From the NCBI GenBank assembly GCA_943349725.1, contig CALQZP010000003.1, positions 1 to 42,899 of the forward strand: a stretch of 42,899 bases of DNA. Direction: 5' to 3'. Below are positions 1 through 42,899 of the stretch, in pieces. Source of the stretch: Candidatus Nomurabacteria bacterium. GTDB lineage: Bacteria > Patescibacteriota > Minisyncoccia > Phycocordibacterales > UBA10002. Every line of letters starts with the position of its first letter. The stretch's first letter is position 1. A model generated the notes under the pieces. The model had not been told where the DNA came from. It made no database searches and saw only the letters and a program-made list of their open reading frames with translations. A program made the position numbers and the translations under genes.

Positions 1-9879: not shown

Positions 9880-10507
9880 TATTCTCATCACCAGGCCTCG
9901 TTATGAGTCTGCCACACATTATCTGTATCATTGGTCGGCGCTTTTGGTTCAGGTGGCACGGAGCGGCGGGAATAAAATCTTTGACTTGGAAAAGAAACGG
10001 GCTTCTCGAAAAAACGTAGAAAGCTATTTGGGTAAAAGAAAACCATCTGTTGTGATATTTAACGGTCACGGCGATACCCATTCTGTTGCGGGCCAAGACG
10101 GAGAAGAGTTAATAGTTTCGGGGCAAAATGCTGATTTACTCAAGGGCTGTGTCGTATTTATCAGGGCTTGTAGCGCGGGCAAGGTGCTTGGTCTTGAAAT
10201 AATGAAGCTCGGAGGTACATCCTTTATCGGTTACAAGGAACCTTTTCGGTTTTACAGCAATGAGAAGGAATATCTTAGCAAACCCTTGGAAGACGATTAT
10301 GCCCGCCCGTTCTTTGAAGCATCTAATCAGGTTGGTGTATCTCTCATAAAAGGTAAAACAGCGAAAGAGGCTGATGAAAATAGTAGAAAAGTATACAGAA
10401 AAATCATCTCTCGTTTACTCACGAGTAATGCCTCAAACTCCTTTGTTATACCAGACTTACTATGGAATATGCACCATCAAGTGTGCTATCAGAAAGAAGA
10501 GAAATAG
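9872..10507 (+). CDS. Putative clan CD (caspase/gingipain/CHAT-like) cysteine peptidase, 211 aa
   Basis: VVIFNGHG then VVFIRACSAG (Cys = His+34) then SFIGY; ATG at 9872 overlaps the upstream stop; no signal peptide. Confidence 0.7.
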   Translation: MRSILITRPRYESATHYLYHWSALLVQVARSGGNKIFDLEKKRASRKNVESYLGKRKPSVVIFNGHGDTHSVAGQDGEELIVSGQNADLLKGCVVFIRACSAGKVLGLEIMKLGGTSFIGYKEPFRFYSNEKEYLSKPLEDDYARPFFEASNQVGVSLIKGKTAKEADENSRKVYRKIISRLLTSNASNSFVIPDLLWNMHHQVCYQKEEK

Positions 10508-10558
10508 CTACACACGTCCTGGTTACATGTATACTGCCTCAAATCTGGTACACAAAAA

Positions 10559-10585
10559 GAAAAGGCCGCGAAGCGCGACCTTTTC
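10559..10585. terminator. Hairpin/terminator after the protease module
   Basis: GAAAAGGCCGCG-AAG-CGCGACCTTTTC. Confidence 0.5.
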
Positions 10586-10703
10586 GATGGGTTTGCCACT
10601 CTACGGAAAATGCCATACAGGCTGACATTTTCTAATGCGATATAGTGTAGCAAAAGCAAGTTGTAAATCAATAGGCGAATGTGAATGACTTTTTATAACA
10701 ACT

Positions 10704-12440
10704 ATGTCAACACCCGTAGAACAAATCAAAGAGCGATTGGGGATTGCCGATGTGGTCGGCTCCTATATAAAGCTTGACCGCTCGGGAAGCTCGCTCAAGG
10801 GCAAATGCCCGTTCCACAACGAAAAGACTCCGTCTTTTTTCGTCTCGCCTGCTCGCTCCTCGTACTATTGTTTTGGGTGCCAGGCAAAAGGTGACATCTT
10901 CACCTTTGTGCAGGAGTTTGAAGGTCTGGACTTTATCGGGGCGCTTCGCGTGCTAGCACAGCGCGCGGGCGTAACGCTCACGAAGATTGACCCGAAGGTG
11001 CGTAGCGAATACGCGCGCCTGTATCTTTGTCTTGAAAAAGCGACACGGTTTTACGAGCAGAAACTTCAGGATACTCCCGAAGCCAAAAGCTATCTTGACG
11101 GACGCGGACTTTTGCCCGAAACGATAAAGGTGTGGCGCATTGGGTTTGCACCAAACGACTGGCGACAGCTTTTTGATTACCTCACTAAAGAAGGATTTAC
11201 CCCGGAAGAAATGGGGAAGGTTGGCCTCATAAAACGGGCCGAACCAAACGCGCAACATCAGGGAGCGCGATTTTATGACGCGTTTCGTGGACGCGTAATG
11301 TTTCCGATACGCGACAGCGCATCGCGGGTGATTGCATTTTCTGCGCGCATTTTGCCGTCACTTGATGATGGGAAAAGTGGGAAGTACATCAACTCTCCCG
11401 AGACGATTCTCTTCAGTAAATCCCACACACTCTACGGCTTTGACCGGGCGAAGCTTATCATCCGTCAGAAGGACGCCACTATACTCGTGGAAGGGCAGAT
11501 GGACATCCTTATGGCGCATCAAGCAGGCTTTGAGAATACTGTCGCTTCGTCGGGCACCGCGCTCACGGAAGAACAACTCGTTCGACTTAAGCGTCTTTCG
11601 GAAAATCTGCTCATTTCTTTTGACTCGGACAGCGCCGGGGTACGCGCGAGTGAGCGCGCTATCCGGCTTGCGCTGGCGCTCGGCATGAATGTGAAAGTTA
11701 TCGCAATTGGCGCAGGTAAGGACCCTGCCGAGCTCATCCAAAAAGACCTACCTGCGTGGGAGAAGGCAGTATCCGGAGCGAAACATGTCATTGATTTTCT
11801 TTTGGACGGTTTACTCGCGTCGGCAAAAGAGGGGAGAGAGCGAGCTCTGGCGATTGAAAAGACGCTTCTTCCGTTTCTCCGTTCACTTACTTCAAGTGTG
11901 GAGCAGTCGCATTTCATAAAAGTGATAGCAGAGAAGAGCGGACTTCGCGAAGATGCGCTCTGGGAATCGTTTAAAAAGCTCGCACCTGCGGTGCAGGAGA
12001 AAGAGGTTCAGGAACCTAGGAAGGCTACTCCTCCCACGCACGCAAACACACTTGAACGAAGAGTTTTCTGTATTTACTTACTCGCGGAATCCAAAAGGGA
12101 TGCGACACTCCTCTCTCGATTGGAAACTGATTTGCTCCGTATTTTTGGACAAGAGCTTCTGAATAAAAAGCAGGAACATTACCGAGCGCTACAGGATGTC
12201 CTTCTTTTGGAGGCCGAGGCACTCTACGGCATCGGTGTACCGAGTCCCGGTGAAGAGCAAGAGCTTCTGCGCCACCTTGAAGAAGGACATCTCACTGCGC
12301 TTCTCTCGGAAAAGATGGACACACTCATCGTCGCCGAGCGGGAAGGGAAGAAGGAAGAGGCACAAAGGTTGCTTGCTGAATGTAAAGAACTTACCCAGAA
12401 ATTGGCTACACTTAAATCCCATCGATTCAGTCCCCAATAA
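10704..12440 (+). CDS. dnaG: DNA primase
   Basis: CHC2 zinc finger CPFHNEKTPSF...CFGC, KYINSPET, Toprim VEGQMD and FDSDSAG. Confidence 0.98.
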   Translation: MSTPVEQIKERLGIADVVGSYIKLDRSGSSLKGKCPFHNEKTPSFFVSPARSSYYCFGCQAKGDIFTFVQEFEGLDFIGALRVLAQRAGVTLTKIDPKVRSEYARLYLCLEKATRFYEQKLQDTPEAKSYLDGRGLLPETIKVWRIGFAPNDWRQLFDYLTKEGFTPEEMGKVGLIKRAEPNAQHQGARFYDAFRGRVMFPIRDSASRVIAFSARILPSLDDGKSGKYINSPETILFSKSHTLYGFDRAKLIIRQKDATILVEGQMDILMAHQAGFENTVASSGTALTEEQLVRLKRLSENLLISFDSDSAGVRASERAIRLALALGMNVKVIAIGAGKDPAELIQKDLPAWEKAVSGAKHVIDFLLDGLLASAKEGRERALAIEKTLLPFLRSLTSSVEQSHFIKVIAEKSGLREDALWESFKKLAPAVQEKEVQEPRKATPPTHANTLERRVFCIYLLAESKRDATLLSRLETDLLRIFGQELLNKKQEHYRALQDVLLLEAEALYGIGVPSPGEEQELLRHLEEGHLTALLSEKMDTLIVAEREGKKEEAQRLLAECKELTQKLATLKSHRFSPQ

Positions 12441-12448
12441 CCAAGGAA

Positions 12449-12542
12449 CAATATCCAAACAAGAATTGATAAACCAATCCGCAAATTTGGAAGTTTGTAC
12501 TTGAAGTTTGTTTGGCTATGGTATCTTGGTGTTTGGATATTG
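12449..12542. repeat. Intergenic inverted repeat with degenerate short tandem units
   Basis: CAATATCCAAACA (12449-12461) / TGTTTGGATATTG (12530-12542). Confidence 0.6.
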
Positions 12543-12588
12543 ACTCAAATCTTGTCTTTAAGCCATTTTTAGCTATAATACTGCCACT

Positions 12589-13800
12589 ATGCCTAAAGTA
12601 AAAAAAGCCCTAAAGAAGGGCTCCAAAGTCGTGAAAAAGAAGAAGGTATCTGCCCCCAAGGCATCCAAGAAGCGACCCGCCCCAAAGAAGGCTCCTCCGG
12701 TTACGGAGAAAATGGCTCGAGGAAAGGAACGCAACATACGTGCCGAGCGCCTTATCGCAAAGGGTAAGGGGCGCGGATTCATTACGTATAGCGACATTCT
12801 GAAAGAATTTCCTACGATTGAAGAAGATGTTAGTTTCCTTGATGAACTTTACGCTAAGTTTCAAACGGCGGGTATTGATGTACTCGAAGGGGGGAACATG
12901 CTCGATAAAGAGGTTGAAGAGCCTCATGGTAAGAAGAATGTGTACCTTGGAAAGAGCAGTGATGCTTCCTACGACTCCATTCAGATGTACCTCAAGGAAA
13001 TCGGCCAGTATCCGCTCATCAACGGTAAGGATGAGAAAGAACTTGCTAAGCGCATTCAGGCAGGGGATATGGAGGCCAAGAATCTTCTCGCGCGCGCGAA
13101 CCTTCGTCTTGTGGTTTCCATCGCGAAGAAATATGTCGGACGCTCGCCCGACCTCACACTCCTTGACCTTATTCAGGAAGGAAACCTTGGTCTCTTCAAG
13201 GCAGTGGATAAGTTTGATTGGACCAAAGGCTACAAGTTTTCCACCTACGCGACGTGGTGGATTCGCCAAGCCATCACTCGCGCGCTTGCCGACCAGTCGC
13301 GTACCATTCGCGTACCGGTGCATATGGTGGAAACAATTGCCAAATACAAACAGGTGGTTCGCCGATTGTCGCAAGACCTCGGTCGTGACCCGCTTCCCGA
13401 AGAAATCGGCGTTGAAATGGGTATTGATACCGACAAGGTCTACCAGATTGAGAAAATTGACCAGGACACGGTTTCGCTTGAAAGCCCTGTGGGTGATGAA
13501 GGTGATGATGGCAAGAGCACCCTGGGCGACTTTTTGCATGACGATAAGATCCTTTCACCCGATCAGGAGTCTTCACGGCGTATTTTGGGCGACCAGGTAA
13601 AAGAGATTTTGAATGAGCTTTCGGAAAAGGAACGCAAGATTTTGGAGCTTCGCCACGGACTTCTAGACGGCGTAACGCACACCCTTGAAGAGGTGGGACA
13701 GAAATTCGGCGTCACTCGTGAACGCATCCGCCAGATTGAGGCGAAGGCACACGAACGCATCCGCCAGCACGAGAAGGCGAAGAAACTCCAAGGATATTAG
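12589..13800 (+). CDS. rpoD: Primary sigma factor sigma70
   Basis: [38 protein letters not shown]; Lys-rich N-terminal extension. Confidence 0.97.
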
Positions 13801-13854
13801 GACTAGGCGCTAGGTAAGAAGGCGCTAGGCTCTAGGAAGACAAAAAGAAAAAAA

Positions 13855-13879
13855 ACGGCTCCGTCTTTGGCGGAGCCGT
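13855..13879. terminator. Terminator after rpoD
   Basis: ACGGCTCCG-N7-CGGAGCCGT with a preceding A-tract. Confidence 0.65.
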
Positions 13880-13944
13880 GTTCGTGGTGGCTGGATAAAA
13901 AAACTACTCCTGCCTTGTAATGGCTATAAGCTACTGGGATCACC

Positions 13945-14013
13945 TATAGCTGTTTCGTTCGGTCGAAATGGAAACGCAAAGCCGTTTTCGCTTCTCCCCC
14001 ACTAACAGCTATA
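13945..14013. mobile_element. Small MITE-like element with TATAG ends
   Basis: TATAGCTGTT (13945-13954) ... AACAGCTATA (14004-14013). Confidence 0.5.
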
Positions 14014-14037
14014 AACTTCTTTTGGTATACTCTCCAA

Positions 14038-16959
14038 ATGTCAGACGTTGAATTTACCAAACTCTATAACAACCTCAACCCACAGCAGAAAGAGGCGGTG
14101 GATACGATTGAGGGGCCAGTGATGGTGATTGCGGGTCCGGGGACGGGGAAGACGACGGTGCTGACGCTCCGTATAGCGCAAATCTTGCGAAAGACCGACA
14201 CGCCTCCGTCGGGGATTTTGGCGATTACCTACACCGAGGCGGGAGTGAAAGCGATGCGACAGAAGCTCCGCGCCCTTATGGGTTCACGCGCGGATGAAGT
14301 AGGATTGCATACCTTTCACGGCTTTGCGGCGGGAATACTCTCGGAGCACAAAGACCACTTTCCGCATCTTGATAGAACGACACAGATGACCGACATTGAC
14401 GCGGAGAGTTTTATTCGGGAGATTCTCAAAGATGAGCGATTCGCATCACTTCGGCCGTTTGGTAATCCGGAAATGTATGTTTCCAAAATTGTGGGAGCTA
14501 TCAGCGAGGCGAAACGCGAGGCGCAAACGTCGGAGATGGTGCGACTCTACGCGCATGCGGAAATAAAAAGCATCAAGGCCGACCCCGAGTCTATTTCTTC
14601 TCGCGGACCGACCAAGGGTAAACTAAAGGCAGAGGCCGAAAAGCAGATAGAAAAATGCGGGAAGACTATTCTCTTTGCGGATGTGTACGGGGCCTACGAG
14701 GCTAAGAAGCGCGCAGAAAAGCGAATAGATTTTGACGACCTCATTATTGAACTTCTTTCCGCGCTTCAGAATGATTCGCTCCTCCTCCGTCTTTTGCAGG
14801 AAAAGTTTCTGTACATTCTTATTGACGAACATCAGGATACGAACGACTCGCAGAACTTGCTTATTCGTCTCCTTGCCGATTTCTTTGATAGCCCAAATCT
14901 CTTCGTTGTGGGTGATGAAAAGCAAGCCATCTTTCGTTTCCAAGGTGCTTCGGTGGAGAACTTTCTGCGGTTTAAAAACGCGTGGAAGGATATGAAGACC
15001 ATTCCGCTTGAGAAGAATTATCGTTCGCATCAGCACCTTCTTGATGGCGCATTTTCACTTATAGAACATAATTACGGAGAGGGCGAGCACGCGCATCTTC
15101 GGGTGAAGCTTATAGCGGAGGGCGCCCACACACCAAAGCCAGTTGAGCTCGTGCAGGGAACCGATAGCACGACATTGCGTTTTTTGGGTGAGGAAATTCG
15201 AGAGATTCTCAAAAACGAAGCGGAGAGTACTGTCGCCATTATCACCAAGACCAACCGTGATCTGGAACGAGTGATTCGTTTTTTGGAGCGAGAAGACATT
15301 CCTGTCGCATCCGAACGCAAAATAAATATCTTTAATCACCCCGCAGGCAATCTCTTTTTTACACTGGTGGAGTATCTTGCCGATAGCACGAATGCCGAGG
15401 CGCTGGCGAAGACCATTATGGGAGGACTCTGGGGGCTTCCGTTTGAAAATGCGATTGTGTGTATGCAGGCACTTCGTAGTGGCAAACACGGAGTTGCGGA
15501 AAGTATCCCCGCGCTTCGGCATATTCGCAATAAACTCTCGGGTGACGGAGTACTGGAGTTTTTACTTTTTGCCGGTACTGCTTCGGGTTTTGTAGGGCTC
15601 ATTACGAGCGACCATGGAAGTGTGGAGGTCTGGCGAGGTATTGTAGAACTTTCCGAATATCTTATTCGTGAAGGCGATATTAGCGACCCGCGGGAGCTTC
15701 TACGGCAACTCCTTGCCTACAAAGCTTCTGCGGAAGAGCGGAGCATCAAGATAAGTGTTGGTACGCCCGAACTTCGGGTTCGCGCGATGACCGCGCACGG
15801 CAGTAAGGGTCTTGAGTTTGACTATGTGTTTTTGCCGTTCGCAACCGAGAGCTCGTGGATAGGCAGGGCGCGCGGCGAATATTTTACGCTTCCCCGAAAG
15901 GAGAAAACAGATGGTGATGATGTCAAAGACGCACGTCGGCTCTTCTACGTGGCGCTTACGCGTGCGAAGAAACATGCGGTACTGCTTTCCCCCGAAAGCT
16001 CTGCCGGAGGAAAGGTACAAACCCCCCTTCGGTTTTTGGAGGAGCTTGACGGTGCATACGTAAAGAAAGTGGTGCTTCCGCAAGAAACTGAAGACATTCT
16101 AGAAACCTCGCGTAAGGCGGGGAAAGTGTCGGACTTCGCGCAGAAAATTAACGACCTCGCAAAGACGGTGCTCCTTGAGAAAGGGCTTTCCGTGACCGCG
16201 CTCAATCACTTTCTATCCTGTCCGAGTCGGTTTATCTATCAGAGTATTTTGAAACTTCCACAGGCTCCGGCTCCGCTTCCGGAAAAGGGAATTGCCGTAC
16301 ATGAAGCGTTTGCGAATATTTGGAGCGAGAAGGAGCCTCGTGCTGAAAAGGTGCTTCCGGTGTTTAAAGATTCCATTTCCGCTTACTTTGAGCGGTCACT
16401 TCTTCCTGTTTTTGAAAAGGAGGCGGTCAAGAAGGAGCTTTTTGAGGATGCTCCGGTTATTGCGAGAGAACTTCAAAACCACTTTATCGGAAATGCCCTC
16501 GTGGAGTCGTGGAGCGAGTCACAGTTTGAAGGTAGCTATGAGAGCAAACCCGTCAGCATTCCCATTCACGGCAAGCTGGACGCGGTGCAGGAAAAAGGTG
16601 ATGAGGTGTTCGTGTTTGACTACAAAACTAAGGAAGCGATGTCGGTTAAGGAAATAAAAGGGGAAACGAAATCATCAAACGGCGATTATTTTAGACAGCT
16701 CGTCTTTTACAAACTGCTTTTAGAGAATGACCCAAGGTATAAAAACAAAACCATTATCCCGTCACTGGTGTTCGCGATACCGGACCGAAAAGGGAAGTGT
16801 GATATCGTTTCGCTACCTATCACGAGCGAGGACATCTTGTCGGTCAAACAAAACATTCAAAGTCTGATTGACTCTGTCTGGTCGGGGCATATTATGACCG
16901 ACTATTGTGACGAACCTGACTGCGAGTGGTGCAAGTTGAAAAAAGTAAGTAGCTCGTAA
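14038..16959 (+). CDS. UvrD/PcrA-family helicase fused to a C-terminal PD-(D/E)XK nuclease
   Basis: AGPGTGKT, DEHQD, VGDEKQAIFRFQGA, LFYVALTRAK; C-terminal GKLD...FDYKT and Cys cluster CPSR...CDEPDCEWC. Confidence 0.92.
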   Translation: MSDVEFTKLYNNLNPQQKEAVDTIEGPVMVIAGPGTGKTTVLTLRIAQILRKTDTPPSGILAITYTEAGVKAMRQKLRALMGSRADEVGLHTFHGFAAGILSEHKDHFPHLDRTTQMTDIDAESFIREILKDERFASLRPFGNPEMYVSKIVGAISEAKREAQTSEMVRLYAHAEIKSIKADPESISSRGPTKGKLKAEAEKQIEKCGKTILFADVYGAYEAKKRAEKRIDFDDLIIELLSALQNDSLLLRLLQEKFLYILIDEHQDTNDSQNLLIRLLADFFDSPNLFVVGDEKQAIFRFQGASVENFLRFKNAWKDMKTIPLEKNYRSHQHLLDGAFSLIEHNYGEGEHAHLRVKLIAEGAHTPKPVELVQGTDSTTLRFLGEEIREILKNEAESTVAIITKTNRDLERVIRFLEREDIPVASERKINIFNHPAGNLFFTLVEYLADSTNAEALAKTIMGGLWGLPFENAIVCMQALRSGKHGVAESIPALRHIRNKLSGDGVLEFLLFAGTASGFVGLITSDHGSVEVWRGIVELSEYLIREGDISDPRELLRQLLAYKASAEERSIKISVGTPELRVRAMTAHGSKGLEFDYVFLPFATESSWIGRARGEYFTLPRKEKTDGDDVKDARRLFYVALTRAKKHAVLLSPESSAGGKVQTPLRFLEELDGAYVKKVVLPQETEDILETSRKAGKVSDFAQKINDLAKTVLLEKGLSVTALNHFLSCPSRFIYQSILKLPQAPAPLPEKGIAVHEAFANIWSEKEPRAEKVLPVFKDSISAYFERSLLPVFEKEAVKKELFEDAPVIARELQNHFIGNALVESWSESQFEGSYESKPVSIPIHGKLDAVQEKGDEVFVFDYKTKEAMSVKEIKGETKSSNGDYFRQLVFYKLLLENDPRYKNKTIIPSLVFAIPDRKGKCDIVSLPITSEDILSVKQNIQSLIDSVWSGHIMTDYCDEPDCEWCKLKKVSSS

Positions 16960-16976
16960 AAAGTAGTAAGTAGAAA

Positions 16977-17010
16977 GAAAAACCCGCCCGAGGATACGAG
17001 CGGGTTTTTC
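16977..17010. terminator. Bidirectional terminator between convergent genes
   Basis: GAAAAACCCGC...GCGGGTTTTTC. Confidence 0.75.
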
Positions 17011-17049
17011 TTTGTATAATTCTTAAATCCTAAATCCTACTTCTTAAAT

Positions 17050-17862
17050 CTATCGAAGAAGCGTATCAATCGTAGATTTCACGAGCTGGTAGGGGAGTGA
17101 GCCATTCATACCTACTCGCAGACCATCGGCTGAGAAGGTGATGGGAAGTTGTCCTTGGTTATCTCGATACGGTTCGAAAAGCCCGACAAGGGTCGTCTTC
17201 GCTTCCTCTGAAATAGGACTCTTAAGCACGAGTACGCTGTGTGGGGTGCCATTTACACCGGCGTTTGCACCATCCGTCATGTCGATTTGTATACGCGATT
17301 GCCCGCGTCCACTCGAGAGGCAGTCCGCGAATGATTTTTCGTTGAGTCCGATCTCTTTCGCCATCCGAGGAAGTGAGAGCAGGTCAAGGCCATCGTTTGA
17401 CGGAGTCGCCTCAAATAGCTTGTCCGTATAGTCCCAAAATTTTGCGTTTCCACCAAGATCTCCCGCGCATAGGAGCGCCTCGGATTCCTTCGGAGCCTTT
17501 GAGTGAAGCTGGACGATGGGGTACTGGCGGTACACCCACGCCACCTTTCCTGCCTTTCCGTACTCATTCATCACCTGGAGCATTACATTGTGGAAACGCT
17601 TACAGAAAGGACATTCGGTATCCGAAAACTCTACGAATACGATATTTGCGTCAGGGTTTCCTCGTATGTAGTCGGTGCCGTCAATCGGGCGGAGTTTGAT
17701 AGCTCCCGTAGGTTGTTGGGGAATGGCGTTTGGCATGGTAGCCTCTTTTATGGGCGTCAGGTTTTCACTTCCACGAAGAAAAATGGCTCCCGCAACGAGG
17801 AGGCCAGCTACGACAATCGCCATCGGGACGTTAAGAGGGTTTGTTTTTGAGGTTGATTCCAT
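17050..17862 (-). CDS. Membrane-anchored DsbA/BdbD-like thioredoxin-fold oxidoreductase
   Basis: N-terminal TM segment, EFSDTECPFCKRFH, GVNGTP cis-Pro loop. Confidence 0.9.
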   Translation of the reverse strand: MESTSKTNPLNVPMAIVVAGLLVAGAIFLRGSENLTPIKEATMPNAIPQQPTGAIKLRPIDGTDYIRGNPDANIVFVEFSDTECPFCKRFHNVMLQVMNEYGKAGKVAWVYRQYPIVQLHSKAPKESEALLCAGDLGGNAKFWDYTDKLFEATPSNDGLDLLSLPRMAKEIGLNEKSFADCLSSGRGQSRIQIDMTDGANAGVNGTPHSVLVLKSPISEEAKTTLVGLFEPYRDNQGQLPITFSADGLRVGMNGSLPYQLVKSTIDTLLR

Positions 17863-17940
17863 GGTATAGAAATAAACGTTAAGTAAATAATTAAAATTCT
17901 GAAAGAAGTGTACTATACATTTCGCATTTTGCTATCTCTC

Positions 17941-18516
17941 TTAAAACGGCAGAGTATGTGTCAGCACATTTTCGTTCTTCTTCTCCCAACCACTCGTATC
18001 GAGGACAATATCCTTTATCATTTTTCCGTCAGGATACTTCACCTTTCCGTGCAGAAGCGCGTGGTCGTAGATGGCCTTTGTGATACGGACATCATCAAGG
18101 CAGTATTCTACCACCTTTTGTTTTTCGCCTTGTCGCCACCAGACGTTCGCCATCGAGCCGTGCGCGATTTTGTGGTCACCAATGGTGGCTGAAGCCACCG
18201 AATCCAGCTTAATGCGCCGTCCAAGCACCTTTTGTATCTCTTTCATAAGGTCAAGGCTTTTAATGGACGTGAGGTCGCCCGGATAGTATTTGTTAAGAAG
18301 GGGAATATCAAAGTGGTCGGAGTTATAGCCGATGAGCATATCGGCCTTCTCCAAAATCGGCCACAGCTTCGGCAGGTCTTCTTCAAAGTAGCTTGTATAG
18401 GCGTCAGTCTCTGAGTCGTGGGTGCAGACACAGGCAAGGGTAAGCGACGCCGGGTCGTTTGACCCGGTGTCGGTGAAGAAATTGGTAGTTTCAATGTCGA
18501 AGGTTATCTTCCTCAT
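17941..18516 (-). CDS. RNase H-like (YprB/DEDD) exonuclease domain protein
   Basis: FDIET, IGYNSDHFD, YCLDDV; start placed at MRKITFDIET. Confidence 0.85.
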   Translation of the reverse strand: MRKITFDIETTNFFTDTGSNDPASLTLACVCTHDSETDAYTSYFEEDLPKLWPILEKADMLIGYNSDHFDIPLLNKYYPGDLTSIKSLDLMKEIQKVLGRRIKLDSVASATIGDHKIAHGSMANVWWRQGEKQKVVEYCLDDVRITKAIYDHALLHGKVKYPDGKMIKDIVLDTSGWEKKNENVLTHTLPF

Positions 18517-18636
18517 AATCAAGTACCAATCTACTAATCTGTACCAATCTGCAAATACCAACGAATAAGAACCCGATCTATCTGATTAGCAGGTATTCGT
18601 AGATTGGTCTTCATTCGCTGATTGGTATTTTATTAG
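18517..18636. repeat. Degenerate tandem/inverted repeat overlapping the hisS 3' end
   Basis: 18586-18636 matches 23256-23306 at 43 of 51 nt (manual alignment). Confidence 0.8.
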
Positions 18637-19935
18637 AAACTCGGCGATCTTGTCCTCCGCGAGCGCGGTTTCCTTGCCCAACGAAAGATTTTTCACTTTG
18701 ATCTGTCCTGAAGTCTTTTCCTGTTCACCGATAATCGCAACGAACGGAATCTTCGCGCGGTCGGCGTTCTTGACCTTGGTGCCGACTTTGCCTTCGCTGT
18801 AGTCAACCACCACCCGTACCCCTGCTCGTCGTAGGCTCTGCGCTAGGTCGTTTACGTAGCCGGTCCACTCTTTGTCCATCGCAGAAAGATAGAGGTCGGC
18901 TGCAGTCGGCAGGTTTTTGGGGAGAAGGTCATAGGTTTCAAGCACGTCACGAATGGTGACATCTCCCATACCAAAGCCAACGGTCGGCACTTTTTCCACG
19001 GCAAACATATCCAAAAGGTCGTCGTAGCGTCCTCCACCAAAGAGTGAACGTGGGTTAGCGGGATTTTTATCAAACACTTCAAAGACGATACCGGTGTAGT
19101 AATCAAATCCGCGCATGAGTGTCTGGTCAAACACTATGTTTGTAATACCGAGCGCGTTAAGCGCCCCGAGAAGCGCCTTGATTTCCGCGAAGCTCTCCGA
19201 AAGTTCTTTTTCTTCAGGAAGATGAGACACAAACTCCTCAAAGTTTTTGGAGTTGAGCAGGGTAAGAAGAAGCGCATCCTTCTCTCCAAGAAGCTCACTT
19301 AAAGCTTTCTCAAACACTTCTTTCTCCATCTTTGAACGGCGGTCAATAAGCTGTGCGGTTTTGCGCGCCTGCTCGCCACTTTGTCCAAGAAGCGTGCCGA
19401 TGATGTAGTTCATCACCTTGCGACTGTTGATTCGTATCTCAAAGTTACTATCCTTAATGCCAAAGCCACGCATAATTTCGTAGGCGAGCGAAATGATTTC
19501 GGTCTCGGCTTCTATGCCCGGCAGACCGAAGATATCGGCGTTCAGCTGGTAGTGTTCGCGCAGTCTCCCACGTTGCGGGCGTTCGTAGCGGAAAAGGTTC
19601 GGAGTGGAGAACCAGCGCACGGGGAAGAAAAGCGTCTTTCGTTTGCCCGCGATAAGCCGAGCGACCGTCGGGGTCATCTCGGGGCGAAGGGTGACCTCGC
19701 GGTCACCACGGTCGGTGAAGGTATAGGTCTGTTCGTTCACAATTTCCTCGCTCGTCTTTCCACGGTAGAGGTCGGCGGGCTCCAAAATTGACGCCATATA
19801 TTCCTCGTATCCGAACTTTTTGCAGGTCTCTTTCCACACACCAAAAATATACTGCTCTATCGCGCAGTCGGCCGGATAAAAGTCTCGGACTCCCTTGTAG
19901 GCCTCGGTAGACAGTTTCTTTTTTGGGTCGGTCAT
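18586..19935 (-). CDS. hisS: Histidine-tRNA ligase
   Basis: KGVRDF, LRPEMT, FRYERPQRGRLREH, RGFDYYTG, GGGRYD. Confidence 0.98.
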   Translation of the reverse strand: MTDPKKKLSTEAYKGVRDFYPADCAIEQYIFGVWKETCKKFGYEEYMASILEPADLYRGKTSEEIVNEQTYTFTDRGDREVTLRPEMTPTVARLIAGKRKTLFFPVRWFSTPNLFRYERPQRGRLREHYQLNADIFGLPGIEAETEIISLAYEIMRGFGIKDSNFEIRINSRKVMNYIIGTLLGQSGEQARKTAQLIDRRSKMEKEVFEKALSELLGEKDALLLTLLNSKNFEEFVSHLPEEKELSESFAEIKALLGALNALGITNIVFDQTLMRGFDYYTGIVFEVFDKNPANPRSLFGGGRYDDLLDMFAVEKVPTVGFGMGDVTIRDVLETYDLLPKNLPTAADLYLSAMDKEWTGYVNDLAQSLRRAGVRVVVDYSEGKVGTKVKNADRAKIPFVAIIGEQEKTSGQIKVKNLSLGKETALAEDKIAEFLIKYQSANEDQSTNTC

Positions 19936-20041
19936 ATACACGCCATTGTAGCAGGATACTATTTTGTTTCAAAATGAAGGAAGCAAAATGAGGGAGTCGT
20001 TCGCCAAACTGTTCTTCTTCTCCCTACTACACACAGGGTAT

Positions 20042-20068
20042 AAAAAAGCCGAGCGTGGGGCTCGGCTG
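20042..20068 (-). terminator. Terminator downstream of the MazG-like gene
   Basis: Minus strand AGCCGAGC-N5-GCTCGGCT followed by a T tract. Confidence 0.75.
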
Positions 20069-20100
20069 ATGAAAAGAAGAAAAAAATATAGAGCACCGTT

Positions 20101-20714
20101 CTACATGACCTTATCTGCTCTGAAACCACACCGGCAGGGGATGGTGTGACATGTCGTACACCCGTTTCCAAAATGTAGCATAACCTCTTCATGTAGCCCC
20201 ACCCCAAGTACACTTGCAACAACACAGAGTGCTTCAACGCATTGCGCCATTTTTTTCCCGCGTCCTCAAAGTGAGATTTCTCATGCGTGGCTCGGTATTT
20301 TCCGACGGCCGCTTGCAGCGCTTGAACCTTCTCCGCTAAACAAAGTGCGGTGTTGGGAAGTATGGCACCACTATGTCGCGACGTGAAGTGTTTCTGAAGC
20401 TCAGGGAGTGGGATGTTTGGCGATAAACCCGTCTCGCACCACCGTGCTACCTCTTCGTGTAGTGGTACTTCCAAGCGATTCGCAATAGCGAGGAGCCAGG
20501 AGAGCATCATGCACAGGTGATAGGGCGTCCGCGCGGTGTCTGCTTTCCGCACTCGGAGCGATACCCTGGAGTTGTATTCAGCCAAGCGACCGAGCATCTC
20601 GTAGATTTCAAAGTTGCGTCCGTTGACTGCTCCATAAACGGTTTGGTTGAAGCGTTTCAAATCCGCGAGTGAGTGGTTGTTTAGGGGAATGGGGGATAGT
20701 TGTGATGTGTTCAT
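20101..20714 (-). pseudogene. MazG-like (NTP pyrophosphohydrolase fold) protein with a frameshift at an A7 run
   Basis: SWLLAIANRLEVPLHEEV helix motif; a -1 shift at 20250-20256 gives MAQCVEALCVVASVLGVGLHEEVMLHFGNGCTTCHTIPCRCGF, ending at 20101 just before a terminator. Confidence 0.65.
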
Positions 20715-20769
20715 GTGTTCAATTTGTTCTCTGCCCCAATCCTACGTGCCCCAGAGTGGATGTCAATTT

Positions 20770-20803
20770 ACTATAGGCTAATTCGTGCGAATTAGCCTAT
20801 AGT
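20770..20803. repeat. 34-bp palindrome
   Basis: ACTATAGGCTAATTCG-TG-CGAATTAGCCTATAGT. Confidence 0.9.
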
Positions 20804-20896
20804 GTCTAATGCCTTTCGAAGCAGTATGTGCCGCACTGCTCTAAGTTTACCCGAACCTGGAAGTGCAGCATCTTGTCTGAATTCTTTACACAGAGG

Positions 20897-20925
20897 TTGA
20901 CAAGAAATACTGCACCAGCTATATT
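20897..20925 (+). promoter_or_regulatory. Sigma70 promoter of the toxin-antitoxin operon
   Basis: TTGACA, 17 nt, TATATT; ATG follows after 9 nt. Confidence 0.7.
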
Positions 20926-20934
20926 AATGGCATT

Positions 20935-21717
20935 ATGCTTTCTCAATTTATTGGAGCGGAACGCAAAAGACGCGAGATGACACAGTCATTTGTCGCTAAG
21001 GCGCTTGGTATTTCGCGTCCAACCTATATGCAGATAGAGCAGGGCGGGCGTGATATAACCGTTACCGAAGCGAGGAAACTTGCGGAGGTGTTTGATATTC
21101 CACTTGAGCGGTTTTTGAAAGGTACTGAGGTGAGCACTACCGAAGTTAGACTTCCTGTAATTCGCGGGGGGAAGATGGGACATACTGCTCTACCAAAGAC
21201 GCGTGTTAATGTACCGCAAGAGAATCTTACAAAGTTTAAGGAAGTGCTTCTCTACATTCTTTCAAAAGTCGGCGGAAAGCCGAATGTCGGCGAAACAGTA
21301 CTGTATAAGCTCTTATACTTCATTGATTTTGATTACTACGAGAAGTTTGAGAAGCAATTCATCGGTGCAACCTACATAAAAAACCATTATGGTCCGACCC
21401 CCATTGAGTTTAAAAAGATAGTGGAGCGGATGCAGAAGGAGGGAGAACTTGAGGTAGTCAAGAGTGTCTATTTTGAGCATGAACAGAAAAAGTATCTTGC
21501 GCGACGCGAGCCGAAGCTCTCTGTCATTTCAGGCGAAGAGAAAGCACACATTGACGATGTGCTTGCGCGTCTTTCTGATAAAAACGCAAAGGAACTTTCC
21601 GATTATTCGCATAAGGATGTGCCGTGGGCGGTTGCCAAGATGGGCGAGCCGATTGAGTATGAACATGTGTTCTATCGCACGGATGAGTTTTCCCGTCGCT
21701 CATATGAAGCTCTTTAA
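20935..21717 (+). CDS. XRE HTH plus Panacea (DUF4065/SocA-like) antitoxin
   Basis: N-terminal HTH (TQSFVAKALGISRPTYMQIEQG); LYKLLYFIDF, YGPTP, LSDYSHKDVPW. Confidence 0.85.
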   Translation: MLSQFIGAERKRREMTQSFVAKALGISRPTYMQIEQGGRDITVTEARKLAEVFDIPLERFLKGTEVSTTEVRLPVIRGGKMGHTALPKTRVNVPQENLTKFKEVLLYILSKVGGKPNVGETVLYKLLYFIDFDYYEKFEKQFIGATYIKNHYGPTPIEFKKIVERMQKEGELEVVKSVYFEHEQKKYLARREPKLSVISGEEKAHIDDVLARLSDKNAKELSDYSHKDVPWAVAKMGEPIEYEHVFYRTDEFSRRSYEAL

Positions 21718-22039
21718 ACGTACACCTGAATTTGAAAAAGAGTTCAAACGACTTGTGAAGAAGTTTCGCTCGCTTGATGAGGATATATGTAGTTTTGAAA
21801 AAATACTTGAAGCCTATCCGACCGGTGTCGGCAGTAAGTTTGTTATTATTCACAGCGATAGTGGCGTAAAGATTGTGAAAGCTCGGCTCGCATGTCGCGC
21901 TCTCCGTGAGTCGTCCCTCCGGGTGATTTACGCATGGCACGAACAGTGTGTCACCTTTTTCTACATTGAACTGTATCATAAGGGCGAAAAGGAGAACGAG
22001 GACCGCGTGAGGATTTCCGAGTACTTGAAAAGTCTGTGA
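21704..22039 (+). CDS. RelE/ParE-superfamily toxin-like protein (111 aa)
   Basis: [15 protein letters not shown]...LRVIY, ELYHK; overlaps the antitoxin stop. Confidence 0.7.
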
Positions 22040-22081
22040 TTTTTGTATTTTTCCCGCATAATGCTATACTTTCGGCCATCT

Positions 22082-23209
22082 ATGATACGGCTGGGACTTA
22101 CCTTTGATGACGTACTCCTTGAACCGCGGAGGACCGCGGTGAATCGTCGTGATGCGAATGTCGAAACGCGCCTTTCTAAAAAGGCGCGTCTTGCTATCCC
22201 GCTTCTCTCGGCGGCGTCCGACACGGTCTCGGATGCGCGGTTTGCGATAGCACTGGGGAAGCTCGGCGGGATGGCGGTGCTCCACCGCAACTGCAGTTTG
22301 GAAGAGCAGGTGAAGATGGTACAGGAAGTGAAGGCGTCGGGAGTGCTGGTGGGTGCGGCGGTGGGACCGCTTGATGTGGCGAGGGCGGTCGCGCTTGCGG
22401 AGGCGGGAGCGGAGGTAATTTTCATTGACTGTGCGCACGCGCACGCGCCGGGGATTATTGCGTCGGCGAGGGAGATGAAGAAAAGATTTAAATCCCTCCC
22501 GCTGAATACAGCGAGTGCTCCCTTTAACAAGGGGAGAATAAGTCCCCAGCTGGTGGTGGGAAATATCGTGACGAAAGAGGCGGCGAAAGACTTTGCAGGT
22601 ATCGCGGATGCACTGAAGGTTGGCATCGGCCCCGGCTCTATCTGCACGACAAGAATTGTAAGCGGTGTCGGCGTGCCTCAGCTCACGGCAGTTATGGATG
22701 TGGTCTCGGTCGCGAAAAAATATGGCATTCCGGTTATTGCGGACGGCGGTATTCGTTATTCGGGAGACATTGTGAAGGCACTTTCTGCTGGAGCATCTTC
22801 GGTGATGCTTGGCTCGCTTTTTGCGGGAGCAGAGGAAGCGCCCGGGGAAGTGATTGCGATTAACGGAGTGAAGTACAAATCGTACCGAGGAATGGGAAGC
22901 AAAGAAGCGCTGGAGAAGAGGCATGCCACAGATAGATACTCCGCGCAGACAAAAGAGAACACCACCACCCCGGCCTCCGGCCACCCCTCCTCACCTAAGG
23001 AGGGGAAACTCCATGTGGTGGAGGGGGTGGCGGGGAAGGTTCCGTATCGTGGAACCGTGGCGGATATTGTGGAACAGCTCGTCGGTGGTATCAAATCGGG
23101 AATGGGATATATTGGCGCGAAAACCGTAGAAGAGATGCCGAAGCAGGCGCGGTTTATACAGATAACGAATGCTGGGCTGAAGGAGTCACATCCGCATTCA
23201 CTGTCGTGA
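22082..23209 (+). CDS. guaB: IMP dehydrogenase (no CBS pair) with two repeat-derived insertions
   Basis: LTFDDVLL, catalytic [26 protein letters not shown]. Confidence 0.97.
22490..22542 (+). repeat. In-frame palindromic insertion 1 in guaB
   Basis: AAATCCCTCC-CGCTG/CAGCG hairpin-CTCCCTTT-AAC-AAGGGGAG-AATAAG; encodes [18 protein letters not shown]. Confidence 0.7.
22958..23006 (+). repeat. In-frame palindromic insertion 2 in guaB (flap region)
   Basis: ACACCACCACCCCGGCCTCCGGCCA-CCCCTCCT-N6-AGGAGGGG; homologous to 771-816. Confidence 0.85.
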
Positions 23210-23212
23210 GAA

Positions 23213-23306
23213 AAACCAATCTGCGAATACCTGCGAATAAGAAAAGAATTCAGCATTAGTAGGTATTGGTAGATTGGTCGGGATTAGTTGATTGGTATTT
23301 GATTAG
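23213..23306. repeat. Degenerate tandem/inverted repeat between guaB and guaA
   Basis: CCAATCTGCGAATACCTGCGAAT ... ATTAGTAGGTATTGGTAGATTGG. Confidence 0.8.
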
Positions 23307-23307
23307 T

Positions 23308-24948
23308 ATGGAGCAGAACACACAAACCGACACAATTGCCGTTTTGGATTTTGGCTCACAGTATAGCCACCTTATCGTAAGGAGAATACGAGAGCTCTGC
23401 GTGCATGCCGAGCTTTTGCGTCCTGACACATCCGCGGATAGGCTTGCGGGGTTTGCTGGTGTGGTACTGTCGGGGGGTCCGCAAAACCTGTCAGAGTCTA
23501 CGGCGCTCAAAGCGGACCCGAAGCTGTACACGCTCGGTATTCCGGTGCTTGGAGTCTGTTACGGTCTGCAACTCATCGCGCATCAGCTCGGCGGGAAGGT
23601 TACGGCGGGGAACAAAAGGGAGTATGGACCGGTGCGTGTGGAGCTTTCGGGAAAGTCGGAGTTGTTTAAGGGGTTAAACACCACCGCCCTGACCTCACAA
23701 AAACACCACCACCCCGCCTCCGAAGACGGAGGCACCCCTCCTCAACTGAGGAGGGGAGAAGAGGGGAAAAAGCGGGAAGAACTGACGTGGATGTCACATG
23801 GCGACCAAGTGACAAAGATTCCCAAAGGCTTTAGCGTCACGGGAAAATCGGATGCGTGTCCGATTGTCGCGATTGAAAACGTGGAACAGAAGATTTATGG
23901 CATTCAATTTCATCCGGAGGTAAAACACACGGAGCACGGAACGAAAGTGCTCCAAAACTTTTTGACTATTGTCGGCGCGAAAAAAACCTGGAACCTCGGC
24001 AAGAATTGGATAGAGGCGCAGGTGGAGGATATCAAAACAAAGGTGGGAAGCGGTCGCGCGATCTGCGCGCTTTCGGGCGGAGTGGATTCTACCGTCGCGG
24101 CGTATCTCGTACATCGCGCCATTGGAAAACAGCTTACCTGCATTTATGTCGACACGGGAATGATGAGGCTGGGTGAAACCGAGCAAATCAAGAAGACATT
24201 TTCAAAACTTCCCAAACTGGATTTTAGAGTGGTGGACACGGAGAAAGAGTTTTTGAAGGCATTGCGGGGAGTGACCGAGCCGGAGAAGAAGAGAAAGGTG
24301 ATTGGGGAATTGTTTATTAGGTTGTTTGAAAAAGAATCCAAAAAACTCAAGGGTGTGAATTTTCTCGTGCAAGGGACGCTGTATACCGATGTGATTACCT
24401 CGGGCGTGTCGGTGGGCGGAAAGGCCTCCGTCATTAAGTCGCATCACAACGTCGGCGGACTTCCGAAAGATCTGAAGTTTAAGCTCATAGAACCGCTTCG
24501 CGATTTGTATAAAGACGAAGTGCGCCTTATCGGCAAGGAACTTGGGGTGCCGGAGGCTATCGTGAATCGACAGCCGTTTCCGGGTCCGGGGCTGGCGGTG
24601 CGGATTATCGGCGAGGTGACCAAAGCGAAACTGGATACGCTACGCTTGGCGGACGCGATTTTCCGTGAGGAGCTCATTACTTCGGGAGAAGCAAAAGGTA
24701 TCGCGCAGTACTTTGCGGTACTTCCCGATATTAGGAGTGTCGGGGTGCAGGGTGACGCGCGCACCTACGGACATCCGATAATTCTGCGAGCCGTTACCAC
24801 GATGGACTTTATGACCGCCGACTGGGCTCGCATTTCGACAGACACGCTCGCGAAGGTTTCCGCGCGTATCACGAACGAGGTTGCGGGTATTAATCGGGTG
24901 GCGTACGATATCACCTCAAAGCCACCTGCGACGGTGGAGTGGGAATAA
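23308..24948 (+). CDS. guaA: GMP synthase (glutamine-hydrolysing) with a repeat-derived insertion
   Basis: LDFGSQY, GVCYG, WMSHGD, QFHPEV, SGGVDS, KSHHNVGG, KPPATVEWE. Confidence 0.98.
   Translation: MEQNTQTDTIAVLDFGSQYSHLIVRRIRELCVHAELLRPDTSADRLAGFAGVVLSGGPQNLSESTALKADPKLYTLGIPVLGVCYGLQLIAHQLGGKVTAGNKREYGPVRVELSGKSELFKGLNTTALTSQKHHHPASEDGGTPPQLRRGEEGKKREELTWMSHGDQVTKIPKGFSVTGKSDACPIVAIENVEQKIYGIQFHPEVKHTEHGTKVLQNFLTIVGAKKTWNLGKNWIEAQVEDIKTKVGSGRAICALSGGVDSTVAAYLVHRAIGKQLTCIYVDTGMMRLGETEQIKKTFSKLPKLDFRVVDTEKEFLKALRGVTEPEKKRKVIGELFIRLFEKESKKLKGVNFLVQGTLYTDVITSGVSVGGKASVIKSHHNVGGLPKDLKFKLIEPLRDLYKDEVRLIGKELGVPEAIVNRQPFPGPGLAVRIIGEVTKAKLDTLRLADAIFREELITSGEAKGIAQYFAVLPDIRSVGVQGDARTYGHPIILRAVTTMDFMTADWARISTDTLAKVSARITNEVAGINRVAYDITSKPPATVEWE
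23676..23770 (+). repeat. In-frame, possibly nested palindromic insertion in guaA
   Basis: AAACACCACC occurs twice; GCCTCCG/CGGAGGC and CCCCTCCTC/GAGGAGGGG stems. Confidence 0.85.
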
Positions 24949-25048
24949 AGAGATGGAATATGAACCATGAAGGATGGAATATAAGAAAGAAGTGTGAAAA
25001 GCCCGCAATTGCTACTAACTACTTTCTATTAACTACGTACTAATTATT

Positions 25049-26065
25049 ATGGGCCAAAGAACAAAAACTCCACGAGCAGAACTCCACACACACCTTGGCG
25101 CGGCGGTTGACCCTGTGATTATGTGGACCATCGCGCATCGGCAAGGTATCAGACTTCCCGTCAAAGACTATTGGGATTTTGAAGAGCTCATCACGATGGG
25201 CGCGGATGAAAAGAATAAAGGGGTGGACGATATGGACAAGAAGTACTACCACCTCACCGAGCTTATTCAGTCGTCTCCCGAAGCCATTGAAGAGGCGGTT
25301 CATTCGGTTATCGGAGGAGGATACCGCAAATGTAACTTGGTACTCCAGGAACTTCGCTTCAGCCCGATGAAACGCAACCGCACGGGAGAGCGCGACCTTG
25401 ACTTCATTATGCTCGCGGCGCTGTGGGGAATGCGCAGGGCGATGGTGGAGTATCCGCAGGTGACCGCCGGACTCATCGTTGCGATGGACCGGAGTTTTAC
25501 CCCTGCGCAAAACGCGATTACGATTGAGAAGGCGATTAAGTATGCTTCAGACGGAATTGTTGGCATTGATATTTGTGGACCCGACCGAGATGATTTTTCT
25601 ATGAAAGACCACGCGCCACTTTTCGCCCGCGCGAGGAAGGCGGGACTCGGGCTTACGATACATTCGGGAGAGACAGGCAACCTTGAAGAGCTTCGCTATG
25701 TGGTGCGTCATATTAAGCCCGAGCGAATCGGACACGGAATTGCATGCATACAGGATAAGAAGCTTATGGCCGATATCGTCAAGCAAGGTATTGTGCTTGA
25801 GCTTTGCCCCACGTCAAATCTGCGGAACAGTGTGGTGAAAGATGTGGAGGAGCTCCGCACCATTATCCGCACTCTTATAGACCACAAAGTGCGTTTTACG
25901 ATAAACACCGATGGGCCCGAAATGTATAGAACGAGCGTGCTCAAAGAGGAGGAGTTTCTGCTCGCGAATGATATTATGAGTGAGAAGGAGCTCGCACAGT
26001 GCACGAAGTGGGCGTTTGAAGCAACTTTTATAAAGACGAAGGATGGTAAGAAGGTTAGAAAATAA
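25049..26065 (+). CDS. add: Adenosine/AMP deaminase family protein
   Basis: ELHTHLG, HSGE, RIGHG, ELCPTSN, NTDGP. Confidence 0.88.
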   Translation: MGQRTKTPRAELHTHLGAAVDPVIMWTIAHRQGIRLPVKDYWDFEELITMGADEKNKGVDDMDKKYYHLTELIQSSPEAIEEAVHSVIGGGYRKCNLVLQELRFSPMKRNRTGERDLDFIMLAALWGMRRAMVEYPQVTAGLIVAMDRSFTPAQNAITIEKAIKYASDGIVGIDICGPDRDDFSMKDHAPLFARARKAGLGLTIHSGETGNLEELRYVVRHIKPERIGHGIACIQDKKLMADIVKQGIVLELCPTSNLRNSVVKDVEELRTIIRTLIDHKVRFTINTDGPEMYRTSVLKEEEFLLANDIMSEKELAQCTKWAFEATFIKTKDGKKVRK

Positions 26066-26090
26066 TCCACTTAGGTTCAACCTAAGTGGA
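26066..26090. repeat. 25-bp palindrome with AGGTTCAACCT core
   Basis: TCCACTTAGGTT-C-AACCTAAGTGGA. Confidence 0.8.
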
Positions 26091-26097
26091 AATGTAT

Positions 26098-26370
26098 ATG
26101 GAAGAGCGATTTACCAAAATTGAACAGGAGCTTCAGGCGATTGCCGAGCGCAACGCACGGGTAGAAGCCGACAAGTCGTGGGAGACCAGTTTCTTTCGGA
26201 AGTGTACGCTTGCGGTCATGACGTATTTTGTTGCGGTACTTCTTTTATACTTGATTGGAGCGGAACATATTTTCTTGAGCGCGCTCGTACCAGCCGTCGG
26301 ATTTATTCTCTCGGTGCAGACTCTTCCTGCCGTGAAGCTTTGGTGGATTGGCAGATTTCTCAAAAAATAA
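26098..26370 (+). CDS. Small membrane protein of unknown function
   Basis: Coiled N-terminus, RNARVEADKSWETS, two hydrophobic segments; start uncertain (26086, 26092 or 26098). Confidence 0.7.
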   Translation: MEERFTKIEQELQAIAERNARVEADKSWETSFFRKCTLAVMTYFVAVLLLYLIGAEHIFLSALVPAVGFILSVQTLPAVKLWWIGRFLKK

Positions 26371-26921
26371 TGATGAACGGTAAACTTCAATTCGCCTGGA
26401 ACTTTCTCTGTCACCCTGTACGAAACGCCTCACTCATTCCAAGCTCCAGTTTCGCAAGTAAGGCAATGCTTGAGGGCGTTGATTTTTCTACCGTGAAAAC
26501 GGTGGTGGAGCTCGGTCCCGGCACGGGAGTATTTACGGAGGAAATACTGAAGCGATGCACACCCGGTACCAAAATACTTTTGATTGAGCTTGAAAAAGAT
26601 TACGTGACGTTGCTTCAAAAGAAATTCGGTGACCGCGTCATCGTGGAAAGCGCGAGCGCGCACCTTCTGGACGCGATACTCGCGAAGCACGGCGTTACCG
26701 AGGTTAACCTTATCGTTTCAGGACTTCCGTTTTCGCTTCCGCACGAGGTAAAGGAAAAGTTGTTCGCGTCGCTCGCAAAGCACACGTCGCAAGGGGCACA
26801 CTATCGCTTTTTCACCTACAATCCTCCCCTGATGAAGCGTGCGTACGCGAACCTTCCCATACACAAGCTATCGTTCGTACCTTTTAATATTCCGCCAATG
26901 TGGGTATACGGCATCAACTAG
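26370..26921 (+). CDS. Phospholipid N-methyltransferase-like SAM methyltransferase
   Basis: ASLIPSS, VVELGPGTGVFT, IVSGLPF, NIPP. Confidence 0.8.
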   Translation: MMNGKLQFAWNFLCHPVRNASLIPSSSFASKAMLEGVDFSTVKTVVELGPGTGVFTEEILKRCTPGTKILLIELEKDYVTLLQKKFGDRVIVESASAHLLDAILAKHGVTEVNLIVSGLPFSLPHEVKEKLFASLAKHTSQGAHYRFFTYNPPLMKRAYANLPIHKLSFVPFNIPPMWVYGIN

Positions 26922-26922
26922 T

Positions 26923-27501
26923 ATGAGTACCCACGCTTTTTTTGCGATACTTGCGACAACGATTGCACTCGCAAATAAAATCCCCTACATCGCGGATATT
27001 TATCGGCTGAAGACGACTCCGCACAGCTACTCCTGGCTTATCTGGACACTGCTTCAGGGGACCGGCGCGCTCGTTATGCTAAGCGGTGGTGCGGGATTTG
27101 GTGTTGCCTCGCTTCTCGCCGGAACCGTCCTGTGCGCCTTCATCTTTTTGCTTTCGCTTCGTTACGGCACAAAGAACATCACCACGTTTGATACGATCTG
27201 CTTTATCGGAGCACTCATTGCGACAGGAGTTTGGTTCTTTTTGCATGATGCGTTTCTCTCTATTCTGCTCATCTCCGCCATTGATTTTATCGCGTTTCTT
27301 CCCACATTTCGGAAGGCGTACGAAGAGCCATACAGTGAGACGCCCATAATGTATCTCTTTGCCGGTATTGGGGAGGGGTTCGCGCTTCTCGCCCTGACCA
27401 ATATTACCTTTACCACCTCCTTCTATTTGATAACCTTAGTTATTACCAACCCACTTTGCGCGGGTATCATTTGGTTTAGACGAGCGAAGCTTAACAATTA
27501 A
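26923..27501 (+). CDS. Multi-pass membrane protein
   Basis: About 7 hydrophobic segments; internal repeat IPYI...TTPH / LPTF...PYSET. Confidence 0.75.
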   Translation: MSTHAFFAILATTIALANKIPYIADIYRLKTTPHSYSWLIWTLLQGTGALVMLSGGAGFGVASLLAGTVLCAFIFLLSLRYGTKNITTFDTICFIGALIATGVWFFLHDAFLSILLISAIDFIAFLPTFRKAYEEPYSETPIMYLFAGIGEGFALLALTNITFTTSFYLITLVITNPLCAGIIWFRRAKLNN

Positions 27502-27512
27502 ACAATAGTGCT

Positions 27513-27875
27513 ATGCTGATTAAAGACTTAAACAACTGTGAGGAGTTTATCGCTGGCGATAAGACAATACTTCGCGAGTTGTTACACCCCCAAAAAATTA
27601 CGAATGTGGCTTTCCGCTACAGTCTCGCTCACGCGACGGTAAAGGCGGGAGAGAGTTCAACTTCGCACGCGCTCAAGACTTCGGAGGTGTACTATATTCT
27701 GGAAGGGGAGGGAGAAATGCACATTGGTGACGAATCCGCGATGGTACACGCGGGGCAAGCCGTCGTCATTCCGCCGAACGCCAGGCAGTATATTCGTAAT
27801 GTTAGTAGGGGCGCTTTGAAATTTCTTTGCATTGTAGATCCTGCGTGGCGCGTCGAAGATGAAGAAATTATGTAA
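27513..27875 (+). CDS. Cupin domain protein
   Basis: SHALKTSEVYYILEGEG, GQAVVIPP. Confidence 0.9.
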   Translation: MLIKDLNNCEEFIAGDKTILRELLHPQKITNVAFRYSLAHATVKAGESSTSHALKTSEVYYILEGEGEMHIGDESAMVHAGQAVVIPPNARQYIRNVSRGALKFLCIVDPAWRVEDEEIM

Positions 27876-27888
27876 CCGACGGCGTCTG

Positions 27889-27922
27889 TCTATTCGCCAA
27901 TTCGCGCGAATTGGCGAATAGA
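27889..27922. repeat. Perfect 34-bp palindrome
   Basis: TCTATTCGCCAATTCGC|GCGAATTGGCGAATAGA. Confidence 0.9.
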
Positions 27923-27945
27923 TAGGGCGCGGTTATAGGAGAAAT

Positions 27946-29118
27946 ATGCAATCGCGAATAGAGAAAGTAAGGAAAATACTCATTCAGGAGAAAGCGGACG
28001 CGCTTTTGGTGTGGAATGGTGAAGGAAGCGGACAGCCGGCAACAGCATGGTTGTCGGGGTTTTCTGGGACGTCCTCGGCGCTGCTGTTTGCTCGAGAAAA
28101 AATCCTCTCTATGGGCGAGTTCGCCACGAGCTTTAGCCGGCCTCCGGCCACCTCCTTTAGAAAAGGAGGAATAAGAATAAGAGCTTTCTTGATTACCGAT
28201 GGACGGTATACGGCACAGAGCAAAAAAGAAGCAAACGGATTTAAGATTTTCATTACTTCGCGGGAGAGAACCGCGACACAGATTTTGGAATCGCTTTGCA
28301 AACAGTATCATCTGCACAGGATTGTGTTTGATGGAAGTGTCACCTCCTACAGTGCGATCGAAGACATCACGAAAGCAATCTCAGCCGTTAACTTTTTGTC
28401 ACGTAAACGTGTCCTGCAGGAGCTTCGAATGGTCAAAGATACGGAGGAGATACGACTGCTTAAAAAAGCAGGGGATATTACCGTTCGGGCGTTCATGCGA
28501 CTTTTACCCGAGCTATATAGTGGGATGACCGAAAAAGAAATCGCACAGCGTCTTGAAATGCTCTGCATAGAGGAGGGATCGGAGGGTGTGGCATTTCCTA
28601 CGATTGTCGCTTCGGGTAAGAACGGCGCGTTTCCGCACGCGCGGGTAACGGATAAAGAAATTAAGAACGGAGAGCTTGTCACGATTGATTTCGGTGTGCG
28701 GTATAAGGGATATGTTTCGGATATGACCCGCACGGTTGGAATAGGGAAGATAGGGTCACGTCTCAAACGAATGTATGAAGCGGTTCGAAAGGCGCAGGAG
28801 CTCGGGTGCAAGAAGGCAAAGGCGGGAGTAACTGGAGGAAAAATTGATGCCGTGTGTAGAAACTATCTTGAGAAGAAAGGCTTCGGAAAATATTTCACGC
28901 ATTCCACGGGACACGGTATCGGTATTGAGGTGCATGAGCTTCCGCTAGTTTCTTTTCGGCAGAATACAAAGATGCCGGTGGGCGCGGTTATTACCTGTGA
29001 ACCTGGTGTGTATATTCCAAATGTGGGTGGAGCACGTATTGAGGACGCACTGGTGCTTACCAAAAGAGGAAATCTAAAACTGACAGAAGGTATCCCGAAG
29101 GAACTCATTGTACTCTAA
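27946..29118 (+). CDS. Xaa-Pro aminopeptidase (M24B) with a repeat-derived insertion
   Basis: TDGRY, IDFG, SDMTRT, HSTGHGIGIEVHE, EPGVY, RIED. Confidence 0.93.
   Translation: MQSRIEKVRKILIQEKADALLVWNGEGSGQPATAWLSGFSGTSSALLFAREKILSMGEFATSFSRPPATSFRKGGIRIRAFLITDGRYTAQSKKEANGFKIFITSRERTATQILESLCKQYHLHRIVFDGSVTSYSAIEDITKAISAVNFLSRKRVLQELRMVKDTEEIRLLKKAGDITVRAFMRLLPELYSGMTEKEIAQRLEMLCIEEGSEGVAFPTIVASGKNGAFPHARVTDKEIKNGELVTIDFGVRYKGYVSDMTRTVGIGKIGSRLKRMYEAVRKAQELGCKKAKAGVTGGKIDAVCRNYLEKKGFGKYFTHSTGHGIGIEVHELPLVSFRQNTKMPVGAVITCEPGVYIPNVGGARIEDALVLTKRGNLKLTEGIPKELIVL
28097..28175 (+). repeat. In-frame palindromic insertion in the peptidase N-terminal domain
   Basis: Contains CCGGCCTCCGGCCACC, identical to guaB insertion 2, and CCTCCTTT-AGA-AAAGGAGG-AATAAG, like guaB insertion 1. 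Confidence 0.8.
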
Positions 29119-29230
29119 GTGGACCGTGAAAGCTTTCCGCTGTGGTCAAAAAACTCTGCAAGGGGTTGTTACGTATACCTTCACGCTTCGCGTTGTCCTA
29201 CTCTCGTCTCTTTTGCTACACTTATAGTAT

Positions 29231-30052
29231 ATGAAGCTCAATAGCGGGCAAAGATTTTTATACGCGAGGATTACTATTCTCGTGCTTTTGGTGGGGGCAT
29301 TTGCTTTGGGGGTGTTGGGGTTCAGAGGATTTCCGTTTTGGTATGGTGGATTTGTTTTGTGCTTCTGGGGCGCGCTTGGACTTTTGAATTATGGACAGCA
29401 CAGTTCGCTGTGGCTTTCTTATAAGAAACCGTGGCTGTTTGTACTTCTCTACGGCGCGCTCGCAGGCACTTCCTTTCTTTCCGATACCTTTGGGCTGAAC
29501 GCGCATCTGTGGTTTTACCCGTTTTATCACGGCATCTCGCTCCTGTGGGTATGGCTTGTCCTGTATCCATTTGGGGGACTTGCAATACTTGAACTCCTCT
29601 ATTTTTTGGCGGGACATCTTGACGCACCACTAGAGTTCAGACAGTATCCGCAAACACAGGGACATAGGTTCTTTGATGTTTTTGAGAGTTTGCTTTTTCT
29701 TGGTATGGTCGGGGTGGTTGTACTCGGCGCTATTCACGTACCGAGTGGACTCACGCTTCCGGCGATATTCGCGTTTGTAGTTGTTTGGATTATTTCTGCG
29801 CTTCTCAAACTTAGATTTCACATTACACATCTCGGACAGTATACGCTCGTTATCGTGCTGACGACGCTACTCGCGACGCTCTCGTACGGGCTTTCTGGTT
29901 TTGCGACGCGTTCATGGATATGTCTTGAAACAACGTTCTTTGATGTCCTCCTGTTTGGTTTCCCGTTTTGGGTGTGGGTAGGTTCATTTTGGTTCGTACT
30001 TATTACACTGCGGTTGTGGATTTTTTTGGTGCTTCACCCGAAAGTGAAATGA
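29231..30052 (+). CDS. Polytopic membrane protein of unknown function
   Basis: About 8 hydrophobic segments, aromatic-rich. Confidence 0.75.
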   Translation: MKLNSGQRFLYARITILVLLVGAFALGVLGFRGFPFWYGGFVLCFWGALGLLNYGQHSSLWLSYKKPWLFVLLYGALAGTSFLSDTFGLNAHLWFYPFYHGISLLWVWLVLYPFGGLAILELLYFLAGHLDAPLEFRQYPQTQGHRFFDVFESLLFLGMVGVVVLGAIHVPSGLTLPAIFAFVVVWIISALLKLRFHITHLGQYTLVIVLTTLLATLSYGLSGFATRSWICLETTFFDVLLFGFPFWVWVGSFWFVLITLRLWIFLVLHPKVK

Positions 30053-30112
30053 CGTTGCTCCAAAAAGAGTGCACCCCGAAGGGCTTCGAGTGTTTTTTGT
30101 TATACTGATAGT

Positions 30113-30580
30113 ATGCGGAACAAACTTTTTCTTTGCGGGGGAATTATTCTTTTGGCAGTTGTGCTGTTTGTCGTGTTCGCATCCGCGAAACACATGAGTC
30201 CCACACTTTCTATTGGTGGACACGTGATACAGCTTGAACTTGCGGACACCGAAGCGAAACGCATCCTTGGGCTCGGAGGCAGGGAAGTGATAGGGGATGA
30301 CGAGAGCATGCTTTTTGTGTTTCCGAAAAGCGACAAGTACGGTATCTGGATGAAAGGGATGCGTTTCCCGCTTGATATTGTGTGGCTTGAAGATGGACAG
30401 AAAGATGCGGGGGGAAAGCAGATGCTTGTCGTGCTGGAGATACAGGAGAACATAGCTCCCGAAACTTACCCAGAGATTTTCTACCCAAGAGAGAAAGCGC
30501 TCTATGTGCTCGAAATGAAGGGAGGCTCTGCACAAAAGAGTGATATGCACGTCGGATCAATCTTGACCCTAAAAAAGTAG
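30113..30580 (+). CDS. DUF192 family protein
   Basis: ELADTEAKRILGL, MLFVF, WMKGMRFPLDIVWL, YVLEM. Confidence 0.9.
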   Translation: MRNKLFLCGGIILLAVVLFVVFASAKHMSPTLSIGGHVIQLELADTEAKRILGLGGREVIGDDESMLFVFPKSDKYGIWMKGMRFPLDIVWLEDGQKDAGGKQMLVVLEIQENIAPETYPEIFYPREKALYVLEMKGGSAQKSDMHVGSILTLKK

Positions 30581-30616
30581 TATTGTCAATATTTGCCAAG
30601 TAAGGTATACTGCGTA

Positions 30617-30986
30617 GCGGTTTATACCAGACAATCGCTTCGACCTCTGGTCGGAGAGGAAAGTCCGAACACTAACATCTTTGCGCAAGCAAGGACGTAA
30701 AAAGGTAGTGGGTAACGCCCATCCGTCGCAAGACGCGAGATGCGAACAGCAACGCTCAACGCCGAAAGGCTAGAGGTTCCACGCAAGTGGAACGTCCTCA
30801 TCGTAAGGTGAGGCTGAAACGGCTAAATTTCTTACCCGAGTGCAAGGCCGTGTCCTGGCGCAAGCTAGGGAGTGCCGCTTGACCCCGCGAGTAATCGCGG
30901 AGCTAGATAAATGATTGTCCCCCCTACCACTTTGGATAAAACCAAAGTGGTAGGGGGACAGAATTCGGCTTATCGGTATAAATCGC
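30617..30986 (+). ncRNA. rnpB: RNase P RNA
   Basis: GAGGAAAGTCCG, GGGTAACGCCC, TAGATAAATGATTG, ACAGAATTCGGCTTA; P1 ends GCGGTTTATACC/GGTATAAATCGC pair. Confidence 0.95.
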
Positions 30987-30991
30987 GAAAT

Positions 30992-31019
30992 AATAAAGCC
31001 CCGGAGACGGGGCTTTATT
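30992..31019. terminator. rnpB terminator
   Basis: AATAAAGCCCCG-GAGA-CGGGGCTTTATT. Confidence 0.8.
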
Positions 31020-31315
31020 GTAATTGCGGAGAATACCACGACGACTTGCCCTGTGGATGAATCCGCAAATGTAGGCGGGGTCGGCGGAGCCGATTCATCT
31101 ACAACAAAGTTTGCCCTGGTGCCTCGCCTAAACCCTTACCGCTTTGCGGTGGGGATAGGACGAGGCCAAACTTTATTGCGTAAGATATGGAGTGTGTATA
31201 CAGATTGCAGACTTCACTCCATCCGTTATAATGTACGCACTGGAGCGACGTCTTGTTTTCGGCTTCTTAATATAAGAGTGTATCTATCTATCTACTAGTA
31301 GCTATTTTTTTGACT

Positions 31316-33760
31316 ATGTCACTATTTTCTTTTTTGCAAAGGAAGGCTGGGTTAATTCAGGACGAAGCAACCTCGCGAAATACTGACCGAGCTTCCACTT
31401 TTTTCCTTGTTGCGACGGTGTTTCTCTTGCCGATATTTTTTATTCCTTCAATTTCATTTTCGTATATTTTTAGTAAAGCCCTTTTGCTTTCCATGTTGAC
31501 CCTTGTCTCTCTTGTGCTATGGCTCAGTGCGAGACTCCGCGACGGTAAGTTTATTGTCCCAAGTTCCCCGATGCTCCTCGCCATGGCCATCTTCGTCGGT
31601 CTTTTTGCACTTTCTAGTCTCTTCTCAAGGGATGCCACTTTTTCGTTTTTTGGACAAGGTCTTGAAGTTGGCACGGCCGTGAACCTTCTTGTGGTCTTCG
31701 CGCTTGCGTTCCTCGTTTCAGTGGTGTTCCGCACGGGTGAGCAAATTGTAAAAGGCTATATCGCGTTTTTCGCCTCTTTCGCGCTCATTGCGTTATTTCA
31801 CATTTTGCGACTTGTGTTTGGTCCAGATTTTCTTGCATTCGGCATCTTCACCGATACCGTTTCAAATACGGTAGGTCGGTTAAACGATCTCGGTATTTTC
31901 TTTGGAGTCTCGGCGCTTCTTTCGCTCCTCACGATTGAACTTATACCGCTTACACGAGTATTTAAGGTTATTCTTTCGCTCGCACTTCTCACCTCTCTCT
32001 TTTTTCTTTCACTGGTCAATTTCAGTTTACTCTGGTTTGTGCTGGGTCTGTGTTCGCTTGTCCTACTCGTTTTTCTCCTTTCCTTTGGTCGAGCGCTCGC
32101 AAGACGAGGTGCGGAAGACGATATTCTTTTTAAGGAGCCACGTTCTGTTCGGAAGATTCCGTTAGCTTCGTTTGCGGTATTGCTTATTTCCGTGGTCTTT
32201 ATCTTGCCGGGAAGCACCATTGGTGAAAGGGTGGGAAACGTCTTCACTTTTTCTCAAAATGATCCACGTCTGTCTTGGGGCGCCACGATGGAAGTCGTCA
32301 AGGAGACGCTTCAAGTCAGTCCGCTCCTTGGGTCCGGACCCAATAAATTTGGTTCGGAGTGGTTGAAGTACAAACCTAAAGACATCAATATGACAGTATT
32401 TTGGAATACCGACTTTACCTACGGGGTGGGTCTTGTGCCGACTTTTGTGGTCACCTCGGGTATTTTGGGAGGGCTTGCCTGGCTTATATTTTTCCTGCTA
32501 TTTCTTCTTTCAGGATTTCGAGTGGTACTGTCCGATATTTCTGATATCCTATCGCGATACCTCCTCACCTCCTCGTTCCTTGTCGCGCTGTTTCTCTGGG
32601 TTTTTTCCATCTTCTATGTTCCGTCGCTCACCATTTTCAGCCTTACCTTTATCTTTACAGGACTGTTTATTGCGTCACTTTCCGCTTCGCGTATGCTCGA
32701 GGTTAAGACCATTTCGTTTGCAAGCAATCCTCGGGTCGGTTTTGTCTCGATACTCATGCTTATTTTGCTTCTCATTGGAAGTGTCACGCTCGGGTATGTA
32801 CTTACGCAGAAGTATGTCGCCTCTATCTTCTTTCAGAAGGGAATTGTCAGCTTCAACATAGCGGACAACCTAGATCTGACTGAGAAGCAAATTGTGAAGG
32901 CAACAACCCTTAATCCCCTGGACATGTACTATCGCTTTCTCACCGAGCTCACGCTTATACGTATGAACAAACTCTTGAGTCAAAATGACCCAAAGATGTC
33001 TGTCGAAGCGGTGCGTAGTGCATTTCAAACACTGCTCACCACTGCCCTTGCGAACGCACGACAAGCGGTCGCGCTGGGTAAAGCGAACTATGAAAATCAG
33101 ATGACCCTCGGCCGTGTCTTTGAGGCTGTCGTACCGCTCAAGATTGACGGAGCCTATGAAAATGCAAAGGACGCATACACCGAGGCCATGAAATTGAATC
33201 CAAGGAATCCCTCGATTCTCCTCACCATCGCCCGTCTTGAGGTCACCAAGGGTGACAATGCGAAGGCGCGAGAAAACATAAACCAAGCACTGAAAGAAAA
33301 AGCGAACTACACCGAGGCGGTGTTTCTTCTTTCGCAGATAGAGGCGCAGGAGGGTAACATTAAAGAGGCTATCGCTTCAGCCGAGTCGGCGGCAACATTT
33401 TCTCCCGACGACCCGACGGTGCTCTTCCAGCTAGGACTCCTCCGTTTTAACGACAAAAATTATACGGGGGCAATAACCGCGCTCGAGAAGTCGGTTACAC
33501 GTAGTCCAACTTACGCGAACGCGAAGTATTTCCTCGGACTTTCCTACGCGAAGTTGAACCGAATTGCCGATGCTACTGCCCTGTTTCTGGACCTTCAGAC
33601 AAATAATCCCGACAACAAAGATATAGAACAAATCCTAAAGAACTTGAAAGCCGGAAAAGACCCGTTTTATGCCACGCCTCCTCCAACCGCGACTTCCGGA
33701 AAGGGCCTTAAGCTTCCTGTAGAGGAAAAGGCGGTTAAAACTTCAAAGGTCGGAGCATGA
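31316..33760 (+). CDS. O-antigen-ligase-like multi-pass membrane protein with C-terminal TPR repeats
   Basis: More than 10 TM segments, PLLGSGP motif, GILGGLAW; TPR-like A..LNP repeats. Confidence 0.75.
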   Translation: MSLFSFLQRKAGLIQDEATSRNTDRASTFFLVATVFLLPIFFIPSISFSYIFSKALLLSMLTLVSLVLWLSARLRDGKFIVPSSPMLLAMAIFVGLFALSSLFSRDATFSFFGQGLEVGTAVNLLVVFALAFLVSVVFRTGEQIVKGYIAFFASFALIALFHILRLVFGPDFLAFGIFTDTVSNTVGRLNDLGIFFGVSALLSLLTIELIPLTRVFKVILSLALLTSLFFLSLVNFSLLWFVLGLCSLVLLVFLLSFGRALARRGAEDDILFKEPRSVRKIPLASFAVLLISVVFILPGSTIGERVGNVFTFSQNDPRLSWGATMEVVKETLQVSPLLGSGPNKFGSEWLKYKPKDINMTVFWNTDFTYGVGLVPTFVVTSGILGGLAWLIFFLLFLLSGFRVVLSDISDILSRYLLTSSFLVALFLWVFSIFYVPSLTIFSLTFIFTGLFIASLSASRMLEVKTISFASNPRVGFVSILMLILLLIGSVTLGYVLTQKYVASIFFQKGIVSFNIADNLDLTEKQIVKATTLNPLDMYYRFLTELTLIRMNKLLSQNDPKMSVEAVRSAFQTLLTTALANARQAVALGKANYENQMTLGRVFEAVVPLKIDGAYENAKDAYTEAMKLNPRNPSILLTIARLEVTKGDNAKARENINQALKEKANYTEAVFLLSQIEAQEGNIKEAIASAESAATFSPDDPTVLFQLGLLRFNDKNYTGAITALEKSVTRSPTYANAKYFLGLSYAKLNRIADATALFLDLQTNNPDNKDIEQILKNLKAGKDPFYATPPPTATSGKGLKLPVEEKAVKTSKVGA

Positions 33761-33795
33761 GGTGAAGCAACACTCAGCTAGCGAAAGCACACCGC

Positions 33796-35478
33796 ATGGT
33801 AGGTAAATTATTCAAATTCATAGAGAGAGAGATAAGCGGACTCCACGAGGCCGCTTATCTATTGGGCTTCTTCGCGCTTCTCTCGCAGATTTTAGGATTC
33901 CTCCGCGACCGCCTGCTTGCGTCGCAGTTCGGCGCGGGAGAAATACTGGATGTGTACTACGCTTCGTTTCGCGTTCCGGACCTCATCTTCATCTGGAGTT
34001 CGTCTATGGTGTCACTCTCGGTGCTTATTCCGTTTCTCTCTCGAAAACAGCAGGAAGGGAAGGCTTCCGCTCGTGCTTTCCTCGACTCTGTCTTCTCGGC
34101 TTTCTTTTTCTTCTTGGTCATTATTAGTATTATTGCTGGTGTTTTCGCCCCAGAAATAACCAGATTCTTTTTTCCCGGGTTTAGTTCTGAAATGCTCACT
34201 ACGGCGGTGCTTCTTACGCGCATCCTTCTTCTTCAGCCGATATTCCTGGGTATCTCCAATTTGTTCGCGAGCGTTACCCAGCTTGAGAAGCGCTTTTTCG
34301 TGTATGCAGTGAGTCCCATTCTGTACAATCTCGGCATTGTGATTGGAGTAATCTTCCTGTACCCCTTATTGGGACTTTCGGGACTCGCGTGGGGCGTGGT
34401 ACTCGGAGCACTGCTTCACCTCGGCATACAGATTCCAGTCATTGCGCGCGCAGGAATGCTTCCACGGCTACGACTTACCTGGAATGTCGGGGTTGTGAAG
34501 GAGGTGGTGTTTGTTTCTCTTCCGAGAACGATTGCACTTTCCTTGCAAAATATATCGGTACTGCTCATGACGGGTCTTGGTTCGCTTCTCGGTGTCGGTT
34601 CCATCGCTATTTTTAATCTTTCCTGGAATCTTCAGTCCGTTCCGCTCGCGATTGTCGGAGCAAGTTATTCGCTCGCCGCATTTCCGACACTTGCCGGGCT
34701 GTGGAACAAGGGCGAACGAGCAACCTTCATAGCAACCCTTTCCACTGCTATGCGACATATCATATTTTGGTCTATGCCCGCACTCGTCCTTTTTGTTGTC
34801 CTTCGCGCGCAGATTGTACGTACAGTGCTCGGAAGCGGAGCCTTTGATTGGGGAGATACCAGGCTTACCGCCGCGGCACTCGCGCTTTTCGCACTTTCCG
34901 TAGTGGCGCAGAGTATGACGCTCCTCTTTACCAGGGGCTACTACGCGGCAGGGAAGACGCGCACGCCACTTCTTATCGCGACAGGTGGAACACTCATAAC
35001 CGTCGCTTCCGCTTTTTTGTTTTCCACATTGTTTTCTGACATTTCGATCCTTCGCTACTTTTTAGAATCCCTTCTCCGTGTGTCCGACATCTTCGGCACC
35101 GAAATGCTTGTGCTTCCGCTTGCGTACTCCGTGGGGAGCATCGTGAGTGCGGGTATCTTTTGGTTGCTATTTACCCGCCACTTTGAGAAGTTTGACCTCG
35201 CGGTCACGCGTACGTTTTGGCAGAGCTTCGCCGGGAGTGTCTTTATGGGATTTATTTCGTACGGATTACTCGGCGTTTTTGACGAGGTGTTTAACATTCA
35301 CACTACGCTTGGTATCTTTCTGCAGGGATTATGTGCGGGACTTGGTGGAATGATTGCAGGTGCATTTATTCTCTACGTACTCGGTAATGAGGAGATTCGA
35401 GAAATCTGGAAGACCATTCACCACAAAATCTGGAAAGCAAAGTTCATTGGCCCCGACCCAACCGAGACCAGCTTTTAG
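33796..35478 (+). CDS. murJ: Lipid II flippase MurJ/MviN
   Basis: SQILGFLRDRLLASQFGAG, YYASFRVPD, YYAAGKTRTP. Confidence 0.9.
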   Translation: MVGKLFKFIEREISGLHEAAYLLGFFALLSQILGFLRDRLLASQFGAGEILDVYYASFRVPDLIFIWSSSMVSLSVLIPFLSRKQQEGKASARAFLDSVFSAFFFFLVIISIIAGVFAPEITRFFFPGFSSEMLTTAVLLTRILLLQPIFLGISNLFASVTQLEKRFFVYAVSPILYNLGIVIGVIFLYPLLGLSGLAWGVVLGALLHLGIQIPVIARAGMLPRLRLTWNVGVVKEVVFVSLPRTIALSLQNISVLLMTGLGSLLGVGSIAIFNLSWNLQSVPLAIVGASYSLAAFPTLAGLWNKGERATFIATLSTAMRHIIFWSMPALVLFVVLRAQIVRTVLGSGAFDWGDTRLTAAALALFALSVVAQSMTLLFTRGYYAAGKTRTPLLIATGGTLITVASAFLFSTLFSDISILRYFLESLLRVSDIFGTEMLVLPLAYSVGSIVSAGIFWLLFTRHFEKFDLAVTRTFWQSFAGSVFMGFISYGLLGVFDEVFNIHTTLGIFLQGLCAGLGGMIAGAFILYVLGNEEIREIWKTIHHKIWKAKFIGPDPTETSF

Positions 35479-35540
35479 GTGCTGGATTCGACAGGCTCAC
35501 CACCCCGAGGAATTTGTGGGGTAGCTTTTAGGGATTAAGA

Positions 35541-35572
35541 AAAAACCGCCCCGATTTTCATCGAGGCGGTTT
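35541..35572. terminator. Terminator between convergent murJ and pheA
   Basis: AAACCGCCCCGAT-TTTC-ATCGAGGCGGTTT; near-copy at 42763-42796. Confidence 0.75.
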
Positions 35573-35598
35573 GCGTGTTTACAAGTACAACGCCCTCT

Positions 35599-36468
35599 CT
35601 ATTTTGGGAATGACCCAAGGATGGTGAACTCCTTAGTGCACTCTTTCATTTCGAGAAGCGCTCCGAGAGTGCGAGCTTCTTTTTCATGTCCTTCAAGCTC
35701 AATATAGAATCCATAGTTCCACCCTCCAAGGGAAACAGAGTGAATGGCGGTCATATTGATTTGGCGAGAAGCAAAAGGGACAAAGGTTTCGAGAAGCATT
35801 CCTGGTTCATTCGGGATTCGGAAAATGATAACCGTTTTATCATTCCCCGTTGGTACGCTCTCCTGCTTTGGTCCGAACACGAAAAACCGTGTCATGTTGT
35901 CTTCAAGGTCTTGCACATCATATTCAATGACCTTCAAGTTGTACTCCTTTGCGGCAAGCTTTGATGCGATTGCGCCAAGATCCATTTCAGGATGTTCCGC
36001 TACAAACTTTGCCGCGGAGGCTGTACTGGTAGTTGATTCAATTTGCGTGAACCCCCAGCGTTTAAGCGATTTACTGCATTGGCCGAGGGCTTGCGGGTGG
36101 GACAGGATTCCTTTCAGTTTAGTGCTGTGATATATCGTCTGCTTTGACAGAAGACAGTGTCGTATTGGCAGTTCCACCTCCCCAATGATGCGCAAGGGGT
36201 AGCTAGTGGATTGCTTCGCCAAATATCCAAGGACATCAACGACATCGCCATAAGTGCTGTTTTCAACAGGAATGATACCGAGACCAGACCCACGTTCCGC
36301 AGCTTGCAGTACGCTCACATTGGTAGATTCGAACAGTATCGGCGTGTCATACTCCAGTTGAAGTTTTTGTACCGCAATTTTTGCGGCTTCATGTCCGTAT
36401 GATCCCTTTGGTCCGAGACAGATCATTGCTGTCTCGATGTCTTCGTGATTGTGTTCTGGATTTAGCAT
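35599..36468 (-). CDS. pheA: Prephenate dehydratase (PDT plus ACT, no chorismate mutase domain)
   Basis: LGPKGSY, PVENST, SHPQALGQC, NMTRF, C-terminal ACT domain ending ILGSFP. Confidence 0.93.
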   Translation of the reverse strand: MLNPEHNHEDIETAMICLGPKGSYGHEAAKIAVQKLQLEYDTPILFESTNVSVLQAAERGSGLGIIPVENSTYGDVVDVLGYLAKQSTSYPLRIIGEVELPIRHCLLSKQTIYHSTKLKGILSHPQALGQCSKSLKRWGFTQIESTTSTASAAKFVAEHPEMDLGAIASKLAAKEYNLKVIEYDVQDLEDNMTRFFVFGPKQESVPTGNDKTVIIFRIPNEPGMLLETFVPFASRQINMTAIHSVSLGGWNYGFYIELEGHEKEARTLGALLEMKECTKEFTILGSFPK

Positions 36469-36528
36469 TTTGCTTCCCCTTCTCTGTTATTTAGTTGTCA
36501 ACGAACATATTTTCTTATCTGCACAAGC

Positions 36529-36561
36529 AAACAAGCCAGTCGCTGAAGATCTGGCTTGTTT
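36529..36561 (-). terminator. Attenuator terminator 2 (pheA-proximal)
   Basis: 11-bp stem AAACAAGCCAG/CTGGCTTGTTT. Confidence 0.7.
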
Positions 36562-36617
36562 CCACATTATTCTTGAATCTTAAATCTAAATTCTTGAATC
36601 TATTTTATGGACACAGG

Positions 36618-36683
36618 TCAGACCTCCACCGATAAAGGCTTAGTAGTAAGAAAGAAGAATAATGCAGCTGTTTGTCTTGTCAT
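36618..36683 (-). CDS. Phe-rich leader peptide 2, MTRQTAALFFFLTTKPLSVEV
   Basis: Manual translation; TTC TTC TTT codons upstream of an antiterminator/terminator pair. Confidence 0.7.
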   Translation of the reverse strand: MTRQTAALFFFLTTKPLSVEV

Positions 36684-36693
36684 GTGTTTTGAA

Positions 36694-36730
36694 ATTAAAA
36701 AGACGGCTCCCCAAGCGGGGAGCCGTCTTT
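36694..36730 (-). terminator. Attenuator terminator 1
   Basis: 14-bp stem AAAGACGGCTCCCC/GGGGAGCCGTCTTT followed by a T-rich tail on the minus strand. Confidence 0.8.
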
Positions 36731-36754
36731 ATATCTAGGTTTATTTTAACTAAT

Positions 36755-36832
36755 TTAGATACAGGCAAACACCCCACTCATATTCATGGTGTTGCTAAAA
36801 AAGAAAGTTTCTGTGTTTGTGGCCGATTTCAT
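36755..36832 (-). CDS. Phe-rich leader peptide 1, MKSATNTETFFFSNTMNMSGVFACI
   Basis: Manual translation; TTC TTT TTT codons; starts 9 nt after the -10 box. Confidence 0.7.
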   Translation of the reverse strand: MKSATNTETFFFSNTMNMSGVFACI

Positions 36833-36841
36833 TACTTTTTC

Positions 36842-36870
36842 AATGTACACGATGTCGGCCCAAGCGTCAA
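36842..36870 (-). promoter_or_regulatory. Sigma70 promoter of the pheA leader
   Basis: Minus strand TTGACG, 17 nt, TACATT. Confidence 0.7.
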
Positions 36871-36926
36871 CTTTTTTGTCCACGTATATATTTTTCTATT
36901 GTTGCACAATATGATATTATTTCAGT

Positions 36927-37757
36927 GTGGCACGAGCAAAGATAACCTTAAAAAGGGAGGTATTACAGAATCTGTATTGGAAACAGAACTTAACTCCGGT
37001 TGAAATTGGTAAAAGATTTCACTGTAGTTTTAAGACAGTTCGCAACCGAATCAAGGAATTCGGTATTCCGTTTAAAAATCCCGCAATAGCTCGGATGCGG
37101 TATAAAAAGGCAGATTGCACCGATGACCCAACACTTCGTGCCTATATGTTAGGATTTAGGCTGGGCGACTTAAATGTCTATAAGAGAGGGGAGAAGTCGG
37201 AGACAGTAGTGGTTCGGTGTCACACGACACACAAAGCGCAAGTATCGGTTATGAAATCCTTGTTCGGTGAGTTTGGTCGCGTTTCAATAACTCCTCGCGA
37301 AAATCATTTTACGGTGAACTGTTTTCTGAACCGGACATTTGAATTTCTTCTACCGAAGAATGAGGCAGTATGGCAATGGGTACGAGATAATGATACTGTA
37401 GCTCCGAGCTTTATTGCCGGATATGTTGATGCGGAAGCAAACTTTATCATCAACCAAGGACGTGGTAGGTTTAAGATTGATTCTTACGACCATTACATAT
37501 TAGAGTGGATATGTGTGTGGCTTGCTAAGAAAAGTATCTCATATAAGTATCGGTGTCTTCGGAGAAAGGGGCCTTCTTGGAGAAATCAGCCCCCGCTCAA
37601 CGGTGACCTTTGGCGATTAAATATCAACGAGGCCAATTCCTTAGAGAAATTTATCAAAGAAATCTTTCCTTTTTTACGACATGCTCATAGGATACGAGAT
37701 GCAAAAGAGTGCATAGATAACGTCGTCTTACGAAGAAAAAATGGCTCAATTAAATAA
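36927..37757 (+). CDS. Free-standing double-motif LAGLIDADG endonuclease with N-terminal HTH
   Basis: AYMLGFRLGDLN and SFIAGYVDAEAN motifs; HTH TPVEIGKRFHCSFKTVRNRI; overlaps the lepA start by 17 nt. Confidence 0.8.
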   Translation: MARAKITLKREVLQNLYWKQNLTPVEIGKRFHCSFKTVRNRIKEFGIPFKNPAIARMRYKKADCTDDPTLRAYMLGFRLGDLNVYKRGEKSETVVVRCHTTHKAQVSVMKSLFGEFGRVSITPRENHFTVNCFLNRTFEFLLPKNEAVWQWVRDNDTVAPSFIAGYVDAEANFIINQGRGRFKIDSYDHYILEWICVWLAKKSISYKYRCLRRKGPSWRNQPPLNGDLWRLNINEANSLEKFIKEIFPFLRHAHRIRDAKECIDNVVLRRKNGSIK

Positions 37758-39552
37758 CATACGAAATTTTGCAATACTGGCGCATATAGACCACGGTAAA
37801 AGCACCTTGGCGGATCGCCTCTTGGAGATAACGGGGACCATTGAGAAACGTAAGATGCAAGACCAAGTACTTGACTCAATGGAACTGGAGCGAGAAAGAG
37901 GAATCACAATTAAGATGACTCCCGTGCGTATGTTCCATACTTTAAATGGCACACGCTATACGTTTAATCTTATTGACACCCCTGGGCATATAGATTTTGC
38001 ATACGAGGTGTCCAGGTCGCTCAAGGCCGTGGAGGGGGCTATTGTGCTCGTGGACGCGACGCAAGGCGTGCAGGCGCAGACTATCTCGGTACTTGGAATG
38101 GCGCAGGAGGCGGGGCTCACTATCATCCCCGCAGTGAACAAAATTGACTCTCCTCTCGCCCAAGTTGCCGAGACAAGAAAACAAATTGCCGAATTATGCG
38201 GACTTCCCGAGAGCGACGTGCTTTTAGTTTCTGGAAAAACAGGCGCCGGCGTTCCCGAGCTTTTGCAGGCGATTATTGACCGTGTTCCCGCGCCAAAGGG
38301 GGTGGATGATGCGGGAAGCGCTGATGGTTTCCGTGGACTAGTGTTTGATTTTAAATATTCCAATCACGCCGGTGTGATTGTCTTTCTTCGTTCCTTTGAC
38401 GGGGCGACAAAACGTGGCGATAAGCTCCGCTTCGCCGCTTCCGAGCAGGTCTTCACTGTGCTTGAAGTCGGTATCTTTGCTCCGGCGGAAACGCCGGTAG
38501 AACACCTTTCGGCAGGTGAAATCGGCTACATCACGACCGGTATCAAGGAACCGGGAGTTGCTTCGGTTGGTGATACCATTTTGCCCGCAAAAGGCGGAGG
38601 GAAAACGCTTCCTGGCTACGACCGTCCCAAGCCTGTGGTGTGGGCCTCTATCTATCCCGAAAGTCAGGATGACTTCAACCAGCTTCGTTTGGCGATAGAC
38701 AGGCTACGACTTTCCGACTCGTCGTTTACGTATGAAGAAGAATCGGGCGGGCTTCTAGGGCGAGGGTTTCGGTGCGGTTTCTTAGGTATGCTTCACTTGG
38801 AAATTATTTCCGAGAGACTGCATCGTGAATTTAATCTCTCACTCGTGGTCACGACGCCTTCTATTACGTACGAAGTAGTGACAAAGAGAGGGAAGCGAGA
38901 GGTGGTTTATTCAGCCGCGCGGTTTCCCGAGTACGGCGACATTGCCGAAGTGTATGAACCATGGGTGGAGGCGCGTATTATTTCTCCTTCCGAGTATCTC
39001 CCAAAGCTTATGCCAATGCTTTTTGACCACGAAGCGTTTGCCAAAGTGACCGAAGATTTTGGCGAGCGGAATCTCATCGTGATTGAGATGCCCCTGCGTG
39101 AGCTTATGCGAGGGTTCTTTGATGATGTCAAAAGTCTCTCGTCGGGGTTTGCGTCACTCTCGTATAAAATACTAGAGCTTAGAAAGGCAGATGTCGTAAA
39201 GCTTGAGCTTATTGTTGCGGAGGAAATAGTACCTGCTTTTTCCCGCATTGTTTCTCGCAAACGAGCGGAGCTTGAAGCAGAATCGGCGGTGGAGAAATTG
39301 CACAACCTTCTTCCTGCACAACTTTTTGCGACGAAAATCCAAGGACAGGCGCTCGGACGTATCATTTCCTCAAAAACGGTTCGCGCGACGCAAAAAACCC
39401 TCGGAGATTTCGGTAAGAACGGTGGTGACCGAACGCGAAAGATGAAACTCTGGCAAAATCAAAAAGAAGGCAAGAAACGCCTCAAAGAACATGGTGCGGG
39501 GAAAGTGCGCATTCCGCAGGATGTGTTTTTGAAGATGGTGAGAAAAGATTAG
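37741..39552 (+). CDS. lepA: Elongation factor 4
   Basis: IRNFAILAHIDHGKSTLADR, DTPGH, GFRCGFLGMLH, QKEGKKRLK. Confidence 0.97.
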   Translation: MAQLNNIRNFAILAHIDHGKSTLADRLLEITGTIEKRKMQDQVLDSMELERERGITIKMTPVRMFHTLNGTRYTFNLIDTPGHIDFAYEVSRSLKAVEGAIVLVDATQGVQAQTISVLGMAQEAGLTIIPAVNKIDSPLAQVAETRKQIAELCGLPESDVLLVSGKTGAGVPELLQAIIDRVPAPKGVDDAGSADGFRGLVFDFKYSNHAGVIVFLRSFDGATKRGDKLRFAASEQVFTVLEVGIFAPAETPVEHLSAGEIGYITTGIKEPGVASVGDTILPAKGGGKTLPGYDRPKPVVWASIYPESQDDFNQLRLAIDRLRLSDSSFTYEEESGGLLGRGFRCGFLGMLHLEIISERLHREFNLSLVVTTPSITYEVVTKRGKREVVYSAARFPEYGDIAEVYEPWVEARIISPSEYLPKLMPMLFDHEAFAKVTEDFGERNLIVIEMPLRELMRGFFDDVKSLSSGFASLSYKILELRKADVVKLELIVAEEIVPAFSRIVSRKRAELEAESAVEKLHNLLPAQLFATKIQGQALGRIISSKTVRATQKTLGDFGKNGGDRTRKMKLWQNQKEGKKRLKEHGAGKVRIPQDVFLKMVRKD

Positions 39553-39658
39553 CACACGGCACTAATAACACGAATGCCCGAGCGAATTACACGAATAAAA
39601 TCTGGCGTACTATCGGCATTCGTGTCATGAGAGTCTTCATTCGTAAATTAGTGTCGTG
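39553..39658. repeat. Degenerate ACGAAT/ATTCGT tandem-inverted repeat
   Basis: ACACGAATGCC...GGCATTCGTGT; CACTAAT...ATTAGTG. Confidence 0.65.
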
Positions 39659-39769
39659 TTACTGGTAGAGCGCGGGGATATACAGCAAAATCATACTGAT
39701 GATGATAAGGACGCACACAATACCCCAGACGAAATTGAGTTTTTTGCGGTGTTTTGGGTTGAATAACAT
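39659..39769 (-). CDS. Small single-TM protein (36 aa), absent from the ORF track
   Basis: Manual translation MLFNPKHRKKLNFVWGIVCVLIIISMILLYIPALYQ: basic N-terminus plus a TM helix. Confidence 0.6.
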   Translation of the reverse strand: MLFNPKHRKKLNFVWGIVCVLIIISMILLYIPALYQ

Positions 39770-39782
39770 AAAAGGCCAGATA

Positions 39783-39888
39783 TTAGGAAACTAGGCGCTA
39801 GGCTCTAGGGCCGACTTCTTATAAAATAGTATCAATTGATGCTATCATTATTCTTACCTAGTGCCTAGAGCCTAAATCCTAGTGCCTA
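39783..39888. repeat. CTAGGCG/CCTAG heptamer inverted repeat
   Basis: CTAGGCGCTAGGCTCTAGG...CCTAGTGCCTAGAGCCTA; GGCGCTAGGCTCTAGG also occurs at 13821-13836. Confidence 0.7.
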
Positions 39889-39893
39889 TTTTC

Positions 39894-40268
39894 ATGAAGG
39901 ATCTTCAAAGAAAACGAAAAATACGAAAGACTCTCTATTCACGTGGAGTTCTCTTTGGGTTGCTTCTGGTGCTCATTGTGGTGAGTAAGGCAACAATTAG
40001 TCTGTACGCGAAGGAGCGGGAAAGCCAAAAGAATCTTAGCTTAGCCGAGACAAATCTTTCCACACTCTCGCTTCGGGAGGCAAGGCTTCAGGGTGACATC
40101 GCGCGTCTCAAGACTTCCGAAGGCATTGACGCCGAGATACGAGCGCAGTTTCAGGTAGCAAAACCTGGTGAAAAAATGGTTGTCCTTGTTGATGACCGGA
40201 AAAAAGAAGCCGAGGCGCCTGCCGAGCAGAAATCCCTCGTGACCAAGTTTTTTGACCTGTTTAGATAA
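39894..40268 (+). CDS. Septum formation initiator (DivIC/FtsB-like)
   Basis: TM, coiled coil, then IRAQFQVAKPGE. Confidence 0.8.
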   Translation: MKDLQRKRKIRKTLYSRGVLFGLLLVLIVVSKATISLYAKERESQKNLSLAETNLSTLSLREARLQGDIARLKTSEGIDAEIRAQFQVAKPGEKMVVLVDDRKKEAEAPAEQKSLVTKFFDLFR

Positions 40269-40323
40269 CGATACGAAAATACAAACTAGGAACGAACGAA
40301 TTGCTACGAATACGAAAAAGTAG

Positions 40324-40394
40324 TGCGGGTAGCGGGAATCGAATCCGCGTCTCATGCTTGGGAAGCACGCATATTGCCACTATACTATACCCGC
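40324..40394 (-). tRNA. tRNA-Gly(CCC)
   Basis: Cloverleaf GCGGGTA...TACCCGC-A; anticodon loop TTCCCAA; no encoded CCA. Confidence 0.9.
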
Positions 40395-40438
40395 GTATGC
40401 GGGCTATACTAGCAGAAATTTAGTAGGGTTTAAAGCAT

Positions 40439-41038
40439 ATGATTTCGCACATACTTTTTGATATTGATGGGGTGGTGCTATGCAAGCGTAAGCGCTTGTT
40501 TTCAAAGGTGCTCGCGGAAGAGTTTGGCGCATCGGAACAGGAAGATATGCTTCCGTTTTTTACAGGACCGTTTCAGAAATGTCTTGTGGGAAAAGCTGAC
40601 CTTAAGCAAGAGCTTGTTCCATATCTGCCGAAATGGCATTACCCTCATACGGTGGAAGCACTCACTTTGAGTTGGTTTGAACATGAGCGTACTCTTGAAG
40701 AAAGAATACTTCTCGACGTCACGGCTCTGCGCGCTAAGGGAATCCGCTGTTTTCTTGCAACTGACAACGAAAAATACAGAACAGAGTACCTCTGGACGAA
40801 CCTTAACCTTAAGTCACATTTTGACGGTATCTTTGCCTCGTCGAGTCTTGGTGTTCGGAAGTCTACATCAGAATTTTGGGAAAAAGCTTTTGAACAAGTT
40901 CAAGCCACTGACCGCCGCTTTGTGCTCGTGTGGGACGACGAAGAGGAAAATGTGATTGCGGCAAAAGCGTTTGGTCTTTCCGCGGAGTTTTATACCGACT
41001 TTAGTGACTACTCTCAAAAGATGGCGGAACTGTTGTAA
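40439..41038 (+). CDS. HAD-superfamily hydrolase
   Basis: LFDIDGVV, LATDN, RK, WDDEEENV. Confidence 0.9.
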   Translation: MISHILFDIDGVVLCKRKRLFSKVLAEEFGASEQEDMLPFFTGPFQKCLVGKADLKQELVPYLPKWHYPHTVEALTLSWFEHERTLEERILLDVTALRAKGIRCFLATDNEKYRTEYLWTNLNLKSHFDGIFASSSLGVRKSTSEFWEKAFEQVQATDRRFVLVWDDEEENVIAAKAFGLSAEFYTDFSDYSQKMAELL

Positions 41039-41147
41039 GTTGCTTTTAGAGGTGTAGGATTGGAGTGTCCCTCATTTGCACGCACTCTTTCGCGAAGTTG
41101 TATCCACTCCCAATGAACTTTTGAAACGACTTCGTTGAAACTTCGTA

Positions 41148-41187
41148 TCCCAGTTCTACTATACTACAGAGTATAGTAGAACTGGGA
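41148..41187. repeat. 18-bp perfect inverted repeat
   Basis: TCCCAGTTCTACTATACT-ACAG-AGTATAGTAGAACTGGGA. Confidence 0.9.
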
Positions 41188-41308
41188 GTAGCATGCTGTA
41201 CCACGCGGATACTTTTTCGCAAGGTTCATAAGGGGAAATATTTGCTATACTAGCGAACCTAAGGCGATACCAATTAGTTATTAGTTTCAAGTTAAAAGTT
41301 CTAAGTTT

Positions 41309-41545
41309 ATGGCAAACGTAACTATCTACTCCACACCGACCTGCGTGTACTGCAACGCGGCAAAGGTGTTTTTCAAGGAAAAAGGCATTGAGTATACCGA
41401 GCACAACGTCGGGGCGGACGCGGAGAAACGAAAGGAGATGATTGAGAAAAGCGGTCAGATGGGCGTGCCGGTGATTGATATAGACGGACAGCTTGTTGTC
41501 GGGTTCAATCAACCGAAAATTAAACAGATTCTTGGGATTAGCTAG
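41309..41545 (+). CDS. Glutaredoxin-like (NrdH/YruB family) protein
   Basis: YSTPTCVYC, GQMGVPVI, VVGF. Confidence 0.92.
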   Translation: MANVTIYSTPTCVYCNAAKVFFKEKGIEYTEHNVGADAEKRKEMIEKSGQMGVPVIDIDGQLVVGFNQPKIKQILGIS

Positions 41546-41644
41546 TAGACAGTAGACAAGTAGACAATAGACACTGGACAGGAAACAAAGACCTTGGGGC
41601 GAGAGCTTCAAGGTTTTTGTTTTCTGTGCTACTTTGTAGCCGTA

Positions 41645-41695
41645 GCCCTCGTAGTTTCCGCCAGAGGCGGATCAGCCTATGGCTGACAATGAGGG
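41645..41695 (+). repeat. tRNA 5' fragment interrupted by a double REP-like hairpin
   Basis: GCCCTCGTAGTT [TCCGCC-AGA-GGCGGA TCAGCC-TAT-GGCTGA] CAATG versus the tRNA-Arg start GCCCCCGTAGTTCAACG. Confidence 0.55.
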
Positions 41696-41698
41696 AAC

Positions 41699-41770
41699 GC
41701 CCCCGTAGTTCAACGGATAGAACGAACCGTTCCTAATGGTTTGATGTCAGTTCAATTCTGGCCGGGGGCA
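41699..41770 (+). tRNA. tRNA-Arg(CCT)
   Basis: GCCCCCG acceptor stem; anticodon arm AACCG-TTCCTAA-TGGTT; T loop TTCAATT. Confidence 0.92.
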
Positions 41771-41831
41771 TATGAAGAAGCCGTTAGCTTATAGCTGTTA
41801 GTTGTTAGGGATTCTTGCTATAATTTTTGAT

Positions 41832-42137
41832 ATGTTTACCTACATATCTCTCGCCGTCATAGCGGCGGTGGTTCAGATTGCAACAACCTACTGGCTTCGC
41901 ATCGGGTTCTTAAAGTCTTTTTTGTGGGCCATCCCGTTTATTCTGCTTCATCAGTATTTGTTTTTGTATAATTACACCAAAGCTCCGAACTTCATCATCA
42001 TTTGGTTTATAACCGCCGGTATCACGAGCCTACTGAGTCTCTTGGTCGGATATTGGTTCTTCAAGGATGTACTGTCCGCGTATCAAATAGTCGGTATAGT
42101 GTTAATCCTATCAGGAATGATATTTCTCAAATTTTAA
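41832..42137 (+). CDS. Small 4-TM protein (SMR/EamA-like)
   Basis: Four hydrophobic helices ending FKDVLSAYQIVGIVLILSG. Confidence 0.7.
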   Translation: MFTYISLAVIAAVVQIATTYWLRIGFLKSFLWAIPFILLHQYLFLYNYTKAPNFIIIWFITAGITSLLSLLVGYWFFKDVLSAYQIVGIVLILSGMIFLKF

Positions 42138-42163
42138 GCAGGCTGTGATATACTATTCTCCAT

Positions 42164-42259
42164 ACCCCAGTGAAATAGAGTGTATGAGAGAACGTGGTCA
42201 TTGGGCACGATTGAACTAATTGTATTTTTTCATAAATCTAGATTTTAATTTCACGGAGT
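42164..42259. mobile_element. Degenerate MITE-like element related to 847-936
   Basis: ACCCCAGTGAAAT ... ATTTCACGGAGT imperfect TIRs, similar size. Confidence 0.45.
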
Positions 42260-42298
42260 GGCGATTTGTATAGTCGTTACACTCCTTACAAATCAGCC

Positions 42299-42586
42299 AT
42301 GTCTCCCGAAGAACGACAACTTTTGATACAGACGCATCGCATGGTGGAGGAAAACCATACGCTCTTGCGCAAAATGCATCGCTCCGCGCTTTTTGGGCAG
42401 GTTTTCCATATACTTTATTGGGTGGCGATTATCGGGCTTTCCTTAGGTGCGTATTACTTCATTCAGCCGTATGTGGACCAAATACAGGGCGTTTACGGTG
42501 GACTCAAGGGTGATGTACAGAATGTGAAGAATGCGACCAACCAGCTGGGAAATATCACCAATTTTCTGAAAGGTGATGGCAATTAG
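42299..42586 (+). CDS. Hypothetical single-TM protein
   Basis: EENHTLLRKM, TM segment, YYFIQPY. Confidence 0.7.
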   Translation: MSPEERQLLIQTHRMVEENHTLLRKMHRSALFGQVFHILYWVAIIGLSLGAYYFIQPYVDQIQGVYGGLKGDVQNVKNATNQLGNITNFLKGDGN

Positions 42587-42637
42587 CCTCGCTTGAAGCA
42601 ACGCAAAAATTGCGCTACTATGCTCTGGTCGCCCTAA

Positions 42638-42678
42638 CCCGCCCATGGCGGACGGGCGAATCCGCCTTAGGTGGATTT
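42638..42678. repeat. REP-like CCGCC/GGCGG hairpins before tRNA-Phe
   Basis: CCGCC-CAT-GGCGG and AATCCGCC-TTA-GGTGGATT. Confidence 0.6.
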
Positions 42679-42680
42679 TA

Positions 42681-42756
42681 GCCGAGATAGCTCAGTTGGT
42701 AGAGCATTCCCCTGAAGAGGGAAGGGTCCCCAGTTCGAATCTGGGTCTCGGCACCA
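42681..42756 (+). tRNA. tRNA-Phe(GAA)
   Basis: Canonical 76 nt; anticodon arm TTCCC-CTGAAGA-GGGAA; encoded CCA. Confidence 0.97.
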
Positions 42757-42762
42757 AAACAG

Positions 42763-42796
42763 AAACCGCCCCGACTTTCGTCGGGGCGGTTTTTTT
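42763..42796. terminator. Terminator after tRNA-Phe
   Basis: AAACCGCCCCGAC-TTTC-GTCGGGGCGGTTTTTTT. Confidence 0.85.
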
Positions 42797-42815
42797 GGCT
42801 ACTTACTACGAGCTA

Positions 42816-42899
42816 CTAACTAGATCGTACCTTTAGCTTCGTCTGTCTGCTTTTATCAAGTTTGGGAAGACGAAGATTGAGGAGGCCGTGCTTTTCGCT
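42816..42899 (-). CDS. 3' end of an Hsp20/alpha-crystallin family protein (partial)
   Basis: Manual translation SEKHGLLNLRLPKLDKSRQTKLKVRSS* fits the GxLxxxLPK motif plus a C-terminal L-x-V motif. Confidence 0.65.
   Translation of the reverse strand, partial: SEKHGLLNLRLPKLDKSRQTKLKVRSS

Follow-up and report, generated by a model that had tools for sequence, protein, structure and literature searches.

How the same palindromic repeat comes to lie between genes and, in frame, within three housekeeping enzymes is the question raised by this locus, together with what might have moved it there. For short palindromes that land in genes, such as the Rickettsia elements, the identity of the mover has been an open question for more than 20 years, as has what the BoxC/PIT triplex repeats do. 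We looked at a window of 42,899 nucleotides (the whole stretch of DNA analysed) from the 0.92-Mb Parcubacteria-type genome of an ultra-small lake bacterium, here called G000, and at related genomes of its genus.

Repeat copies within the window

Five copies of the repeat had been noted, one intergenic and four in coding sequence, and all five were recovered in the positions given. The features concerned, all on the forward strand, are as follows.

770..816 (+): intergenic half-element of type A (nhmmer E=6.3e-11; DNA fold z=-4.2)
22043..23209 (+): guaB (IMP dehydrogenase) open frame, likely start ATG 22082 (PF00478, 404 bits, end-to-end match)
22488..22542 (+): half-element of type B1 in guaB, in frame, before QLVVGN; net +51 nt, 17 codons (nhmmer E=3.1e-10)
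22958..23008 (+): half-element of type A in the guaB flap, in frame, after the DRY motif; net +54 nt, 18 codons (nhmmer E=1.4e-10)
23266..24948 (+): guaA (GMP synthase) open frame, likely start ATG 23308 (Pfam GATase and GMP_synt_C)
23677..23775 (+): guaA insert block between LFKGL and EELTWMSHGD; 99 nt vs 6 nt in empty alleles, net +93 (nhmmer E=2.3e-12; DNA fold z=-5.9)
27946..29118 (+): Xaa-Pro/M24 peptidase gene (Pfam Peptidase_M24 and Creatinase_N)
28097..28181 (+): half-element of type B2 in the peptidase gene, in frame, before FLITDGRY; net +81 nt (nhmmer E=3.5e-5 for the 3' part; DNA fold z=-3.1)

The intergenic copy displays the layout of the family, with a CACCACC-type tail, a short hairpin and a CCCCTCCTC/GAGGAGGGG hairpin. 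A 26-nt core is found at 790-815, 22980-23005 and 23731-23756 with an identity of 85-96%, and a strict hairpin pattern has 2 matches in the window vs 0 in 100 shuffles. Folded as single-stranded DNA, each of the five copies gives two hairpins (z from -3.1 to -5.9). The 16 nucleotides that the guaB flap copy was said to share with the peptidase copy are exactly identical (22970-22985 and 28137-28152; expected number 0), and the two forms originally told apart are related half-elements of one family. As had been proposed, the four coding copies are all sense-oriented and the type A copies of guaB and guaA are read in different frames, as seen in both the translations and the DNA. The proposed concentration of copies around the purine operon did not hold up genome-wide, as the density there is ordinary and denser clusters lie on other contigs (5 copies within 3.2 kb on C2 and 5 within 3.1 kb on C35).

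Occupied and empty sites in orthologous genes

An alignment of the enzymes with their orthologues shows true in-frame insertion at the four sites, with empty sites in the same genus in 4/4 cases and lengths that are all multiples of three. The guaB orthologues of 10 congeners are 75-86% identical to the G000 gene; the first site, which holds the B1 element, is empty in 4/10 and occupied in 6/10, and the flap site is empty in 6/10, occupied by related elements in 3 and by an unrelated AT-rich stretch of 36 nt in 1. An AlphaFold2 model shows the B1 insert as coil that links a helix to a strand, with pLDDT below 50 at residues 143-151, and places the flap insert within a low-confidence segment (279-317); both are modelled as low-confidence coil.

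Orthologues of guaA were found in 12/20 congeners and in a 12-gene alignment the site is empty in 7/11 of the other genes and occupied by other subtypes in 4. The sister genome G008 (92% identical) has an empty site. The insert originally described in this gene exists in a larger extent than proposed, as in the block at 23677-23775 a full type A half-element (23702-23760) is preceded by part of a second tail (23677-23701). Similarly, the peptidase insert was confirmed with a different 3' end, which reaches about 28181. Its site is empty (54 nt) in 5/10 comparable genes, all from congeners, while 4 congeners and both paralogues of G000 carry an insert there that adds +48 to +81 nt. The middle region of the peptidase copy contains an extra hairpin in comparison with the same-site copy of the sister genome.

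In other species the inserts measure +45 to +111, and all 20 of the 20 complete inserts measured across species have lengths that are multiples of 3 and are free of stop codons; within genes, the element is read solely in its open frames. Single sites in guaB, guaA and the peptidase gene hold different subtypes in different species. The flanks of the insertions are A/G-rich and carry no consistent direct repeat, so that no target-site duplication could be defined, and the AAT(A/T)AAG end may belong to either element or target. The polymorphism between species suggests that the element is active, and the intact frames suggest that the inserts are translated.

Architecture and distribution of the repeat family

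The half-element is about 50 nt long; its mirror-repeat tail is followed first by a variable hairpin and then by a conserved one with a pyrimidine and a purine arm. The mirror relation was detected in 108/182 strand-wise tests of the tail vs 632/3640 shuffles, and the tail changes in step with the terminal hairpin across types A, B1 and B2. The middle hairpin is far from uniform: in 41 B copies it has 18 different stems, and the loop AAGA is common to 13. Since the tail mirrors the purine arm of the terminal hairpin, the half-element would be capable of forming an intrastrand triplex, and judged by its sequence its architecture is that of the BoxC/PIT/TMECO intrastrand-triplex repeats.

A genome-wide count gave about 118 non-redundant copies in G000, 44 of them inside genes as called by a crude home-made caller. 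Nearly all copies are accounted for by solo halves and gene-less inverted doublets of about 100-115 nt; there are 22 such doublets, with uniform centres. The host genes include SecA, TopA, UvrA, UvrB, AlaS, PheT, MurB and Dus, and Pfam domains were present in 24/25 host ORFs tested. Dozens of added loops in essential proteins, among them SecA, topoisomerase I, tRNA synthetases and purine enzymes, are tolerated by a genome of less than 1 Mb, which bears on the origin of new protein segments and on how the proteins of uncultured bacteria are annotated and their structures predicted.

The family is largely confined to one genus. Hairpins of type B were found in 13/20 congeners (0-67 loci) and those of type A in 19/20 (0-30 loci); in other genera of the order the counts were 1/20 and 0/20, with reversed-pattern controls at 0.

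DUF559 genes between inverted half-elements

It had been suggested that an autonomous partner nuclease or transposase might be flanked by the same repeat, and our search found such a nuclease, belonging to the DUF559 family. G000 contains 2 full-length DUF559 genes, on contigs C2 and C9, both situated exactly between two inverted half-elements in the same layout as the gene-less doublets. The C9 protein matches PF04480 with 123 bits, and the genome search gave 124 and 94 bits (Pfam's curated cut-off 20.6). The nearest solved chain to the cassette proteins is 3hrl_A, annotated as 'Endonuclease-Like Protein' (E=1.6e-10). This full form, gene and half-elements together, is about 0.45-0.5 kb long. 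In the C2 cassette the start codon directly follows the centre motif and the 3' end of the ORF enters the other half. In 6 congeners, the sister G008 among them, the flanks of this intergenic site are conserved but the cassette is absent, which identifies the C2 cassette as an insertion, and G002 has a decayed cassette there.

The association extends across the genus, where pyrimidine/purine hairpins adjoin 23/27 DUF559 loci (11 on both sides, 12 on one side only, 4 on none); among 300 random windows a hairpin was found on one side in 16 and on both sides in 0. Cassettes in G014, G017 and G002 combine a B1 flank with a B2 flank, as do G000 doublets. A tree of the DUF559 proteins clusters by type of flanking hairpin, with 11 changes vs a shuffled mean of 18.9 and 0/200 shuffles as low, the types having been judged by eye, with some labels common to related genomes. 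The placement of DUF559 genes between inverted half-elements of a repeat family is new here; the literature searched held no description of a link between DUF559 and dispersed repeats, nor an assigned function for the DUF559 family.

Spread of the repeats

The five window copies represent one short mobile repeat family, probably derived from a selfish element made up of a DUF559 nuclease and its repeats, with short derivatives that persist in genes as extra loops. The full form would be the gene for the nuclease (Vsr-like, PD-(D/E)XK) with its two inverted half-elements, and the doublets and solo halves would be the short derivatives. The nuclease would act on the structured ends and thereby spread the repeats, with copies landing both between and inside genes. 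Survivors inside genes would be those in tolerant surface loops that keep the frame and have no stops, and the peptide loops they add would be rich in Pro, Ser, Thr, Gly, Glu and Lys. The role of DUF559 in this spread is one we infer, and to our knowledge no PD-(D/E)XK nuclease transposes DNA alone. More tentatively, and with doubts that outweigh our confidence, DUF559 nucleases might be the mobilising enzymes of widespread structure-forming repeats, both the triplex-capable BoxC/PIT type and RPE-like 'coding palindromes', and so constitute a new kind of mobile element that recognises DNA structure at its ends, operates without a transposase and in ultra-small bacteria keeps writing loops into essential enzymes.

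The nuclease may instead be a parasite of the repeats, similar to a homing endonuclease, which cuts the doublet centre and is copied in by repair through half-element homology, the repeats themselves spreading by an enzyme acting in trans or by replication template switching at hairpins. We consider this unlikely, though it would account for the uniformity of the doublet centres and the precise location of the DUF559 gene at the centre, down to the C2 start codon. It would also fit genomes with repeats in which searches for DUF559 gave no match, namely G008, despite 10-14 repeat loci, and G015, despite B copies in an assembly only 82% complete. Y1 transposase genes, a potential source of movement in trans, occur in 19/21 genomes of the genus; however, the hairpins that flank the single Y1 gene of G000 (C13, PF01797, 28 bits) belong to another family and A/B copies near Y1 genes are at background level (about 8 places in 25 genus loci). 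Searches of G000 for the transposase families PF07282 and PF01609 gave no match. The clustering of nuclease lineages with repeat types fits both the mobiliser and the homing models and so does not discriminate between them. Given the candidate enzyme beside the family, testing what moves the repeats would take two small proteins and a handful of oligonucleotides.

That the repeats are host regulatory or structural elements, such as hairpins hiding a Shine-Dalgarno-like GGAGG, RNA spacers or two-way terminators, with coding copies as accidental by-products, would be suggested by the terminal hairpin, in which a CCTCC-like arm faces a purine arm of GGAGG/GGGAG, and by the start codons (ORF of at least 60 aa) that lie no more than 40 nt downstream of 26/74 non-coding or edge copies. 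This is highly improbable given that the other 48/74 have no such start, that presence at orthologous sites varies, with 0 to 67 copies among congeners, and that no Rfam family matches the repeat copies. The 44 copies within genes are moreover 25 sense and 19 antisense, in at least 4 combinations of orientation and frame, and their occurrence in both orientations argues for a property at the DNA rather than the RNA level. Removal of the inserts from the mRNA or their bypass by the ribosome, for which the stability of the insert hairpins speaks at most indirectly, is less credible still, since it would leave lengths and stops unconstrained and yet all complete inserts keep the frame and are stop-free, with only open element frames in use. 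The slightest probability of all attaches to ancestral loops deleted in some species, or to assembly artefacts, with nothing having moved. At least 2 events are forced on the guaA tree, a small number that reflects its poor resolution, but the repeat that makes up the loops is dispersed and occurs between genes as well, a single site may hold different subtypes, and guaA of other lineages measures about 1515-1548 nt vs 1680 nt here. Occupied sites are common to independently assembled congeners, contigs from a second sample match 22300-22993 with zero differences, and in a relative from another study the guaB site-1 insert is present while the guaA site is 96 nt shorter.

Comparison with known repeats

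The family studied here, with its adjoining candidate enzyme, brings together coding insertion of the Rickettsia palindromic element (RPE) kind and a triplex layout of the BoxC/PIT kind. RPEs are elements of about 100-150 bp in Rickettsia, each family of which encodes one conserved peptide (Ogata et al. 2000, 2002, as cited in PMC10969869). As with RPEs, a dispersed palindromic repeat is often found in frame in unrelated housekeeping genes and read through as extra peptide; the account in PMC10969869 knows of no transposase of their own. The description given there sets RPEs apart from our repeats, which have units of about 50 nt (doublets about 105 nt), occur in both orientations and several frames, carry a mirror-repeat tail and form the ends of DUF559 cassettes.

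In BoxC/PIT/TMECO repeats, as described by Holder et al. 2015 (PMC4666352), one loop separates a pyrimidine arm from a purine arm, and a further loop leads to a second G-rich block, the mirror image of the purine arm. The three-block layout, the many copies, the very uneven numbers between close relatives and the link to variable loci are shared features according to that description. The TMECO consensus reported there has 9-nt blocks of the CCCTCNCCC type and a 3-nt second loop, whereas our repeats have other block sequences and a variable hairpin of about 10-45 nt as the second loop. TMECO copies in E. coli are reported to be always intergenic and untied to mobile elements (PMC4666352), in contrast with the in-gene share of the copies (44/118) and the repeat-flanked nuclease gene found here.

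Short palindromes present as singlets and inverted doublets (22 in G000), and a low-copy enzyme gene between its own repeats, are reminiscent of the REP/REPIN-RAYT system, but the enzyme is a DUF559 PD-(D/E)XK nuclease and not a Y1 HUH transposase, and REPs are extragenic whereas the repeats here also lie in genes. MITEs likewise comprise many copies of short gene-less derivatives that carry the inverted ends of a longer, gene-carrying element and are polymorphic between relatives; our family differs from them in that its partner gene is no known transposase and its half-elements also occur solo.

Half-elements in three enzyme genes of the window

The window carries five copies of a repeat of about 50 nt, here called a half-element, one of them intergenic (770-816) and four within the coding sequences of guaB (22488-22542 and 22958-23008), guaA (23702-23760, in an insert block at 23677-23775) and an M24 peptidase gene (28097-28181). 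The sequences at all five places are as the original prediction described them, and the 16 nt that it gave as common to the guaB flap and peptidase copies are identical and present at only those two places.

Host genes of the half-elements and structured RNAs in the window
22043-23209, IMP dehydrogenase (guaB), ORF
23266-24948, GMP synthase (guaA), ORF
27946-29118, M24 (Xaa-Pro type) peptidase, ORF
30619-30988, RNase P RNA class A, 106 bits
40324-40394, 41699-41770 and 42681-42753, three tRNA genes

A 26-nt core with a CCCCTCCTC/GAGGAGGGG hairpin recurs at 790-815, 22980-23005 and 23731-23756, and the strict hairpin pattern matched twice in the window as against 0 matches in 100 shuffles. Folded as single-stranded DNA, each of the five copies forms two adjacent hairpins (z -3.1 to -5.9). 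A search of the window against Rfam returned the RNase P RNA and the three tRNAs only, with the repeats unmatched.

An assembly artefact, which would have undone the claim of inserted repeats, does not account for the inserts. Logan contigs from X2, a second sample of the same study, span 22300-22993 and 22964-23284, and those from X1, a possible source run, span 23268-24000, in each case with zero differences; the contigs do break at the repeat cores, an expected behaviour of repeats. The insert at the first guaB site is also found in X4, a relative of ~90% likeness from another study, in which the guaA insert is replaced by a shorter sequence (152 nt skipped with 56 other letters between, hence ~96 nt shorter). 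Among the sequencing runs listed for the region none was an RNA run, and in a run that we guessed to be RNA only 23819-23964 was covered, at ~92% likeness.

Empty and occupied sites among congeners

The guaB, guaA and peptidase genes were taken from 20 other genomes of the same genus and aligned, and empty sites were found among congeners at all four coding sites, as anticipated if the repeats are inserted. G000 denotes the genome holding the window.

Occupancy of the four coding sites
guaB, before QLVVGN: +51 nt in G000; occupied in 6/10 and empty in 4/10 other genomes
guaB, flap: +54 nt in G000; related elements in 3/10, an unrelated AT-rich 36 nt in 1/10, empty in 6/10
guaA: 99 nt in G000 vs 6 nt in empty alleles; occupied in 4/11 (by other subtypes), empty in 7/11
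M24 peptidase: +81 nt in G000; occupied in 4 congeners and in the paralogue on contig C58 of G000, empty in 5

All 20 complete inserts have lengths divisible by three, ranging from +45 to +111 with the unrelated +36 in addition, and in other species the guaA and peptidase genes each have two additional insert sites. The guaA gene is 1680 nt long in G000 vs ~1515-1548 nt in other lineages, and its site is empty in the sister genome G008, the protein of which is 92% identical. As G000 and G008 are the sole well-supported pair in the guaA tree (95/99) and are unlike in occupancy at this site, at least two events are forced. The tree was set aside as a counter of gains and losses, being mostly unresolved outside this pair. 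No target-site duplication could be defined at the repeat insertion sites.

Since the frames are intact, the insert lengths come in threes and only open frames are used, we infer from sequence that the inserts are translated. In an AlphaFold2 model of GuaB (built from 10 sequences, mean pLDDT 70) the first insert, residues 137-154, is predicted as coil between a helix (123-138) and a strand (156-160), with pLDDT <50 at residues 143-151, and the second (residues 293-309) lies within a low-confidence stretch at 279-317.

The AT-rich in-frame 36 nt belongs to the guaB flap of G008 (locus L002, ~2330-2370), where it contains three tandem 7-nt units and stands at the site at which G000 has a GC-rich element. 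The second M24 peptidase gene of G000 (C58:2326-3564) is 63% identical to that of the window and has repeat inserts at three sites, the shared first site being filled by another subtype; this gene could be a paralogue, or it could derive from a co-binned strain, the contamination estimate being 3.2%.

A dispersed repeat family in coding and intergenic DNA

G000 comprises 919,872 bases in 66 contigs at 48% G+C, the window being contig 3, and the named guaA loci closest to its own belong to metagenome bins of Parcubacteria and 'Candidatus Taylorbacteria'. An nhmmer census at E <= 0.01, using profiles built from regular-expression seeds, gave 118 non-redundant copies in G000, of which 29 belong to type A and 89 to type B. 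Gene positions were obtained with a crude self-trained caller (840 genes, 80% of bases), which placed 58 copies between genes and 44 within them; a further 13 run across a gene end and 3 fall within 30 nt of one. The repeats constitute a family dispersed through the genome, and the concentration in the purine operon region put forward in the original prediction did not hold, as the 4 copies in 5.7 kb seen there are exceeded in density on contigs C2 (5 in 3.2 kb) and C35 (5 in 3.1 kb).

Coding copies were found in both sense (25) and antisense (19) orientation and in several frames, their peptides being rich in Pro, Ser, Thr, Gly, Glu and Lys. Pfam domains were detected in 24 of the 25 host ORFs scanned, mostly matching on both sides of the insert. 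These hosts include proteins of DNA handling (UvrA, UvrB, topoisomerase I and a reverse transcriptase), of translation and RNA modification (AlaRS, PheRS beta, Dus, TruB, RsmH and YchF) and of the envelope and secretion (SecA, a Mur ligase with three copies, MurB, three glycosyltransferases and a large surface protein), together with an alcohol dehydrogenase, a PfkB kinase, a thioredoxin-reductase-like protein, a hydrolase and the three window genes. UvrA, Dus and PfkB each contain an entire doublet, that is, two inverted half-elements. The reverse transcriptase (RVT_1, 83 bits) is encoded at C48:2077-3147 (locus L181, 178-1248) and carries an in-frame type A half-element.

Anatomy of the half-element

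Types A and B share a common plan consisting of a tail, a middle hairpin and a terminal hairpin with a pyrimidine arm and a purine arm. The tail is of CACCACC type in A and of AAATCC type in B. The middle hairpin differs between copies through compensating changes: perfect middle stems of at least 4 bp occur in 26 of 41 B copies vs 121 of 820 shuffles, and the B copies have 18 different stems, with the loop AAGA common to 13 copies. The tail mirrors the pyrimidine arm, with A tolerated in place of T, and it changes in step with the hairpin across types A, B1 and B2 and a fourth type in relatives. An upstream mirror match with at most one mismatch was seen in 108 of 182 strand-wise tests vs 632 of 3640 shuffled flanks, each hairpin being scored on both strands and the tail standing on one side only.

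The G/C-rich intrastrand triplex motifs BoxC, PIT and TMECO are described in excerpts of Holder et al. (PMC4666352) as a pyrimidine arm, a loop, a purine arm, a second loop and a mirror G-rich block. This layout equals that of the half-element read on the other strand, but the block sequences are unlike, and the hairpin in the second loop is a feature of the half-element. According to the same excerpts TMECO copies in E. coli lie exclusively between genes and were not found with mobile elements. Rickettsia palindromic elements (RPEs) are the known case of coding palindromes; an excerpt of PMC10969869 gives them as ~150 bp long, with 44 copies in R. conorii, just under half of which lie in ORFs.

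Nuclease genes between inverted half-elements

The census contains 22 doublets, in which the half-elements are inverted and lie tail to tail, and most are composed of a B2 half and a B1 half in a unit of ~100-115 nt. A search for the inverted arrangement with intervening sequence led to a 160-aa ORF on contig C9 that encodes a DUF559 protein (PF04480, 123 bits), a Vsr-like nuclease, and a search of G000 with this family gave three matches. Two of these genes lie between half-elements, so that the suggested search for a partner nuclease or transposase flanked by the same repeat yielded a candidate.

DUF559 cassettes in G000
C9:2983-3303, DUF559 gene; flanked by type A copies at 2930-2982 (-) and 3380-3437 (+)
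C2:32888-33202, DUF559 gene; flanked by type B copies at 32839-32889 (-) and 33226-33281 (+)

The two proteins share 39% identity, and the closest solved chain to the cassette DUF559 is 3hrl_A, 'Endonuclease-Like Protein' (E=1.6e-10). The start codon of the C2 gene comes directly after the centre motif of the left half, and the ORF terminates inside the right half. The C2 cassette is itself an insertion: the two-gene spacer that holds it measures 488 nt in G000 and 97-258 nt, with no cassette, in G008, G001, G003, G010, G017 and G009; a decayed cassette belonging to another subtype stands at this place in the congener G002. The third match, on contig C31, covers profile positions 48-108 only within an ORF of ~260 aa, and similar partial matches occur in ORFs of ~250-290 aa in six congeners; it was set aside as probably a different gene.

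DUF559 matches are present in 16 of the 21 genomes of the genus. Pyrimidine/purine hairpins (stem of at least 8, one mismatch tolerated, up to 200 nt away on the upstream side and 120 nt on the downstream side) stand on both sides of 11 of the 27 full-length loci, on one side of 12 and on neither side of 4, and in 300 random G000 windows they were found on both sides in 0 and on one side in 16. Cassettes in G014, G017 and G002 have B1 upstream and B2 downstream, the same make-up as the gene-less doublets of G000. The tree of the 27 nuclease domains clusters by flanking hairpin type, assigned by eye and with labels common to related genomes, requiring 11 changes where the minimum is 8; shuffled labels gave a mean of 18.9 and reached 11 in 0 of 200 trials. 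For the B1 hairpin pattern G000 has 37-38 loci; 13 of the 20 congeners have the pattern as well (range 0-67 loci), as does 1 of 20 other genera of the order. The A pattern has 21 loci in G000 and was detected in 19 of the 20 congeners (range 0-30 loci) and in none of the 20 other genera; reversed patterns gave 0 everywhere. A full DUF559 domain (118 bits) on a very long tree branch lies inside a 930-aa open frame in the congener G006 (C3:16234-16545, locus L197), which may be a whole nuclease cassette in frame within a large protein.

Candidate agents of mobility

Because the DUF559 genes are associated with the repeats, we infer that the nuclease moves them. In the chief alternative reading the nuclease gene would home into doublets while the repeats themselves spread by other means, which fits with G008, where the repeats are present and a DUF559 match is absent. 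Further candidate partners of the half-elements were examined. A RAYT/IS200 partner was rejected, as the sole Y1 gene of G000 (IS200-like, PF01797; contig C13, 239 aa, 28 bits) has a different hairpin of its own on both sides; 19 of the 21 genomes of the genus contain Y1 genes, and at 25 Y1 loci (~80 kb) A/B matches were seen in ~8 places, roughly the genome-wide density. Searches of G000 for PF07282 (TnpB-type) and PF01609 (DDE_Tnp_1) gave no match. Inverted pairs ~2 kb apart on contigs C21 and C29 were likewise discarded, since ORF translations judged by eye indicated ordinary genes inside and no mobility gene. A role as portable ribosome-binding sites was also rejected, a nearby downstream start being present at only 26 of the 74 non-coding or edge copies.

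Literature searches on palindromic elements in Patescibacteria/CPR, on DUF559 with repeats (among the matches listed) and on intrastrand triplexes with endonucleases returned no publication on this system in the abstracts and excerpts retrieved. The Ssn nucleases belong, according to an excerpt of PMC11893778, to the GIY-YIG family and not to DUF559.

Other repeats in the genome and window

A second repeat system in G000 consists of a perfect hairpin of ~24 nt with GTTGAGGT / ACCTCAAC arms, in ~14 copies of which 7 are on contig C13. Sites include C13:6692-7590 (locus L132, 1183-2100), C13:3607-3880, C6:2950, C22:1013, C37:2742, C48:365 and C61:4221-4290. Two pairs of copies directly flank the only Y1 gene of G000, one on either side, an arrangement that resembles REP-RAYT, here in a Patescibacteria genome.

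Within the window, a palindrome at 27886-27925, with 24-nt arms 96% complementary, immediately precedes the start of the peptidase gene and may be an operator or a terminator. The GC-stem hairpins at 35540-35579 and 42756-42795 are 90% identical and bordered by runs of A and T; they resemble terminators able to work either way. A further intergenic repeat, ~90 nt long and AT-rich, whose inverted arms are made of short periodic units, has three copies (4472-4561, 18543-18636 and 23212-23306), the last of which occupies the guaB-guaA spacer, a spot that sequencing-run contigs connect to other loci.

Follow-up and report, generated by a model that had tools for sequence, protein, structure and literature searches.

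Two putative phenylalanine-coded attenuators in series upstream of a stand-alone pheA gene in a patescibacterial genome

RESULTS

A promoter, two Phe-coded leaders and two terminators precede pheA

The pheA gene of a Candidatus Nomurabacteria bacterium probably lies under the control of two ribosome-mediated, phenylalanine-sensing transcription attenuators, placed in series between a single promoter and the gene (Table 1). The window, that is, the whole stretch of DNA that was analysed, comprises 42,899 nucleotides, and its minus strand carries, in this order, a sigma-70-like promoter (P1), leader 1, terminator 1, leader 2, hairpin 2 and pheA. An earlier note, made from the letters alone, had described this layout of a promoter, two leaders with three consecutive Phe codons (FFF), two terminators and pheA, and we find every element in the sequence where the note had placed it. 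Both leader ORFs bear the FFF run and lie upstream of a prephenate dehydratase gene, and the AUG of leader 2 is separated from terminator 1 by 16 nt. Genome-wide, on both strands (1.84 Mb of strand), there are 30 ATG-initiated ORFs of 15-45 codons with FFF; by chance, 400 nt of a single strand are expected to hold 0.0065 such ORFs, and the probability of finding at least two is about 2e-5. Logan contigs from two runs cover positions 36200-37200 with no differences to the window. Because both runs belong to the same study, which is also a possible source of the window DNA, they are not independent; at the least, the tandem layout is not an artefact of a single assembly.

The product of pheA is a stand-alone prephenate dehydratase encoded by a monocistronic gene, with matches to PF00800 (PDT; 5.8e-45) and PF01842 (ACT; 5.6e-07) and a score of 205.4 bits against NF008865, under the cut-off of 219. 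As for the rest of the aromatic pathway, a search of the genome for CM_1, CM_2 and chorismate synthase found none of them, and no Phe-rich ORF lies upstream of L074, the genome's only PF00155 aminotransferase gene.

Table 1. Features of the pheA upstream region and of pheA, with positions in the window
Feature	Position	Strand	Description or basis
Promoter P1	TTGACG 36870-36865; TACATT 36847-36842	minus	17-nt spacer; sequence and consensus scan
Leader ORF 1, MKSATNTETFFFSNTMNMSGVFACI*	36832-36755	minus	25 codons; Phe codons UUC UUU UUU at 36805-36797; stop UAA at 36757-36755
Antiterminator 1	36713..36779	minus	Long imperfect hairpin; predicted fold
Terminator 1, stem	36730-36699	minus	14 perfect pairs (9 G-C), loop GCUU
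Terminator 1 including tail	36690..36730	minus	AAAGACGGCUCCCC-GCUU-GGGGAGCCGUCUUU, then UUAAUUU
Leader ORF 2, MTRQTAALFFFLTTKPLSVEV*	36683-36618	minus	21 codons; Phe codons UUC UUC UUU at 36659-36651; stop UGA at 36620-36618
Region 1 of unit 2	36655..36667	minus	CUGCAUUAUUCUU; two Phe codons within
Antiterminator 2	36540..36632	minus	Long hairpin; predicted fold
Terminator 2 (hairpin 2), stem	36561-36529	minus	11 pairs, 11-nt loop
Terminator 2 including tail	36519..36561	minus	AAACAAGCCAG-(11-nt loop)-CUGGCUUGUUU, then GCUUGUGCAG
Conserved TTGACAACTAAATAACAGA motif	36483..36501	minus	Between terminator 2 and pheA start
pheA (PDT + ACT)	36468-35599	minus	Pfam
Terminator 3' of pheA	35572-35543	minus	Terminator scan

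Unit 2 is a Phe-coded homologue of Leu- and Ile-coded attenuators

That unit 2 is a Phe-sensing leader-peptide attenuator, as the earlier note had proposed, is strongly supported by its homology to Leu- and Ile-coded attenuators of Patescibacteria/CPR relatives, by the alignment of its Phe codons with their coding runs and by its alternative folds. A profile built from nine members in other genomes (nhmmer) finds unit 2 at E 1.1e-15 (core) or 1.2e-17 (full), as its sole significant match over the 919,872-base genome, and a 23-row profile finds it at E 4.7e-13. The antiterminator region is 79% identical to the leuA leader of genome G008, and in the alignment the Phe codons of leader 2 take the columns that are filled by Leu or Ile runs in the homologues.

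The scaffold that the family has in common with unit 2 consists of a box, GGUGGAG..UUGCUCGUG, and a terminator, AAGCCAGCUCUUCACC..GACUGGCUU, the box pairing with the 5' arm and the loop of the terminator. Leu-rich leaders (4-7 Leu in 8 codons) stand before leuA, encoding 2-isopropylmalate synthase, in 4/4 cases, and Ile-rich leaders (5-6 Ile in 8 codons) stand before the citramalate synthase gene cimA in 3/5 cases; small ORFs without assignment lie downstream of the remaining two. The RNA that runs from box to terminator loop is predicted, in all 11 units, to form one long hairpin that sequesters the 5' arm of the terminator. Pairing in the family helices holds in 83.6% of cells, as against 32-60% in slid controls. 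Only 3/15 helix pairs are changed on both sides, all of them owing to the two window units; as these helices are strongly conserved in the family, support from covariation is thin. When a stalled ribosome is imposed on the equilibrium MFE fold, the terminator is kept in 5/9 relatives.

A family model gives 31 matches in 14 of the 21 genomes of the genus. Leaders were read for the 17 new matches, one of which has no ORF, and neither another Phe-run leader nor another same-signal pair was found among the 31. Likewise, a second copy of the family was not found in the genome of the window: a model match at 16958-17019 (E 0.012) is a generic terminator-like hairpin rather than a family member. Pattern matches at L041, L048 and L049 lie within long open frames and are due to chance. 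Unit 2 differs from its Leu- and Ile-coded relatives in its Phe codons, in having pheA downstream and in lacking a promoter, and its leader runs across the box in a different frame and ends within it.

The earlier note had paired 36627-36609 with 36563-36545 at 16/19 positions; a hand count gives the same figure, and the pairing is part of the MFE fold. Box 2, GGUGGAGGUCUGACCUGUGUCC, within which the UGA stop codon of leader 2 sits, pairs with the 5' arm and the loop of terminator 2, and the apex of antiterminator 2 is made of AGAUUCAAGAAU repeats. Antiterminator 2 has a predicted energy of -32.1 kcal/mol (z -5.42), and 0/200 shuffles fold as well. Region 1 can in turn pair at 13/13 positions (G-U allowed, by hand count) with the antiterminator base, where AAGAAUAAUGUGG occupies 36574-36562; this pairing is seen in the centroid and in the folds for the 'free' state and for the 'ribosome at stop'. 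Terminator 2 (-19.4 kcal/mol, z -3.85) is homologous to the family terminator with a poorer U tract, the relatives' terminators aligned with it finishing in UUGUUUCUUUUUGG. It is missing from the list of the terminator scan because its loop exceeds 8 nt and its tail, UUUGCUUGUG, is weak. In masked-ribosome folds of unit 2, a stall at the Phe codons leads to the antiterminator, and a ribosome at the stop codon, or no translation, to the terminator. The geometry of both units in the window favours such a choice, the box beginning 21-23 nt after the final Phe codon and the stop codon falling within the antiterminator strand.

A single predicted promoter lies upstream of both units

P1 is the sole sigma-70-like promoter upstream of both leaders. 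It is listed by a consensus promoter scan, but since the scan found four promoter-like sites where 3.2 are expected, that listing is no evidence by itself; P1 aligns with the TTGAC.. / TAnnnT promoters of 9/9 family members in other genomes. The end of its -10 element lies 9 nt from the ATG of leader 1, compared with 6-11 nt in the relatives, so that the predicted 5' UTR is only 0-5 nt long and transcription would start a few bases 5' of the leader 1 AUG.

Neither the consensus scan nor inspection by eye found a promoter for unit 2. It is the only one of 10 homologous units without an aligned promoter, and the place 6-11 nt before the leader ATG, where unit 1 and the relatives have their -10 element, is occupied by terminator 1. 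Lacking a promoter of its own, unit 2 must act in series with unit 1. The only other promoter-like match 3' of terminator 1 is ATGACA-16-TATTCT at 36683-36656, inside leader 2. The TTGACAACTAAATAACAGA motif between terminator 2 and pheA has no -10 element at promoter spacing; TTGAC(A/G)-A-rich stretches that resemble it precede leuA in genomes G008, G017 and G013. Leader 2 is not preceded by a Shine-Dalgarno (SD) sequence. This is no obstacle to its presumed translation, because SD-like motifs are not enriched in the genome, where they precede 51/376 long ORFs as compared with 77/376 random positions. A leader peptide of Corynebacterium glutamicum is reportedly also produced without a ribosome-binding site.

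Unit 1 has the elements of an attenuator and a dominant terminator

Unit 1 is laid out like the Leu- and Ile-coded relatives, and the beginning (MKS..) and end (SGVFACI*) of its leader resemble those of family leaders (MKSSIN.., ..GGLACVR*, ..GGDFAC..). Box 1, AGUGGGGUGUUUGCC (36778-36764), pairs with the 5' arm and the loop of terminator 1; AGUGGGG/CCCCGCU, the equivalent of GGUGGAG/CUUCACC in the family, forms 7/7 pairs, and the double changes between unit 1 and the family are at pairs 127-215 and 132-210. The inner 8-bp helix of antiterminator 1, UGUAUCUA/UAGAUAUA, includes the stop codon of leader 1. Antiterminator 1 is predicted at -19.7 kcal/mol (z -2.94), with an equally good fold in 1/200 shuffles; terminator 1, which is followed by the tail UUUUUAAUUU and is called by the terminator scan, is predicted at -27.9 kcal/mol (z -7.4).

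Homology of unit 1 to the family did not reach significance. The profile of nine other-genome members (nhmmer) scores unit 1 at 5.4 bits (E 4.5 genome-wide; 1/2000 region shuffles reach this score), the 23-row profile gives no match to it, and the covariance model R1 places it fifth in the window with 11 bits and E 0.77. With these three tests non-significant, we do not count unit 1 as a proven member of the family; it resembles a member in the way it would work. Moreover, terminator 1, which has a loop of only 4 nt, is stronger than antiterminator 1 and persists in all masked-ribosome MFE folds of unit 1, and read-through of unit 1 therefore rests on a kinetic argument. Thus, of the earlier proposal that unit 1 is itself an attenuator, the complete set of architectural elements and the complementarity of box and terminator stand, whereas the family homology is non-significant and the masked-ribosome MFE folds leave the terminator closed.

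These properties of unit 1 would also fit a situation in which unit 2 alone is a working Phe attenuator. Unit 1 would then be either a dead relic or a small transcription unit in its own right, making a short RNA or a leaderless peptide of 25 residues and ending in its own strong terminator, and pheA would owe its transcription to leakage past terminator 1 or to an unrecognised promoter. The non-significant homology, the excess of terminator 1 over antiterminator 1 and the weak promoter-like match inside leader 2 are all compatible with such an arrangement, which we regard as rather unlikely. The 16 nt between terminator 1 and the leader-2 AUG contain no consensus promoter, and 9/9 homologues in other genomes have one in that place; the match in leader 2 would start an RNA past the Phe codons, and the number of such matches is that expected by chance. 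An unrelated small ORF with FFF is unlikely to have come to lie beside pheA, given the scarcity of such ORFs in the genome, and box 1 pairs with its own terminator, the stop codon of leader 1 falling within the antiterminator.

Phe leaders at other prephenate dehydratase genes

The earlier note had asked whether the Phe codons are conserved in relatives, and the answer is divided. The closest pheA orthologues (54-63% identity) have a leader in 0/4 cases, which formally speaks against its reading, whereas a more distant stand-alone PDT gene, L005, is preceded by one FFF leader with a terminator and an alternative fold. The pheA genes of G004 and G019 lie directly 3' of a folA-like gene and have no leader. 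A metagenome scan detected only two pheA loci, at 63% and 57% identity, and a Phe leader was present at neither; no aromatic upstream ORF was seen at the fused 560-residue PDT genes L004, L006, L007 and L008 or at L009 and L010. Overall, an FFF upstream ORF is present at 1/11 PDT loci of relatives.

DISCUSSION

The arrangement that we favour, with two attenuators in series, would work as follows. When Phe-tRNA is plentiful, the first ribosome would pass the FFF codons and reach the UAA of leader 1; because this codon is part of the 5' strand of antiterminator 1, a ribosome there would block the antiterminator, and terminator 1 would halt the polymerase near 36695. A ribosome stalled on the FFF codons (36805-36797) would instead cover both upstream partners of the box and leave the box, 21 nt downstream, free; antiterminator 1 could then zip from its inner 8-bp helix and take the 5' arm of the terminator, so that the polymerase continues. 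A second ribosome, beginning at the AUG at 36683, would repeat the decision in unit 2. Its stalling on the FFF codons (36659-36651) would release the GGUGGAG box to form antiterminator 2, and a ribosome at the in-box UGA, or no translation at all, would allow terminator 2 to form; in an untranslated unit 2, region 1 would pair with 36574-36562. Transcription of pheA would then be the product of two read-through probabilities, and such a serial gate would be expected to give a low basal expression and, as the earlier note also supposed, a steeper response to Phe shortage than a single three-codon leader.

The pair may alternatively have arisen by gene loss, an origin that the earlier note also considered, if a Phe-regulated gene between the units disappeared along with the promoter of unit 2 and the serial layout was never selected. 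In G008, G013 and G412 the order is Leu unit, leuA, Ile unit and the next gene, with each unit under its own promoter, and in G005, G009, G014 and G003 an Ile-type unit lies 400-700 nt past a Leu-type unit and no LeuA or CimA similarity could be detected in the interval, which looks like loss of the intervening gene. Such a history would also agree with the low identity of the two window units (42%), which argues against a recent duplication, and with the disappearance of the remaining aromatic pathway from the genome. We nevertheless hold it to be improbable that gene loss accounts for the pair. The relatives' pairs differ in amino acid and hold ORFs of 61-87 codons between the units, that of G009 retains its second promoter, and none combines the same signal with a spacing of 16 nt. 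Moreover, the intact ORFs, Phe codons and alternative folds of both leaders argue for ongoing selection on both, and the present layout imposes serial action whatever its origin.

That ribosome stalling has no part in the control of pheA is very unlikely. The FFF ORFs would then be fortuitous, and the hairpins would be ordinary terminators or belong to a leader that binds a protein or a tRNA, such as a T-box or one with a regulator acting at the AGATTCAAGAAT repeats: the direct repeats can be read as a binding site, and mutational work cited in PMC1262725 is described there as showing that the attenuator-like leaders of Streptomyces ilvB and leuA do not behave as classical attenuators, but AGATTCAAGAAT is a genus-wide simple sequence that is present in other contexts too, and a codon-independent mechanism fails to explain why the codons follow the downstream gene across the Leu, Ile and Phe members of a homologous scaffold. 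An Rfam search of 36300-37100 returned nothing at the gathering score, and neither the T-box covariance model nor any other family that would account for the leader is represented in its 18 matches at E up to 10. Phe_leader (RF01859), whose gathering score is 55, reaches 30.4 bits on the plus strand, the wrong one, its next scores being 21.9 and 19.2 bits; these matches, like those to Trp_leader, L20_leader and sRNA models that also stay below threshold, are caused by the terminator hairpin.

Leader-peptide attenuation is a textbook mechanism, and CPR/Patescibacteria are usually viewed as amino-acid auxotrophs of which little regulation is known. New here are the tandem of two units for one signal and its occurrence in CPR; the mechanism itself is known. 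In agreement with the earlier note, our literature searches found no paper that describes leader-peptide attenuation in CPR/Patescibacteria, nor one on the Leu- and Ile-coded attenuators of these relatives, and the only natural tandem leader-ORF attenuator that they found senses two different signals. Tandem riboswitches, like tandem T-boxes, answer to one signal with two serial termination switches, and repression is expected to be multiplied and the response sharpened. Synthetic tandem antisense attenuators are likewise presented as serial switches for one signal (bioRxiv 10.1101/003335, 10.1101/018358). All of these employ ligand-, tRNA- or antisense-RNA-binding sensors, whereas the sensors in the window would be translating ribosomes.

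The pheL-pheA system of E. coli and other gamma-proteobacteria (RF01859; PMC3082878) resembles the window in having a short ORF with a Phe run before pheA and a competition between terminator and antiterminator that is decided by the position of the ribosome. The window matches it neither in sequence nor in the Rfam model. It has a single unit, however, where the window has two in series, and the leaders of the window have three Phe codons each and a near-leaderless start. Furthermore, the pheA of pheL-pheA encodes a chorismate mutase-PDT fusion and not a stand-alone PDT, and the genome of the window, unlike the pheL-pheA hosts, is without the rest of the pathway. In the account given by PMC3641672, the Salmonella mgtCBR leader contains two short ORFs, each of which controls transcription into the coding region; they sense ATP and proline-charged tRNA with additive effects, and the system is termed there a singular example. 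The window differs in having the same Phe codons in both leaders and a full intrinsic terminator after each. Leader peptides before amino-acid genes outside the Proteobacteria are reported for C. glutamicum, upstream of ilvBNC, trpE, leuA and aroF, the last with Phe-Tyr-Phe and thus aromatic (PMC4046766); these belong to another lineage, have other sequences and, in that description, occur as single units in an organism with full pathways.

More tentatively, a single modular, near-leaderless scaffold may have been re-coded in an ultra-small CPR lineage for at least three amino acids (Leu, Ile and Phe), with the two Phe switches forming an ultrasensitive gate on an orphan prephenate/arogenate dehydratase. 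If so, transcription and translation would be tightly coupled in these reduced cells, which would gauge their own Phe-tRNA charging and finish phenylalanine from a precursor derived from the host or the community. Together with its Leu- and Ile-coded homologues, the locus indicates that a codon swap alone suffices to re-target one RNA scaffold and that two same-signal, ribosome-sensed switches can occur in series. The lone biosynthetic genes that these tiny genomes retain are probably controlled specifically by their cognate amino acid, which argues for a genuine role of these genes in amino-acid supply. With one promoter, two mini-genes and two terminators in 350 nt, the pheA upstream region offers a simple system for questions of sharpening by serial attenuators and of coupling in CPR. 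The Phe run is short in both leaders, each of which has only three Phe codons.

Two Phe-coded units precede pheA

The 458 nt that separate pheA from the neighbouring divergent ORF contain, by sequence reading and in this order on the minus strand, a promoter (P1), two leader ORFs with a run of three Phe codons and two hairpins (see table); all of these elements, described before pheA in the earlier note, are present where it had placed them. The genome has 30 FFF-containing ATG ORFs of 15-45 codons on both strands, and two of them would fall within 400 nt by chance at about 2e-5. Moreover, the region is spanned with 0 differences by independently assembled contigs from two runs of one study, possibly of the source sample. 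The pheA gene ends in a terminator of its own. Terminator 1, on the other hand, is ruled out as the end of another gene, because the next gene, upstream of the leader, points the opposite way. That divergent ORF has weak matches to LAGLIDADG_3 (E 0.0021) and, at its N-terminus, to an HTH domain, both below the Pfam cut-offs, and is possibly a homing-endonuclease-like insertion beside the pheA promoter. A conserved TTGAC(A/G) sequence with an A-rich stretch lies between terminator 2 and the pheA start, with no -10 at promoter spacing; a similar stretch is found before leuA in three relatives (L019, L021, L028).

Features of the pheA leader region and of related loci (window positions unless a locus is named)
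Feature	Position	Strand	Description
Promoter P1	36870-36842	-	TTGACG-17-TACATT; sequence reading
Leader ORF 1	36832-36755	-	25 codons with FFF; ATG 9 nt past the -10
Terminator 1	36730-36699	-	perfect 14-bp hairpin, GCUU loop, U run
Leader ORF 2	36683-36618	-	21 codons with FFF; 16 nt past terminator 1
Antiterminator 2 apex	36567-36607		heptamer-like repeats (A)GATT[CT]AA
Terminator 2	36561-36529	-	11-bp hairpin
TTGAC(A/G) and A-rich stretch	36483-36501		
pheA	36468-35599	-	stand-alone prephenate dehydratase (PDT) with ACT domain; 60 nt past hairpin 2; Pfam PDT 5.8e-45
Divergent ORF	36927-37757	+	276 codons; 17-nt overlap with the start of lepA
Leader unit of L005	2300-2472	-	promoter, single-FFF leader MKSFSITKERIAILSGIQSRFFFSTLTTD, terminator, alternative fold (z -4.76)
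Small ORF of L050	2245-2559	+	after an Ile-type unit

Unit 2 and its family

Among the 20 other genomes of the genus, a DNA search matched window positions 36634-36509 at 79% identity to a part of genome G008 that precedes a 2-isopropylmalate synthase gene and whose leader ORF reads MQSSNKALLLGLLLLT.... Nine units with the scaffold of unit 2 were found in other genomes by combining DNA matches in the genus, motif-based screening of 401 genomes of the order and a scan of genome contigs. The scaffold comprises a TTGACA-17-TAnnnT promoter with an ATG 6-11 nt past the -10, a leader ORF of 25-38 codons, a box GGUGGAG(N3)UUGCUCGUG followed by a variable spacer, and a terminator AAGCCAGCUCUUCACC(N)GACUGGCUU followed by a U tract. 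Searching with a profile from which the window rows were excluded gives unit 2 (E 1.1e-15 to 1.2e-17) as the sole significant match in the genome. Across the nine units and unit 2, the regulatory codons track the downstream gene: the four Leu-rich leaders (4-7 Leu in 8 codons) all stand before 2-isopropylmalate synthase, and the five Ile-rich leaders (5-6 Ile in 8 codons) stand before citramalate synthase, which opens a route to isoleucine, in three cases and before unassigned small ORFs in two. In unit 2, UUC UUC UUU occupies the alignment columns of the Leu/Ile runs, and the downstream gene is pheA. It is the RNA and not the peptide frame that is conserved in the box, because the window (..S V E V stop) and its relatives (..G G x F/L A R..) translate it in different frames. 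Unit 2 is thus, very probably, a Phe attenuator. The genome-contig matches are labelled Patescibacteria group, Parcubacteria group or Candidatus Saccharibacteria, with two exceptions: a full family unit is carried by L046, a 2.8-kb contig in a Dehalococcoidales-labelled bin; L048 (labelled Pelagicoccus) was rejected as a chance match within a long open frame.

Conservation of the Phe leader in relatives, which the earlier note had made a test of its reading, formally failed for the four closest pheA orthologues (54-63% identity); these all lack it, but they occupy other gene contexts. Among 11 PDT loci of relatives examined a leader was present at one, L005, where a stand-alone PDT from another family of the order is about 33% identical. 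A covariance-model census of the genus gave 31 matches in 14 of 21 genomes; the leaders of the 17 new matches (16 with an ORF) are Leu- or Ile-rich, two being mixed (..VMYFWHLI..), and none has a Phe run. The mixed leaders (L065 in G007, L067 in G018) read ..GVMYFWHLI.., with Met, Tyr, Phe, Trp, His, Leu and Ile codons, lie upstream of a gene of about 366 codons and are possibly multi-amino-acid sensors.

Alternative RNA structures

Before the terminator 3' arm is synthesised, the transcript extends from the box as far as the terminator loop, and in each of the 11 units this part folds into a single long, imperfect hairpin in which the terminator 5' arm and loop pair with the box. In the 11-row alignment the 15-pair box helix is 83.6% paired, as against 32-60% in controls with the partner displaced by 1-3 columns. 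Changes on both sides occur at three helix pairs, all contributed by the two units of the window because the other members are nearly invariant in the box helix; the covariation support is real but thin. The antiterminator and terminator of unit 2 have energies of -32.1 (z -5.4) and -19.4 kcal/mol (z -3.9), and those of unit 1 -19.7 (z -2.9; 1 of 200 shuffles as good) and -27.9 kcal/mol (z -7.4). A 13-pair helix also links CUGCAUUAUUCUU, a segment with two of the Phe codons, to AAGAAUAAUGUGG at the base of antiterminator 2.

We modelled the position of the ribosome by masking a 30-nt footprint before folding. With a stall at the Phe codons unit 2 folds into the antiterminator, and with the ribosome at the stop codon or absent, into the terminator; the predicted folds of unit 2 follow the classical four-segment logic. 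Unit 1, together with five of nine relatives, keeps the terminator in the stalled-state equilibrium fold. In unit 1 and these five relatives read-through would be kinetic, the antiterminator forming first and the terminator having to displace it. Classical attenuators are generally thought to act in this kinetic manner, with an early antiterminator that must be displaced. Short tandem runs of the heptamer-like repeat at the apex of antiterminator 2 are also present in all but one of the 20 relatives in the genus (L022-L037), in intergenic DNA and apparently within coding frames; in L023 and L029 they lie at the same place of an apparent aminoacyl-tRNA synthetase gene.

Unit 1 and action in series

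The promoter-to-ATG distance of unit 1 is that of the family, and leader 1 begins MKS.., as in several members, and ends ..SGVFACI-stop (compare ..GGLACVR-stop and ..GGDFAC..). Its box AGUGGGG pairs at 7 of 7 positions with CCCCGCU in its own terminator, the family equivalent being GGUGGAG/CUUCACC. The box has two possible partners, flanking the Phe codons on both sides, and the inner 8-bp helix of antiterminator 1 holds the UAA stop codon within its 5' strand. In sequence, its similarity to the family falls short of significance: the 9-row family profile gives E 4.5 genome-wide (5.4 bits, a score that 1 of 2000 dinucleotide shuffles of the region also attains), a 23-row profile gives no match, and the covariance model scores 11 bits (E 0.77). 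Judged by its layout, unit 1 probably works like a family member; membership itself is not claimed.

All nine homologues have their own promoter, a place taken in unit 2 by terminator 1. The only other promoter-like match past terminator 1 lies inside leader 2, downstream of the start codon, and such matches are at chance level in the region (4 found, 3.2 expected). Since unit 2 has no promoter, polymerases that reach pheA must start at P1 and pass both terminators. No Shine-Dalgarno sequence precedes the leader-2 AUG. By a rough count with first-ATG starts, however, SD-like 4-mers are not enriched (51 of 376 ORFs of at least 250 codons, vs 77 of 376 random positions), which suggests that initiation in this genome is mostly SD-independent. 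On balance, we lean towards both units functioning, in series.

Origin of the pair

A recent duplication is ruled out by the 42% identity between the two units. The proposal of the earlier note that a gene once lay between them and was later deleted stays alive, because other pairs in the genus point to loss of an intervening gene. In G005, G009, G014 and G003 (L060, L069, L061/L072 and L064), units 400-700 nt apart are arranged with a Leu-type unit first, an Ile-type unit second and an ORF of 61-87 codons between them; no LeuA/CimA similarity was found between the paired units, and the arrangement suggests that a leuA once present between two attenuators has been lost. The window pair is unlike these, however: both units have the same signal, they are 16 nt apart and the second has no promoter, whereas the second unit of the G009 pair has its own.

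Ile-rich leaders also precede ORFs of about 190 residues in G005, G010, G013 and G003 (L060, L070, L071 and L064) whose match to citramalate synthase is confined to its C-terminal third (residues ~320-535); by this similarity they are putative free-standing regulatory-domain genes. In G009 and G014 (L050, L072), Ile-type units are followed by ORFs of some 104-110 residues (MITANVSDWSVVFYCNG.., MLQVHVSYWAVVIYGDP..) that have no Pfam or NCBIfam match.

Relation to known systems and genome context

The mechanism proposed for the two units is that of pheL-pheA and trpL. The test for membership of Rfam Phe_leader failed. In agreement with the earlier note, titles and abstract openings outside subscription journals yielded no paper on leader-peptide attenuation in Patescibacteria or the candidate phyla radiation. 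Natural tandem attenuators are described for the Salmonella mgtCBR leader, a "singular example" according to the abstract (PMC3641672), but its two ORFs sense different signals, whereas the leaders of the window are both Phe-coded. The other tandem-attenuator literature found concerns synthetic antisense attenuators.

The genome (0.92 Mb) is 99.6% complete by markers, and searches for CM_1, CM_2, chorismate synthase and the HMGL-like (LeuA/CimA) domain found nothing in it. With CM_1, CM_2 and chorismate synthase unmatched in a near-complete genome, pheA encodes an orphan last-step enzyme; either the PDT substrate is supplied externally or the enzyme serves another purpose. No Phe leader precedes the single PF00155 aminotransferase gene of the genome (L074), which lies after a dehydrogenase-like gene.
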